NCBI GenBank assembly: GCA_012521875.1
Contig: JAAYLN010000006.1
Location: 1 to 44,913 of the forward strand
DNA from: Lentisphaerota bacterium
GTDB lineage: Bacteria > Verrucomicrobiota > Kiritimatiellia > RFP12 > JAAYLN01
Direction: 5' to 3'
DNA length: 44,913 nucleotides
The notes beneath the pieces were generated by a model. The model was not told the origin of the DNA and did no database searches. It saw only the letters and a list, made by a program, of their open reading frames with translations. Positions 1 through 44,913 of this stretch are shown in pieces (within the stretch, counting starts at the first letter, position 1; each line of letters begins with the position of its first letter). Both the position numbers and the translations under genes were made by a program.

Positions 1-921
1 CAGTTGCATGTGGATACCTCTGATGAGTGGATCCGTTCGCATACGGGTATCGGCTGGCGTCACATCGCCGCACCCGGCCAACCCGCTTCCGACCTGGGGG
101 CGGCCGCTGCACGGGAGGCGCTGGAGCGTGCCAATGTCGATCCGGAATCGGTCGACATGATCATCGTCTCGACGACCACGCCCGACTATATCGGCTGCCC
201 CTCGACGGCCTGCATGATCCAGGACAAGATCGGGGCGGTCAACGCGATGGCCTTCGACATCACGGCGGCCTGCTCGGGCTACGTCTATGGCCTGGCAGTG
301 GCCAAGAGCATGATGCTCAACGGCATGGCACGGCGGACATTGATGATCAGCGCCGAGATTCTCTCGTGCTATACCGACTGGACTGACCGCAACACCTGCG
401 TGCTTTTCGGCGATGGTGCCGGAGCCACACTGCTGGAGCTTTCCGACGACACGGAGCGTGGCCTGCTCGACTTCCTGATGCGGGCGGATGGCAGCGGATG
501 GGAGCACATTGTGACGCGCAATGGCGGAAGCACCCACCCCTTCACCCGCGAAAACATGGCACACAGCGAACCGCCCATCATCGAGATGAAGGGCAAGAAG
601 GTCTATGCCTTTGCCATCAAGGCCCTGCCCGAGGTCATTCAGCAACTGGTCGACAATGCGGGCATCACACTGGACGACGTAAAGTGGATCGTGCCGCACC
701 AGGCCAACGGCCGCATCATCCAGGCGGCTGCCAACCAGATGAAGTTGCCCGAGAGCCGCTTCTACATGAATCTGGAGCAGCGCGCCAACACATCAAGCGC
801 ATCGATCCCCATCGCCCTCTACGATCTGGAGGCCGAAGGTGGTCTGGAGAAGGGCGACCTCGTATTGATTGTCGGTTTCGGCGGGGGACTGACGCTTGGC
901 GCCGCCCTGCTCCGCTGGTAA
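1..921 (+). CDS. fabH: 3-oxoacyl-ACP synthase III (5'-truncated by window edge)
   Basis: DTSDEWI, AACSG (Cys), PHQAN (His), ANTSSASIP (Asn), GFGGGLT motifs; upstream of fabF. Confidence 0.95.
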   Translation, partial: QLHVDTSDEWIRSHTGIGWRHIAAPGQPASDLGAAAAREALERANVDPESVDMIIVSTTTPDYIGCPSTACMIQDKIGAVNAMAFDITAACSGYVYGLAVAKSMMLNGMARRTLMISAEILSCYTDWTDRNTCVLFGDGAGATLLELSDDTERGLLDFLMRADGSGWEHIVTRNGGSTHPFTRENMAHSEPPIIEMKGKKVYAFAIKALPEVIQQLVDNAGITLDDVKWIVPHQANGRIIQAAANQMKLPESRFYMNLEQRANTSSASIPIALYDLEAEGGLEKGDLVLIVGFGGGLTLGAALLRW

Positions 922-940
922 GGGCTGGTGAGGTTCAGGC

Positions 941-2206
941 ATGACAGATAAGAACATGCAGCGCAGGGTTGTCATCACGGGGCTGGGAACGGTCAATCCG
1001 GTCGGCAACGACATTGCCTCCTTCTGGGAAGGCATTCAGCAGGGACGCAGCGGCGTGGGCCGCATCACGCGTTTCGACCCCTCCGCCCTGGAGGTCAAGA
1101 TCGCCGCCGAGGTCAAGGACTTCGACCCTAACCAGTGGATGGATCCCAAGGCCGCCCGCAAGATGGCGCTCTTCTCGCAATACGCGGTGGCCGCGACGGC
1201 CCAGGCACTGCAGGATGCCGGACTTGACCGCGAGTCGATCGATCCCTACCGCACCGGCATCTACATCGGCAACGGCATCGGCGGCTACGAGAGCATCGAG
1301 GAGTCGATGGGCAAGTACTTCGCCCAGGGTCCGCGGCGCATCCTGCCCCTGACCGTGCCGCAGATCATCTCCAACGAGGCCGCCGGCAACATCGCCATGG
1401 CCTTCGGCATCAAGGGCTTCGCGCTGACCAGCGTGACCGCCTGCGCCTCGGGCACGGACGCCCTGGGGGCGGCGCTCGACATGCTGCGCGCCGGCCGCTG
1501 CGACGTCTGCGTCTCGGGCGGCACGGAATCGGCCATCACCGGCTTCGGCATCGGCGGCTTCCAGATCATCCGTGCGCTATCGACCAAGTACAACGACGCA
1601 CCGGAGAAGGCCAGCCGCCCCTTCGACCGCGACCGCGACGGCTTCATTATGGGCGAAGGCGCCGGCATCCTGATTCTCGAGACCCTCGAACATGCATTGG
1701 CGCGCGGCGCCAGGATCTACGCCGAGCTGGCCGGCTACGGCGTCTCGTGCGATGCCTACCACCTGACGGCGCCCGATCCCGAGGGCGAGGGTGGCGCGCG
1801 CGCGATCAGGCTGGCCCTGCAGGACGCGGGAGTCGCTCCGGAGGAGGTGCAGTACTACAACGCCCACGGCACCTCCACGCCGCTCAACGATCCGCTGGAG
1901 ACCAGGATGATCAAGGGCGCGTTCGGCGATCATGCCCGGAAGATGAAGATCTCCAGCACCAAAAGCATGACCGGGCACCTGATCGCCGCCGCGGGCGGGG
2001 TCGAGGCCATCGCCTGCACGCTGGCCATCCGAGACGGCTTCTACCCGCCGACCATCAACCTCGACAACCAGGACATCGAGGGTGGCTGCGATCTGGACTA
2101 TGTACCGAACACCGGCGTCCGGGGCGCGATTGATGTCGCCGTCTCGGGCTCGCTGGGCTTTGGCGGGCACAACGCCGTGGTGGTTATCAGGAAATACGTG
2201 GCATGA
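941..2206 (+). CDS. fabF: 3-oxoacyl-ACP synthase II
   Basis: RRVVITGLG, TACASG, SRPFDRDRDGF, NAHGTST, STKSMTGH, GFGGHN. Confidence 0.96.
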   Translation: MTDKNMQRRVVITGLGTVNPVGNDIASFWEGIQQGRSGVGRITRFDPSALEVKIAAEVKDFDPNQWMDPKAARKMALFSQYAVAATAQALQDAGLDRESIDPYRTGIYIGNGIGGYESIEESMGKYFAQGPRRILPLTVPQIISNEAAGNIAMAFGIKGFALTSVTACASGTDALGAALDMLRAGRCDVCVSGGTESAITGFGIGGFQIIRALSTKYNDAPEKASRPFDRDRDGFIMGEGAGILILETLEHALARGARIYAELAGYGVSCDAYHLTAPDPEGEGGARAIRLALQDAGVAPEEVQYYNAHGTSTPLNDPLETRMIKGAFGDHARKMKISSTKSMTGHLIAAAGGVEAIACTLAIRDGFYPPTINLDNQDIEGGCDLDYVPNTGVRGAIDVAVSGSLGFGGHNAVVVIRKYVA

Positions 2207-2631
2207 GTACGGAAATTACAAAGTTTCTGCCGCATCGCAAACCCTTCCTCTTCGTGGATGAGGTCGAGACGCGTGACGATGGCGTGATCGTGGGATCCTA
2301 CCGTTTCACATCATCGGAGTTTTTCTTTGCCGGCCACTTCCCGGGCTTTCCGGTCGTGCCCGGCGTGATCCTGGTCGAGGCGATGGCGCAGTGCGGCGGT
2401 GCCGGACTGGTGCAGTCGGGCGCCATCCCCTACAAGTATCACTTTTTCATGGCAACGATGAAGGATATCAAGTTCCGGCGCAAGGTAGTTCCGGACGAGA
2501 CAGTACGCTTCGAGATACGCACTCTGCGGGTATCACATAAGATGCTGCGTCAGCAGGGACACTGCTACGTCGGCGACGAGCTGGCGGCGGAGGCCGAGTG
2601 GATGTGCGTCATCACCCCGCAAAGCGCCTAG
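2203..2631 (+). CDS. fabZ: 3-hydroxyacyl-ACP dehydratase
   Basis: [29 protein letters not shown]; ATGA overlap with fabF. Confidence 0.9.
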
Positions 2632-2666
2632 CACGGGTTTTTAGGATGTAAGCTGAAGGCATCTGA

Positions 2667-3896
2667 ATGAATCTGCTCTCTACCATGCGAACCATATGGC
2701 TCCCCCTGCTGCTACTGCTGGCCGCCGGGCTGCTGCCGGTGCCGGCGCGCGCCCAGCAGGCAGCGACTCCCCCGCCAGAAATGGCCGAGATGGCCCGCGC
2801 CTTCTACCAGCGCACCCGCGAGCTCTCGGCACAGTACGAAGAGTCGATCAAGACATTGCCCCAGCAGTATCAGCGCGACATCCAGGTGCTGCACGATCAT
2901 TTCCGCAAGCAGGGCAACCTCGATGGCGTGCTGGCAACGGACAAGGAGATGAAACGCTTCGCGGCCGCCCTCACGGCCGAGCACGACCCCTTCGAGCTGA
3001 CTCCCGAAATGCCGGCCGAGGCGATCGTTGCGGCCCCGGCGGAGCTGCGCCAGTTGCAGGAGCAGTACGTCGGCCGCTTCAAGGCCGCCGCAACGCACCG
3101 GCTGCGTGAAATCCGCGATCTCGCCACCAAGTATCTCGGCGGCCTGCAAAAGCTTCAGGTGGATCTGACCCGCGCCGGACGCATCGCGGAGGCCGTGGCC
3201 GTCAAGCAGGAGGCGGATCGTCTGCAAAAGGGCGTCGAGACTGGCAACCTGCTGCAGATCGTGGAGCAGAGGGCGCTGGGGAACCAGGCGGGGAGCAGCG
3301 ATGGCGTCACCAGGCCGGGATCCACCACCTCGTCGGATGCAACACCCGTTTACGGCAGTGTACCGAACTGGGCACGCTGGAACTATGTCGGCAGCAACCG
3401 CTTCGCACGCGAGCGTACCCAGTATACCAACCCCGATCTACCCGACGAACTGAACGTCACCTTCACCGAGCGCACGGGAAGGGGACGCTTCTGGGGACGC
3501 TGCAATTACGGCCCGCGGCAGGTCGGCATAGGCATCTGCAACTGGTTCGGCAAGGCGCTCGTCTGGAAGGTGCCCGACACCAGCACGATGACCGCCTCTT
3601 TTGTGCTCACCTCACAGCATCTCTCGGCCGGCCAGGATCACGGCCCCGCCGCCCAGCTTGCGGTACTGGCCAACGGCACGGTGCTGCGCGCCATCAATGT
3701 CAATCTCTTCGAACGCGAGACCACGCTGCGGGTGGTCAAGGATCCCCGTTCGGACCGCTGCGCGCTGCTCTGGCCGCGCGGCCGCATCACGGAGACCTTC
3801 GAACTGCCTGCCAACAGCGAAATCAGCCTGCTGCTCGGAGTGACCGTCCGCAATCCGGGTGAACTCTGCGACACCTCGCTGGCACTGCAGCCATAA
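2667..3896 (+). CDS. Exported hypothetical protein (signal peptide, duplicated helical domain, beta-rich C-terminal domain)
   Basis: Hydrophobic N-terminus ending PARA|QQ; internal helical repeat; host-like codon usage. Confidence 0.8.
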   Translation: MNLLSTMRTIWLPLLLLLAAGLLPVPARAQQAATPPPEMAEMARAFYQRTRELSAQYEESIKTLPQQYQRDIQVLHDHFRKQGNLDGVLATDKEMKRFAAALTAEHDPFELTPEMPAEAIVAAPAELRQLQEQYVGRFKAAATHRLREIRDLATKYLGGLQKLQVDLTRAGRIAEAVAVKQEADRLQKGVETGNLLQIVEQRALGNQAGSSDGVTRPGSTTSSDATPVYGSVPNWARWNYVGSNRFARERTQYTNPDLPDELNVTFTERTGRGRFWGRCNYGPRQVGIGICNWFGKALVWKVPDTSTMTASFVLTSQHLSAGQDHGPAAQLAVLANGTVLRAINVNLFERETTLRVVKDPRSDRCALLWPRGRITETFELPANSEISLLLGVTVRNPGELCDTSLALQP

Positions 3897-3934
3897 ATCC
3901 GCCCCAGTGGCGTGCAACCTCCAGAGCCGTAACC

Positions 3935-4402
3935 ATGTCAGAAACCACTCCACTCCAGATCGGCGCCGAGGGGGTCGATGTCGATGCCATCGTCCGCGAG
4001 CTGCGGGAACGCGTGGCGGAACGCCGCGCGCGCGGCGAGTACGACGAGGCCACCGTGGCCCGTGCCGAGCGCTTCAACCTCGCCAACCTCAAGGACGATG
4101 CCCAGTTTCTGGAGCGCTACCTGACCTGCCTGCGGCAGGCGGTGCAGGTGGACATCGACGACTTCGATATCGTCGAGCGCCGCGCGCGCCTCGCCCCGCT
4201 GCTGAAGCGCCTCAAGCGCGGCATCTGGTGCCTGCTGCGCTTCTATACCTACCGCCTCTGGTCGCAGCAGAACCAGATCAACGGCATGCTGCTGGCCGCC
4301 ACCGAGATCATCGCCACGCGCGACCAGGAGCGGCTGGACCGGATCGAGGCGCGTCTCAGCGAGATAGAGGCACGCCTCGACGCCGCCGGCAAGTCCTCAT
4401 GA
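3935..4402 (+). CDS. Hypothetical coiled-coil protein associated with glycosyltransferase
   Basis: 155-aa ORF, LKRGIWCLLRFYTYRLWSQQNQIN segment followed by coiled coil; ATGA overlap with the GT gene. Confidence 0.75.
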   Translation: MSETTPLQIGAEGVDVDAIVRELRERVAERRARGEYDEATVARAERFNLANLKDDAQFLERYLTCLRQAVQVDIDDFDIVERRARLAPLLKRLKRGIWCLLRFYTYRLWSQQNQINGMLLAATEIIATRDQERLDRIEARLSEIEARLDAAGKSS

Positions 4403-5613
4403 ACACCGCCCCGCATGACACCGCCCGCCGGCAACTGCCGCGGATCGCCTTTGTCGCGCCGCGCCTCGCAGTGGACGGCGCAGTGGGCGGGGCCGAGACG
4501 CTCCTCTTCAATCTGGCACAACTGGCCCGCGATGCCGGCTGCGACGTCACCTTCCTGACCACCTGCGCCCGCGACCACCACACCTGGGAGAATCTCCTGC
4601 CGCCCGGCGAGACGCGGCACGAGGGTGTGCGCGTGATCCGCTTTCCGGTCAATACGGACCGCGACATCGAGACCTTCCTGCGCATACAAGAGGCCATCTG
4701 CACCGGTACGGCGGTGAGCGATGCCGACGAGGAGCTGTGGCTGGCCAACAGCGTCAACAGCCGCGCGCTCGAGGAGCACCTGCGCACAAACACGGCCGCC
4801 TACGACCGCATCGTCACCGGCCCCTACCTCTTCGGCCTCACCGTCGCGGCAGCGGCGGTGGCGCCGGAACGCACGCTGCTGGTGCCCTGTCTGCACGACG
4901 AGCCCTTCGCGCGCGTGCGGCGCATTGCGCGTCTCTTCCGCGAGGTGCGCGGCTGCATCTTCAACACGGAGCCCGAACGCGAGCTGGCGGTACGGCTCTT
5001 CGGGGCGGAACTGACCGCCCCCGGACGTTCCGCCGAAATCGTCGGCTTCGCGCTTGAGCCGTTCAACTGCGACCCGGCGGGCGCCGCACGGCTGGGGGTG
5101 ACCGCGCCCTACATCCTCTACTGCGGACGCCGCGAACTGCTGAAGGGCACCCCGCTGCTGGTCGACTACTGGGCCGCCTTCCGGCGCATCACGGGGCGCG
5201 ACATCAAGCTGGTGCTGACCGGCAGCGGTACCGTTGATGTGCCCAATGGACTCAACGCGCACCTGATCGACCTGGGGTTTGTCAGCGAGCAGGCGAAGCA
5301 CGACCTCATGGCCGGGGCCGTGGCCTTTTGCCACGCCTCGGTCAACGAGAGCCTCGGCATCGTGCTGCTGGAGAGCTGGCTCGCGGGACGCCCCGTGCTG
5401 GTGCATGACCGCGGCGTGGTGCTCCGCGAGCAGACGCGCCGGGCACGCGGCGGCCTCTGGTTCCGCGACTACCCGGAGTTCCAGGAGTGCCTGAACCTGC
5501 TGCTCGACCAGCCGGAACTTGCAGCGGCCCTGGGCGCCGGCGGCCGCGAATTCACACTGCGCGAGTACGCACCCGCCGCCGTGCAGGCGCGGCTGCTCGA
5601 GGCGTTGCGCTAG
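4399..5613 (+). CDS. Glycosyltransferase family 4 (GT-B)
   Basis: GGAE near N-terminus, YCGRRELLKG, ESLGIVLLESW (EX7E); true start taken as ATG 4399, not the 3859 ORF start. Confidence 0.9.
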   Translation: MNTAPHDTARRQLPRIAFVAPRLAVDGAVGGAETLLFNLAQLARDAGCDVTFLTTCARDHHTWENLLPPGETRHEGVRVIRFPVNTDRDIETFLRIQEAICTGTAVSDADEELWLANSVNSRALEEHLRTNTAAYDRIVTGPYLFGLTVAAAAVAPERTLLVPCLHDEPFARVRRIARLFREVRGCIFNTEPERELAVRLFGAELTAPGRSAEIVGFALEPFNCDPAGAARLGVTAPYILYCGRRELLKGTPLLVDYWAAFRRITGRDIKLVLTGSGTVDVPNGLNAHLIDLGFVSEQAKHDLMAGAVAFCHASVNESLGIVLLESWLAGRPVLVHDRGVVLREQTRRARGGLWFRDYPEFQECLNLLLDQPELAAALGAGGREFTLREYAPAAVQARLLEALR

Positions 5614-5637
5614 ATCCAGCGAACAAGGAATTCGACC

Positions 5638-6366
5638 ATGGCAGAGGCTGTCAAAGTCAAGGACATCGGAGCGGGCGGCGGCGCCTTCCGCAAGTACTGC
5701 CGTCTGGTGCATGGCGACGTGGCGCTCTGGCGCGTCTTCCGCAACGAGCTGCTGGTGCTGCTCTTCTCCAACATTCCCGGCGCGCTGGGCATCGTCCTGC
5801 GGCGCATCTTCTACCCCTGCATGTTCCGCTCCTGCGGCGGCGGGGTGGTCTTCGGGCGCAGCGTCACCCTGCGCCACACGCACAAGATCGACCTGGGACG
5901 CGGCTGCATCATAGACGACTTCTCCCTGCTCGACGCCAAGGGCGAGACCAACAACGGCTTGTCGCTGGGCGCGGGTGTCTATGTCGGACGCCACTCGTCG
6001 GTCTACTGCAAGAACGGCGACATCGTGCTGGGCGACCGCGTCAACATCTCCTCCCACTGCACGCTCTTCTCCTCCAACCGCCTGCAGGTGGGGGAAGGCT
6101 GCATGATCGGCGCCTACTGCTACTTCCTCAGCGGCGGCGAGTACGACTACAAGGACGCCACCCCCTTCGCCGATCAGCTTGGCATGGGCACACGCGGCGA
6201 GCTCACCATCGGCGACGACTGCTGGTTCGGTACCCGCGTGACGCTGCTGGATGCCGCCTCGGTCGGCAAGCGCTGCGTCATCGCGGCCGGCGCGGTGGTC
6301 ACCAGGCCGGTGCCCGACCGCCGGCTTGCCATGGGCGTGCCGGCCCGAGTCATACGTGAGATATAG
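5638..6366 (+). CDS. Hexapeptide-repeat (LbH) O-acyltransferase
   Basis: Repeated [LIV]G..[CV].I hexapeptides, IGDDCWFG, IAAGAVVT, GVPARVIR. Confidence 0.88.
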   Translation: MAEAVKVKDIGAGGGAFRKYCRLVHGDVALWRVFRNELLVLLFSNIPGALGIVLRRIFYPCMFRSCGGGVVFGRSVTLRHTHKIDLGRGCIIDDFSLLDAKGETNNGLSLGAGVYVGRHSSVYCKNGDIVLGDRVNISSHCTLFSSNRLQVGEGCMIGAYCYFLSGGEYDYKDATPFADQLGMGTRGELTIGDDCWFGTRVTLLDAASVGKRCVIAAGAVVTRPVPDRRLAMGVPARVIREI

Positions 6367-6418
6367 CCGGGGATACCACGCGCTAGTAAAGAACCGACCT
6401 GTCTGATGAATCAGTTTA

Positions 6419-6460
6419 CGACAAAGTTACCGAGAAAGCTCGCGACAAAGTGGCGTCTCT
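6419..6460. repeat. 12-bp-period CGACAAAG module (copies also at 8456-8489, 13677-13707, 28440-28490, 29104-29140, 32262-32313)
   Basis: CGACAAAGTTACCGAGAAAGCTCGCGACAAAGTGGCGTCTC; reverse complement found at 28440 and 32262. Confidence 0.85.
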
Positions 6461-6471
6461 CACCCTTTCCA

Positions 6472-6493
6472 GCCGCCCCGCGGGGGCGGTGGC
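6472..6493. repeat. GC-rich palindrome module (copies at 13371-13394, 25611-25634, 33902-33925, 34810-34833)
   Basis: GCCGCCCCGCGGGGGCGGTGGC; family consensus GCCGCCGCCCYGCRGGGCGGCGGC. Confidence 0.7.
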
Positions 6494-6505
6494 GTTAATG
6501 AAGAC

Positions 6506-7477
6506 ATGAAGCGTACCCTACAGTTCCTGGCCAAGGCCGCCGTCAGCGCGGGGCTAATATTCCTGCTCTACCGCCGCGTCGATCTCGCCGCACTGCGCGA
6601 ACATCTCCGCCACGCGAACCCCCTCTGGCTGGCGCTCTTCTTCGTGCTGCTGGCGGCCAATACGCTGATCAGCTCCATCAAGTGGCGCCTGCTGCTGGCC
6701 GCCGACAACCTTGTCCAGCCCCTGGGACGTCTCTTCGCCAGCCACCTGACCGGTTCCTTCTTCAACCTCTTCCTGCCCTCGAGCATCGGCGGCGACGCCT
6801 ACCGCATCGCGGATATCGGGCGGCACACCTCGGGCACCGCCCGTACCGCCGCCTCGATCCTGGCCGACCGCCTGACCGGCTTCCTGGCCCTCGCCATCTA
6901 CGGGCTGGTCTCCGCCTTCGTGGCGCGCGGCTCCATTCCCAACTGGAACGACCGCTTCCTGCTGCTGCCCGCTGCCGCCCTTGCGGGGCTCATCGTCCTC
7001 TTTGCGGCGCTGATCCAGCAGAAGTGGCTCCGCCGCATCGTCACGCGGCTTCCCCGGCGTCTCCGCGCACCGGTGCTGTCCGTGACAGACAAGATCCTCG
7101 ACTCGTTCCAGGCCTACTCGCAGCGCCCAGCCGTATGGTTCCAGGCGCTTCTGATCTCCTTCGTCTTCCAGGGCTGCGCCATCCTCGCCATCTTCTCGCT
7201 GGGACAGGCCCTCGGGCTCGGCGTGCCGCTGGCCCCCTTCTGCTTCTTCGTCCCCATTATCACGCTGATGGAGATGATCCCCATCTCGATCTTCGGCATC
7301 GGGCTGCGCGACACCGGCTACGGCTGGTTCATGCAGGCCGTCGGACGCGGGGCTAACGAGGCGGCCGCGCTCTCCATACTCTATGTCGCCGCCACGCTGC
7401 TCTACGTCTCGTTCGGCGGCCTGATCTTTGTCTGCCGCCGCCAGCCCCTGCCGGCGGCAAAACCAACTCGGGAGTAA
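6506..7477 (+). CDS. Lysylphosphatidylglycerol synthase TM / flippase-like (UPF0104) membrane protein
   Basis: Multiple TM segments; KWRLLL, FFNLFLPSSIGGDAYR, ILADRLTG, PISIFGIGLRD. Confidence 0.85.
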   Translation: MKRTLQFLAKAAVSAGLIFLLYRRVDLAALREHLRHANPLWLALFFVLLAANTLISSIKWRLLLAADNLVQPLGRLFASHLTGSFFNLFLPSSIGGDAYRIADIGRHTSGTARTAASILADRLTGFLALAIYGLVSAFVARGSIPNWNDRFLLLPAAALAGLIVLFAALIQQKWLRRIVTRLPRRLRAPVLSVTDKILDSFQAYSQRPAVWFQALLISFVFQGCAILAIFSLGQALGLGVPLAPFCFFVPIITLMEMIPISIFGIGLRDTGYGWFMQAVGRGANEAAALSILYVAATLLYVSFGGLIFVCRRQPLPAAKPTRE

Positions 7478-7480
7478 AGG

Positions 7481-8410
7481 GTGGAAAACGGCTACTTCGA
7501 CCTTCAGGTAAACGGCTACGGCGGCGTCGATCTCAATAGTGACGGCATCACCGACGACGAGATCGAGCAGATGTGCGCGCACCTCGCGGATGACGGAGTG
7601 GACGGCATCCTGGCTACCATCATCACCGCCCCGGTTCCCGACATGGTACGGCGCATTGCCAGAGTCGTGGCCGCCCGCGAGGCGCGCCCCGCCATCCGTC
7701 AGCGCATCGCCGGCATCCACATCGAGGGACCCTTCATCAACCCGGCGGCCGGCTACCGCGGCGCCCACGATGCGCAGGCGATCATTCCGCCCGCGCTGGA
7801 CGAGGTCAAGCGCCTCCACGACGCCTGCGGCGGCCTGTTGCGCATCCTGACGCTGGCACCCGAATGCGACGAGGGCTTCGCGGCCACCCGCTGGCTGGCC
7901 GGTCAGGGCGTGGTGGTCTCGGCCGGCCACTGCGACCCATCGCTCGAGACGCTGCAGGGCGCGGCCGATGCCGGCCTCACGCTCTTCACCCACACGGGCA
8001 ACGGCTGTCCCATGCTGATGCACCGCCACGACAACGTCATCCAGCGCGCGCTCGCGCTGCACGACCGGCTGACCCTCTGCTTCATTGCCGACGGCGTACA
8101 CATCCCCTTCTTCGCACTGGGCAACTACCTGCGCGCCTGCGGCATTGAAAACGCCGTTGTCGTCACCGACGCCATGCAGGCGGCCGGCATGGGACCGGGG
8201 CTCTACGGTATCGGCGCCTTCCAGGTGCTGGTAGGCGAGGATCTGGCCGCCTGGGCACCGGACCGCTCGCATCTTGTCGGCTCGGCCGGCACGATGAAGC
8301 GCACCGCCGCCAACCTGCGCGACAAGATGGGCCTTGCCGAAGAGGATGTGAGGCGGCTGACCTGCATCAATCCGCGGCGCGTGCTGGAGAGGTGCGCCAA
8401 GGGCGCGTGA
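7481..8410 (+). CDS. nagA: N-acetylglucosamine-6-phosphate deacetylase
   Basis: FDLQVNGYGG, GIHIEGPF, TLAPE, SAGH, THTGNG, IADGVH, VTDAM; GTG start. Confidence 0.88.
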   Translation: MENGYFDLQVNGYGGVDLNSDGITDDEIEQMCAHLADDGVDGILATIITAPVPDMVRRIARVVAAREARPAIRQRIAGIHIEGPFINPAAGYRGAHDAQAIIPPALDEVKRLHDACGGLLRILTLAPECDEGFAATRWLAGQGVVVSAGHCDPSLETLQGAADAGLTLFTHTGNGCPMLMHRHDNVIQRALALHDRLTLCFIADGVHIPFFALGNYLRACGIENAVVVTDAMQAAGMGPGLYGIGAFQVLVGEDLAAWAPDRSHLVGSAGTMKRTAANLRDKMGLAEEDVRRLTCINPRRVLERCAKGA

Positions 8411-8422
8411 GGAAGCGACTGC

Positions 8423-8489
8423 ACACTTAGTCGCCTTACGCCTACTCTTTCGTTTTCGACAAAGTGACCGACAAAGCTCGCGACAAAGT
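8423..8489. repeat. Repeat modules at the left edge of the methylase island
   Basis: ACACTTAGTCGCC (same unit as the 29247 array) followed by three CGACAAAG units. Confidence 0.8.
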
Positions 8490-8576
8490 AGGGGCTGCGG
8501 TCTCACTCGCTCTCCATGCACCATCCGCGCGCCTCCCCTGTCCACTGGCCGATTACCGTCAACCACAACTATGTGT

Positions 8577-8605
8577 TTGAGACTCGCCTTCAGATTGCCT
8601 ATAAT
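8577..8605 (+). promoter_or_regulatory. sigma70-type promoter of the methylase operon
   Basis: TTGAGA (8577-8582), 17-nt spacer, TATAAT (8600-8605). Confidence 0.7.
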
Positions 8606-8661
8606 CGGTCTGAATTGATGCCACAAGAGTGACACAATCGTGTTTCGAGGGTATTATTAGC

Positions 8662-11600
8662 ATGGGCGCGAACATGGAAATATACAAGAGTCTGGACGCT
8701 GTGTATGCCCAGCCCCGACTCGCCGGCTACATTCGCGTTCTGGAACGAGCCTGGAGCGAGCTCGATCTCTCGTCTGTGCTCTGCGTCAATCATGTTCCAA
8801 CGCTCTACCGCATTGACAGCAAGAGTATTGTAGAGCCCGATACGCTTATTAAGCTGCATCGGCGGTTCTGGAATCAGGGTGTTGCTCGTGTCCTGCTCGT
8901 AGTTGACCCGAAAACCGCCTATCTCCTTTCCGGGCTCCAATGGCCACTTCAAGGAGGCCACCCCAAGATTACCGATCCGGATGACGCCGACTCACCGCTG
9001 CTGGATTTTCTAGAGCTTGCCACATTCTCGGAACAGGAACAGACAATCATCGAATCAGTCCGCACGGGCGATTTCTACCGGGTTTACAAAGATAAGTTTA
9101 AACAGACGCTGGCTGTAGATCAGTCCTTAACCGAGAACCTGATGAGCCTGCGCAACCACCTGATCCGTTCCGAAGGCGGGCCGAAGTTGCCGGATAATAT
9201 CGCCCATAATTTTATCTGCCGCTTGTTGTTTGTCTGCTATCTCGTGGATCGGGGCATTGTTACGCTTGATCGTTACCCCGGCTTGCATTTGCACGAAGCC
9301 CTGTTCAAGATTGGAGATGCGGCACGCGCGCGCGATTACTTATATAAATTGTTCAAACGGCTCAAGCACGAGTTCAATGGCAGCATGTTTGACGCCGATC
9401 TCGACGCCGAGAAGGAATATCTTACTGCAGAGCGTATCAAAGCCGTCATTGACTTGCTTCGAGGAGACGAACCGGACACCCGCCAGCCATCACTGGGTTT
9501 CTGGGCCTACGACTTCAAGTTCATCCCAATTGAAACGATCAGCGGCATCTACGAGGGGCTACTGCCAAGACGCGGCAAAAGGGATCAGGGCGTCTATTAC
9601 ACGCCGCGCTTTCTAGCCGAGTTTGCCATCGATGTCGCCATTGGCGACAATAAGGATTGGCATAAGCTCCGCTATCTGGATCCCTCCTGCGGATCCGGTG
9701 TCTTCCTCGTGACGCTGTTCAACCGCCTAGCCACCTGGTGGGAGATCGAGCACCGTGACCAGGAGGAGGATGCCAACTACAATGAGAGGAAGGATGATGC
9801 CCTGCGAAAAATCCTGCGCAACCAAATCTGCGGCATCGACCGTAATGAGCAAGCCGGCATGCTGGCATGCTTCAGCCTCCATGTGGCATTGCTCGACGCC
9901 TTTAGTCCGGCGACGATCAGTGAATACATTAAGCAATCGAAGTTCCGTAAGCTTCCCAAGCTTATGGAAAGCCCCCCGGCTCATGCGGACGACGAAAACT
10001 ATCTCCCGGTCATCCACACGCGTGACACCCTCAATCTTCAGACGGGTAATGACGAGGCTTTCAGGAACAGATTCGATGTGGTTATCGGCAACCCTCCATG
10101 GGGTGGTAAGGCACGGGGTTCGGGGGATATCGCGTTCCAATTTCTTGAAGGCGTAAAGCCGTTTACCAAACACGGCGGCAGCGCCTGTCTATTGCTCCCC
10201 TCGCGCCTCTTTCTCAACCTCAGCAGCAATGACTTTCAGGCGCAATGGCTTGCCAGAAACACGTTGCATCGCGTCGTCCAGTTGGCGGACTATAGATTTG
10301 TCCTCTTCTCCGAGGCGCAGTGCCCCTGCATGATTATAGCGTTCAGTCCCGAACCGCCAGCCAAGTCAACGCATGAGTTCCTGTACGACGCCCCCAAGTT
10401 CAACATCGCCTCACGGCGGCAGGGACTAGTGCTAATCAGCGAAGGGGATCGCAAGAGCGTTCCGCAGGCCAGGCTGCGGCAGGCTGCCGAACAGGGAATG
10501 GCGCCCATCACTTGGAAACGCCTTTTCTGGGGCACCCCGCGCGACCAGCGTTTTCTCAACCATCTGGATACATTCCCTCGCTTACGTGAGCGGTTTGCTG
10601 ATCGAAAGTCTGGCTGGATAAAGGGACAAGGATTCATCCCGGACAAACGCGACAGGAAGGGTGTTCTGCCACGTCGCTGGTGGGAGGATAGTCATCTTTT
10701 TCTCAATGCAAAATCCCGTCGGTTCGGAACAGACAACATCCTGTTTGAGCAGGATTGTGAACAGGTAGGCCACCAGTTTGAGGTGCTGTATCGTTCGCCA
10801 GACAGGGAGTTGTTCCTGCCGCCCGCGATTCTTTTCAACCAAGGGTTCACGAAGTTCGTCTATACCGACTTCCCGGTTCTCTTTCGCGATGCCATTCAAG
10901 CCATCCACGCCCCCGCCGGAGAGGAGGATCTGTTGCTATTTCTGCTGGCGTTCCTGCAATCCGATCTGGCCTTGTATTGCTGTTTCCACAACAGCTCGAT
11001 GCTTGGCATAGAACGCGATGTCGTGCGCTTGGAGGAGGTTCTCGATCTGCCGTTTCCTCTTCCTGCTGATGCCCCGTCAAAACAAGCCGCGCAGATCGTG
11101 CACAAGGTTGCCAACCGTTTGCGTGGTGAGAAGGCAACTCTACTGCGCCTGAAGCGGAATATGGATGACGCAGCATGGCTGGATGTGCGGGCGGCGCGAA
11201 CACCCGGTCTCAAGCAGTTCCTTGATGAGATGGTCTGCCAATATTTTGACCTTGCCGAGTCAGCGTGCTGGCTGATAGCCGATACGGTTAATGTGTTCAA
11301 GCCAAGCTCGACCCCGACTACTGCCGACAAGTTCGACCTGCCGACGCTTTTGCCGGTTCAAGAGGCGGGCGAGGTTTCGGGATATACCGACGGCCTGCAA
11401 GCCTATGCCGATGCCCTTGTTTCGACGCTCAACGGCTGGGCCGAAGAACAGAACTCCGGCTGGCGTGTCGCCGCGCAAGGTGGCGTCGATGCCGCGAGCG
11501 GGCTTGCGTTGGTTTCGCTCACCTTGGTTCGCACACCGGAACCATACCAGGATGTGCCACTGACTGGTTCAGTCTGGAGACGACTGTTCGACACTTTTGC

Positions 11601-11766
11601 CGAACAGAGGGTCATTGAGCGCTACGAGCGACGGATATTCGGTTTCGATGGCGACACCTTCCACGTGCTGCGCCCGATGTCGCTTGCGAACTGGACGCGC
11701 ACTGCCGCGCTCAACGATGCAGACGAACTGTTCGCCATGCTCCAGACAGGACGGAGGGCACACTGA
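8662..11766 (+). CDS. Large N6-adenine DNA methyltransferase (Eco57I/type IIG-like architecture)
   Basis: GVYYTP, LDPSCGSGVFL (motif I), VIGNPPW (motif IV), FNGSMF helical region, long C-terminal putative TRD; start ATG 8662 after GAGGG (ORF track starts at GTG 8629); visibly lower GC than flanks. Confidence 0.9.
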   Translation: MGANMEIYKSLDAVYAQPRLAGYIRVLERAWSELDLSSVLCVNHVPTLYRIDSKSIVEPDTLIKLHRRFWNQGVARVLLVVDPKTAYLLSGLQWPLQGGHPKITDPDDADSPLLDFLELATFSEQEQTIIESVRTGDFYRVYKDKFKQTLAVDQSLTENLMSLRNHLIRSEGGPKLPDNIAHNFICRLLFVCYLVDRGIVTLDRYPGLHLHEALFKIGDAARARDYLYKLFKRLKHEFNGSMFDADLDAEKEYLTAERIKAVIDLLRGDEPDTRQPSLGFWAYDFKFIPIETISGIYEGLLPRRGKRDQGVYYTPRFLAEFAIDVAIGDNKDWHKLRYLDPSCGSGVFLVTLFNRLATWWEIEHRDQEEDANYNERKDDALRKILRNQICGIDRNEQAGMLACFSLHVALLDAFSPATISEYIKQSKFRKLPKLMESPPAHADDENYLPVIHTRDTLNLQTGNDEAFRNRFDVVIGNPPWGGKARGSGDIAFQFLEGVKPFTKHGGSACLLLPSRLFLNLSSNDFQAQWLARNTLHRVVQLADYRFVLFSEAQCPCMIIAFSPEPPAKSTHEFLYDAPKFNIASRRQGLVLISEGDRKSVPQARLRQAAEQGMAPITWKRLFWGTPRDQRFLNHLDTFPRLRERFADRKSGWIKGQGFIPDKRDRKGVLPRRWWEDSHLFLNAKSRRFGTDNILFEQDCEQVGHQFEVLYRSPDRELFLPPAILFNQGFTKFVYTDFPVLFRDAIQAIHAPAGEEDLLLFLLAFLQSDLALYCCFHNSSMLGIERDVVRLEEVLDLPFPLPADAPSKQAAQIVHKVANRLRGEKATLLRLKRNMDDAAWLDVRAARTPGLKQFLDEMVCQYFDLAESACWLIADTVNVFKPSSTPTTADKFDLPTLLPVQEAGEVSGYTDGLQAYADALVSTLNGWAEEQNSGWRVAAQGGVDAASGLALVSLTLVRTPEPYQDVPLTGSVWRRLFDTFAEQRVIERYERRIFGFDGDTFHVLRPMSLANWTRTAALNDADELFAMLQTGRRAH

Positions 11767-12491
11767 TGAACTCCGCATCTCCCCCTCAATCCTGGCGAAT
11801 CAAACTGTTTCCCAAATCATATGTCCCCGTCCTGCTCCAGGACATCCTGGATGCCTTGCCCAGTCTCAAATCGCCGCCAGAAGATGTTACACGCCCAGAG
11901 GAGCACCTGAACCGACAACTTTATACCCTTCTCATGCGAAACCGGCGCTACTACAGCGGTCCGATAGAACCCAGTTACGAGCACTGGTTGCCGGATCTGA
12001 AGGGACGGGTTGACTTCTGTTTCAAGTGCGGTAAAGGAACAGAGACTTACTTTGCGGTCGAGGCCAAGCGACTCTTCATCACCTACCCAGGCGGGAAGAA
12101 GGCCGATCTGCTACAAGCCTACATTGACGAAGGGATGATGCGCTTCATCAAAGGCCGCTACGCCCCATTTCAGGAATCCAGCGCCATGCTGGCATACGTG
12201 TTTGACGCAACCTGTGCCGAGGCACGCAGCAGGGTCAAGGCCGCCATTGAAAACCGCCGTCACGAACTACGCCTGACGGCTGATTTCGGGACAAGTGCGC
12301 TCAAGGTAAAACCTCCTATCGACGAAACCCGCCACGTACTGGAATCAAAACCCTTTGTAATCTATCACATTTTCGCACAGCTATCCCCTCGACATGCGGA
12401 TAATCTTGGCGTCTTGGCGGTTAATCACCTGTGTGCGGACGGCACGGAAGTCGTTCATCCTGTCTCATCCGGGCATCGCGAAGAGCGATAG
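11766..12491 (+). CDS. Hypothetical PD-(D/E)XK-like nuclease-fold protein
   Basis: E...GRVDF...FAVEAKRL followed by YIDEGMMRF..GRYA; TGATG coupling to the methylase. Confidence 0.65.
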   Translation: MNSASPPQSWRIKLFPKSYVPVLLQDILDALPSLKSPPEDVTRPEEHLNRQLYTLLMRNRRYYSGPIEPSYEHWLPDLKGRVDFCFKCGKGTETYFAVEAKRLFITYPGGKKADLLQAYIDEGMMRFIKGRYAPFQESSAMLAYVFDATCAEARSRVKAAIENRRHELRLTADFGTSALKVKPPIDETRHVLESKPFVIYHIFAQLSPRHADNLGVLAVNHLCADGTEVVHPVSSGHREER

Positions 12492-13346
12492 CAGGCTGCT
12501 GGCGTTGAAGAGGGCGTGCATCACGATGGGTGTCAGCAGGTGCCCGGTCGCGATATAGCCCAGACCGCAGCCCAGGCCCACGCCCACTAGCGGCAGCAGG
12601 CTTCCGGCATGCATATGCAGCGCGGCGAAGAGTAGTGAAGACAGCAGCAGGGCGCGCCATGGTCGCATACCGTGACGCGCCAGCACGGGCAGCAGTATGC
12701 CCCGGAAGGCCACCTCCTCAACCACCGGCGCCACCACCAGCGCCGTAAAGATCACTACAACGACCCACGCCCAGCCGAGCTGGCCACCAGCCAGCCACTG
12801 CATCGCCTGTTGCTGCTCCAGCGGCCAGGCTATCCGTTGCAGTACGAGGGCGCCGCACAAGGCCAGCAGCCAGACCGGCATCAGCAGCATGATGCCCCCG
12901 CGCAGACCGGCACCAACGGCCGCGCGCACACTCTCCCGCCGGTCGCTGCCGGCCGCGCCCAAAAGCAGGCGCCAGCCATGCTCCGCATGGCGCATGCAAA
13001 CGGCAATCGCCAACACCATCAGGAGCGTCTGCAGCAAACTGCCCGAAAGCAACGAGAATAGCGAGGGCGGCAACGCTGCGGCCGCTGACTCAGGCTGCAG
13101 CATCTGCAGTGCCGTCAGCGCAAGTCCCCAGCCAAAGACCAGCAGCAGCGGCCAGACATCCAGGCCGGCGGCCGGCAAGGCCGCCAGCCGCTTGCTCACC
13201 CGCCGCCGAGCCGCGCCCCAGTCCGCGAACACCCGCACCAGTTGCTGCCAAAGCAGCACCACCCCCAGCATCCCCAGCACAAGGATGAGCCAGATGGCCA
13301 CCACGAACGGCGGCGCGGGGAGTTGAACTTCAGGGGTGAGGGGCAT
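12465..13346 (-). CDS. CPBP (CAAX/Abi) family intramembrane glutamic endopeptidase
   Basis: APVVEEVAFRG, FAALH, IVMHALFN motifs; many TM helices. Confidence 0.88.
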   Translation of the reverse strand: MPLTPEVQLPAPPFVVAIWLILVLGMLGVVLLWQQLVRVFADWGAARRRVSKRLAALPAAGLDVWPLLLVFGWGLALTALQMLQPESAAAALPPSLFSLLSGSLLQTLLMVLAIAVCMRHAEHGWRLLLGAAGSDRRESVRAAVGAGLRGGIMLLMPVWLLALCGALVLQRIAWPLEQQQAMQWLAGGQLGWAWVVVVIFTALVVAPVVEEVAFRGILLPVLARHGMRPWRALLLSSLLFAALHMHAGSLLPLVGVGLGCGLGYIATGHLLTPIVMHALFNASSLLSLFAMPG

Positions 13347-13350
13347 TATT

Positions 13351-13973
13351 AGGGTTCAGGGTTCAGTGGAGCCGCTGCCCTGCAGGGCGGCGGCAGTAGC
13401 AGTAGGCAGTAGCAGTAGGCAGTTATTGCGACCACACAGTGGCTCGCAATTTAGAGGGTAAAAGCGCTGCGCTGCCCTTTCGCCGCCCAGTGGCACACCT
13501 TGTCTCAACACCTTGTCTCCACACTTTGTCTCCACGCTTTGTCGGCTACGCTTCGTCCCCCCACTTTGTCCCTACGCTTTGTCGAAAGTCGTCTCCGGAG
13601 GCGGATACGGAGATCCGCCACAACGAAAAAGGCTCTGGGCGGGCGCGAGCCGCGGAGAAGTCTTGGGTAAGGGTTCACTTTGTCGTTTTGTCGGTAACTT
13701 TATCGGAAGCAGTCTCTGTTGGCGGACACGGAGGTCGGCCCGACAAAGCCGGGCGCTGGAGGTGTCGCGGGTTAGGTGCTATCATACCGTATCCCCGCCC
13801 CCACGGCCAACCCGAAACCCGAAAGCCGGGAGCCGAAAGCCGGGAGTCTCTTGCAAAACCATCGTGGCATGGGCGTCCCGCCCATGGATGGATCACGGGC
13901 AGGATGCCCGTGCCACATGCCCGCAGGCAAGGGTTCCGGCTGAAGCGCCCGTGGCATGGGCGTCCCGCCCATG
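13351..13973. repeat. Composite repeat nest A
   Basis: In order: GGGTTCA 7-mers, GC palindrome, GGCAGTA 7-mers, TTGCGACCAC hairpin, 13-mer ACACCTTGTCTCC array (13495-13585), GGCGGATACGGAGATCCGCC hairpin, TTTGTCG module, CCGAAA repeats, REP-like GTGGCATGGGCGTCCCGCCCATG (13864-13916, 13951-13973). Confidence 0.9.
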
Positions 13974-14012
13974 GCCGGATAAAAAAAAGATGAAAAAAGA
14001 GCGCTACACCTA

Positions 14013-14041
14013 TTGACTTGCGGTGTCAGAAAGTGTTTAAT
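14013..14041 (+). promoter_or_regulatory. sigma70-type promoter of the dcw cluster
   Basis: TTGACT (14013-14018), 17 nt, TTTAAT (14036-14041); A-tract upstream (13981-14000). Confidence 0.7.
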
Positions 14042-14068
14042 GGTGGCACCAAAGGTCAAGAAATGTCA
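14023..14068 (+). promoter_or_regulatory. Putative MraZ operator (10-bp-period direct repeats)
   Basis: GTGTCA, GTGTTT, GTGGCA, AGGTCA, ATGTCA starting at 14023/33/43/53/63. Confidence 0.55.
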
Positions 14069-14539
14069 GACGGAGACGACAAGGTTGTATCGCAGGGGCG
14101 CGCCGGTTCGCTACTGGGGCGTTTTCCCTGCCGTCTTGACCCCAAGCGGCGGATCACGATTCCGGCGACTTTCCGCAACCGCATGGGCAACCCTACCTAT
14201 GTCTACGTCCTCCCGGACCTCAACCGGCTCAACTGCCTCAACATCTTTCCGCCGGATGAGCTCGAGGCCCGTCTCGACAAGCTGCGTGCTTCGGCGCTGA
14301 CCGATAAGCGGGTCTCGGAGTTCGTGACCTGGGTAGGCTCGATTTCGGAGACGCTGGATGTTGATTCGCAGGGCCGCATCAGGATCTGCGATACCTTGCT
14401 TAACCGCATAGGCGTGAAGCGTGACCTGGCACTGATCGGAGCCTTCAACCGTATCCAGGTATGGGCGGAGGAGTCGGCACCGGCAGAGCAGGAAGCCTTC
14501 GAGAAGTTCGCCGATGCGGCCAGGGAGATAGGTTTTTAA
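14063..14539 (+). CDS. mraZ: Division/cell wall cluster transcriptional repressor MraZ
   Basis: LDPKRRITIP and VDSQGRIRI (two DxxxR motifs), IGAFNRIQVW; directly upstream of rsmH. Confidence 0.9.
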   Translation: MSDGDDKVVSQGRAGSLLGRFPCRLDPKRRITIPATFRNRMGNPTYVYVLPDLNRLNCLNIFPPDELEARLDKLRASALTDKRVSEFVTWVGSISETLDVDSQGRIRICDTLLNRIGVKRDLALIGAFNRIQVWAEESAPAEQEAFEKFADAAREIGF

Positions 14540-14555
14540 CCATGCAGGTGGCACC

Positions 14556-15557
14556 ATGCATATTCCGGTCATGTTGCAGGAGACAGTAGACTGCCTGGCA
14601 GTCCGTCCCGGCGGCGTCTATCTGGACGCCACCCTGGGCGAGGCCGGCCATGCCGTCGAGATCCTGCGCCGTGCCGCTCCCGGGGGCCGTCTGCTGGGCA
14701 TCGACCGCGATCCGGTAGCCATCGCGCGCGCTTCGGCGCGCCTGCAGGAGGCAGCGCCGGGTGCCGCGGTCTGCGTGCAGGGCAACCATGCCGATCTGGG
14801 TGTACTGGCGGATGAGCACGGCTTTCCGGCGCTGGACGGCGTTGTGATCGACACGGGCGTCTCCTCGGGGCAGCTTGACGAGGCGGAGCGCGGCTTCAGC
14901 TTCATGCGGGACGGCCCGCTCGACATGCGAATGGATCCGACACGCGGCGAGACGGCCGCGGAGCTGCTGGCGCGCCTCGACGCGGAGGGGCTGGCGGAGT
15001 GTTTCCGCACGCTGGGCGAGGAGCCGGGCGCCATGCGGATAGCCCGCGCGATCATCCGCGAGCGCGAACGGCGGCCGATCACGACCACGCTGCATCTGGC
15101 GGAGGTTGTCACGCGCGCCCTTGGCGGGCGCGGCAACTACCGTCGGCATCCGGCCACGCGCGTCTTCCAGGCGCTGCGGATGGCCGTGAATGGCGAGCTG
15201 GAGGCGCTGGAGGCGGCGCTCGAGGCGGCGCTGACGCGCCTGCGTCCGGGTGGACGGATGGCCGTCATCACCTTCGAGAGCCTGAACGACCGCCTGGTCA
15301 AGCAGACCTTCACGGAGCACGTGGGACGCGAGATTTCGCTGCAGCAGGGCGGCTCGCGCTGGGAAGGGCGTCTGCCGCGCATGACCTGGGTCGCGCGCCG
15401 CGCCATGCGGCCCGCGGAAGAAGAGGTGCGCCGCAACCCGCGCGCACGCGGCGCCAAACTGCGTGCCGTCAGCCGCCCGGCAGGCGGCGAAGAGAGTTTT
15501 AGGGATCGGGTGCCCCAGAGCACCCTGAAGACAACTTACACAGGAGAAATTGTATGA
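14556..15557 (+). CDS. rsmH: 16S rRNA m4C1402 methyltransferase
   Basis: HIPVM, DATLGEAGH, GVSSGQLD..RGFSF, LDMRMD, HPATRVFQALR, NPRAR. Confidence 0.95.
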   Translation: MHIPVMLQETVDCLAVRPGGVYLDATLGEAGHAVEILRRAAPGGRLLGIDRDPVAIARASARLQEAAPGAAVCVQGNHADLGVLADEHGFPALDGVVIDTGVSSGQLDEAERGFSFMRDGPLDMRMDPTRGETAAELLARLDAEGLAECFRTLGEEPGAMRIARAIIRERERRPITTTLHLAEVVTRALGGRGNYRRHPATRVFQALRMAVNGELEALEAALEAALTRLRPGGRMAVITFESLNDRLVKQTFTEHVGREISLQQGGSRWEGRLPRMTWVARRAMRPAEEEVRRNPRARGAKLRAVSRPAGGEESFRDRVPQSTLKTTYTGEIV

Positions 15558-15922
15558 GACTCACTAAAAGAACAAGGCGCAACCGCAAAAGAAAGCTCCA
15601 CTCCGCCGTATCAATGCCGCGGCGCTGGGCCAGTCTGCTGCTGGTGATGCTCGGCTTCGGCCTCATCTACGTGCTGGCCGACACCGCATGCCGTGGGATC
15701 AGCGAGAATATCCGCGCCCTGGAGAGCGAGCAGGAGGACATTGCCTTCAAGCTGCGCCGCGAGCAGAACCGCTGGAGCCTGATGACCACCAGTGATCAGA
15801 TCGAGCTTGCACTCAACCGTCATGGCCTGGACATGACACTGCCGCGTGGCGAGCAGGTCGTGCGCCTTGATGCCGCGTCCGGTGGCGACTACCGTCCGCG
15901 CGACCAGTTTGCCAACCGCTAG
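15554..15922 (+). CDS. ftsL: Cell division protein FtsL-like
   Basis: Basic N-tail, single TM, coiled coil; position between rsmH and ftsI. Confidence 0.6.
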   Translation: MRLTKRTRRNRKRKLHSAVSMPRRWASLLLVMLGFGLIYVLADTACRGISENIRALESEQEDIAFKLRREQNRWSLMTTSDQIELALNRHGLDMTLPRGEQVVRLDAASGGDYRPRDQFANR

Positions 15923-15939
15923 CATCATCGCCCGTCCCA

Positions 15940-17663
15940 ATGGACGGGCGGCGGGGGAGAAAGATGCCGGTGAAAGGCCAAAGGTTGCGCTTCTGGGCCG
16001 TACCCGCCCTGTTGCTCGGCTGGTACCTGCTGCTGGTCGTGCGGGCTGCCCACCTGCATCTGGGTGACCACACACCCCGCAATCGTTTTGTCTTGAAGCG
16101 CAGTCTGCCCGCCGCGCGCGGGTTCATATACGACCGCGCGGGGCGGCCGCTGGCCATTACACAGCCCGGCCGACGCATCTTTCTCGACTACTCCTGCCTT
16201 GCCACAAACCACAACGTGCCCAGGATCGCCTCGGTCGTCGCGGAGCTGACCGGGCGCGACACCGATGCGGTGCTGCTGGACTTCCGTTCGCGCCGCTCCA
16301 AGTACATGGTGCAGGGCATCAGCTTCGACGACCGCGCGCTTGAACTGGTGACCAACAAGACCATCTACAGCGGCGTGGGGCTGGAACGCGTGATGCGGCG
16401 GCAGTATCCGCTGGGACGTTGTCTCTCGCATGTCATCGGCTTCGTGAACCGGTATGAGGATGGGTTGGCCGGCATCGAGTGGCAGTACAACCGGTACCTG
16501 CGGGGAACAGACGGCTTCATCGAAAGCACGCGGGACGGCGACGGGTACGAAATCCGCTCGCGCCGCGCCACCACCGCAGACCCGATAGACGGTGCCCACG
16601 TCCACCTTACCATTGACCAGACGCTGCAGAAGAAGGCGGAGGAGATTCTGGCGGAGGGCGTGGCGCACGCCAATGCCGTCGGCGGGCAGGTCATCGTGCA
16701 GTTGGTCAAGACCGGCGAGATACTCGTCATGGCCGCGCTCCCCGACTTCGACCCGTCACACTACCGCGATGTGCCCTCGAAAGTCTGGAACAACCCCAAC
16801 ATCTGCTCAGTTTACGAGCCGGGCTCGACCATGAAGTCGATAATTGTGGCCGCCGCACTTAACGAGGGGCTTATCACACCCGACTCGGTCTTCGATGTCG
16901 GTCACGGCTCGTGGCACTATGGTGGCCATATTCTGCGCGACAAGGTCTACGGTCGCGTGGATGTGCGCACCATCCTGAAGAAGTCGAGCAACATCGGTGC
17001 CGCCATGATCGGGCTGCTACTGGGCAACCGGCGCATGGAGTGCTACCTGCGCGGCTTCGGTTTCGGCGAGCCGCTGGGCATCGATCTCCCGGGCGAGGCG
17101 CGTGGCCTCCTAAAGCCGTCCTCGCGCTGGTCAACGGTCACGCCAACCCGTATCGCGATCGGCCAGGGCGTCTCGGTAACCGCACTGCAGATGCTCAACT
17201 CCTACTGCACAATCGCCAACGGCGGGCACCTCATGCGTCCCTATGTGGTCTCAAAGGTTGTCTCCCCGAGCGGCGAGACGATCCTGCAAAACGGCCCGAC
17301 GGTTATCGGGCGCCCCATCCGGCCGGCAGTCGCCGCCCAGGTGCGCGAAATGCTCGTCTCGGTTACCGAGGGGGGCACGGGACGCCGCGCGGCCGTCGAG
17401 GGCTACACCATCGCCGGCAAGACCGGCACGGCGCAGCAGGTGGTCAACGGCGCCTATTCGCAGACCGACTACTGGGCCTCGTTCGTCGGTTTCGTGCCCG
17501 CCGAGGATCCCGTTTTCGGCATGCTCGTGGTCATCGACCGCCCCCGCGGTCTGCGGACGGGCGGTGCCGTCTCGGCCCCCGTCTTCTCGCGGCTGGCCCT
17601 CGTCGTGGCGCGCTATCTTGAACTACCCATCACGGCACCGTCGGACGCCGAGCTGGAGGCACT

Positions 17664-17667
<4 letters not shown>
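15940..17667 (+). CDS. ftsI: Class B penicillin-binding protein (FtsI/PBP3)
   Basis: ARGFIYDR, RQYPLG, GIE, SxxK (GSTMK), SSN, KTGTAQ; dcw position. Confidence 0.9.
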
Positions 17668-19119
<1,452 letters not shown>

Positions 19120-19130
<11 letters not shown>

Positions 19131-20571
19131 AGTCACCACGCCCCTGCTGACGGATCAGCCCTTCGATCCGCATGAACTGGCTGCCTGGTGCGGCGGAACC
19201 TGGGATGCGCCACCGGAAATCATCCGCGGCGTGATGCACGACAGCCGCGCCATCCGTCCGGGCAACCTCTACGTGGCCCTGCCGGGCGCGACGGTTGATG
19301 GTCATGCCTTCGTGGCGCAGGCCTTGCAGGCGGGCGCTGCCGGTGCGCTGGTGCAGGCCGGCTGGCAGCCGGAAACCGCGGCGGATACATCACGGCACCT
19401 GCTGCGCGTGCCCGCGACGCTACCGGCGCTGATGGATCTCGGCCGAGGCTACCGCCGCGCCGTCGCCCCCTTCATGATCGGCGTCACCGGCAGTGTCGGC
19501 AAGAGCACGGTCAAGGAGTGGACGGCCGCGCTGCTGGCGAGCACCTATCCCACCGCCGCCACCTGCGGCAACTTCAATACCGACATCGGCCTGCCGCTCA
19601 GCCTGCTGCAGATGCCGCGTCAGACCGGGTACGGAGTCTTCGAGCTCGGCATCAGCCATCCCGGCGAGCTGCGTCCGCTCTGCGGCGTGCTGGAGCCCGA
19701 CGCGGCGATTATCAGCATGATCGGCCCGGTGCATCTCGAGTTCTTTGGCAAGATCGAGGCCATTGCCGATGAGAAGGCCGAGCTGCTGCGCGCCGTGCCG
19801 CAGTCGGGATTCGCCGTGCTGGATGCGGATGCACCGCTATTCGACTTCCTGCGGCTGCAGACGCGCGCACGCGTGATCACGGTGAGCCGCGCGGGTGCCG
19901 CGGCCGACTACCAGGCCACGGCGATTGATGCGCGCACGGGGAGTTTCCGCGTGCAGGGTGCGGCCGTGGACGGCGTGATCGAACTGCGGCTCGGCGTTCC
20001 CGGCGAGCACCAGGTGCTAAACGCGTTGCTGGCCGTGGCTGCGGCACGCGCCTGCGATGTACCGTGGGAGGCCATTGCCGAGGCCCTGCCGCGGCTGCCG
20101 CGCATGACCATGCGCTGGGAGCAGAGCGAGTGGCGCGGTGTGACGATTGTCAACGACGCCTACAACGCCAATCCCGTCTCCATGGAGGCCGCCATCAGGA
20201 CCTTCGCACGGGTGGCCGAGGGACACCGGCGGCTGCTGGTGCTGGGCGAAATGCGCGAGTTAGGCGACAATGCGGCGGCCTTCCATGCCGCGAGCGGTAC
20301 CGCCGTGGCGGCCAGCGGATGCGAGGTGCTCATAGCCGTGGGCGCTGCGGGCGCATGGATTGCCGAGGCCGCGCTTGAACACGGTTTTTGCGGAAAGATC
20401 GTGCGGGTGGCGGACGCCGATGCGGCGGGCGAGGCACTGGCCGCACTGGCCGTGCCGGGCGACTGGGTATTGCTGAAGGCCTCCCGCGGCGTGCATCTGG
20501 AGCGGGCGGTGGCACGCTGGCAGCAAGGCGTACCTGCCGAACCGGCGCGGAAGGATGGTGCTACGCCATGA
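19120..20571 (+). CDS. murF: UDP-MurNAc-tripeptide--D-Ala-D-Ala ligase
   Basis: DGHAF, GVTGSVGKSTVKE, NDAYNANPVSM, LGEMRELG, LKASRG. Confidence 0.95.
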
Positions 20572-21911
20572 AGGATACGGCCAGATTCGTCCATCAGCGC
20601 GCCTGCGTGCTGGGGGGGGGCGTCAGCGGCATCGCCGCGGCACGGCTGCTGGCGCTGCATGGCGGGTGCGTGACACTGCTGGACGCGGCCCCGGAGGCGC
20701 AACTCACACAGGCACGCGAAGCGCTGGCGGGGAGCGGCGTGCTGCTGCGGGGCGGCGTGGGCGAGACGTTGCCGGACGAGCCCTTCACGCTCTGCATCGC
20801 CAGTCCATCGTTCGCGCCGGAGCACCCCTGGCTGCGTGCCTGCGCGGAGCGCGGCATCCCCGTGGCCGGCGAGATGGAGCTGGGCTACGCCTTCTGGCGT
20901 GGCAAACTGCTGGCGGTAACCGGCAGCAAGGGCAAGAGCTCGGTCGTGAAACTCTGTGCCGAGACCCTGACGGCCGCCGGGCTGGAAGCCGTGCCGGCCG
21001 GCAACTACGGCCTGCCGCTGAGCGCCTGCGTGCTGGATCACCCCGCCCTGCCGTGGGCAGTGGTAGAGGTGAGTTCCTTTCAACTGGAGCAGGTGGCGGC
21101 CTTCCGCCCCGATGTGGCGATCCTGCTGAACCTGCAGGCTGACCATCTGGACCGGCACGGTACAATGGAGACCTACGCGCGGCTCAAGTTCCGCCTCTTC
21201 GCGCAGCAGGGTGCCGGCGATCACGCGATGCTGCCGGAGGGGATGGATGTACCGAAGCCGCTGCCGCCCGGACTCGCGGTACAGACCTTCGGCAGCAGTG
21301 GCGATGCCTCGTGGCGCTACACGCCAGGCCGCATCACGGGCGAGGCCGGTGGTACAGCCGTCACACTGGATTTTGCAGGGACCTGGTTCGACAATCCGGT
21401 GCTCGGCAAGGCGGCGTCCGCCGCAGCCGGAGCCTTATGCGCCTGCGGCCTGATGCCCGCGCAGATCGGGGCCGGGCTGGCGGCCTTCCGCCCCCTGCCC
21501 CACCGCATGCAGCGCCTTGGCACGCACAATGGTGTGGTATATATTAACGACTCCAAGGCAACTAGTTTGACAGCACTGGCGGCAGCCCTTAATATGACAC
21601 TTGAACCAGTACGTCTTATCGCGGGCGGGCGCTTGAAAGAGTACGATCTGGACGCGGTAAAAGAGGTGCTGGCATTAAGAGTCAAAAAGGTTTATCTTAT
21701 TGGCGAATCGACCCATGCCCTATTGAAGGCATGGTCGCCGGTGGTTGATTGTGCCGACTGCGGCGACATGGCGAGGGCCGTGGCGCAGGCGGCACTCGAG
21801 GCGGCACCCGGAGAGGCAGTCCTGCTCTCCCCGGGGTGCGCCAGCTTCGACCAGTTTGACGGGTATGCGCAGCGTGGCGACTGTTTCGCCCGCCTGGTGC
21901 AGAGGTTGTAA
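20568..21911 (+). CDS. murD: UDP-MurNAc-L-Ala--D-Glu ligase
   Basis: LGGGVSG, VEVSSFQL, DHLDRH, LPHRM, NDSKAT, SPGCASFDQF; start ATG 20568 overlapping the murF stop. Confidence 0.93.
   Translation: MKDTARFVHQRACVLGGGVSGIAAARLLALHGGCVTLLDAAPEAQLTQAREALAGSGVLLRGGVGETLPDEPFTLCIASPSFAPEHPWLRACAERGIPVAGEMELGYAFWRGKLLAVTGSKGKSSVVKLCAETLTAAGLEAVPAGNYGLPLSACVLDHPALPWAVVEVSSFQLEQVAAFRPDVAILLNLQADHLDRHGTMETYARLKFRLFAQQGAGDHAMLPEGMDVPKPLPPGLAVQTFGSSGDASWRYTPGRITGEAGGTAVTLDFAGTWFDNPVLGKAASAAAGALCACGLMPAQIGAGLAAFRPLPHRMQRLGTHNGVVYINDSKATSLTALAAALNMTLEPVRLIAGGRLKEYDLDAVKEVLALRVKKVYLIGESTHALLKAWSPVVDCADCGDMARAVAQAALEAAPGEAVLLSPGCASFDQFDGYAQRGDCFARLVQRL
21567..21595 (+). promoter_or_regulatory. Putative internal promoter within murD
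   Basis: TTGACA (21567-21572), 17 nt, TAATAT (21590-21595) in a locally AT-rich patch. Confidence 0.5.
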
Positions 21912-21919
21912 AAGACGGC

Positions 21920-22909
21920 ATGACGAGGAAAAGCGAGATGAAGAGCAATGGTTTCACCAGGATTATTTTTGGCGTAGCCGCCGTGATCGGGTTCGGCCTG
22001 GTACAGGGCTGTTCCACGATCCATAGCGGCGGAGAGGCTGAGGACATGCGGTTGCGTCCGATGCCAGAGGCGCTCGAGCCGGCACCGATAGAGGTGGTGC
22101 AACCGGTCGTTATCGAGAGTCCAGTCGCCACTACGCGGCCCGTGACACCCCCCGCGCCAGTGGCGCGTCCCGAACTGACCACCTCCTATACCGTGAAGGC
22201 GGGCGACACCCTCTCCGGCATTGCCTACCGCTACAAGCTGCGCTGGCAGGATGTGGCGGCCGTCAACCCCGGCATCAACCCCAACCGCCTGCTGGTGGGC
22301 GAGGTCATCCAGCTTCCCGGCAAGGTGGATGTCGCCAAGCCCGCCCGTGCGCTCCCCGCCAAGTCCGCGGCCAAGGCAGCCGCCGGCGGCTACACGGTGA
22401 AGGCCGGCGACTCGCTCTCGGTCATCGCCCATCGCCACGGCATCAAGACCGCCGATCTCAAGAAGGCCAACAACCTGACGAGCGACAGCATCTTCGCCGG
22501 CCAGAAGCTGGTCATCCCAGGTGGCAAGACCACCGCGACGGTAAAGTCGCTCACGACGGCGAAGCCCCCGGCGCAGTCGCCCCAGCAGGTTAAGCAGCCG
22601 GCTCCGGTTGCACCGCCCACCCCGACGCTTGACGCGCTCGAGCTGCCGACGCCGGCCGCTCCGGTCATTGAAGCGCCTGCGGCACCCGATGCACCACCGG
22701 TTCCGCCCCTGCCTGCACCGACCGCTGCCAAGCCTGCGGAGACCACCGGTTACCAGACCCACATCGTGGCCAATGGCGAGGATCTATACTCCGTGGCCGT
22801 ACGCTGGTGCGTGAGCCTCGAAGCCCTCAAGGCCGCCAACAACCTGACGAGCCATGAGCTGACACCCGGCACCGTGCTGAAGATCCCGCCGGCACCGACG
22901 GACAACTGA
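21920..22909 (+). CDS. LysM peptidoglycan-binding protein (3 LysM domains, Pro-rich linkers, possible lipoprotein)
   Basis: YTVKAGDTLSGIA, YTVKAGDSLSVIA, HIVANGEDLYSVA; hydrophobic leader ending VQGC. Confidence 0.9.
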   Translation: MTRKSEMKSNGFTRIIFGVAAVIGFGLVQGCSTIHSGGEAEDMRLRPMPEALEPAPIEVVQPVVIESPVATTRPVTPPAPVARPELTTSYTVKAGDTLSGIAYRYKLRWQDVAAVNPGINPNRLLVGEVIQLPGKVDVAKPARALPAKSAAKAAAGGYTVKAGDSLSVIAHRHGIKTADLKKANNLTSDSIFAGQKLVIPGGKTTATVKSLTTAKPPAQSPQQVKQPAPVAPPTPTLDALELPTPAAPVIEAPAAPDAPPVPPLPAPTAAKPAETTGYQTHIVANGEDLYSVAVRWCVSLEALKAANNLTSHELTPGTVLKIPPAPTDN

Positions 22910-22929
22910 TTGACTAGGGAACCTGCGGC

Positions 22930-24057
22930 GTGCGGCGGACTGTCACACTCTTTCTTTGTGCGCTGGCCCTGCTCGTGACCGCAGGCCTCATCCTGGTCTA
23001 TAGCGCCAGCTCGACCTACTACCGGAACAGCCCCAACCATTTTGTGATACGCCAGGGAATCGCCCTGGCGTTGAGCCTGTGCGTGGGTATAGTGGTGGCG
23101 CGGATCGACTACCACTTCTGGTCGCGCCCCTGGGTTTTGACACTTATCACGATCCTGACGCTGGCCGGTCTTTGCGCGGTTTTTCTCTTTCCCGTAGTCA
23201 AGGGCAGCCGCCGGTGGATCGACCTCCGCATCTACAGTGTGCAGCCGAGCGAGTTCGCCAAGATCAGCATCCTGATCGTTCTGTCCACCTGGTTCGACCG
23301 CGTGGGGCCGCGATCATCCAGCTTCCTGCGCGGATTTCTTATCCCGGGGCTGATCGTGGCGGTGATGACGGCTCCCATACTCCTGGCACCCGACCTGGGC
23401 GCGACAGCGGTAATCGTGGTCGTGGCCGCCACGGTCTTTCTGGCGGCAGGCACGCGGCTGAGCTACATGTTCGCCTCCGTGCCGGTGGCAATCGGCGGAT
23501 TGGTGCTCATCCTGCTCAAGGACGCGCACCGCAGGGGGCGCATGATGGACTTTTTGGCCGGACTTTTCGGAAAGGATGGCGCACAGGCGTACCAGACGAT
23601 ACAGTCGCTCAATGCCTTTGTCATCGGCGGCCCCCTCGGCGTGGGGCTCAACAACAGCATCCAGAAGTACCGCTATCTGCCCGAGGCGCATACCGATTTC
23701 ATCTACGCCATCGCCGGCGAGGAGCTGGGCCTGGCTGCCTCGCTCATCATCATCCTGCTCTTCGGCATACTGCTGATCTGCGGCACCCGGATCGCCAGCC
23801 GCGCACCCGACCGCCTCGGGCGCTTCCTGGGACTGGGCCTGACGGTACTGCTCTGCTTCGAGGCGGGCTTCAACATGGGCATGGTCATGGGATGCCTGCC
23901 CACCAAGGGGCTGGCGCTCCCCTTCGTCAGCTACGGCGGCTCAAGCCTGATGGCCTCGATGATCGCCGTCGGGATGCTGCTCAACATCGCCCGGCAGAGC
24001 TTTGTGGCCGAAGCCGAAGCGCCATCCAGCATGCGCAACGCCTTGCAACACATCTGA
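22930..24057 (+). CDS. ftsW: SEDS peptidoglycan polymerase FtsW
   Basis: VYSAS, GSRRWI, QPSEFAK, PDLG, LPEAHTDFI, LPFVSYGGSS; GTG start. Confidence 0.93.
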   Translation: MRRTVTLFLCALALLVTAGLILVYSASSTYYRNSPNHFVIRQGIALALSLCVGIVVARIDYHFWSRPWVLTLITILTLAGLCAVFLFPVVKGSRRWIDLRIYSVQPSEFAKISILIVLSTWFDRVGPRSSSFLRGFLIPGLIVAVMTAPILLAPDLGATAVIVVVAATVFLAAGTRLSYMFASVPVAIGGLVLILLKDAHRRGRMMDFLAGLFGKDGAQAYQTIQSLNAFVIGGPLGVGLNNSIQKYRYLPEAHTDFIYAIAGEELGLAASLIIILLFGILLICGTRIASRAPDRLGRFLGLGLTVLLCFEAGFNMGMVMGCLPTKGLALPFVSYGGSSLMASMIAVGMLLNIARQSFVAEAEAPSSMRNALQHI

Positions 24058-24088
24058 CAACCTAACCACACTTGATCGGAGATTAACC

Positions 24089-25345
24089 ATGGGCATCAGC
24101 CTCGGACTCGTAGGACTCGGCAGTTTCGGCTCCTGTTTCGCACCGCTCTTCAAGAACCACCCCTGGGTTGACCGCATCGGCCTGTGCGATACCGAGCCGG
24201 ACCGCGTGGCGCGCTTTTTCAAGGATCCCTTCTATGCCGACAAGGTCAGCGAGGCCGACTGCTTCTCGTCGCTCGACGAAATCTGCCGTGCCGATTTCGA
24301 TGCGCTCGTGATCATCACCCAGCCCTGGCTGCACGCGCCACAGTGCATCCAGGCCATGGAGAGCGGCAAGCACGTCTACAGCGCCGTGCCCATCATCAGC
24401 ATCCCCGACGACGACGAGACGCTCGACTGGTGCGACAAGCTGGTGGATACCGTCAAGCGTACCGGACAGCAGTACATGCTGGGCGAGACCACCTACTACC
24501 GTCCGCAGGCGCAGTTCTGCCGCCGCATGGCAAAGTCGGGCAGCTTCGGCGACTTTGTCTACGCCGAGGGCGAGTACTTCCATGACGTCGATAGCGGCTG
24601 CAACCTGCGCCAGGTCAACGCCTCGCGCGCCAACAGCAAGCCCGGACGCGAGTGGCAGGAACTGCGCCAGAAATACATCCGGGTCGGCCATCTCTCGGGC
24701 CCCATGCACTACCCCACCCACTCCACCAGCGGTCCCGTCTGCGTCATGAATGCGCACGCGGTCGAGGTCACGGCCTATGGCTACCGCAACCGCACAAACG
24801 ACCCCTTCTTTGCCGACAGCGCCTTCTCCAACGAGATGGCGCTCTTCCGCATGAGCAACGGCGCGACCGTGCGCATCTGCGAGATGCGCGAGACCCCCGG
24901 ATGTCCCGGCCATGAGAGCGAGACCTTCCGCGTCTTCGGCACCCTGGGCAGTTTCTCCGAGAACCGCTGGTGGAGCATCAAGCGTCCCGACTTTGCGAAT
25001 ATCGATCTCGAGGCACTGCCCAAGCCTGAGTACCGCGCCCTCAAGGAGCAGGAGATGTTCGATCCCCTGCCCCCCGAGGTCGAGCTGGCCTTCAAGCAGG
25101 CGTACAATCCGGAAAAGAGCATGGACGAGCTGCGCGAGAGCGACTTCCACCCCTGGGGCCATGGCGGCTCGCACCCCTATCTGGCCCACGAGTTCGTCTC
25201 GGCCGTGCGCGACAACCGCATTCCGGCAATCAACATCTGGGAATCCGTGCGCTACATGGCCATGGGCATTGCCGCCCACCGCTCCGCGTTGAAAGATGGC
25301 GAGACGCTGCCAGTACCGGACTGGGGCGATGCACCCTCGGCTTAG
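24089..25345 (+). CDS. Gfo/Idh/MocA family oxidoreductase
   Basis: GLVGLGSFG Rossmann motif, GKHVYSAVP, AEGEYFH, HYPTHS, GHGGSH. Confidence 0.88.
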   Translation: MGISLGLVGLGSFGSCFAPLFKNHPWVDRIGLCDTEPDRVARFFKDPFYADKVSEADCFSSLDEICRADFDALVIITQPWLHAPQCIQAMESGKHVYSAVPIISIPDDDETLDWCDKLVDTVKRTGQQYMLGETTYYRPQAQFCRRMAKSGSFGDFVYAEGEYFHDVDSGCNLRQVNASRANSKPGREWQELRQKYIRVGHLSGPMHYPTHSTSGPVCVMNAHAVEVTAYGYRNRTNDPFFADSAFSNEMALFRMSNGATVRICEMRETPGCPGHESETFRVFGTLGSFSENRWWSIKRPDFANIDLEALPKPEYRALKEQEMFDPLPPEVELAFKQAYNPEKSMDELRESDFHPWGHGGSHPYLAHEFVSAVRDNRIPAINIWESVRYMAMGIAAHRSALKDGETLPVPDWGDAPSA

Positions 25346-25610
25346 TGAACCCCCAACTGCCATGCAGGAAATCAAGCTCTTCGTGCTCCAGGGCTGCTCC
25401 TACTGCCACCGGGCACGCGAGATGATCGACGCCATTCTGGCCGAGCATCCCGAGTATGCCAAGGTGCCCCTCACGGTGATTGACGAGTGGCAACAGCCCG
25501 ACATTGCCGACAAGTACGACTACTACTACGTGCCCTCGATCTTCATCGGCGATGAGAAGCTGATGGAAGGCCCGCCCTCCCGCAAGGCCATCGAGGCAGC
25601 CTTCGCCAAG

Positions 25611-26472
<862 letters not shown>

Positions 26473-26485
26473 CTTCCCGCCCACC

Positions 26486-26896
26486 CTACTTGTCGGACTC
26501 TTTCTCTTTGCTCTCCCCGTCAGACGGCAGCAGGGCATCCAGCGCGGCGAACTGGTTGAAGATCGAAGGTGCCAGCTCTTCACGCTGGGCTGTGCCACCC
26601 TCGTAGTGACCGGCGAGAAGGTTCTTCTCGTGCTCGTGGTCGTGGCAGTAGATGCAGAGCAACTCCCAGTTGCTACCGTCGGGCGGGTTGTTGTTGTGGT
26701 TGTGATCCCGGTGGTGGACAGTCAGCTCCTTGAGCCGCCGCCCCTCGAATTCGCGTCCGCAACTGGCGCAGACATGCGGCAGCAGCTTGAGCGCGCGCTC
26801 GCGGTAGCCATCGCGCCGCTCCTTCTGCTCGCGCCGCAACTCCGTCGTGATCTGTTCACGGCGTTCCGCATCGGCTGGTGGGCGCGGCCGCCTCAT
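26486..26896 (-). CDS. yajD: YajD-family HNH nuclease
   Basis: GYRERALKLLPHVCASCGREF, LTVHHRDHNH..NPPDGSNWELLCIYCHDHEH; start overlaps the citrate synthase stop. Confidence 0.8.
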   Translation of the reverse strand: MRRPRPPADAERREQITTELRREQKERRDGYRERALKLLPHVCASCGREFEGRRLKELTVHHRDHNHNNNPPDGSNWELLCIYCHDHEHEKNLLAGHYEGGTAQREELAPSIFNQFAALDALLPSDGESKEKESDK

Positions 26897-28281
26897 GCGC
26901 GGATCCCGCTGGGTGCCGGCCCTATGGGCGCACGCTGCTCGAGCGGAACATAGCTGCGGCGCGGCGCCACGCTCTTGTAGGCCGGACGGATGATCTTGCC
27001 GCGGTTGGCCAGTTCCTCGATGCGGTGGGCGCTCCACCCGACGATCCGCGAGACGCCGAAGAGCGGAGTGTAGAGTTCCGGTGGAATCTCCAGCATCCGG
27101 TAGAGGAAACCCGAGTAGAAGTCGATGTTGGCGCTGACGCCCTTGTAGATCTTGCGATGGCGGCTAACCACCTCGGGAGCCAGACGCTCGACCGTGCGGT
27201 AGAGTTGCATCTCGTCATCCAGTCCCTTCTCATGCGCCAGCCGCTCCACCTGCTCGCGCAGGATCAGCGAGCGCGGGTCGGAGACGGAGTAGACCGCGTG
27301 TCCGACGCCGTAGATCAGCCCCGAGCGGTCGAAGCCCTCGCGGCGGACGAGCAGGTCGAGATAGCCCTCGACATCCTTCTCGTTGCGCCAGTCCTTCACC
27401 GTGCTCTTCAGATCGTCCATCATCCGCACCACCTTGCCGCTGGCACCGCCGTGGCGCGGTCCCTTCAATGCGCAGAGGGCCGCCGTGATGGCGGCGTAGG
27501 TGTCCGTGCCGGTGGAGGTGACGACATGCGTGGTGAAGGAGGAGTTGTTCCCGCCGCCATGCTCGGCGTGCAGCACCAGCGCCAGATCCAGCAACTGGGC
27601 CTCGAGCGGGGTGTAGTGTCCGTTCTTGCGCAGTATGTTGAGGAAGTAGGCGGCGGTGGGGAGGTCGGACGAGGGTTCGCGCAGCACCAGCGTCTTGCCA
27701 TGGTGGCGGTAGACGTAGGCACGGTAGCAGTAGGCCGCCAGCAGCGGAAAGACCGCGATCAGCCGCAGACACTGGCGCAGGACATTGGGAATATCGATGG
27801 CGTCGGGATTGTCGTCCAGCGTATAGAGCGACAGCAGCGACTGCGCCATGGCGTTCATGATGTCGCGGCTGGAGAGCTTGAGGATCGAATCCTGGACGAA
27901 GTCGTTGGGCAGTCCGCGGTTGGAGTAGAGCAGGCGCTCGAAGGAGCCCAGCGCCTCCGCATCCGGCAGTTCGCCGAAGAGCAGCAGGTAGGCGGTCTCC
28001 TCGAAACCGAAGCGTCCCTCCGACAAGAATCCGTTCGCGAGCTCGTTGATCCCGATGCCGCGGTAGATCAGGTTGCCGGGGCCGGTCATGGTGCCGTCTT
28101 CCGCCTCGGTGTTCGCGAGCACATCGCCGATCTCCGTGAGCCCGGCCAGCACGCCCTTGCCGTTCAGATCACGCAGGCCGCGCTTCACGTCGTACATGGA
28201 ATAGAAGGAGGAGTCCACCTGGCAACTGGTCTCGGCCATGGCGGCCAGCGGAGCAATAAGATCGGGATGTTGGGATGTCAT
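26893..28281 (-). CDS. gltA: Citrate/2-methylcitrate synthase
   Basis: LIYRG, LHAEHGGGNNSSF, GPRHGGA, IYGVGHAVY..SDPR, ANIDFYSG, IIRP; start ATG 28281. Confidence 0.92.
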   Translation of the reverse strand: MTSQHPDLIAPLAAMAETSCQVDSSFYSMYDVKRGLRDLNGKGVLAGLTEIGDVLANTEAEDGTMTGPGNLIYRGIGINELANGFLSEGRFGFEETAYLLLFGELPDAEALGSFERLLYSNRGLPNDFVQDSILKLSSRDIMNAMAQSLLSLYTLDDNPDAIDIPNVLRQCLRLIAVFPLLAAYCYRAYVYRHHGKTLVLREPSSDLPTAAYFLNILRKNGHYTPLEAQLLDLALVLHAEHGGGNNSSFTTHVVTSTGTDTYAAITAALCALKGPRHGGASGKVVRMMDDLKSTVKDWRNEKDVEGYLDLLVRREGFDRSGLIYGVGHAVYSVSDPRSLILREQVERLAHEKGLDDEMQLYRTVERLAPEVVSRHRKIYKGVSANIDFYSGFLYRMLEIPPELYTPLFGVSRIVGWSAHRIEELANRGKIIRPAYKSVAPRRSYVPLEQRAPIGPAPSGIRA

Positions 28282-28372
28282 GGTTCTGTCTGCTTCACGC
28301 GCCGGATGCCGCTGGAAAGAGAGAGCCTGTCCCTCACGCGGCCGACCGGTAGGGGAATTCGCGTAAAAGAGT

Positions 28373-28401
28373 AATATATCATCCCCCTTCCTGACCGACA
28401 A
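28373..28401 (-). promoter_or_regulatory. Putative promoter of citrate synthase
   Basis: Minus strand TTGTCG, 17 nt, TATATT with TG extended -10. Confidence 0.5.
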
Positions 28402-28439
28402 TACGCTTTTCGGCGGCACGGGCGCCGGCTGGAAGGTGA

Positions 28440-29424
28440 GAGACGCCACTTTGACGCGAGCTTTATCGGTAACTTTGTCGCCCTTGTCGCCTGCTGTCGA
28501 TTATTTCTCACAGAGGCACGGAGGCACAGAGGCGCGGAGGAGTTCTAAAGTTCGGAAGTTCTAAAGTTTGGCTGCCGCCTGTACCGAGCCGCCCTGCTGG
28601 TGTCGAACCGCCAAGACGCCAAGGCCGCCAAGGGGATTTGATTTAGATTTGTGATTTGCGACTTGTGACTTGTGATTTGGCAGTGGCTTCCCGTTCGCTC
28701 CCGATGCGCTCTGGAGCCCGCGGTCTCCGCGGTGCATTGATGCGGCGCATGATTGTCGTACGTTACCGCACGTTCCATCACCTATCCGCCTATGCGGGAA
28801 CTGCCCCAATGTGGCGCGGACATTCCTGTCTGCGCACGTCCACGAGGGCAGACAGGAATGTCTGCCCCACACTAGCACGTTCCATCGCTGCGGCTAGCCG
28901 GGACTGCGTCGCCGCACCTGTGCTGGCGCGCCTTTGCGGAAGCTTCCCAAAGACGCGACGACAATCGGCGACGGCCTATCATCCGGCGAAAAGACGCCTT
29001 ATTCCATGACTATGTCCCGCCCCTTCAGGGCTAGTCATTTTTTTGCCAGTTACCCAGGGCGTTGCCCTGGGCTGGTATATCGCGCCCCTTCAGGGCTTTC
29101 ATCAACTTTGTCGCGAGCTTTGTCGTTAACTTTGTCGAAAGCTTAAGATTTAGCGGGTGGATGAAGTGTGCCGTTTAAGAGTGAGTTTAAGAGTGGGATT
29201 AAGTGGGTGCTGCGCGCCTACCACCTTGTCTCAACACCTTGTCTCCACACTTAGTCGCCGTACACTTAGTCGTCTTACACTTAGTCGCCGCACTTAGTCT
29301 TCCCTCTGTCTGTCCCTGAATTTCGACTAAGTGTTCGGACTAAGCGTGAAGCGACTAAGTGTGAGGACTAAGTGTGGGGGACTAAGTGTACCGCGAGTCG
29401 CACCAGAACAAGCTCAGGGTTCAG
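28440..29424. repeat. Composite repeat nest C
   Basis: TTTGTCG module, CACAGAGG 9-mers, TTCTAAAG 8-mers, CGCCAAG 9-mers, GATTTGT 7-mers, REP doublet 28810-28871, CCCAGGGCGTTGCCCTGGG element 29009-29097, TTAAG module 29145-29220, 13-mers, inverted ACACTTAGTC array 29247-29389. Confidence 0.92.
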
Positions 29425-29457
29425 CGAACCGAAACGGCCGCCGTGTGGTGTCTCAGT

Positions 29458-30422
<965 letters not shown>

Positions 30423-30426
<4 letters not shown>

Positions 30427-31478
30427 GCTTCCTGTTTTCCTTCAAGTGCTGCCAGCCGGGCCTCCAGCTCGGCTATGCGTTCACGGATTTTGGTAATCTG
30501 ACGCGGCGCCAGCGAGATCGCGGCCGTCTCACGCATCGAGGTAGCAGGCGATCCTATCACATACTGCCCAGCGGGCACGTCGCGCGCTACGCCGGCCTGC
30601 GGACCGACCTGTGCGCCATCGCCGATGGTGAGGTGGCCCGAGAGGCCGGCCTGTGCCCAGATCATCACGCCGGAACCGACCTGCGTGCTACCGGCAATGC
30701 CGGCCTGGGCGATTACCCCGCTGCAATCGCCGATGCGTACGTTGTGGCCGATCTGCACCAGATTGTCGATCTTGACCTGATTGCCGATACGCGTCTCGCC
30801 GAAGCGCGCGCGGTCGATCGTCGCATTGGCACCGATCTCGACATCGTGGCCGATGACGACCGTGCCTGTCTGGGGGATCTTCTCGACGAGCGGCAACGCG
30901 CCAAGCTGCGGCGTGACGGTATAGCCGAATCCGTCGCTGCCCACAACAACGCCGCAATGCGCAATGAAGCGGTCGCCAATGCGGACACGCTCGCGGATCG
31001 AGACCTGCGGGTGGAGATGGCCATCGCAGCCAAGCTCGACCCCCTCGCCGATGAAGCACTGGGCCTCGATCACGGTACGGTTGCCAATGCGTGCGCCGGA
31101 CTCGATCACAGTGTACGGGCCGATATGGACAGCCTCGCCCAGCACGGCATCCGGCGCGATAATCGCCGTCGGATGGATACCCGGCAGACGCCGGGGGGCA
31201 GGCGGAGCGAAGAGCAGGGTCGCCTCTGTGAAGGCCTTGTCGGGGTTTGCCACGCGCAGCAGGGCACGGGCCGTAGTCTCGCCCTGCCACTTCTGATCAA
31301 CAATCACGGCGGTAGCCGCCGTCGTCGTCATCTGCTCGGCATAGCGTTTATTCGCCAGAAACGACAGGTCTCCCGCCTGGGCCTCGCTCAAGGCAGCCAG
31401 CCGCGACACCACGGCTCCGGCATCACCTTCGACAACCGCGTCGATCTGTGCGGCGATCTGCGCCACCGTCCACGTCAT
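30423..31478 (-). CDS. lpxD: UDP-3-O-(3-hydroxyacyl)glucosamine N-acyltransferase
   Basis: LSFLANKRY, GIHPTA, GSDGFGY, IGANATIDR, KIDNLVQIGHNV. Confidence 0.95.
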
Positions 31479-31488
31479 ACCGTAGTCC

Positions 31489-32091
31489 TCACGGCTTCCC
31501 GGCTTCCGCCGACGGCTTCTCCGCCGCCTCGGGCCGGATGCCCAGCAGCGTCATGATATTGGTGGTGATGTTCAGCGGCGGCGCGGCATAGAGCACGCCC
31601 GAGACAGCACCAAGTTTCTCGCCCGGCAACTGCAGCACGAGGTCGATCTTCTTGGCTCTGGCATAGCCGGCAATCGCATCCTCGATTTCGGACGCGGTGC
31701 GCTTCAGCATGCGCACCTCCTGCTCGGTAAGCTGGCGCTGGAGCGCGCGCACCCTCTCGCTCATCTCGCGCTCGGCATTGAGCGCCGCGGTGCGCCGCTT
31801 CAACGCCTCATCCTCGGCCTTCTTCTTGGCCTTCTCGCTCAGGGCGGGGTTCTGCACCTCCTTGACAGCCTCTTCAAAGGCGTCACGTGCCTTCTCGAAG
31901 CGTTCCTTGAGTTCTTCCTTCTCGGCAGTGAACTCCTTGAGCGTCTGCTCCAGCAGCTTCTTGTCGGCCGCCGTGTTGGGGTGCAGACTTACCAGTTCTT
32001 CAAGATCGACCACGGCAATCGTGGGCGCCTGACCAAAAACCGTGCCCGCCAGACAAGCTGTGGCCAGCAGTATTAAAACGCAGTTTCGCAT
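31489..32091 (-). CDS. skp: OmpH/Skp periplasmic chaperone
   Basis: Signal peptide, IAVVDL, long coiled coil, IDLVL, NIT; upstream of lpxD. Confidence 0.82.
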   Translation of the reverse strand: MRNCVLILLATACLAGTVFGQAPTIAVVDLEELVSLHPNTAADKKLLEQTLKEFTAEKEELKERFEKARDAFEEAVKEVQNPALSEKAKKKAEDEALKRRTAALNAEREMSERVRALQRQLTEQEVRMLKRTASEIEDAIAGYARAKKIDLVLQLPGEKLGAVSGVLYAAPPLNITTNIMTLLGIRPEAAEKPSAEAGKP

Positions 32092-32131
32092 GATGACTCC
32101 TCAATCCCGCAACAAATTACGGTAAATTGGT

Positions 32132-32160
32132 ATTGTGACAGGTGAGCCCCCGGAATACAA
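32132..32160 (-). promoter_or_regulatory. Putative promoter of skp-lpxD-galE
   Basis: Minus strand TTGTAT, 17 nt, CACAAT with TG extended -10. Confidence 0.45.
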
Positions 32161-32199
32161 GCGGGAACTGGCCCAGGTGCGGACGGCGGACGGGGTTGA

Positions 32200-32549
32200 T
32201 TCAGGGGTTCAGGGTTCAGCCGCGCCACTGGCGACCGACGGTCGCCAGTTAGAACAGGCCAGAGACGCCACTTTGTCGCTTTGTCGGTAACGTTGTCGGT
32301 AACGTTGTCGAAAGCTAAGAGTAAGCGGGGTGGAATAAGACCAACATGCCGTTTAAGAGTGAGATTAAGAGAGGGTTTAAGTGGGTGCTTCGCGCTTACA
32401 CCTTGTTTCCACAGAAGCGGCCGAGGTTGAGCATCCAGGCATTAGGTTTGATCCTTGCTGGATACTACTACGGTAGCGACGATCAAGCTGTAGAATTGGA
32501 CGATAATGCCCAGATATTTAAGCTCACGTAAAGGCGCGAAGGCGCGAAG
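32200..32549. repeat. Composite repeat nest D
   Basis: GGGTTCA 7-mers, TGGCGACCGACGGTCGCCA hairpin, TTGTCG module, TTAAG module plus 13-mer (32317-32412), AAGGCGCG 9-mers. Confidence 0.85.
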
Positions 32550-32571
32550 AATGGGAACCGCGAATGGACTA

Positions 32572-33591
32572 CTACCATATCCCCTTGCGCTTGAACTCGC
32601 GCATCATGGTGCTCAGCAGCGTGTAGGTGAGACCGGCATCCACCTCGCAACCCGCCCGCAGGCGCGTGTCTTCCGACTTAACCTGTATCGACTGCGCCAG
32701 CGTGGCCCATTGGGGGTCGGATTGCGCACGGTACGTCAGCATGGCCTGCATAGCAGTGAGAACTCCCGCCATGCTGGCCGCCGAGGCCTCGTCGGCCCCC
32801 TGTGCCACCATGTTGATGCCCAGGCGATCCTGCCTCATGCGCCCCATCTGGACCATGATAGCCTGCGCCTGCAGCAGCATGGCGCCATCGGGCACCAGTT
32901 CCATCAGGGCCGTACCGTCACGCGCCCCCAGCACCAGCAGCGCGGCGGGACTCGCACGCGTCATCCCGCCGAAGGCGCGGGTAGTATCCGGCGGCACACC
33001 CGGCCTGGCCAGCGCCCTGGCCACTGCCGCGACGCCTTCGGGGGTCTCCCCGACCAGCAGCCGCCGCTCGCCGGGAATGTGCAGAATGCAGGTTTCACCC
33101 GAACTGGCGCCCTCGTAGCGCAGGAGCTCCAGCCCCTGTACCGTCAGCTTGCGCAACCCCGGCAGCGTCTGGATGGTCTGCAGCAGCCTGGCGCGGTTCC
33201 ATGCGCCATCGATAATGGCCGTGGTGCCCTTGTCGCCGCCGAGCGACATCACCTGCACCCGGTACACATCGGTGGTCGCGTTGATCCCCGCGAGCTGCGC
33301 CAGCCCCTGCAACCGCTGGAAACGGGCACCGCCGAAGCGTCCCTCGCGCGACAAGCGCTGGAAGACGGGCAATGCCGCAAGATGCGCTGCCCGGGCGTCA
33401 ACCACCCATGCCGTACCCTCCGGCACACCCTCCAGCGAGACACCGCGCGCCTGCTGCTGGTTGCCCAGAACCGGCACCGAAAGCAGCAATGCCAGCGCCA
33501 TGCACCACCCACGTACCGCGAGAGAACGCAGATACCGTTCACCGCAGCGGTGCGCTCCAGCCGATACGTACTTAAAAGCCTTGTTAGTCAT
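32572..33591 (-). CDS. Exported hypothetical protein
   Basis: ATG 33591 preceded by GGGAG; hydrophobic leader; ORF-track extension to 33735 lies in repeats. Confidence 0.75.
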   Translation of the reverse strand: MTNKAFKYVSAGAHRCGERYLRSLAVRGWCMALALLLSVPVLGNQQQARGVSLEGVPEGTAWVVDARAAHLAALPVFQRLSREGRFGGARFQRLQGLAQLAGINATTDVYRVQVMSLGGDKGTTAIIDGAWNRARLLQTIQTLPGLRKLTVQGLELLRYEGASSGETCILHIPGERRLLVGETPEGVAAVARALARPGVPPDTTRAFGGMTRASPAALLVLGARDGTALMELVPDGAMLLQAQAIMVQMGRMRQDRLGINMVAQGADEASAASMAGVLTAMQAMLTYRAQSDPQWATLAQSIQVKSEDTRLRAGCEVDAGLTYTLLSTMMREFKRKGIW

Positions 33592-33650
33592 TCGTGTTTC
33601 TCCCTGAATCCCGGGCTGAGACACCTCTTCAGGTGCCCATCTTTCGTGTT

Positions 33651-34833
33651 CGACAAAGTGTTGAGACAAGGTGTGGAGACAAGGTGTAAGTGCGAAGCAC
33701 CCACTTAAACCCACTCTTAAACTCTTAATCGGCACACTTAAACCACCCGCTTACTCTTCCGCTGCGACTATGATGGGACGAATGGGACGTAGGTACGACG
33801 GGATTTTCTCCACCCCATGCGCTCCCCATCTGCACGCGGCGGGGACGCCGCGTCTACCAGACGGCACTGCCTACTGCTACTGCCCACTGCCTACTGCCAT
33901 TGCCGCCGTCCTGCAGGGCAGCGGCAATACTGAACCCTTACCCCTGCACAAACCGGAGGTTTATGCAAGCGTCTCCCGGTATATTAGTTATCCGCTTCCA
34001 ATACTGCAAGGTTTGTGTAATCGGATGGAGCGATGGAGCGAAAAAGCACCAACGGCGCGCCCCATCCCAGCCTAGTACTGGGGTGAAGCACTAGGACTGT
34101 CGGCGAATTGAGAAAACAAGGGCTGGAAGCCCGGCCTATCATCCGGACATCAGCCCGTTTTCCCCGAACTATATCCCGCCCCTTCAGGGCTAGTCATTTT
34201 TTGCCCCTTTCCCCAGGGCGTTGCCCTGGGCTGGTATATCACGCCCCTTCAGGGCTGCCCCAGAGTGGCGCGGACATTCCTGTCTGCGCGGGACTGCGCG
34301 GGCAGGCAGGAATGCCTGCCCCACACTAGTCTGAAACACCATCAGCCGCTCTCTCTCTCGCTTTCGACAAAGCGTAGGGACGAAGTGCAGAGACGAAGCG
34401 TAGCCGACAAAGTGCGGAGACAAAGTGTGGAGACAAGGTGTTGATTGAGACAAGGTGTTGAGACAAAGTGTAAGTGCGAAGCACGCACTTAAACCCTCTC
34501 TTAATCTCACTCTTAATCGGCACGCTTAAACCACCCGCTTAATCTTCCGCTGCGGCTATGATGAGACAAATGGGACGCAGGTGTGGCGGTGCCGTTCTCC
34601 ACCCCATGCGCCCACATCTGCACGCGGCGGGGACGCCGCGTCTACCAGACGGCACTGCCTACTGCCACTGCCTACTGCCTCTGGCACCGGGCGGCGAAAG
34701 AGCAGCGCAGCGCTTTTACCCTCTAAATTGCGAGCCACTGTGTGGTCGCAATAATCGTCCCTGCCCACTGCCTACTGCCACTGCCACTGCCTACTGCCAC
34801 TGCCTACTGGCCGCCGCCCTGCGGGGCGGCGGC
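33651..34833. repeat. Composite repeat nest E, containing a ~220-bp direct duplication
   Basis: 33661-33877 matches 34445-34665; also CCCAGGGCGTTGCCCTGGG element 34168-34256, REP doublet 34265-34325, reverse 13-mer array 34364-34471, reverse TTGCGACCAC hairpin 34702-34754, TACTGCC arrays. Confidence 0.92.
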
Positions 34834-35601
34834 CTCCCACGCGCACCGCGCGGCATGCAGGGCGATGGCTGCCGCGCTGACCACATTGAGCGAGTTCTTG
34901 CGTCCGAAGACGGGAATGCGCACGCAGGCATCGGCCTGCGCCACAAGCTCCGCATCGAGACCGAAGCGCTCGTTGCCCAGCAGCAGGGCGCAGGGGAAAC
35001 TCCATTGGAACGCCGTCAATCCGGTGGCACCAGCGACCGTCTCCAGCGCCACGACGCACCGTCCACTGCGGCGCAGTTCCGCGAGCGCCCCGGCGGCACG
35101 CGCGGCGGAGCGCCACGGTACAAGCTGATCGGCACCCAGCGCCGCCTCGGTCACGTGCGGATGCTCCGGCGTGGCCGAGTAGCCGCAGAGCCAGAGCGCC
35201 TCCGCACCGAAGCACTCGGCAGTGCGGAAGAGTCCGCCGATGTTAAAGGCCGAGCGTAGCGAGTCGGCCACAAGAACCAGCGGCATGCGGGCGGCGGGAG
35301 GCTGTTCCGCCGGCGCGTCGCGGTCGAGGATCTGGACATCGGTGACGCGCCGCCGCGCCACCTCGCGCTCCACGGGCACGAGCACGCTCGTCAGGCGGGC
35401 GCGATCGGCTTCGGGATCGACCAGCCGGGCGAGCTGGCAGAGTCGCGGCACGGCGGTCTGCGCCTCCAGCCAGTGGCGGCACTCCAGCAGGGCGCGCCGG
35501 CGCGCGGCGAGATCATCCCAGCACGCCTCGATGGCCAGGAGACGCTTCAGCGCCTGCCTCCAGGCGCGCGCCGCTGTCGCCTCGTCCGGCATGGGCATCA
35601 C
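34804..35601 (-). CDS. TrmH/SpoU family RNA methyltransferase
   Basis: DSLRSAFNIGGLFRTAECFG, LLGNERFGL, IPVFGRKNSLNV; ~100-aa N-terminal extension; GTGA overlap with gspG. Confidence 0.85.
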   Translation of the reverse strand: MMPMPDEATAARAWRQALKRLLAIEACWDDLAARRRALLECRHWLEAQTAVPRLCQLARLVDPEADRARLTSVLVPVEREVARRRVTDVQILDRDAPAEQPPAARMPLVLVADSLRSAFNIGGLFRTAECFGAEALWLCGYSATPEHPHVTEAALGADQLVPWRSAARAAGALAELRRSGRCVVALETVAGATGLTAFQWSFPCALLLGNERFGLDAELVAQADACVRIPVFGRKNSLNVVSAAAIALHAARCAWEAAAPQGGGQ

Positions 35602-36071
35602 AGCGACGAGCTGCTCAGGTCGGCATCCAGGCCTTCACCGCCCGGCTGGCCGTCGGCGCCGTAACAGACGATCTCGAAGGGCTCGCGCGAACGGCCTGGC
35701 ACGAGGTAGAGGTAGTCGTTGTCCCAGGGATCGCGCGGCAGCGAGGTGCGGTCCAGATAGCCGCCCGGACGCCAGCGGGCGGGAACGGGCGGCGTTGTGG
35801 GCCTCTCGACGAGGGCCTGCAAGCCCTGGCGCTGGGTAGGGAGGGTGCCATTGTCGTCCAGATAGAGCTGCAGGGCGGTCTTGAAGGCGGCAAGGTCGCT
35901 CTTGGCGCGCGCCTGGCGCGCCTTGCCCGGCTCGTGGAGCAGATTGACCGCCACGACACCGGCCAGGATGAGCATGATCGAGACCGCTATCAGCAGCTCG
36001 ATTAGCGAGAAGCCATGGCGCCGCCTCTGCGGCGCACGCGCGATAACAAGGCGTTTCATGCTGCTTTCCAC
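35598..36071 (-). CDS. gspG: Type II secretion major pseudopilin GspG
   Basis: RRRHG|FSLIELL prepilin site, LPTQRQGLQALV, DPWDNDY, YGADGQPGGEGLDAD; GTG after AGGAG. Confidence 0.9.
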   Translation of the reverse strand: MESSMKRLVIARAPQRRRHGFSLIELLIAVSIMLILAGVVAVNLLHEPGKARQARAKSDLAAFKTALQLYLDDNGTLPTQRQGLQALVERPTTPPVPARWRPGGYLDRTSLPRDPWDNDYLYLVPGRSREPFEIVCYGADGQPGGEGLDADLSSSSL

Positions 36072-36080
36072 CGTAAGCTC

Positions 36081-38348
36081 CTAGATGTCGCGTATCCCGC
36101 GCATGCGCTCCCGCGGGGGCGTCGGGAAGGCGCGCAGCCAGGCGTAAAAGGCGATGCGGTACTTGTCCTCGCGCACGCTGCCGTCGTCACGCGTGAAACC
36201 TGGGTAGAAGCTGCCGCGCAGACGGAAGGAGATGCAATCAAGGTTGTACTGGATGTAGCCCGACTGCTCCTCGAGGCGCGAGGTCTCGGCCTCGTAGCGG
36301 GAGTAGATGTTGAACGACCACTTCTCGGAGAGCGCGAAGGTCAGGCTGCCGGCAAAGAGCGTGCTGTCCTCGGGACGGTAGAGCATCTGCCCGGCGGCCT
36401 CCCAGAGCTCGTTGTTCCAGAGGGTGACCCAGGTGTTGATCTCGTCGATATCCTCCTCCTCCACATCGTAAGCGCCGTCGAGCTGGAAGCGGATGCCGTC
36501 GACCGGACGGAAGCGGCTCTTGAGACCGATGGTGCGCAGGCCCGACTCGTCATTGGCATCCTCGATGTCGTATATGCCGTAGATATCGGCATCCAGCAGG
36601 ACGCGGATCGCGTCGCCGACGCGGCGCTGGACCTGGTGGCGGGTACCGAAGCGGACGTCGTGCCGCTTGTCGAGCTTGTCCACGCTGTCGAACTGCATGA
36701 GCTGCCAGGGGCGCAGGTTGGGTTCCGGCACGAAGGTGTAGTTCAGGTAGGGCTCGACGACGTGGCGGAAACGGTCGTCCACATCGCCATAGAGGCCGTA
36801 GGCCTTGAACGAGGCCTCGGCACCCAGCTCGAACATGCTGCGCAGCGCGGCACCGTCGTCGACGAGCGGCATGGCGGCGCCGTTGGTGACGCCGGGAGAG
36901 TCCATCATGTCCTCGAAGGTGTCGCCGTAGTAGGTGCCGCGGTAGGCGGCGCGCGGCACGAAGCTGATGAAGTTCAGCACCGTGCTGGGAAGATAGACCG
37001 CCTGGCGGGTATCCAACCGCAGGGTGTCGTAGGCCTCGGCCACGGTATTGGAGGGCTGGTCGTAGTCGGCGAACTCGCGCTGGAGCCAGCCGCCGCGGCT
37101 CTGGCTCTCGTAGTAGACGGGCGAGTCGAGGATGTCGGTACGGTAGACGTCGAACCAGGCCTCCGGCAACCGGTTGACGGTATCGTAGAACTCGTTGGCG
37201 CGGTGGTAGGCGCCGAGGCCGAAGCTGTAGCCGTCGCCGGTATGCGTGTAGGCGGCAAAGGAGTCGGGCTGCACGAGCTCGCGGTACTCGTCCTCGTAGA
37301 AGTCCTCGAGCAGGTAGCTGTCGCTCAGGTAACTGGTGCGCAGAGTCAGGAAGTCGCGCGGCGAGAGGGTGGAGTCGTGGCGGAAGGTGAAGCGGTAGCG
37401 CGAATCCTCGACGATGTCGCGCCGCGGGTCGCGGTCCCAGTCCTCGTCCATGGGCTTGTCGTCCGCGATGTAGTAGATCGAGACGAACCCCTTGTGGCCG
37501 GCATCGGGCGGGCCGAAATGCCAGGCCAGATCCTGCCCCAGGGCAAAGCCGCGCTCGGTGCGGTAGTCTATATGGGTCCGCGAATCGAGGCTGTCCTTGA
37601 ACTCGCCGCCGAAGTCGATGAGCTGGCGCTTGTAGGTTGCGAGCAGGAAGGCGCCCCAGTCCGACTCGTATCCCGGCTCGAAGCGCCAGCCGTAGTGCTC
37701 GTCGAGCTCGCGGCGCCAGTACGGCAAGTAGAAGAAGGGCACGCCCATGAAGTAGGGTGTGACGCCGGATAGCGCGACGTAGTCGTCCGGGCGCATCTCG
37801 GCCTTGCGGCCGCGCACGTGGTAGTGCAGGCGTCCGACGGGGTTGGTGCAGGTGGTGACAATGGTCTCGTGCATGGCATAGCTGCCGTCGGGCCGCCGCT
37901 TCGCCTCCTCGGCGATGACGCGGAAGGCGCCGTTGCTGTAGGTGCCCATCTGCAGATCGATGCGCGGGGTGAGTCCCTCGCCGGTCTTGAAGTTGTAGAC
38001 CAGCCGGTCCGTCCGCGTGGCCGCCTGGCCCTGGCGTATCAGGATCACGTTGCCTTCGGCCACGATATCGCCGGTATCCTTGTTCACGCGTATCCGGTCG
38101 GCCGTGATCTGCGTGTCGCCCTGGCGCACGGTGACATTCCCGGTGGCCGTCACCCACCCTTCCCGCGCGGCCGAGAAGTTGTCGGCCTGGATGTCGACCG
38201 GGGCTTCCCGCTCGGCACGCGAGGGCACAAGCCCCGCACCATGGCCCCGGGCCGCCCACAGGCCCAGAGCCAGTATGCACACGAGTCCAACAACTGCTCT
38301 ACGTACCGTCATAGCCTTCCTTCTGTTCATGCTGCCGTTGCGTCCCAT
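36081..38348 (-). CDS. lptD: LPS-assembly protein LptD
   Basis: Signal peptide, OstA-like N-domain (IQAD, ATGNV, ITADRI, AEGNV), TTC, GVPFFYLPY, beta-barrel C-terminus. Confidence 0.85.
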   Translation of the reverse strand: MGRNGSMNRRKAMTVRRAVVGLVCILALGLWAARGHGAGLVPSRAEREAPVDIQADNFSAAREGWVTATGNVTVRQGDTQITADRIRVNKDTGDIVAEGNVILIRQGQAATRTDRLVYNFKTGEGLTPRIDLQMGTYSNGAFRVIAEEAKRRPDGSYAMHETIVTTCTNPVGRLHYHVRGRKAEMRPDDYVALSGVTPYFMGVPFFYLPYWRRELDEHYGWRFEPGYESDWGAFLLATYKRQLIDFGGEFKDSLDSRTHIDYRTERGFALGQDLAWHFGPPDAGHKGFVSIYYIADDKPMDEDWDRDPRRDIVEDSRYRFTFRHDSTLSPRDFLTLRTSYLSDSYLLEDFYEDEYRELVQPDSFAAYTHTGDGYSFGLGAYHRANEFYDTVNRLPEAWFDVYRTDILDSPVYYESQSRGGWLQREFADYDQPSNTVAEAYDTLRLDTRQAVYLPSTVLNFISFVPRAAYRGTYYGDTFEDMMDSPGVTNGAAMPLVDDGAALRSMFELGAEASFKAYGLYGDVDDRFRHVVEPYLNYTFVPEPNLRPWQLMQFDSVDKLDKRHDVRFGTRHQVQRRVGDAIRVLLDADIYGIYDIEDANDESGLRTIGLKSRFRPVDGIRFQLDGAYDVEEEDIDEINTWVTLWNNELWEAAGQMLYRPEDSTLFAGSLTFALSEKWSFNIYSRYEAETSRLEEQSGYIQYNLDCISFRLRGSFYPGFTRDDGSVREDKYRIAFYAWLRAFPTPPRERMRGIRDI

Positions 38349-39931
38349 TATGCACTTTTATGCTCGCCAACGGAATAGAGGACTTTGCCCGTGGCGTCGA
38401 GGATCTCGAACGACTCCGGATGCCGCAGCGGCTCGGACTTGAAGCTGAGGTGTCCCTTGTACTGCTGCTGCAGTTCCACCAGCATGGCCTCGTCCTCGCG
38501 GCGCAGGCGGTCGAGCACCGTTGGTGCCACAAGGATCTGCAGGTCGATCTCGCGTCCGTCCTTGCGGCACTTGCGCATGACGCCGGCGATCTGGCGCTGG
38601 ATGTCGGCGCTCAGGGCGAGCGCGGACTTGATCACGCCGTGCCCGCGACAGTAGGGGCAGTCCTCGTAGCTCTGCGCCAGCAGGCTCTCCTCCTGGCGCT
38701 GGCGGGTGAGTTCCATGATCCCCAGCTCGGAGATCGGCATCACATTGGTACGCGCCTTGTCGCGCTTGAGCGCCGCCTTCATCGCCTTGTAGACCGCTGT
38801 CTGGTGCTTGCGCGACTTCATGTCGATCAGGTCTATCACGACCAGCCCGCCGACATTGCGCAGGCGCAGTTGCCGCGCGACCTCCTCGACCGCCTCGAGA
38901 TTGACTTCGAGGATGGCCTCCTCCTGCGAGCCCTTGCCCTTGTGGCGGCCCGTGTTGACGTCGATAGCGATAAGCGCCTCGGTCTCGTCGAAGACGAGAT
39001 AGCCGCCGCACTTGAGGTTTACCTTGCGCCGGAAGGCCTCGTCGAGCTGGCCCTCGATGCCGCGGTTCTCGAAGATCGGCAACTGTCCGTCGTAGCACTG
39101 AATCAGGTTGCGCGCGTGGCGCGAGATGCGCGCGGCCACGCCGCGGATGCGCTCGTAGGACTCCCGGTTGTCGATGACCACGCGGTCGATGTCCTCGGTG
39201 AGCCAGTCGCGCACGACGCGCTCGATCAGGTCGGGCTCCTGGTAGACGCAGGCGGGTGCCTTGAGGTCGCGCATGTTGGCCTGCATATCCTGCCAGATGG
39301 CGAGCAGTCCGCGCAGGTCGCGCACGAAGGCGCTCTTGGAGGCTCCGGCACCGATGGTGCGGACGATCAGCCCGATCTCCTGTGGCAGGGGCAGGCGGTC
39401 GAGGATCTTCTTCAGGCGCTGGCGCTCCTTGGCATCGCCGATCTTGCGCGAGACGCCGCGCAGGTGGCAGCCCGGCATCATCACCAGATAGCGCCCCGGC
39501 ACGCTGAGGCTGGCGGTAACGCGCGGCCCCTTGGTGCCGATCGGACTCTTGGTGATCTGGACGGTGATCTCGGAACCGATCGGGAAGCGCTTGGTGATCT
39601 GCTCGTTCGTCAGGCGCTTGCGGCGCTGCGAACGCTGCGGCACGTCGTCATTCTCGCTCATGCGGCTCTCGTCGTCCGGGAACATGTCCCAGTAGTGCAG
39701 GAAGGCGTTCTTCTTGAGGCCGATATCCACAAAGGCCGCCTGCAGGTCGTGCTCCAGATTCTGGATACGTCCCTTGTAGATGCTCCCGACGAGGCGCTCC
39801 TCCATCGGGTGCTCCACCTGGAACTCCTCTACCTTTCCGTTTTCAACCACGGCCACGCGGGTCTCGAGTTTCTCCGCGTTCACAATGATCTCGCGCCTGG
39901 CCGCGTTTTTTCTCGTTAGCCACTTAAGCAT
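38348..39931 (-). CDS. rng: Rne/Rng family ribonuclease (RNase G-like)
   Basis: GSIYKGRI, AAFVDIG..KNAFLH, TKGPRVT, IAIDVNTG, LRLRNVGG..VIDLIDM, CPYCRG. Confidence 0.93.
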   Translation of the reverse strand: MLKWLTRKNAARREIIVNAEKLETRVAVVENGKVEEFQVEHPMEERLVGSIYKGRIQNLEHDLQAAFVDIGLKKNAFLHYWDMFPDDESRMSENDDVPQRSQRRKRLTNEQITKRFPIGSEITVQITKSPIGTKGPRVTASLSVPGRYLVMMPGCHLRGVSRKIGDAKERQRLKKILDRLPLPQEIGLIVRTIGAGASKSAFVRDLRGLLAIWQDMQANMRDLKAPACVYQEPDLIERVVRDWLTEDIDRVVIDNRESYERIRGVAARISRHARNLIQCYDGQLPIFENRGIEGQLDEAFRRKVNLKCGGYLVFDETEALIAIDVNTGRHKGKGSQEEAILEVNLEAVEEVARQLRLRNVGGLVVIDLIDMKSRKHQTAVYKAMKAALKRDKARTNVMPISELGIMELTRQRQEESLLAQSYEDCPYCRGHGVIKSALALSADIQRQIAGVMRKCRKDGREIDLQILVAPTVLDRLRREDEAMLVELQQQYKGHLSFKSEPLRHPESFEILDATGKVLYSVGEHKSA

Positions 39932-39964
39932 GCTCAACTCCGTTTCCTTCGTCCGGGCTCCGCA

Positions 39965-41170
39965 TCAGTAGATGTCCACCTGCGCGCGCTCCCGGCGCGC
40001 ATGGACCGCCACGCTCTGTAGCAGGCCCGTGGCCACAATGGCCGTCAACATAAAAGTTCTGCCGTAGCTGATAAACGGCAACGGCAATCCGGTAACCGGC
40101 AGCAGCCCGATGGTCATCGCGATGTTGATGAACACATGGCAGAAGAACAGGGCTGCGACACCCGTGCCCAGCAGCCGGCCGGGGCCGTCCCGGCTGGCCG
40201 CCGCCACCTGCAATGCGGAGACGATAACCCCCGCATAGAGGAGCAGCACACACAATGCACCTGCATATCCAGTCTCCTCGGCCAGAACCGAGAAGATGAA
40301 ATCGTTGGCCGACACCTGCTGGGGCAGGTAGCCCAGCAGATTCTGGTCGCCCTTGAGGAACCCCTTGCCCCAGAGGCCGCCCGAGCCGATGGCGATCTGC
40401 GATTGCCGGCGGTTCCAGCCGCGGTTGAGCGGATCGCGGTCGGGGTAGAGCACGTCCACGATGCGGTCGCGCTGGTAGTCGCCCAGGAAGAAGGTGGCCT
40501 GCCGCGCGGCCCGGCGCAGGCCCGCGGGCGTCCCGGGGCTCTCCTGCAGCGTGATGGCGCCGACCACCAGCGCCACCGCCAGCAGGCCCGCCGCCACGGT
40601 GCCGAACCAGACCCGCGGCGCCGTGCCGGCCGCGAAAAGCATCAGCAGCAGCACGGGGCCGAAGACCAGCGCCGTGCCCAGATCGGGCTGCATCAGGATC
40701 AGGGCCACCAGCACTGCCGCCAGCAGCAGCGCCAGCAGGAACTCCCAGATGTCCTGCCGCGCCTCCGGCCGCCCCAGCATCTGTGCCAGCACCAGAATCA
40801 GCGCCAGCTTGGCAAGCTCCGAGGGCTGGAAGCCGAAGACCCAGCGCGTGGCACCCATGCGTGTATCGCCGAAGAGCAGCACCGCCACCAGCAGCAGCAG
40901 CGAAACAAGGTAGATGAGCCACGACCACCGCAGGATGTGGCGGTAGTCTATGTAGGCCATGGCCAGCACGACGAAGATCCCCGCGACCGCCGTCTTGGCA
41001 TGGCCGATGTACTGCGACTGCAGCTTGACGCTGTCGCGGATCGAGTTGGCGCTGTATATGAAGCAGACGCCGATAGCCATCAGGGCGATCACGCAGAGCA
41101 GCAGCGTCAGGTTCATGTGGCGCAGGCGCCCGAGCCCGAACGGCAGCCGGTCGATGAAGTCGCGCCTCAT
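39965..41170 (-). CDS. rodA: SEDS rod shape protein RodA
   Basis: GATRW, FQPSELAK, QPDLGTA, QSQIAIGSGGLWGKG, NDFIFSVLAEE, PVTGLPLPFISYG; start ATG 41170 overlapping the mrdA stop. Confidence 0.93.
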   Translation of the reverse strand: MRRDFIDRLPFGLGRLRHMNLTLLLCVIALMAIGVCFIYSANSIRDSVKLQSQYIGHAKTAVAGIFVVLAMAYIDYRHILRWSWLIYLVSLLLLVAVLLFGDTRMGATRWVFGFQPSELAKLALILVLAQMLGRPEARQDIWEFLLALLLAAVLVALILMQPDLGTALVFGPVLLLMLFAAGTAPRVWFGTVAAGLLAVALVVGAITLQESPGTPAGLRRAARQATFFLGDYQRDRIVDVLYPDRDPLNRGWNRRQSQIAIGSGGLWGKGFLKGDQNLLGYLPQQVSANDFIFSVLAEETGYAGALCVLLLYAGVIVSALQVAAASRDGPGRLLGTGVAALFFCHVFINIAMTIGLLPVTGLPLPFISYGRTFMLTAIVATGLLQSVAVHARRERAQVDIY

Positions 41171-42984
41171 GTCATGTCCTCCGCCGAGGGCGGCTGCTCC
41201 GGCAGCGTCTCCGCCGGCGCGATCTTGAAGATGTACTGCATGAGCTGCCGCACGATCGGTGCCGCGGTCAGCCCGCCCGACTCCCCGTCCTCGACGAGGA
41301 TCACCATGGCCACGGTCGGAGCGTCGAAGGGCGCGAAGGCGATCATCCACGTATGCTTGCGGCGCTGGCTGCGGGGGCCGTACTCGGCGGTTCCCGTCTT
41401 GCCGGCCATCCTGAGGCCCGGCACCGCCGCCCGCTTGCCGGTGCCCCGCGCGGCATGGATCACGTCCGCCATCCCCAGCCGCACCGCCGGCAGCGTCCCC
41501 GCCGGCAGCTCCACCCGGCGCCGGCACTCGCCCTCCGGATATGCCGGATCCACGACGAGCCGCGGACGCATCACGTAGCCGCCGTTGGCCAGTGCCGCCG
41601 TGTAGACGGCCATCTGCAGCGGCGTCACCAGCAGCATCCCCTGCCCGATCGAGAGGTTGGCCGTGTCGCCGGTGCGCCAGCCGTCGCGCTGCCGTTCGCG
41701 CTTCCACTCATCGCTGGGCACCAGGCCCGACCGCTCGCCCGGCAACCCGATCCCGGTGCGCTCGCCCAGCCCGAGCCGGCGCGACATGTCATGGATCGCA
41801 TCCAGTCCGATCTGCACGCCCAGCGCGCAGAAGAAGGGGTTGCACGACTGCTCGATGGCCTTGCGCAAGCTGATCATCCCATGCCCCGCGCGGTGCCAGC
41901 AGCGTATCTTTATCTTGCCGATGGGGTATTCACCGTCGCAGCCCAGCGTGATGTCCGGCGGGACGCCCTGCGCCAGCGCCGCCAGCGCCACGACCGGCTT
42001 GTAGATGCTGCCGGGGGGATAGACGCCCGAGACGGCGCGGTTCAGCAGGGGACAGCGCGGATCGGAGAGCAGGCGGTTCCAGTCCTTGTGCGAGATCGAC
42101 GGACTCATCTCGTTGGGATCGAAGGCCGGCAGGCTGGCCATCGCCAGCACGTCGCCGTTGCGCGGATCAATGATCACCCCCGCCGCGCGGTTGCCCTCCA
42201 GCAGGCGCTCGAGCTCCTGCTGCAGCGCAAGGTCGATCGTCAGGCGCACATCCTCCCCCGCCACGGCCGCACGGTTGGTCGTGCTGTGCTTGTAGCCGGT
42301 GACGTTGACGGTGATGAGCTGACCGCCGGGCGTGCCGGCCAGCCGGTCATCAAGCGCCATCTCGATCCCCGCGCGTCCGCGCATGCCCATGACGTCGTAG
42401 TGGAAGACCACGTCGTTGGTCATCACCGGGCGTTCGCGGCCCACGTAGCCGAGCAGGTGCGCGGCCAGCGTGCCGTACGGGTAGTGGCGCTGCGCCTGCA
42501 CGAGGATATCGAAACCGGGGGTGTAGACGGGGTTCTCGGCGAAGCGCGCCAGCGTCCGCGCGTCAACTCCGCGCCAGGCCGGCAGCGGCAGCGGCAGGCG
42601 CTTGTAGACGTGCTGCTCGATGTCGTCGCGTGTGATTTCCCGCGGAACCTGCAGATAGGCGGCCATGCGGTCGATCTCGGCATCGACGGCGTTGACCGTG
42701 TTGCTCCAGCGTCCGGGACGGCGCAGTTCCTCGAGGTAGACCGCGATGCAGTACTCGGGGCGGTTGTCGGCCATGCATACGCCGTGCCGGTCGAAGAGGC
42801 GTCCACGGGGCGCCGGCAGCAGCACGCGCCGGAGGCTCTGGCGCCGCTGCTCGCCCGAATAGACCGGCGAATTGCGCACCTGGACACTGTGCAGACGGGA
42901 GCCGAGCACCAGAAAACCGCCCAGCATCAGCAGCCCGATGCAGTAGATGCGCCAGCGTGGCATCTTATCGAGGTCATCCGGCAT
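41167..42984 (-). CDS. mrdA: Penicillin-binding protein 2
   Basis: APRGRLFDRHG, RHYPYG, HLLGYVG, YPPGSIYK, SCN, KTGTAE; mre operon position. Confidence 0.93.
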   Translation of the reverse strand: MPDDLDKMPRWRIYCIGLLMLGGFLVLGSRLHSVQVRNSPVYSGEQRRQSLRRVLLPAPRGRLFDRHGVCMADNRPEYCIAVYLEELRRPGRWSNTVNAVDAEIDRMAAYLQVPREITRDDIEQHVYKRLPLPLPAWRGVDARTLARFAENPVYTPGFDILVQAQRHYPYGTLAAHLLGYVGRERPVMTNDVVFHYDVMGMRGRAGIEMALDDRLAGTPGGQLITVNVTGYKHSTTNRAAVAGEDVRLTIDLALQQELERLLEGNRAAGVIIDPRNGDVLAMASLPAFDPNEMSPSISHKDWNRLLSDPRCPLLNRAVSGVYPPGSIYKPVVALAALAQGVPPDITLGCDGEYPIGKIKIRCWHRAGHGMISLRKAIEQSCNPFFCALGVQIGLDAIHDMSRRLGLGERTGIGLPGERSGLVPSDEWKRERQRDGWRTGDTANLSIGQGMLLVTPLQMAVYTAALANGGYVMRPRLVVDPAYPEGECRRRVELPAGTLPAVRLGMADVIHAARGTGKRAAVPGLRMAGKTGTAEYGPRSQRRKHTWMIAFAPFDAPTVAMVILVEDGESGGLTAAPIVRQLMQYIFKIAPAETLPEQPPSAEDMT

Positions 42985-43495
42985 CGGATTCGACCTCCTT
43001 GCTGGGTGTCAGGTTGCCGGCCCGCAGATCTAGGTAGCGGCCCGCGCTCCGCGCAACCACGGTCGCCAGCGCGCCCCCCGGCGCCAGCAGCAGGGCGCCA
43101 GTAAGCGGCAGCGAGACGGGAATGATGGCGCCATTGCGGCGCAGCAGCAGCGCCTGCCACAGCGCCAGCAAGGGCGCGCCCACCGCCCCCACAAGCACCG
43201 CTCCACCCCACGAGGACAGCGGCATGACCTCCCGCAGACCGGCCATGATCAGCGCCATGAGCGCCAGAAAGACCGCCGAGGTGCCGGGCGACACCCCCCC
43301 AAGGGCATCCGTCAGGATGCCGGCCCACAGGGCCACCACCACCGCAGGCAGCAGGGGACGCTCGAGGGCGTAGTAGAAGGCCACCGCCGCCAGCAGCGGC
43401 ACCTTGAGCGGGTGGAAGGGAAAGGCCGGCAGCACGCATTGCAGCGCGGCCGCCGTGCCCAGCAGCATCACGACTACGGGCAGGTTGGTCATCAT
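42974..43495 (-). CDS. mreD: Rod shape-determining protein MreD
   Basis: Small multi-TM protein with GILTDAL; between mreC and mrdA. Confidence 0.7.
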   Translation of the reverse strand: MMTNLPVVVMLLGTAAALQCVLPAFPFHPLKVPLLAAVAFYYALERPLLPAVVVALWAGILTDALGGVSPGTSAVFLALMALIMAGLREVMPLSSWGGAVLVGAVGAPLLALWQALLLRRNGAIIPVSLPLTGALLLAPGGALATVVARSAGRYLDLRAGNLTPSKEVESDAG

Positions 43496-44349
43496 GGTGC
43501 CCCCCCTCCCGCAGCCATCGCATAGACCAGCGTCAGCGACGCGAAATCAACTGCCGGCATCACGTCGCCCATGCAGTAGAGACCGTTTGCATCCACCTCC
43601 GAATCGAGCAGGTAGCCCACCAGCAGCCCCGCAGGCAGTGTGCCACCGAGTCCCGAGGTGACCACCCGTGTCCGCGGCGGTAGTTCAACATCGCGCTCGA
43701 GATAGCGCAGGCGCATCGGCTCGATCACATGCAGCATCTCCGGGAGCGCATCGGAGCCGGCATTCCAGTCGGCGCCGTGGAGGATACCGCGCACCACGCC
43801 GGTCTCGGGATCGACCGGATCGAGCTGGCAGGCAATGCGGCTGTTGCGGTCGGTGATCAGGCGCACCTCGGCCGTCGAGGCCGTCAGATCGGTGATGCGG
43901 CCGACCAGTCCGTCGGCGGTCAGCACCGGGTCGCCCACGGAGAGTCCGTCGGAACGTCCCCGGCTGATGCGGATTTGCCGCCACCAGCCCGAGGAGCCAC
44001 CCGCGGAGAGCACCATGCAGGGAACCAGCCGCCCCGGCACGCGCGGCTTGAGGTCGAGCTGTCGCCGTAGCTCACGGTTCTCGACGGCGATACGTTCCAG
44101 CATCGCGGCGTCAAGGCGTAGCCGCTCCACCTCCGCCTCAAGGGCGCGGTTGCGCCGGGCGAGCCCGTCGGCCGTCCACAAACGCACGATCTGCCCCCAG
44201 ATCCGTGTGCGGATCCAGGCGGCACCGTTCTCAAGCGGATAGACACCTTCACGGGCAAGCCGGTGCATCCAGACGCGCGTACCGCCGATCATCAGCAGCA
44301 CCAGCGTCAGCAGCAGGGCGGTCACCCATGCTCTTGTCCCTCTAGCCAT
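43492..44349 (-). CDS. mreC: Rod shape-determining protein MreC
   Basis: N-terminal TM, ENRELRRQL, GLVGRI, VVTSGLGG..PAGLLVG. Confidence 0.9.
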   Translation of the reverse strand: MARGTRAWVTALLLTLVLLMIGGTRVWMHRLAREGVYPLENGAAWIRTRIWGQIVRLWTADGLARRNRALEAEVERLRLDAAMLERIAVENRELRRQLDLKPRVPGRLVPCMVLSAGGSSGWWRQIRISRGRSDGLSVGDPVLTADGLVGRITDLTASTAEVRLITDRNSRIACQLDPVDPETGVVRGILHGADWNAGSDALPEMLHVIEPMRLRYLERDVELPPRTRVVTSGLGGTLPAGLLVGYLLDSEVDANGLYCMGDVMPAVDFASLTLVYAMAAGGGAP

Positions 44350-44410
44350 CCAACCCTATCCGGCCGCGGTCAGGCGGCCGTTGTCCAGGGGGAGGCGACA
44401 GCAGTTCGTA

Positions 44411-44913
44411 TCAGACCTTGCGCGAAGTCATCTTCGCAATCAGATTCAGCTCGTTCAGCACCACGCCGGTACCCTCGGCCACCGCACTGAGCGCATCATC
44501 GGCCCGGTGTACCGGCAAACCGGTCTGCTCCGCCACCAGGCGGTCCAGACCAACCAGCAGCGAACTTCCGCCCGCCAGCACCATGCCACGATCCACCAGA
44601 TCAGCCGACAACTCGGGCGGGCACTTCTCCAGCGTGATGCGGATCGCATCCACAATGGCGGTAATCGGTTCCTGCAACGCTTCTCGAATCTCCTCGGAGG
44701 TCACCGTCAGCGTCTTGGGAAGACCGGCCACCAGGTCGCGGCCCTTCACTTCCATGGTCTTCTCCTCGGCCAACGGGTAAGCCGAACCCAGCCTGATCTT
44801 GATCTCCTCTGCTGTCCGCTCCCCAATCATCAAATTATAGACGCGGCGCATGTACTGGACGATACACTCGTCCATCGCATCGCCGCCGACCCGGACACTC
44901 CGGGCATATACAA
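44411..44913 (-). CDS. mreB: Actin-like protein MreB (5' part outside window)
   Basis: VGGDAMDE, IGERTAEEIK, VKGRDLVAGLPK, CPPELSADL, LAGGSSLL. Confidence 0.96.
   Translation of the reverse strand, partial: VYARSVRVGGDAMDECIVQYMRRVYNLMIGERTAEEIKIRLGSAYPLAEEKTMEVKGRDLVAGLPKTLTVTSEEIREALQEPITAIVDAIRITLEKCPPELSADLVDRGMVLAGGSSLLVGLDRLVAEQTGLPVHRADDALSAVAEGTGVVLNELNLIAKMTSRKV

Follow-up and report, generated by a model that had tools for sequence, protein, structure and literature searches.

A probable two-part restriction system pairing a type IIG-like methylase with a separate predicted nuclease

Two overlapping genes in a 44,913-nucleotide stretch of Lentisphaerota DNA (the window) probably form together a two-part restriction system that has gone unrecognised. 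The first gene, ORF1, is by its motifs a gamma-class N6-adenine methylase resembling type IIG/IIL enzymes, and the second, ORF2, encodes a stand-alone predicted PD-(D/E)XK nuclease. On balance, the pair reads as a horizontally acquired, self-contained two-gene restriction-modification (R-M) module descended from a type IIG/IIL enzyme, in which ORF2 would do the cutting.

Gene layout and genomic setting

The island, its expression signals and the domains of the two proteins were placed as follows (window coordinates):

8388..12476, no strand assigned: inserted island of about 4.1 kb carrying the two genes and their promoter; collinearity with three congeners is interrupted here
8577..8605, + strand: sigma-70-like promoter TTGAGA-17-TATAAT upstream of ORF1, 11/12 positions matching
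8662..11766, + strand: ORF1, 1034 aa, type IIG/IIL-like gamma-class N6-adenine methyltransferase (predicted) with its own presumed specificity region
8662..9105, + strand: ORF1 aa 1-148, pseudo-nuclease domain, PD-(D/E)XK-like predicted fold without conserved catalytic residues
9106..9561, + strand: ORF1 aa 149-300, helical connector resembling the N-terminal helical domain of HsdM, MmeI and PglX
9562..10341, + strand: ORF1 aa 301-560, methyltransferase core with YYTP, DPSCGSG and NPPW
10582..10941, + strand: ORF1 aa 641-760, hypervariable block within the presumed target-recognition region
11092..11763, + strand: ORF1 aa 811-1034, conserved C-terminal domain with invariant W1011, T1012, N1018 and D1019
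11753..11768, + strand: coupling junction, GGAGG, 8 nt, then an ATG overlapping the ORF1 TGA (TGATG)
11766..12491, + strand: ORF2, 241 aa, stand-alone PD-(D/E)XK nuclease (predicted)

ORF1 starts at ATG 8662 or GTG 8629; its 1034-aa ATG form is identical to database protein P0021, and the start position is the same in the closest relatives. The sequence at the ORF1/ORF2 junction is GGAGGGCACACTGATG, in which one base is common to the TGA stop and the ATG start and GGAGG lies 8 nt upstream of that ATG. Several features reported in a first-pass annotation of this DNA were recovered, namely the TGATG overlap coupling the 241-aa ORF2 to ORF1 (at the 11766 junction), the near-consensus promoter, and a GC content of both genes below that of their surroundings (0.53-0.58 at 9-12 kb vs 0.60-0.69 in the flanks). 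The promoter scan of positions 8300-12800 returned six promoter-like sites against 2.1 expected.

The ORF1-ORF2 pair is a low-GC insertion of foreign DNA of about 4.1 kb. The same flanking genes lie only 16-27 bp apart in three congeners, where the island is absent, and of 41 related genomes one had ORF2. When 40 window ORFs were annotated with Pfam, the surroundings of the pair consisted of housekeeping genes only, with no defence genes adjoining the window's own copy. The earlier statement that neither an HsdR helicase nor HsdS accompanies the pair was upheld, as the annotated window ORFs included no helicase and no HsdS; type I and type III R-M systems were rejected, the HsdR or Res helicase-nuclease and HsdS being absent from the window.

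Domain anatomy of the two proteins

The motifs attributed earlier to a methylase of about 1034 aa, YYTP (9595-9606), DPSCGSG (9679-9699) and NPPW (10090-10101), were confirmed by translation and are invariant in the ORF1 family alignment (A1). Pfam matches to Eco57I (8.7e-10) and N6_Mtase (1e-09) were both above cut-offs, and the PADLOC model REase_MTase_IIG (PDLC03623) matched residues 50-814 at 1.2e-57. Relatives of ORF1 aligned to PADLOC type IIG models, which are REBASE-derived and carry no curated cut-off, over up to 8-1018 of 1022 positions, while sequence matches between ORF1 and solved type IIG/IIL structures were limited to the methylase core (E ~3e-3). The connector matched MmeI (Z 10.4), StySJI M (10.0), EcoKI M (9.9) and PglX (8.5) in fold. 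No Pfam target-recognition domain was matched in ORF1; the variable block and the full-length alignments to type IIG models suggest that one may lie C-terminal to the methylase.

The N-terminal domain of ORF1 was modelled with a pLDDT of 91.4, and its fold matched BsaWI (Z 7.2), the nuclease domain of BpuSI (7.0) and EcoR124I HsdR (6.3), Z values of 7-9 rating as middling. When this PD-(D/E)XK-like domain was examined for an intact active site, no conserved D, E or K was found in aa 1-148 in family sets of 52 and 67 members, and among the 67 the near-invariant residues were P46, W70, N71 and P95 only. The first-pass annotation had found no E/Q-x-K catalytic motif here. This needs one correction, in that the window protein does contain a D-S-K tripeptide (in RIDSK; P0021 residues 52-54), but the description of the domain as degenerate stands because these positions vary among family members (K at position 54 in 10/67 sequences; N at position 43 in the window protein). 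From its sequence, therefore, the nuclease domain of ORF1 looks dead. Acidic residues occupy position 43 in 45/67 sequences and position 52 in 39/67, with K or R at position 51 in 43/67, and because most members carry these residues the domain may still be active in some relatives; in the window protein, as in its three nearest relatives, position 43 is N and position 51 is I or V.

The AF2 model of ORF2 (pLDDT 89.4) matched OkrAI (Z 8.7), BglII (8.3), BstYI (7.7), BamHI (7.2) and McrC (6.5), and the majority of the 34 chains matching at Z >= 5 were PD-(D/E)XK nucleases. Foldseek returned no PDB match at E <= 1e-3 for this model or for the ORF1 N-domain. The candidate catalytic residues are E45 (codon 11898-11900), D83 (12012-12014) and E99-A-K101 (12060-12068). 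D83, E99 and K101 were kept in 145/145 ORF2 relatives and E45 in 142/145, and conservation was likewise seen in an 86-sequence alignment (A2). The motif had been noted previously as E..RVD..(x13)..EAK; its residues were confirmed, and the D-to-E spacing was corrected from 13 to 15. The proposed PD-(D/E)XK fold is thus in keeping with both the model matches and the invariant D...ExK. No Pfam, PADLOC or NCBIfam match to ORF2 was obtained at E <= 1 and no PHROG match at E <= 0.01; the nearest Atlas clusters are all unnamed, and the protein is annotated as an unnamed 'hypothetical protein'. ORF2 would accordingly be a PD-(D/E)XK superfamily member outside the curated sequence families searched. 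Alignment with hhalign showed no relation in sequence between ORF2 and the ORF1 N-domain (probability 0.14%). The family core comprises aa 10-205, and aa 206-241 form a poorly modelled tail peculiar to the window copy; this odd 36-aa tail spans a host repeat.

Pairing across genomes and the variable block

Co-occurrence of the two genes proved to be conserved. ORF2 lay directly downstream of ORF1 on the same strand in 72/80 ORF1-family loci, and the remaining eight stop at a contig edge within the methylase, so that all 72 testable loci were paired; searching from the ORF2 side, the ORF1 family was found upstream in 9 of 10 places. Among the 68 loci whose methylase ORF is unbroken, crude ORF calls gave a gene overlap of 4 nt in 33 and of 1 nt in 9. 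Divergence of the two proteins was correlated (Pearson r = 0.92, 2211 comparisons of 67 pairs). The ORF1 family occupies at least 558 confirmed places among species-representative genomes and more than 1375 protein clusters, and the pair is shared across many bacterial phyla. As to defence neighbours, 12 of 42 sampled loci had one or more neighbouring genes matching PADLOC models at E <= 1e-20 (a raw count). Control proteins are common in R-M systems, and a small regulator gene was found just upstream of the pair in 31/72 loci, with a LexA-like repressor in that position in 18.

The block at aa 641-760 of ORF1 switches between otherwise close relatives and presumably contributes to specificity. 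This was used to compare 71 locus pairs (not independent of one another) that were at least 55% identical outside ORF1 aa 641-720. Block identity was 33% in the 20 'switch' pairs, against 63% for the rest of ORF1, and 61% against 62% in the 31 non-switch pairs. ORF2 identity was 0.594 and 0.571, respectively (regression coefficient -0.05), and no 20-aa window of ORF2 dropped by more than 0.09. Switching of the block without a matching change in ORF2 argues that ORF1 sets the specificity and that ORF2 is a generic cutter.

Mechanism, alternative readings and known systems

In the mechanism that we favour, ORF1 would recognise a DNA sequence through its own region, including the variable block, and methylate adenine. 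The catalytic residues of its N-terminal nuclease-fold domain would have been lost. ORF2, translated off the ORF1 message through the TGATG overlap, would be the active PD-(D/E)XK nuclease and would lack any intrinsic specificity that follows ORF1; it would most likely be recruited by ORF1 and cut unmethylated DNA at or near ORF1 sites. Docking may take place on ORF1 at its dead nuclease domain or at its conserved C-terminal domain, and the module would presumably serve in anti-phage defence.

The pair could instead be an ordinary type II R-M system, with ORF2 an independent, sequence-specific homodimer of the BamHI/BglII kind and ORF1 merely its cognate, if unusually large, methylase, the two not interacting. 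The best fold matches of ORF2 (OkrAI, BglII, BstYI and BamHI, Z 7.2-8.7, about 134-144 aligned residues) are type IIP enzymes of similar length that act alone, the arrangement and coupling of the genes are what type II systems usually show, and no fused ORF1-ORF2 form or longer form of ORF2 was found, which is weak evidence. We nevertheless consider this unlikely. An independent enzyme would need to change its specificity in step with the methylase, so the constancy of ORF2 when the ORF1 block switches counts against it, if indirectly; the tie to a single methylase family across many phyla, with correlated divergence, is unusual for type IIP, and a methylase of 1034 aa, with its dead but conserved nuclease domain plus a further conserved C-terminal domain, is more than protection calls for. 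ORF2 also differs from these four enzymes in having D...E-x-K with lysine and in its lack of co-variation with the variable block, and the resemblance is one of fold, at 9-13% identity with no sequence-level match. Still less probable is that ORF1 remains a full type IIG enzyme that cuts through an unusual active site in its N-domain, and that ORF2 is an accessory such as a BspD6I-like second-strand nickase or a separate nuclease with another role. The nuclease fold does occupy the usual N-terminal position, PADLOC type IIG models align over the full length of family members, positions 43, 51 and 52 carry suitable residues in most members, and PD-(D/E)XK residues are described as recruitable from elsewhere in some enzymes (PMC4081073). 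On the other hand, the N-domain has no invariant candidate catalytic residue, compared with 145/145 for ORF2, the window protein and its nearest relatives depart from the family at 43 and 51, and ORF2 is present in every testable locus regardless of the N-domain residues.

Readings other than restriction were given the lowest probability: an epigenetic or addiction module, non-cleaving BREX-like exclusion, or a nuclease triggered otherwise than by missing methylation (abortive infection, SOS-linked). They draw on the LexA-like repressors, on the housekeeping surroundings of the window copy, and on the helical domain plus methylase core that ORF1 has in common with PglX and PglXI of BREX (Z 8.5; PADLOC PglX 4.2e-18); one distant ORF1-family member, L074, directly follows BrxF and BrxC. 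The window, however, contains no PglZ, BrxC, BrxA or BrxL, and NCBIfam BREX matches were far under their cut-offs (55 bits vs 400), on which grounds BREX membership was rejected. R-M is, moreover, defined by just this logic, in which a methylase is coupled to an intact nuclease.

Among described enzymes, the favoured two-part module comes closest to type IIG/IIL (BpuSI, MmeI, DrdV, Eco57I), which are likewise about 1000 aa, are matched by the REBASE-derived PADLOC models and combine a PD-(D/E)XK-fold N-domain, a helical connector, a gamma N6-adenine methylase and a C-terminal recognition region; ORF1 departs from them in its lack of conserved N-domain catalytic residues and in the separate intact nuclease gene always attached. 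Type IIT enzymes (BspD6I/BstNBI, BtsI, BsrDI) resemble the pair in having a large recognition subunit and a downstream catalytic partner gene, and their small subunit is described as about 186 aa, without specificity, encoded downstream and supplying a catalytic site (PMC4081073); the ORF2 model matched the BspD6I small subunit at Z 5.5. In type IIT, however, the large subunit is an active nickase without a methylase and separate methylases protect the host, whereas in the present pair methylation is the role of the large protein, whose nuclease domain looks inactive. In Haloferax volcanii, a nuclease and a type IIG-like methylase encoded by separate genes (HVO_A0006 / HVO_A0237) were proposed as partners, the nuclease being described as a partial homologue of the type IIG N-terminus, transposase-flanked, rare and unlinked to the methylase (PMC4389544). 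The present pair differs from that split in that ORF2 is unrelated in sequence to the ORF1 N-domain and the pairing is conserved and coupled. Literature searches found no two-gene system of this kind, and the first-pass annotation, which knew no name for it, was borne out in that ORF2 was in no library searched and ORF1 alone fell under PADLOC 'type IIG'.

Because ORF1 is covered by those models, tools would label it type IIG and pass over ORF2. At present this large gene family is read as single-chain type IIG, its likely cutting subunit unnamed, and recognition of the pair would correct defence-tool annotation and add a new PD-(D/E)XK family. Mechanistically, it would illustrate how the cutting step of a fused R-M-S enzyme can pass to a second subunit, with the former nuclease domain retained as scaffolding. 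Should ORF1 indeed direct ORF2 as a generic cutter, the variable block could be a starting point for enzymes of new specificity, as in the MmeI family. A fuller version of the model is offered tentatively: the dead ORF1 domain would dock or control ORF2 in a heterodimeric cutter, with the swappable block programming a generic nuclease, and the arrangement would be common across bacteria, with at least one archaeon included, wrongly labelled type IIG and, in one large clade, under a LexA-like repressor. Such a system, if real, would be a modular natural 'reader plus cutter' restriction platform. The LexA-like regulators point to a possible link between restriction and the SOS response, and their clade would tie restriction to DNA damage signalling.

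Layout of the locus and the inserted segment

The gene for a gamma-class N6-adenine methylase (ORF1), the small gene encoded directly after it (ORF2) and the promoter ahead of them were placed in the window as follows:

8577..8605, upstream of ORF1: promoter TTGAGA-17-TATAAT, 11/12 positions matched
8662..11766, + strand: ORF1, 1034 aa, ATG start (in-frame GTG at 8629)
11766..12491, + strand (same as ORF1): ORF2, 241 aa

The promoter is, judged by its sequence, a strong one. The junction of the two genes (GGAGGGCACACTGATG) has one base common to the ORF1 stop and the ORF2 start, with GGAGG 8 nt upstream, and GC across 9-12 kb was 0.53-0.58 against 0.60-0.69 in the flanks; a scan for terminator-like sites after ORF2 found none. 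The first-pass annotation, made from the sequence alone, had described a near-consensus promoter, a lower GC content of the pair, coupling by a TGATG overlap, and YYTP, DPSCGSG and NPPW motifs in ORF1; all of these held up, the three motifs being present on translation.

The flanks are housekeeping genes, with fatty-acid and glycolipid genes upstream of the pair and a CAAX protease and an mraZ-mraW-ftsI-murE-murF cluster downstream. Only 16-27 bp separate the two flanking genes in three congeners, and window positions 8388 to about 12470 therefore constitute an insertion of ~4.1 kb. Among 41 related genomes, ORF2 was found solely in the one that the window belongs to. A search for flanking repeats of the island, direct or inverted and at least 14 nt long, gave none, and no integrase was found near the pair in the window's neighbourhood. 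Two flanking ORFs had no Pfam match (7481-8410, 309 aa; 13439-13993, 184 aa), the former being conserved in 19 of the 21 related genomes compared, which have several paralogues each.

A conserved pair of methylase and nuclease-like protein

Related loci were compared in species-representative genomes, using the best 80 of at least 558 confirmed stretches, which covered more than a dozen phyla, as judged from record titles, and included one archaeon. A survey of co-occurrence, as proposed in the first-pass annotation, showed the methylase followed immediately, on its own strand, by an ORF matching the ORF2 profile in 72 of these loci; in the remaining 8 a contig edge fell inside the methylase. 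Among the 68 loci whose methylase ORF is uninterrupted, the overlap of the two genes by crude ORF calls was 4 nt in 33 and 1 nt in 9. A reverse search with ORF2 as the query, covering 401 genomes from the same phylum as the window, returned ten places in nine genomes, with the ORF1 family directly upstream in 9 of the 10, distant ORF2 relatives among them, and pairwise identities of ORF1 and ORF2 were correlated (r = 0.92, 67 pairs). Five related loci look decayed by their sequence, with interruptions that may be real frameshifts or assembly errors: ORF2 was split in two in L012 and L070, and had no abutting uninterrupted methylase ORF in L012, L029, L032 and L051.

ORF1 matched Pfam Eco57I and N6_Mtase, both above cut-off, and its top PADLOC model was PDLC03623, a REBASE-derived 'type IIG' profile (1.2e-57, residues 50-814). 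Its relatives aligned over nearly their full length to PDLC03623 and PDLC03603, so that automated tools would label the locus 'RM type IIG' on the strength of ORF1 only. NCBIfam returned only BREX PglX matches far below threshold, and solved structures (type I M subunits, PglX, DrdV and MmeI) were matched by sequence through the methylase core only. The family comprised more than 1375 protein clusters at E <= 1e-3, with query coverage of 61-100%, nearly all 96% or more, in the best 120 clusters listed.

The first 310 residues of ORF1, folded from an alignment of 52 relatives (pLDDT 91.4), gave a model in which residues 151-306 resembled the helical N-terminal domain of MmeI, HsdM proteins and PglX (Z 8-10), and residues 1-148 (the N-domain) resembled PD-(D/E)XK nucleases, namely BsaWI (Z 7.2), the BpuSI nuclease domain (7.0), EcoR124I HsdR (6.3) and DrdV (5.3), values that are middling by the structure-search tool's own note. 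With this model, Foldseek retrieved no PDB structure at E <= 1e-3. The N-domain occupies the position of the nuclease in type IIG enzymes. Only P46, W70, N71 and P95 were near-invariant in it among 67 family members, and the best candidate catalytic positions were acidic in 45/67 (position 43, which is N43 in the window's ORF1 and its nearest relatives) and 39/67 (position 52). The 'degenerate nuclease domain' proposed from the sequence was thus supported at the level of the family. The accompanying statement that no catalytic motif could be found there needs a small correction, as a D-S-K tripeptide does occur in the N-domain of the window's ORF1, though its positions lack conservation in the family.

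ORF2 had no Pfam, PADLOC or NCBIfam match at E <= 1 and no PHROGs match at E <= 0.01, gave only chance-level matches to PDB sequences, and was not found among 50,697 phage records. Relatives in RefSeq plasmid records were annotated as 'hypothetical protein', adjoining an 'N-6 DNA methylase'. An exhaustive search gave 351 cluster representatives at E <= 1e-3, mostly of ~210 aa, and no longer or fused forms were found. D83, E99 and K101 were invariant (145/145 relatives), and E45 was present in 142/145. The AlphaFold2 model (pLDDT 89.4) matched OkrAI (Z 8.7), BglII (8.3), BstYI (7.7), BamHI (7.2), McrC (6.5) and many further PD-(D/E)XK nucleases in the structure search; Foldseek against the PDB returned nothing at E <= 1e-3. 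The PD-(D/E)XK fold suspected in the first-pass annotation was in this way corroborated, and its x13 spacing needs correction to D83-x15-E99-A-K101.

Residues 206-241 of ORF2 were poorly modelled and are not present in relatives. Within this C-terminal tail, at about aa 213-225, sits a host repeat of ~35 bp, distinct from the CGACAAAG repeat described below (window 12404-12438; at least 40 copies in the assembly at 86-97% identity). The tail, apparently the product of reading on into DNA of host type, shares 27 nt with the 3' end of the CAAX protease gene, which runs convergently. An Atlas structural neighbour of ORF2 was a region of a 746-aa Roc/COR-domain protein cluster (TM 0.60 by query), possibly a fusion between a signalling GTPase and a nuclease fold like that of ORF2; the match, which is model-based, supports no family name.

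Proposed division of labour and known systems

Between close ORF1 relatives, aa 641-760, in the presumed target-recognition region, differed sharply while similarity was kept elsewhere. In a comparison of 71 locus pairs sharing at least 55% identity when aa 641-720 are left out, 20 'switch' pairs, in which this block differs, had a block identity of 33% versus 63% for the rest of ORF1, and 31 non-switch pairs 61% versus 62%. ORF2 identity was 0.594 and 0.571, respectively, the regression coefficient was -0.05, and no 20-aa window of ORF2 had a drop greater than 0.09. If the locus were an ordinary type II pair, an independent sequence-specific nuclease would need to change along with its methylase; ORF2 does not, which shifts weight toward a generic cutter guided by ORF1, an indirect argument from sequence comparison in which the locus pairs are interrelated. 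Residues 641-760 would then have a role in specificity. The idea that ORF2 is a detached duplicate of the ORF1 N-domain was rejected at the sequence level (hhalign probability 0.14%).

The likeliest mechanism, to which we give somewhat better than even chances, is a type IIG-derived restriction-modification module with cleavage moved to a separate, coupled PD-(D/E)XK subunit; we infer ORF1-ORF2 binding, cleavage and a role in defence. The first-pass observation was confirmed as a whole, and its reading, a split system with cleavage outsourced to ORF2, was supported. In reviews, type IIG enzymes are defined by an R domain whose N-terminal position is fixed (PMC3874165). The closest mechanistic precedent is the BspD6I/BstNBI group, in which the gene for a small, non-specific catalytic subunit lies downstream of that for a large recognition subunit (PMC4081073). 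A split type IIG pair has also been proposed in Haloferax volcanii but is a transposon-made fragment, unlike the conserved, coupled ORF1-ORF2 pair (PMC4389544). The Hma-embedded candidates HEC-01 to HEC-09 were compared with the pair, and identity with any of them was rejected (10.1101/2024.01.29.577857). Full-text searches of the openly accessible literature turned up no description of the two-gene architecture.

Neighbourhoods, regulators and host repeats

In the neighbourhoods of relatives, 114 of 199 listed neighbour ORFs were scanned with PADLOC, and 12 of the 42 loci sampled had at least one neighbour with a defence match at E <= 1e-20, a raw count. The matches included other type IIG genes, HmaC, JetA/JetD, BrxF/BrxC, DrmD, AbiU and dGTPase. 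In a Bacillota genome (L074:2999-11419), a distant ORF1 relative and an ORF2-like partner directly follow BrxF and BrxC, occupying PglXI's place in type 3 BREX; elsewhere the pair adjoins an HmaC ATPase (L063) or follows an HKD-SNF2 protein and another type IIG-like gene (L071).

A small regulator gene was located just upstream of the methylase in 31 of 72 loci (LexA-like 18, HTH_11 7, MerR 4, HTH_3 2), the window's copy being without one. The LexA-like repressor (LexA_DNA_bind + Peptidase_S24; loci L002-L011, L013-L017, L022, L026 and L042) ends no more than a few bases from where the methylase begins. A self-cleaving repressor ahead of such an operon suggests induction by DNA damage in this clade.

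DNA near-identical to window 8400-12500 was present in metagenome runs from 12 studies (anaerobic-digester, bioreactor and biogas samples); the 14 top-ranking DNA runs are all flagged as possible sources of the assembly and thus do not count as independent support. Contigs from three RNA libraries in two studies covered parts of ORF1 and ORF2, which is only a hint of expression because DNA can occur in such libraries. None of these contigs, which cannot show starts, lay over the promoter stretch 8494-8622, and a short repeat-borne RNA-library piece ended near 8490.

The 8-mer CGACAAAG occurred 20 times in the window versus 1.09 expected, and at 12-nt spacing forms a genome-wide intergenic repeat of the host, with 392 copies of CGACAAAG-N4-CGACAAAG in the 3.96-Mb assembly versus 0 for the reversed control. 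Copies in the window were:

6419-6450: CGACAAAG repeat
8457-8491: CGACAAAG repeat
13537-13748: CGACAAAG repeat
29106-29137: CGACAAAG repeat
32271-32286: CGACAAAG repeat
34365-34412: CGACAAAG repeat

The copy at 8457-8491 lies between the left collinearity break and the ORF1 promoter, and contig depth over this stretch was very high in the runs compared.
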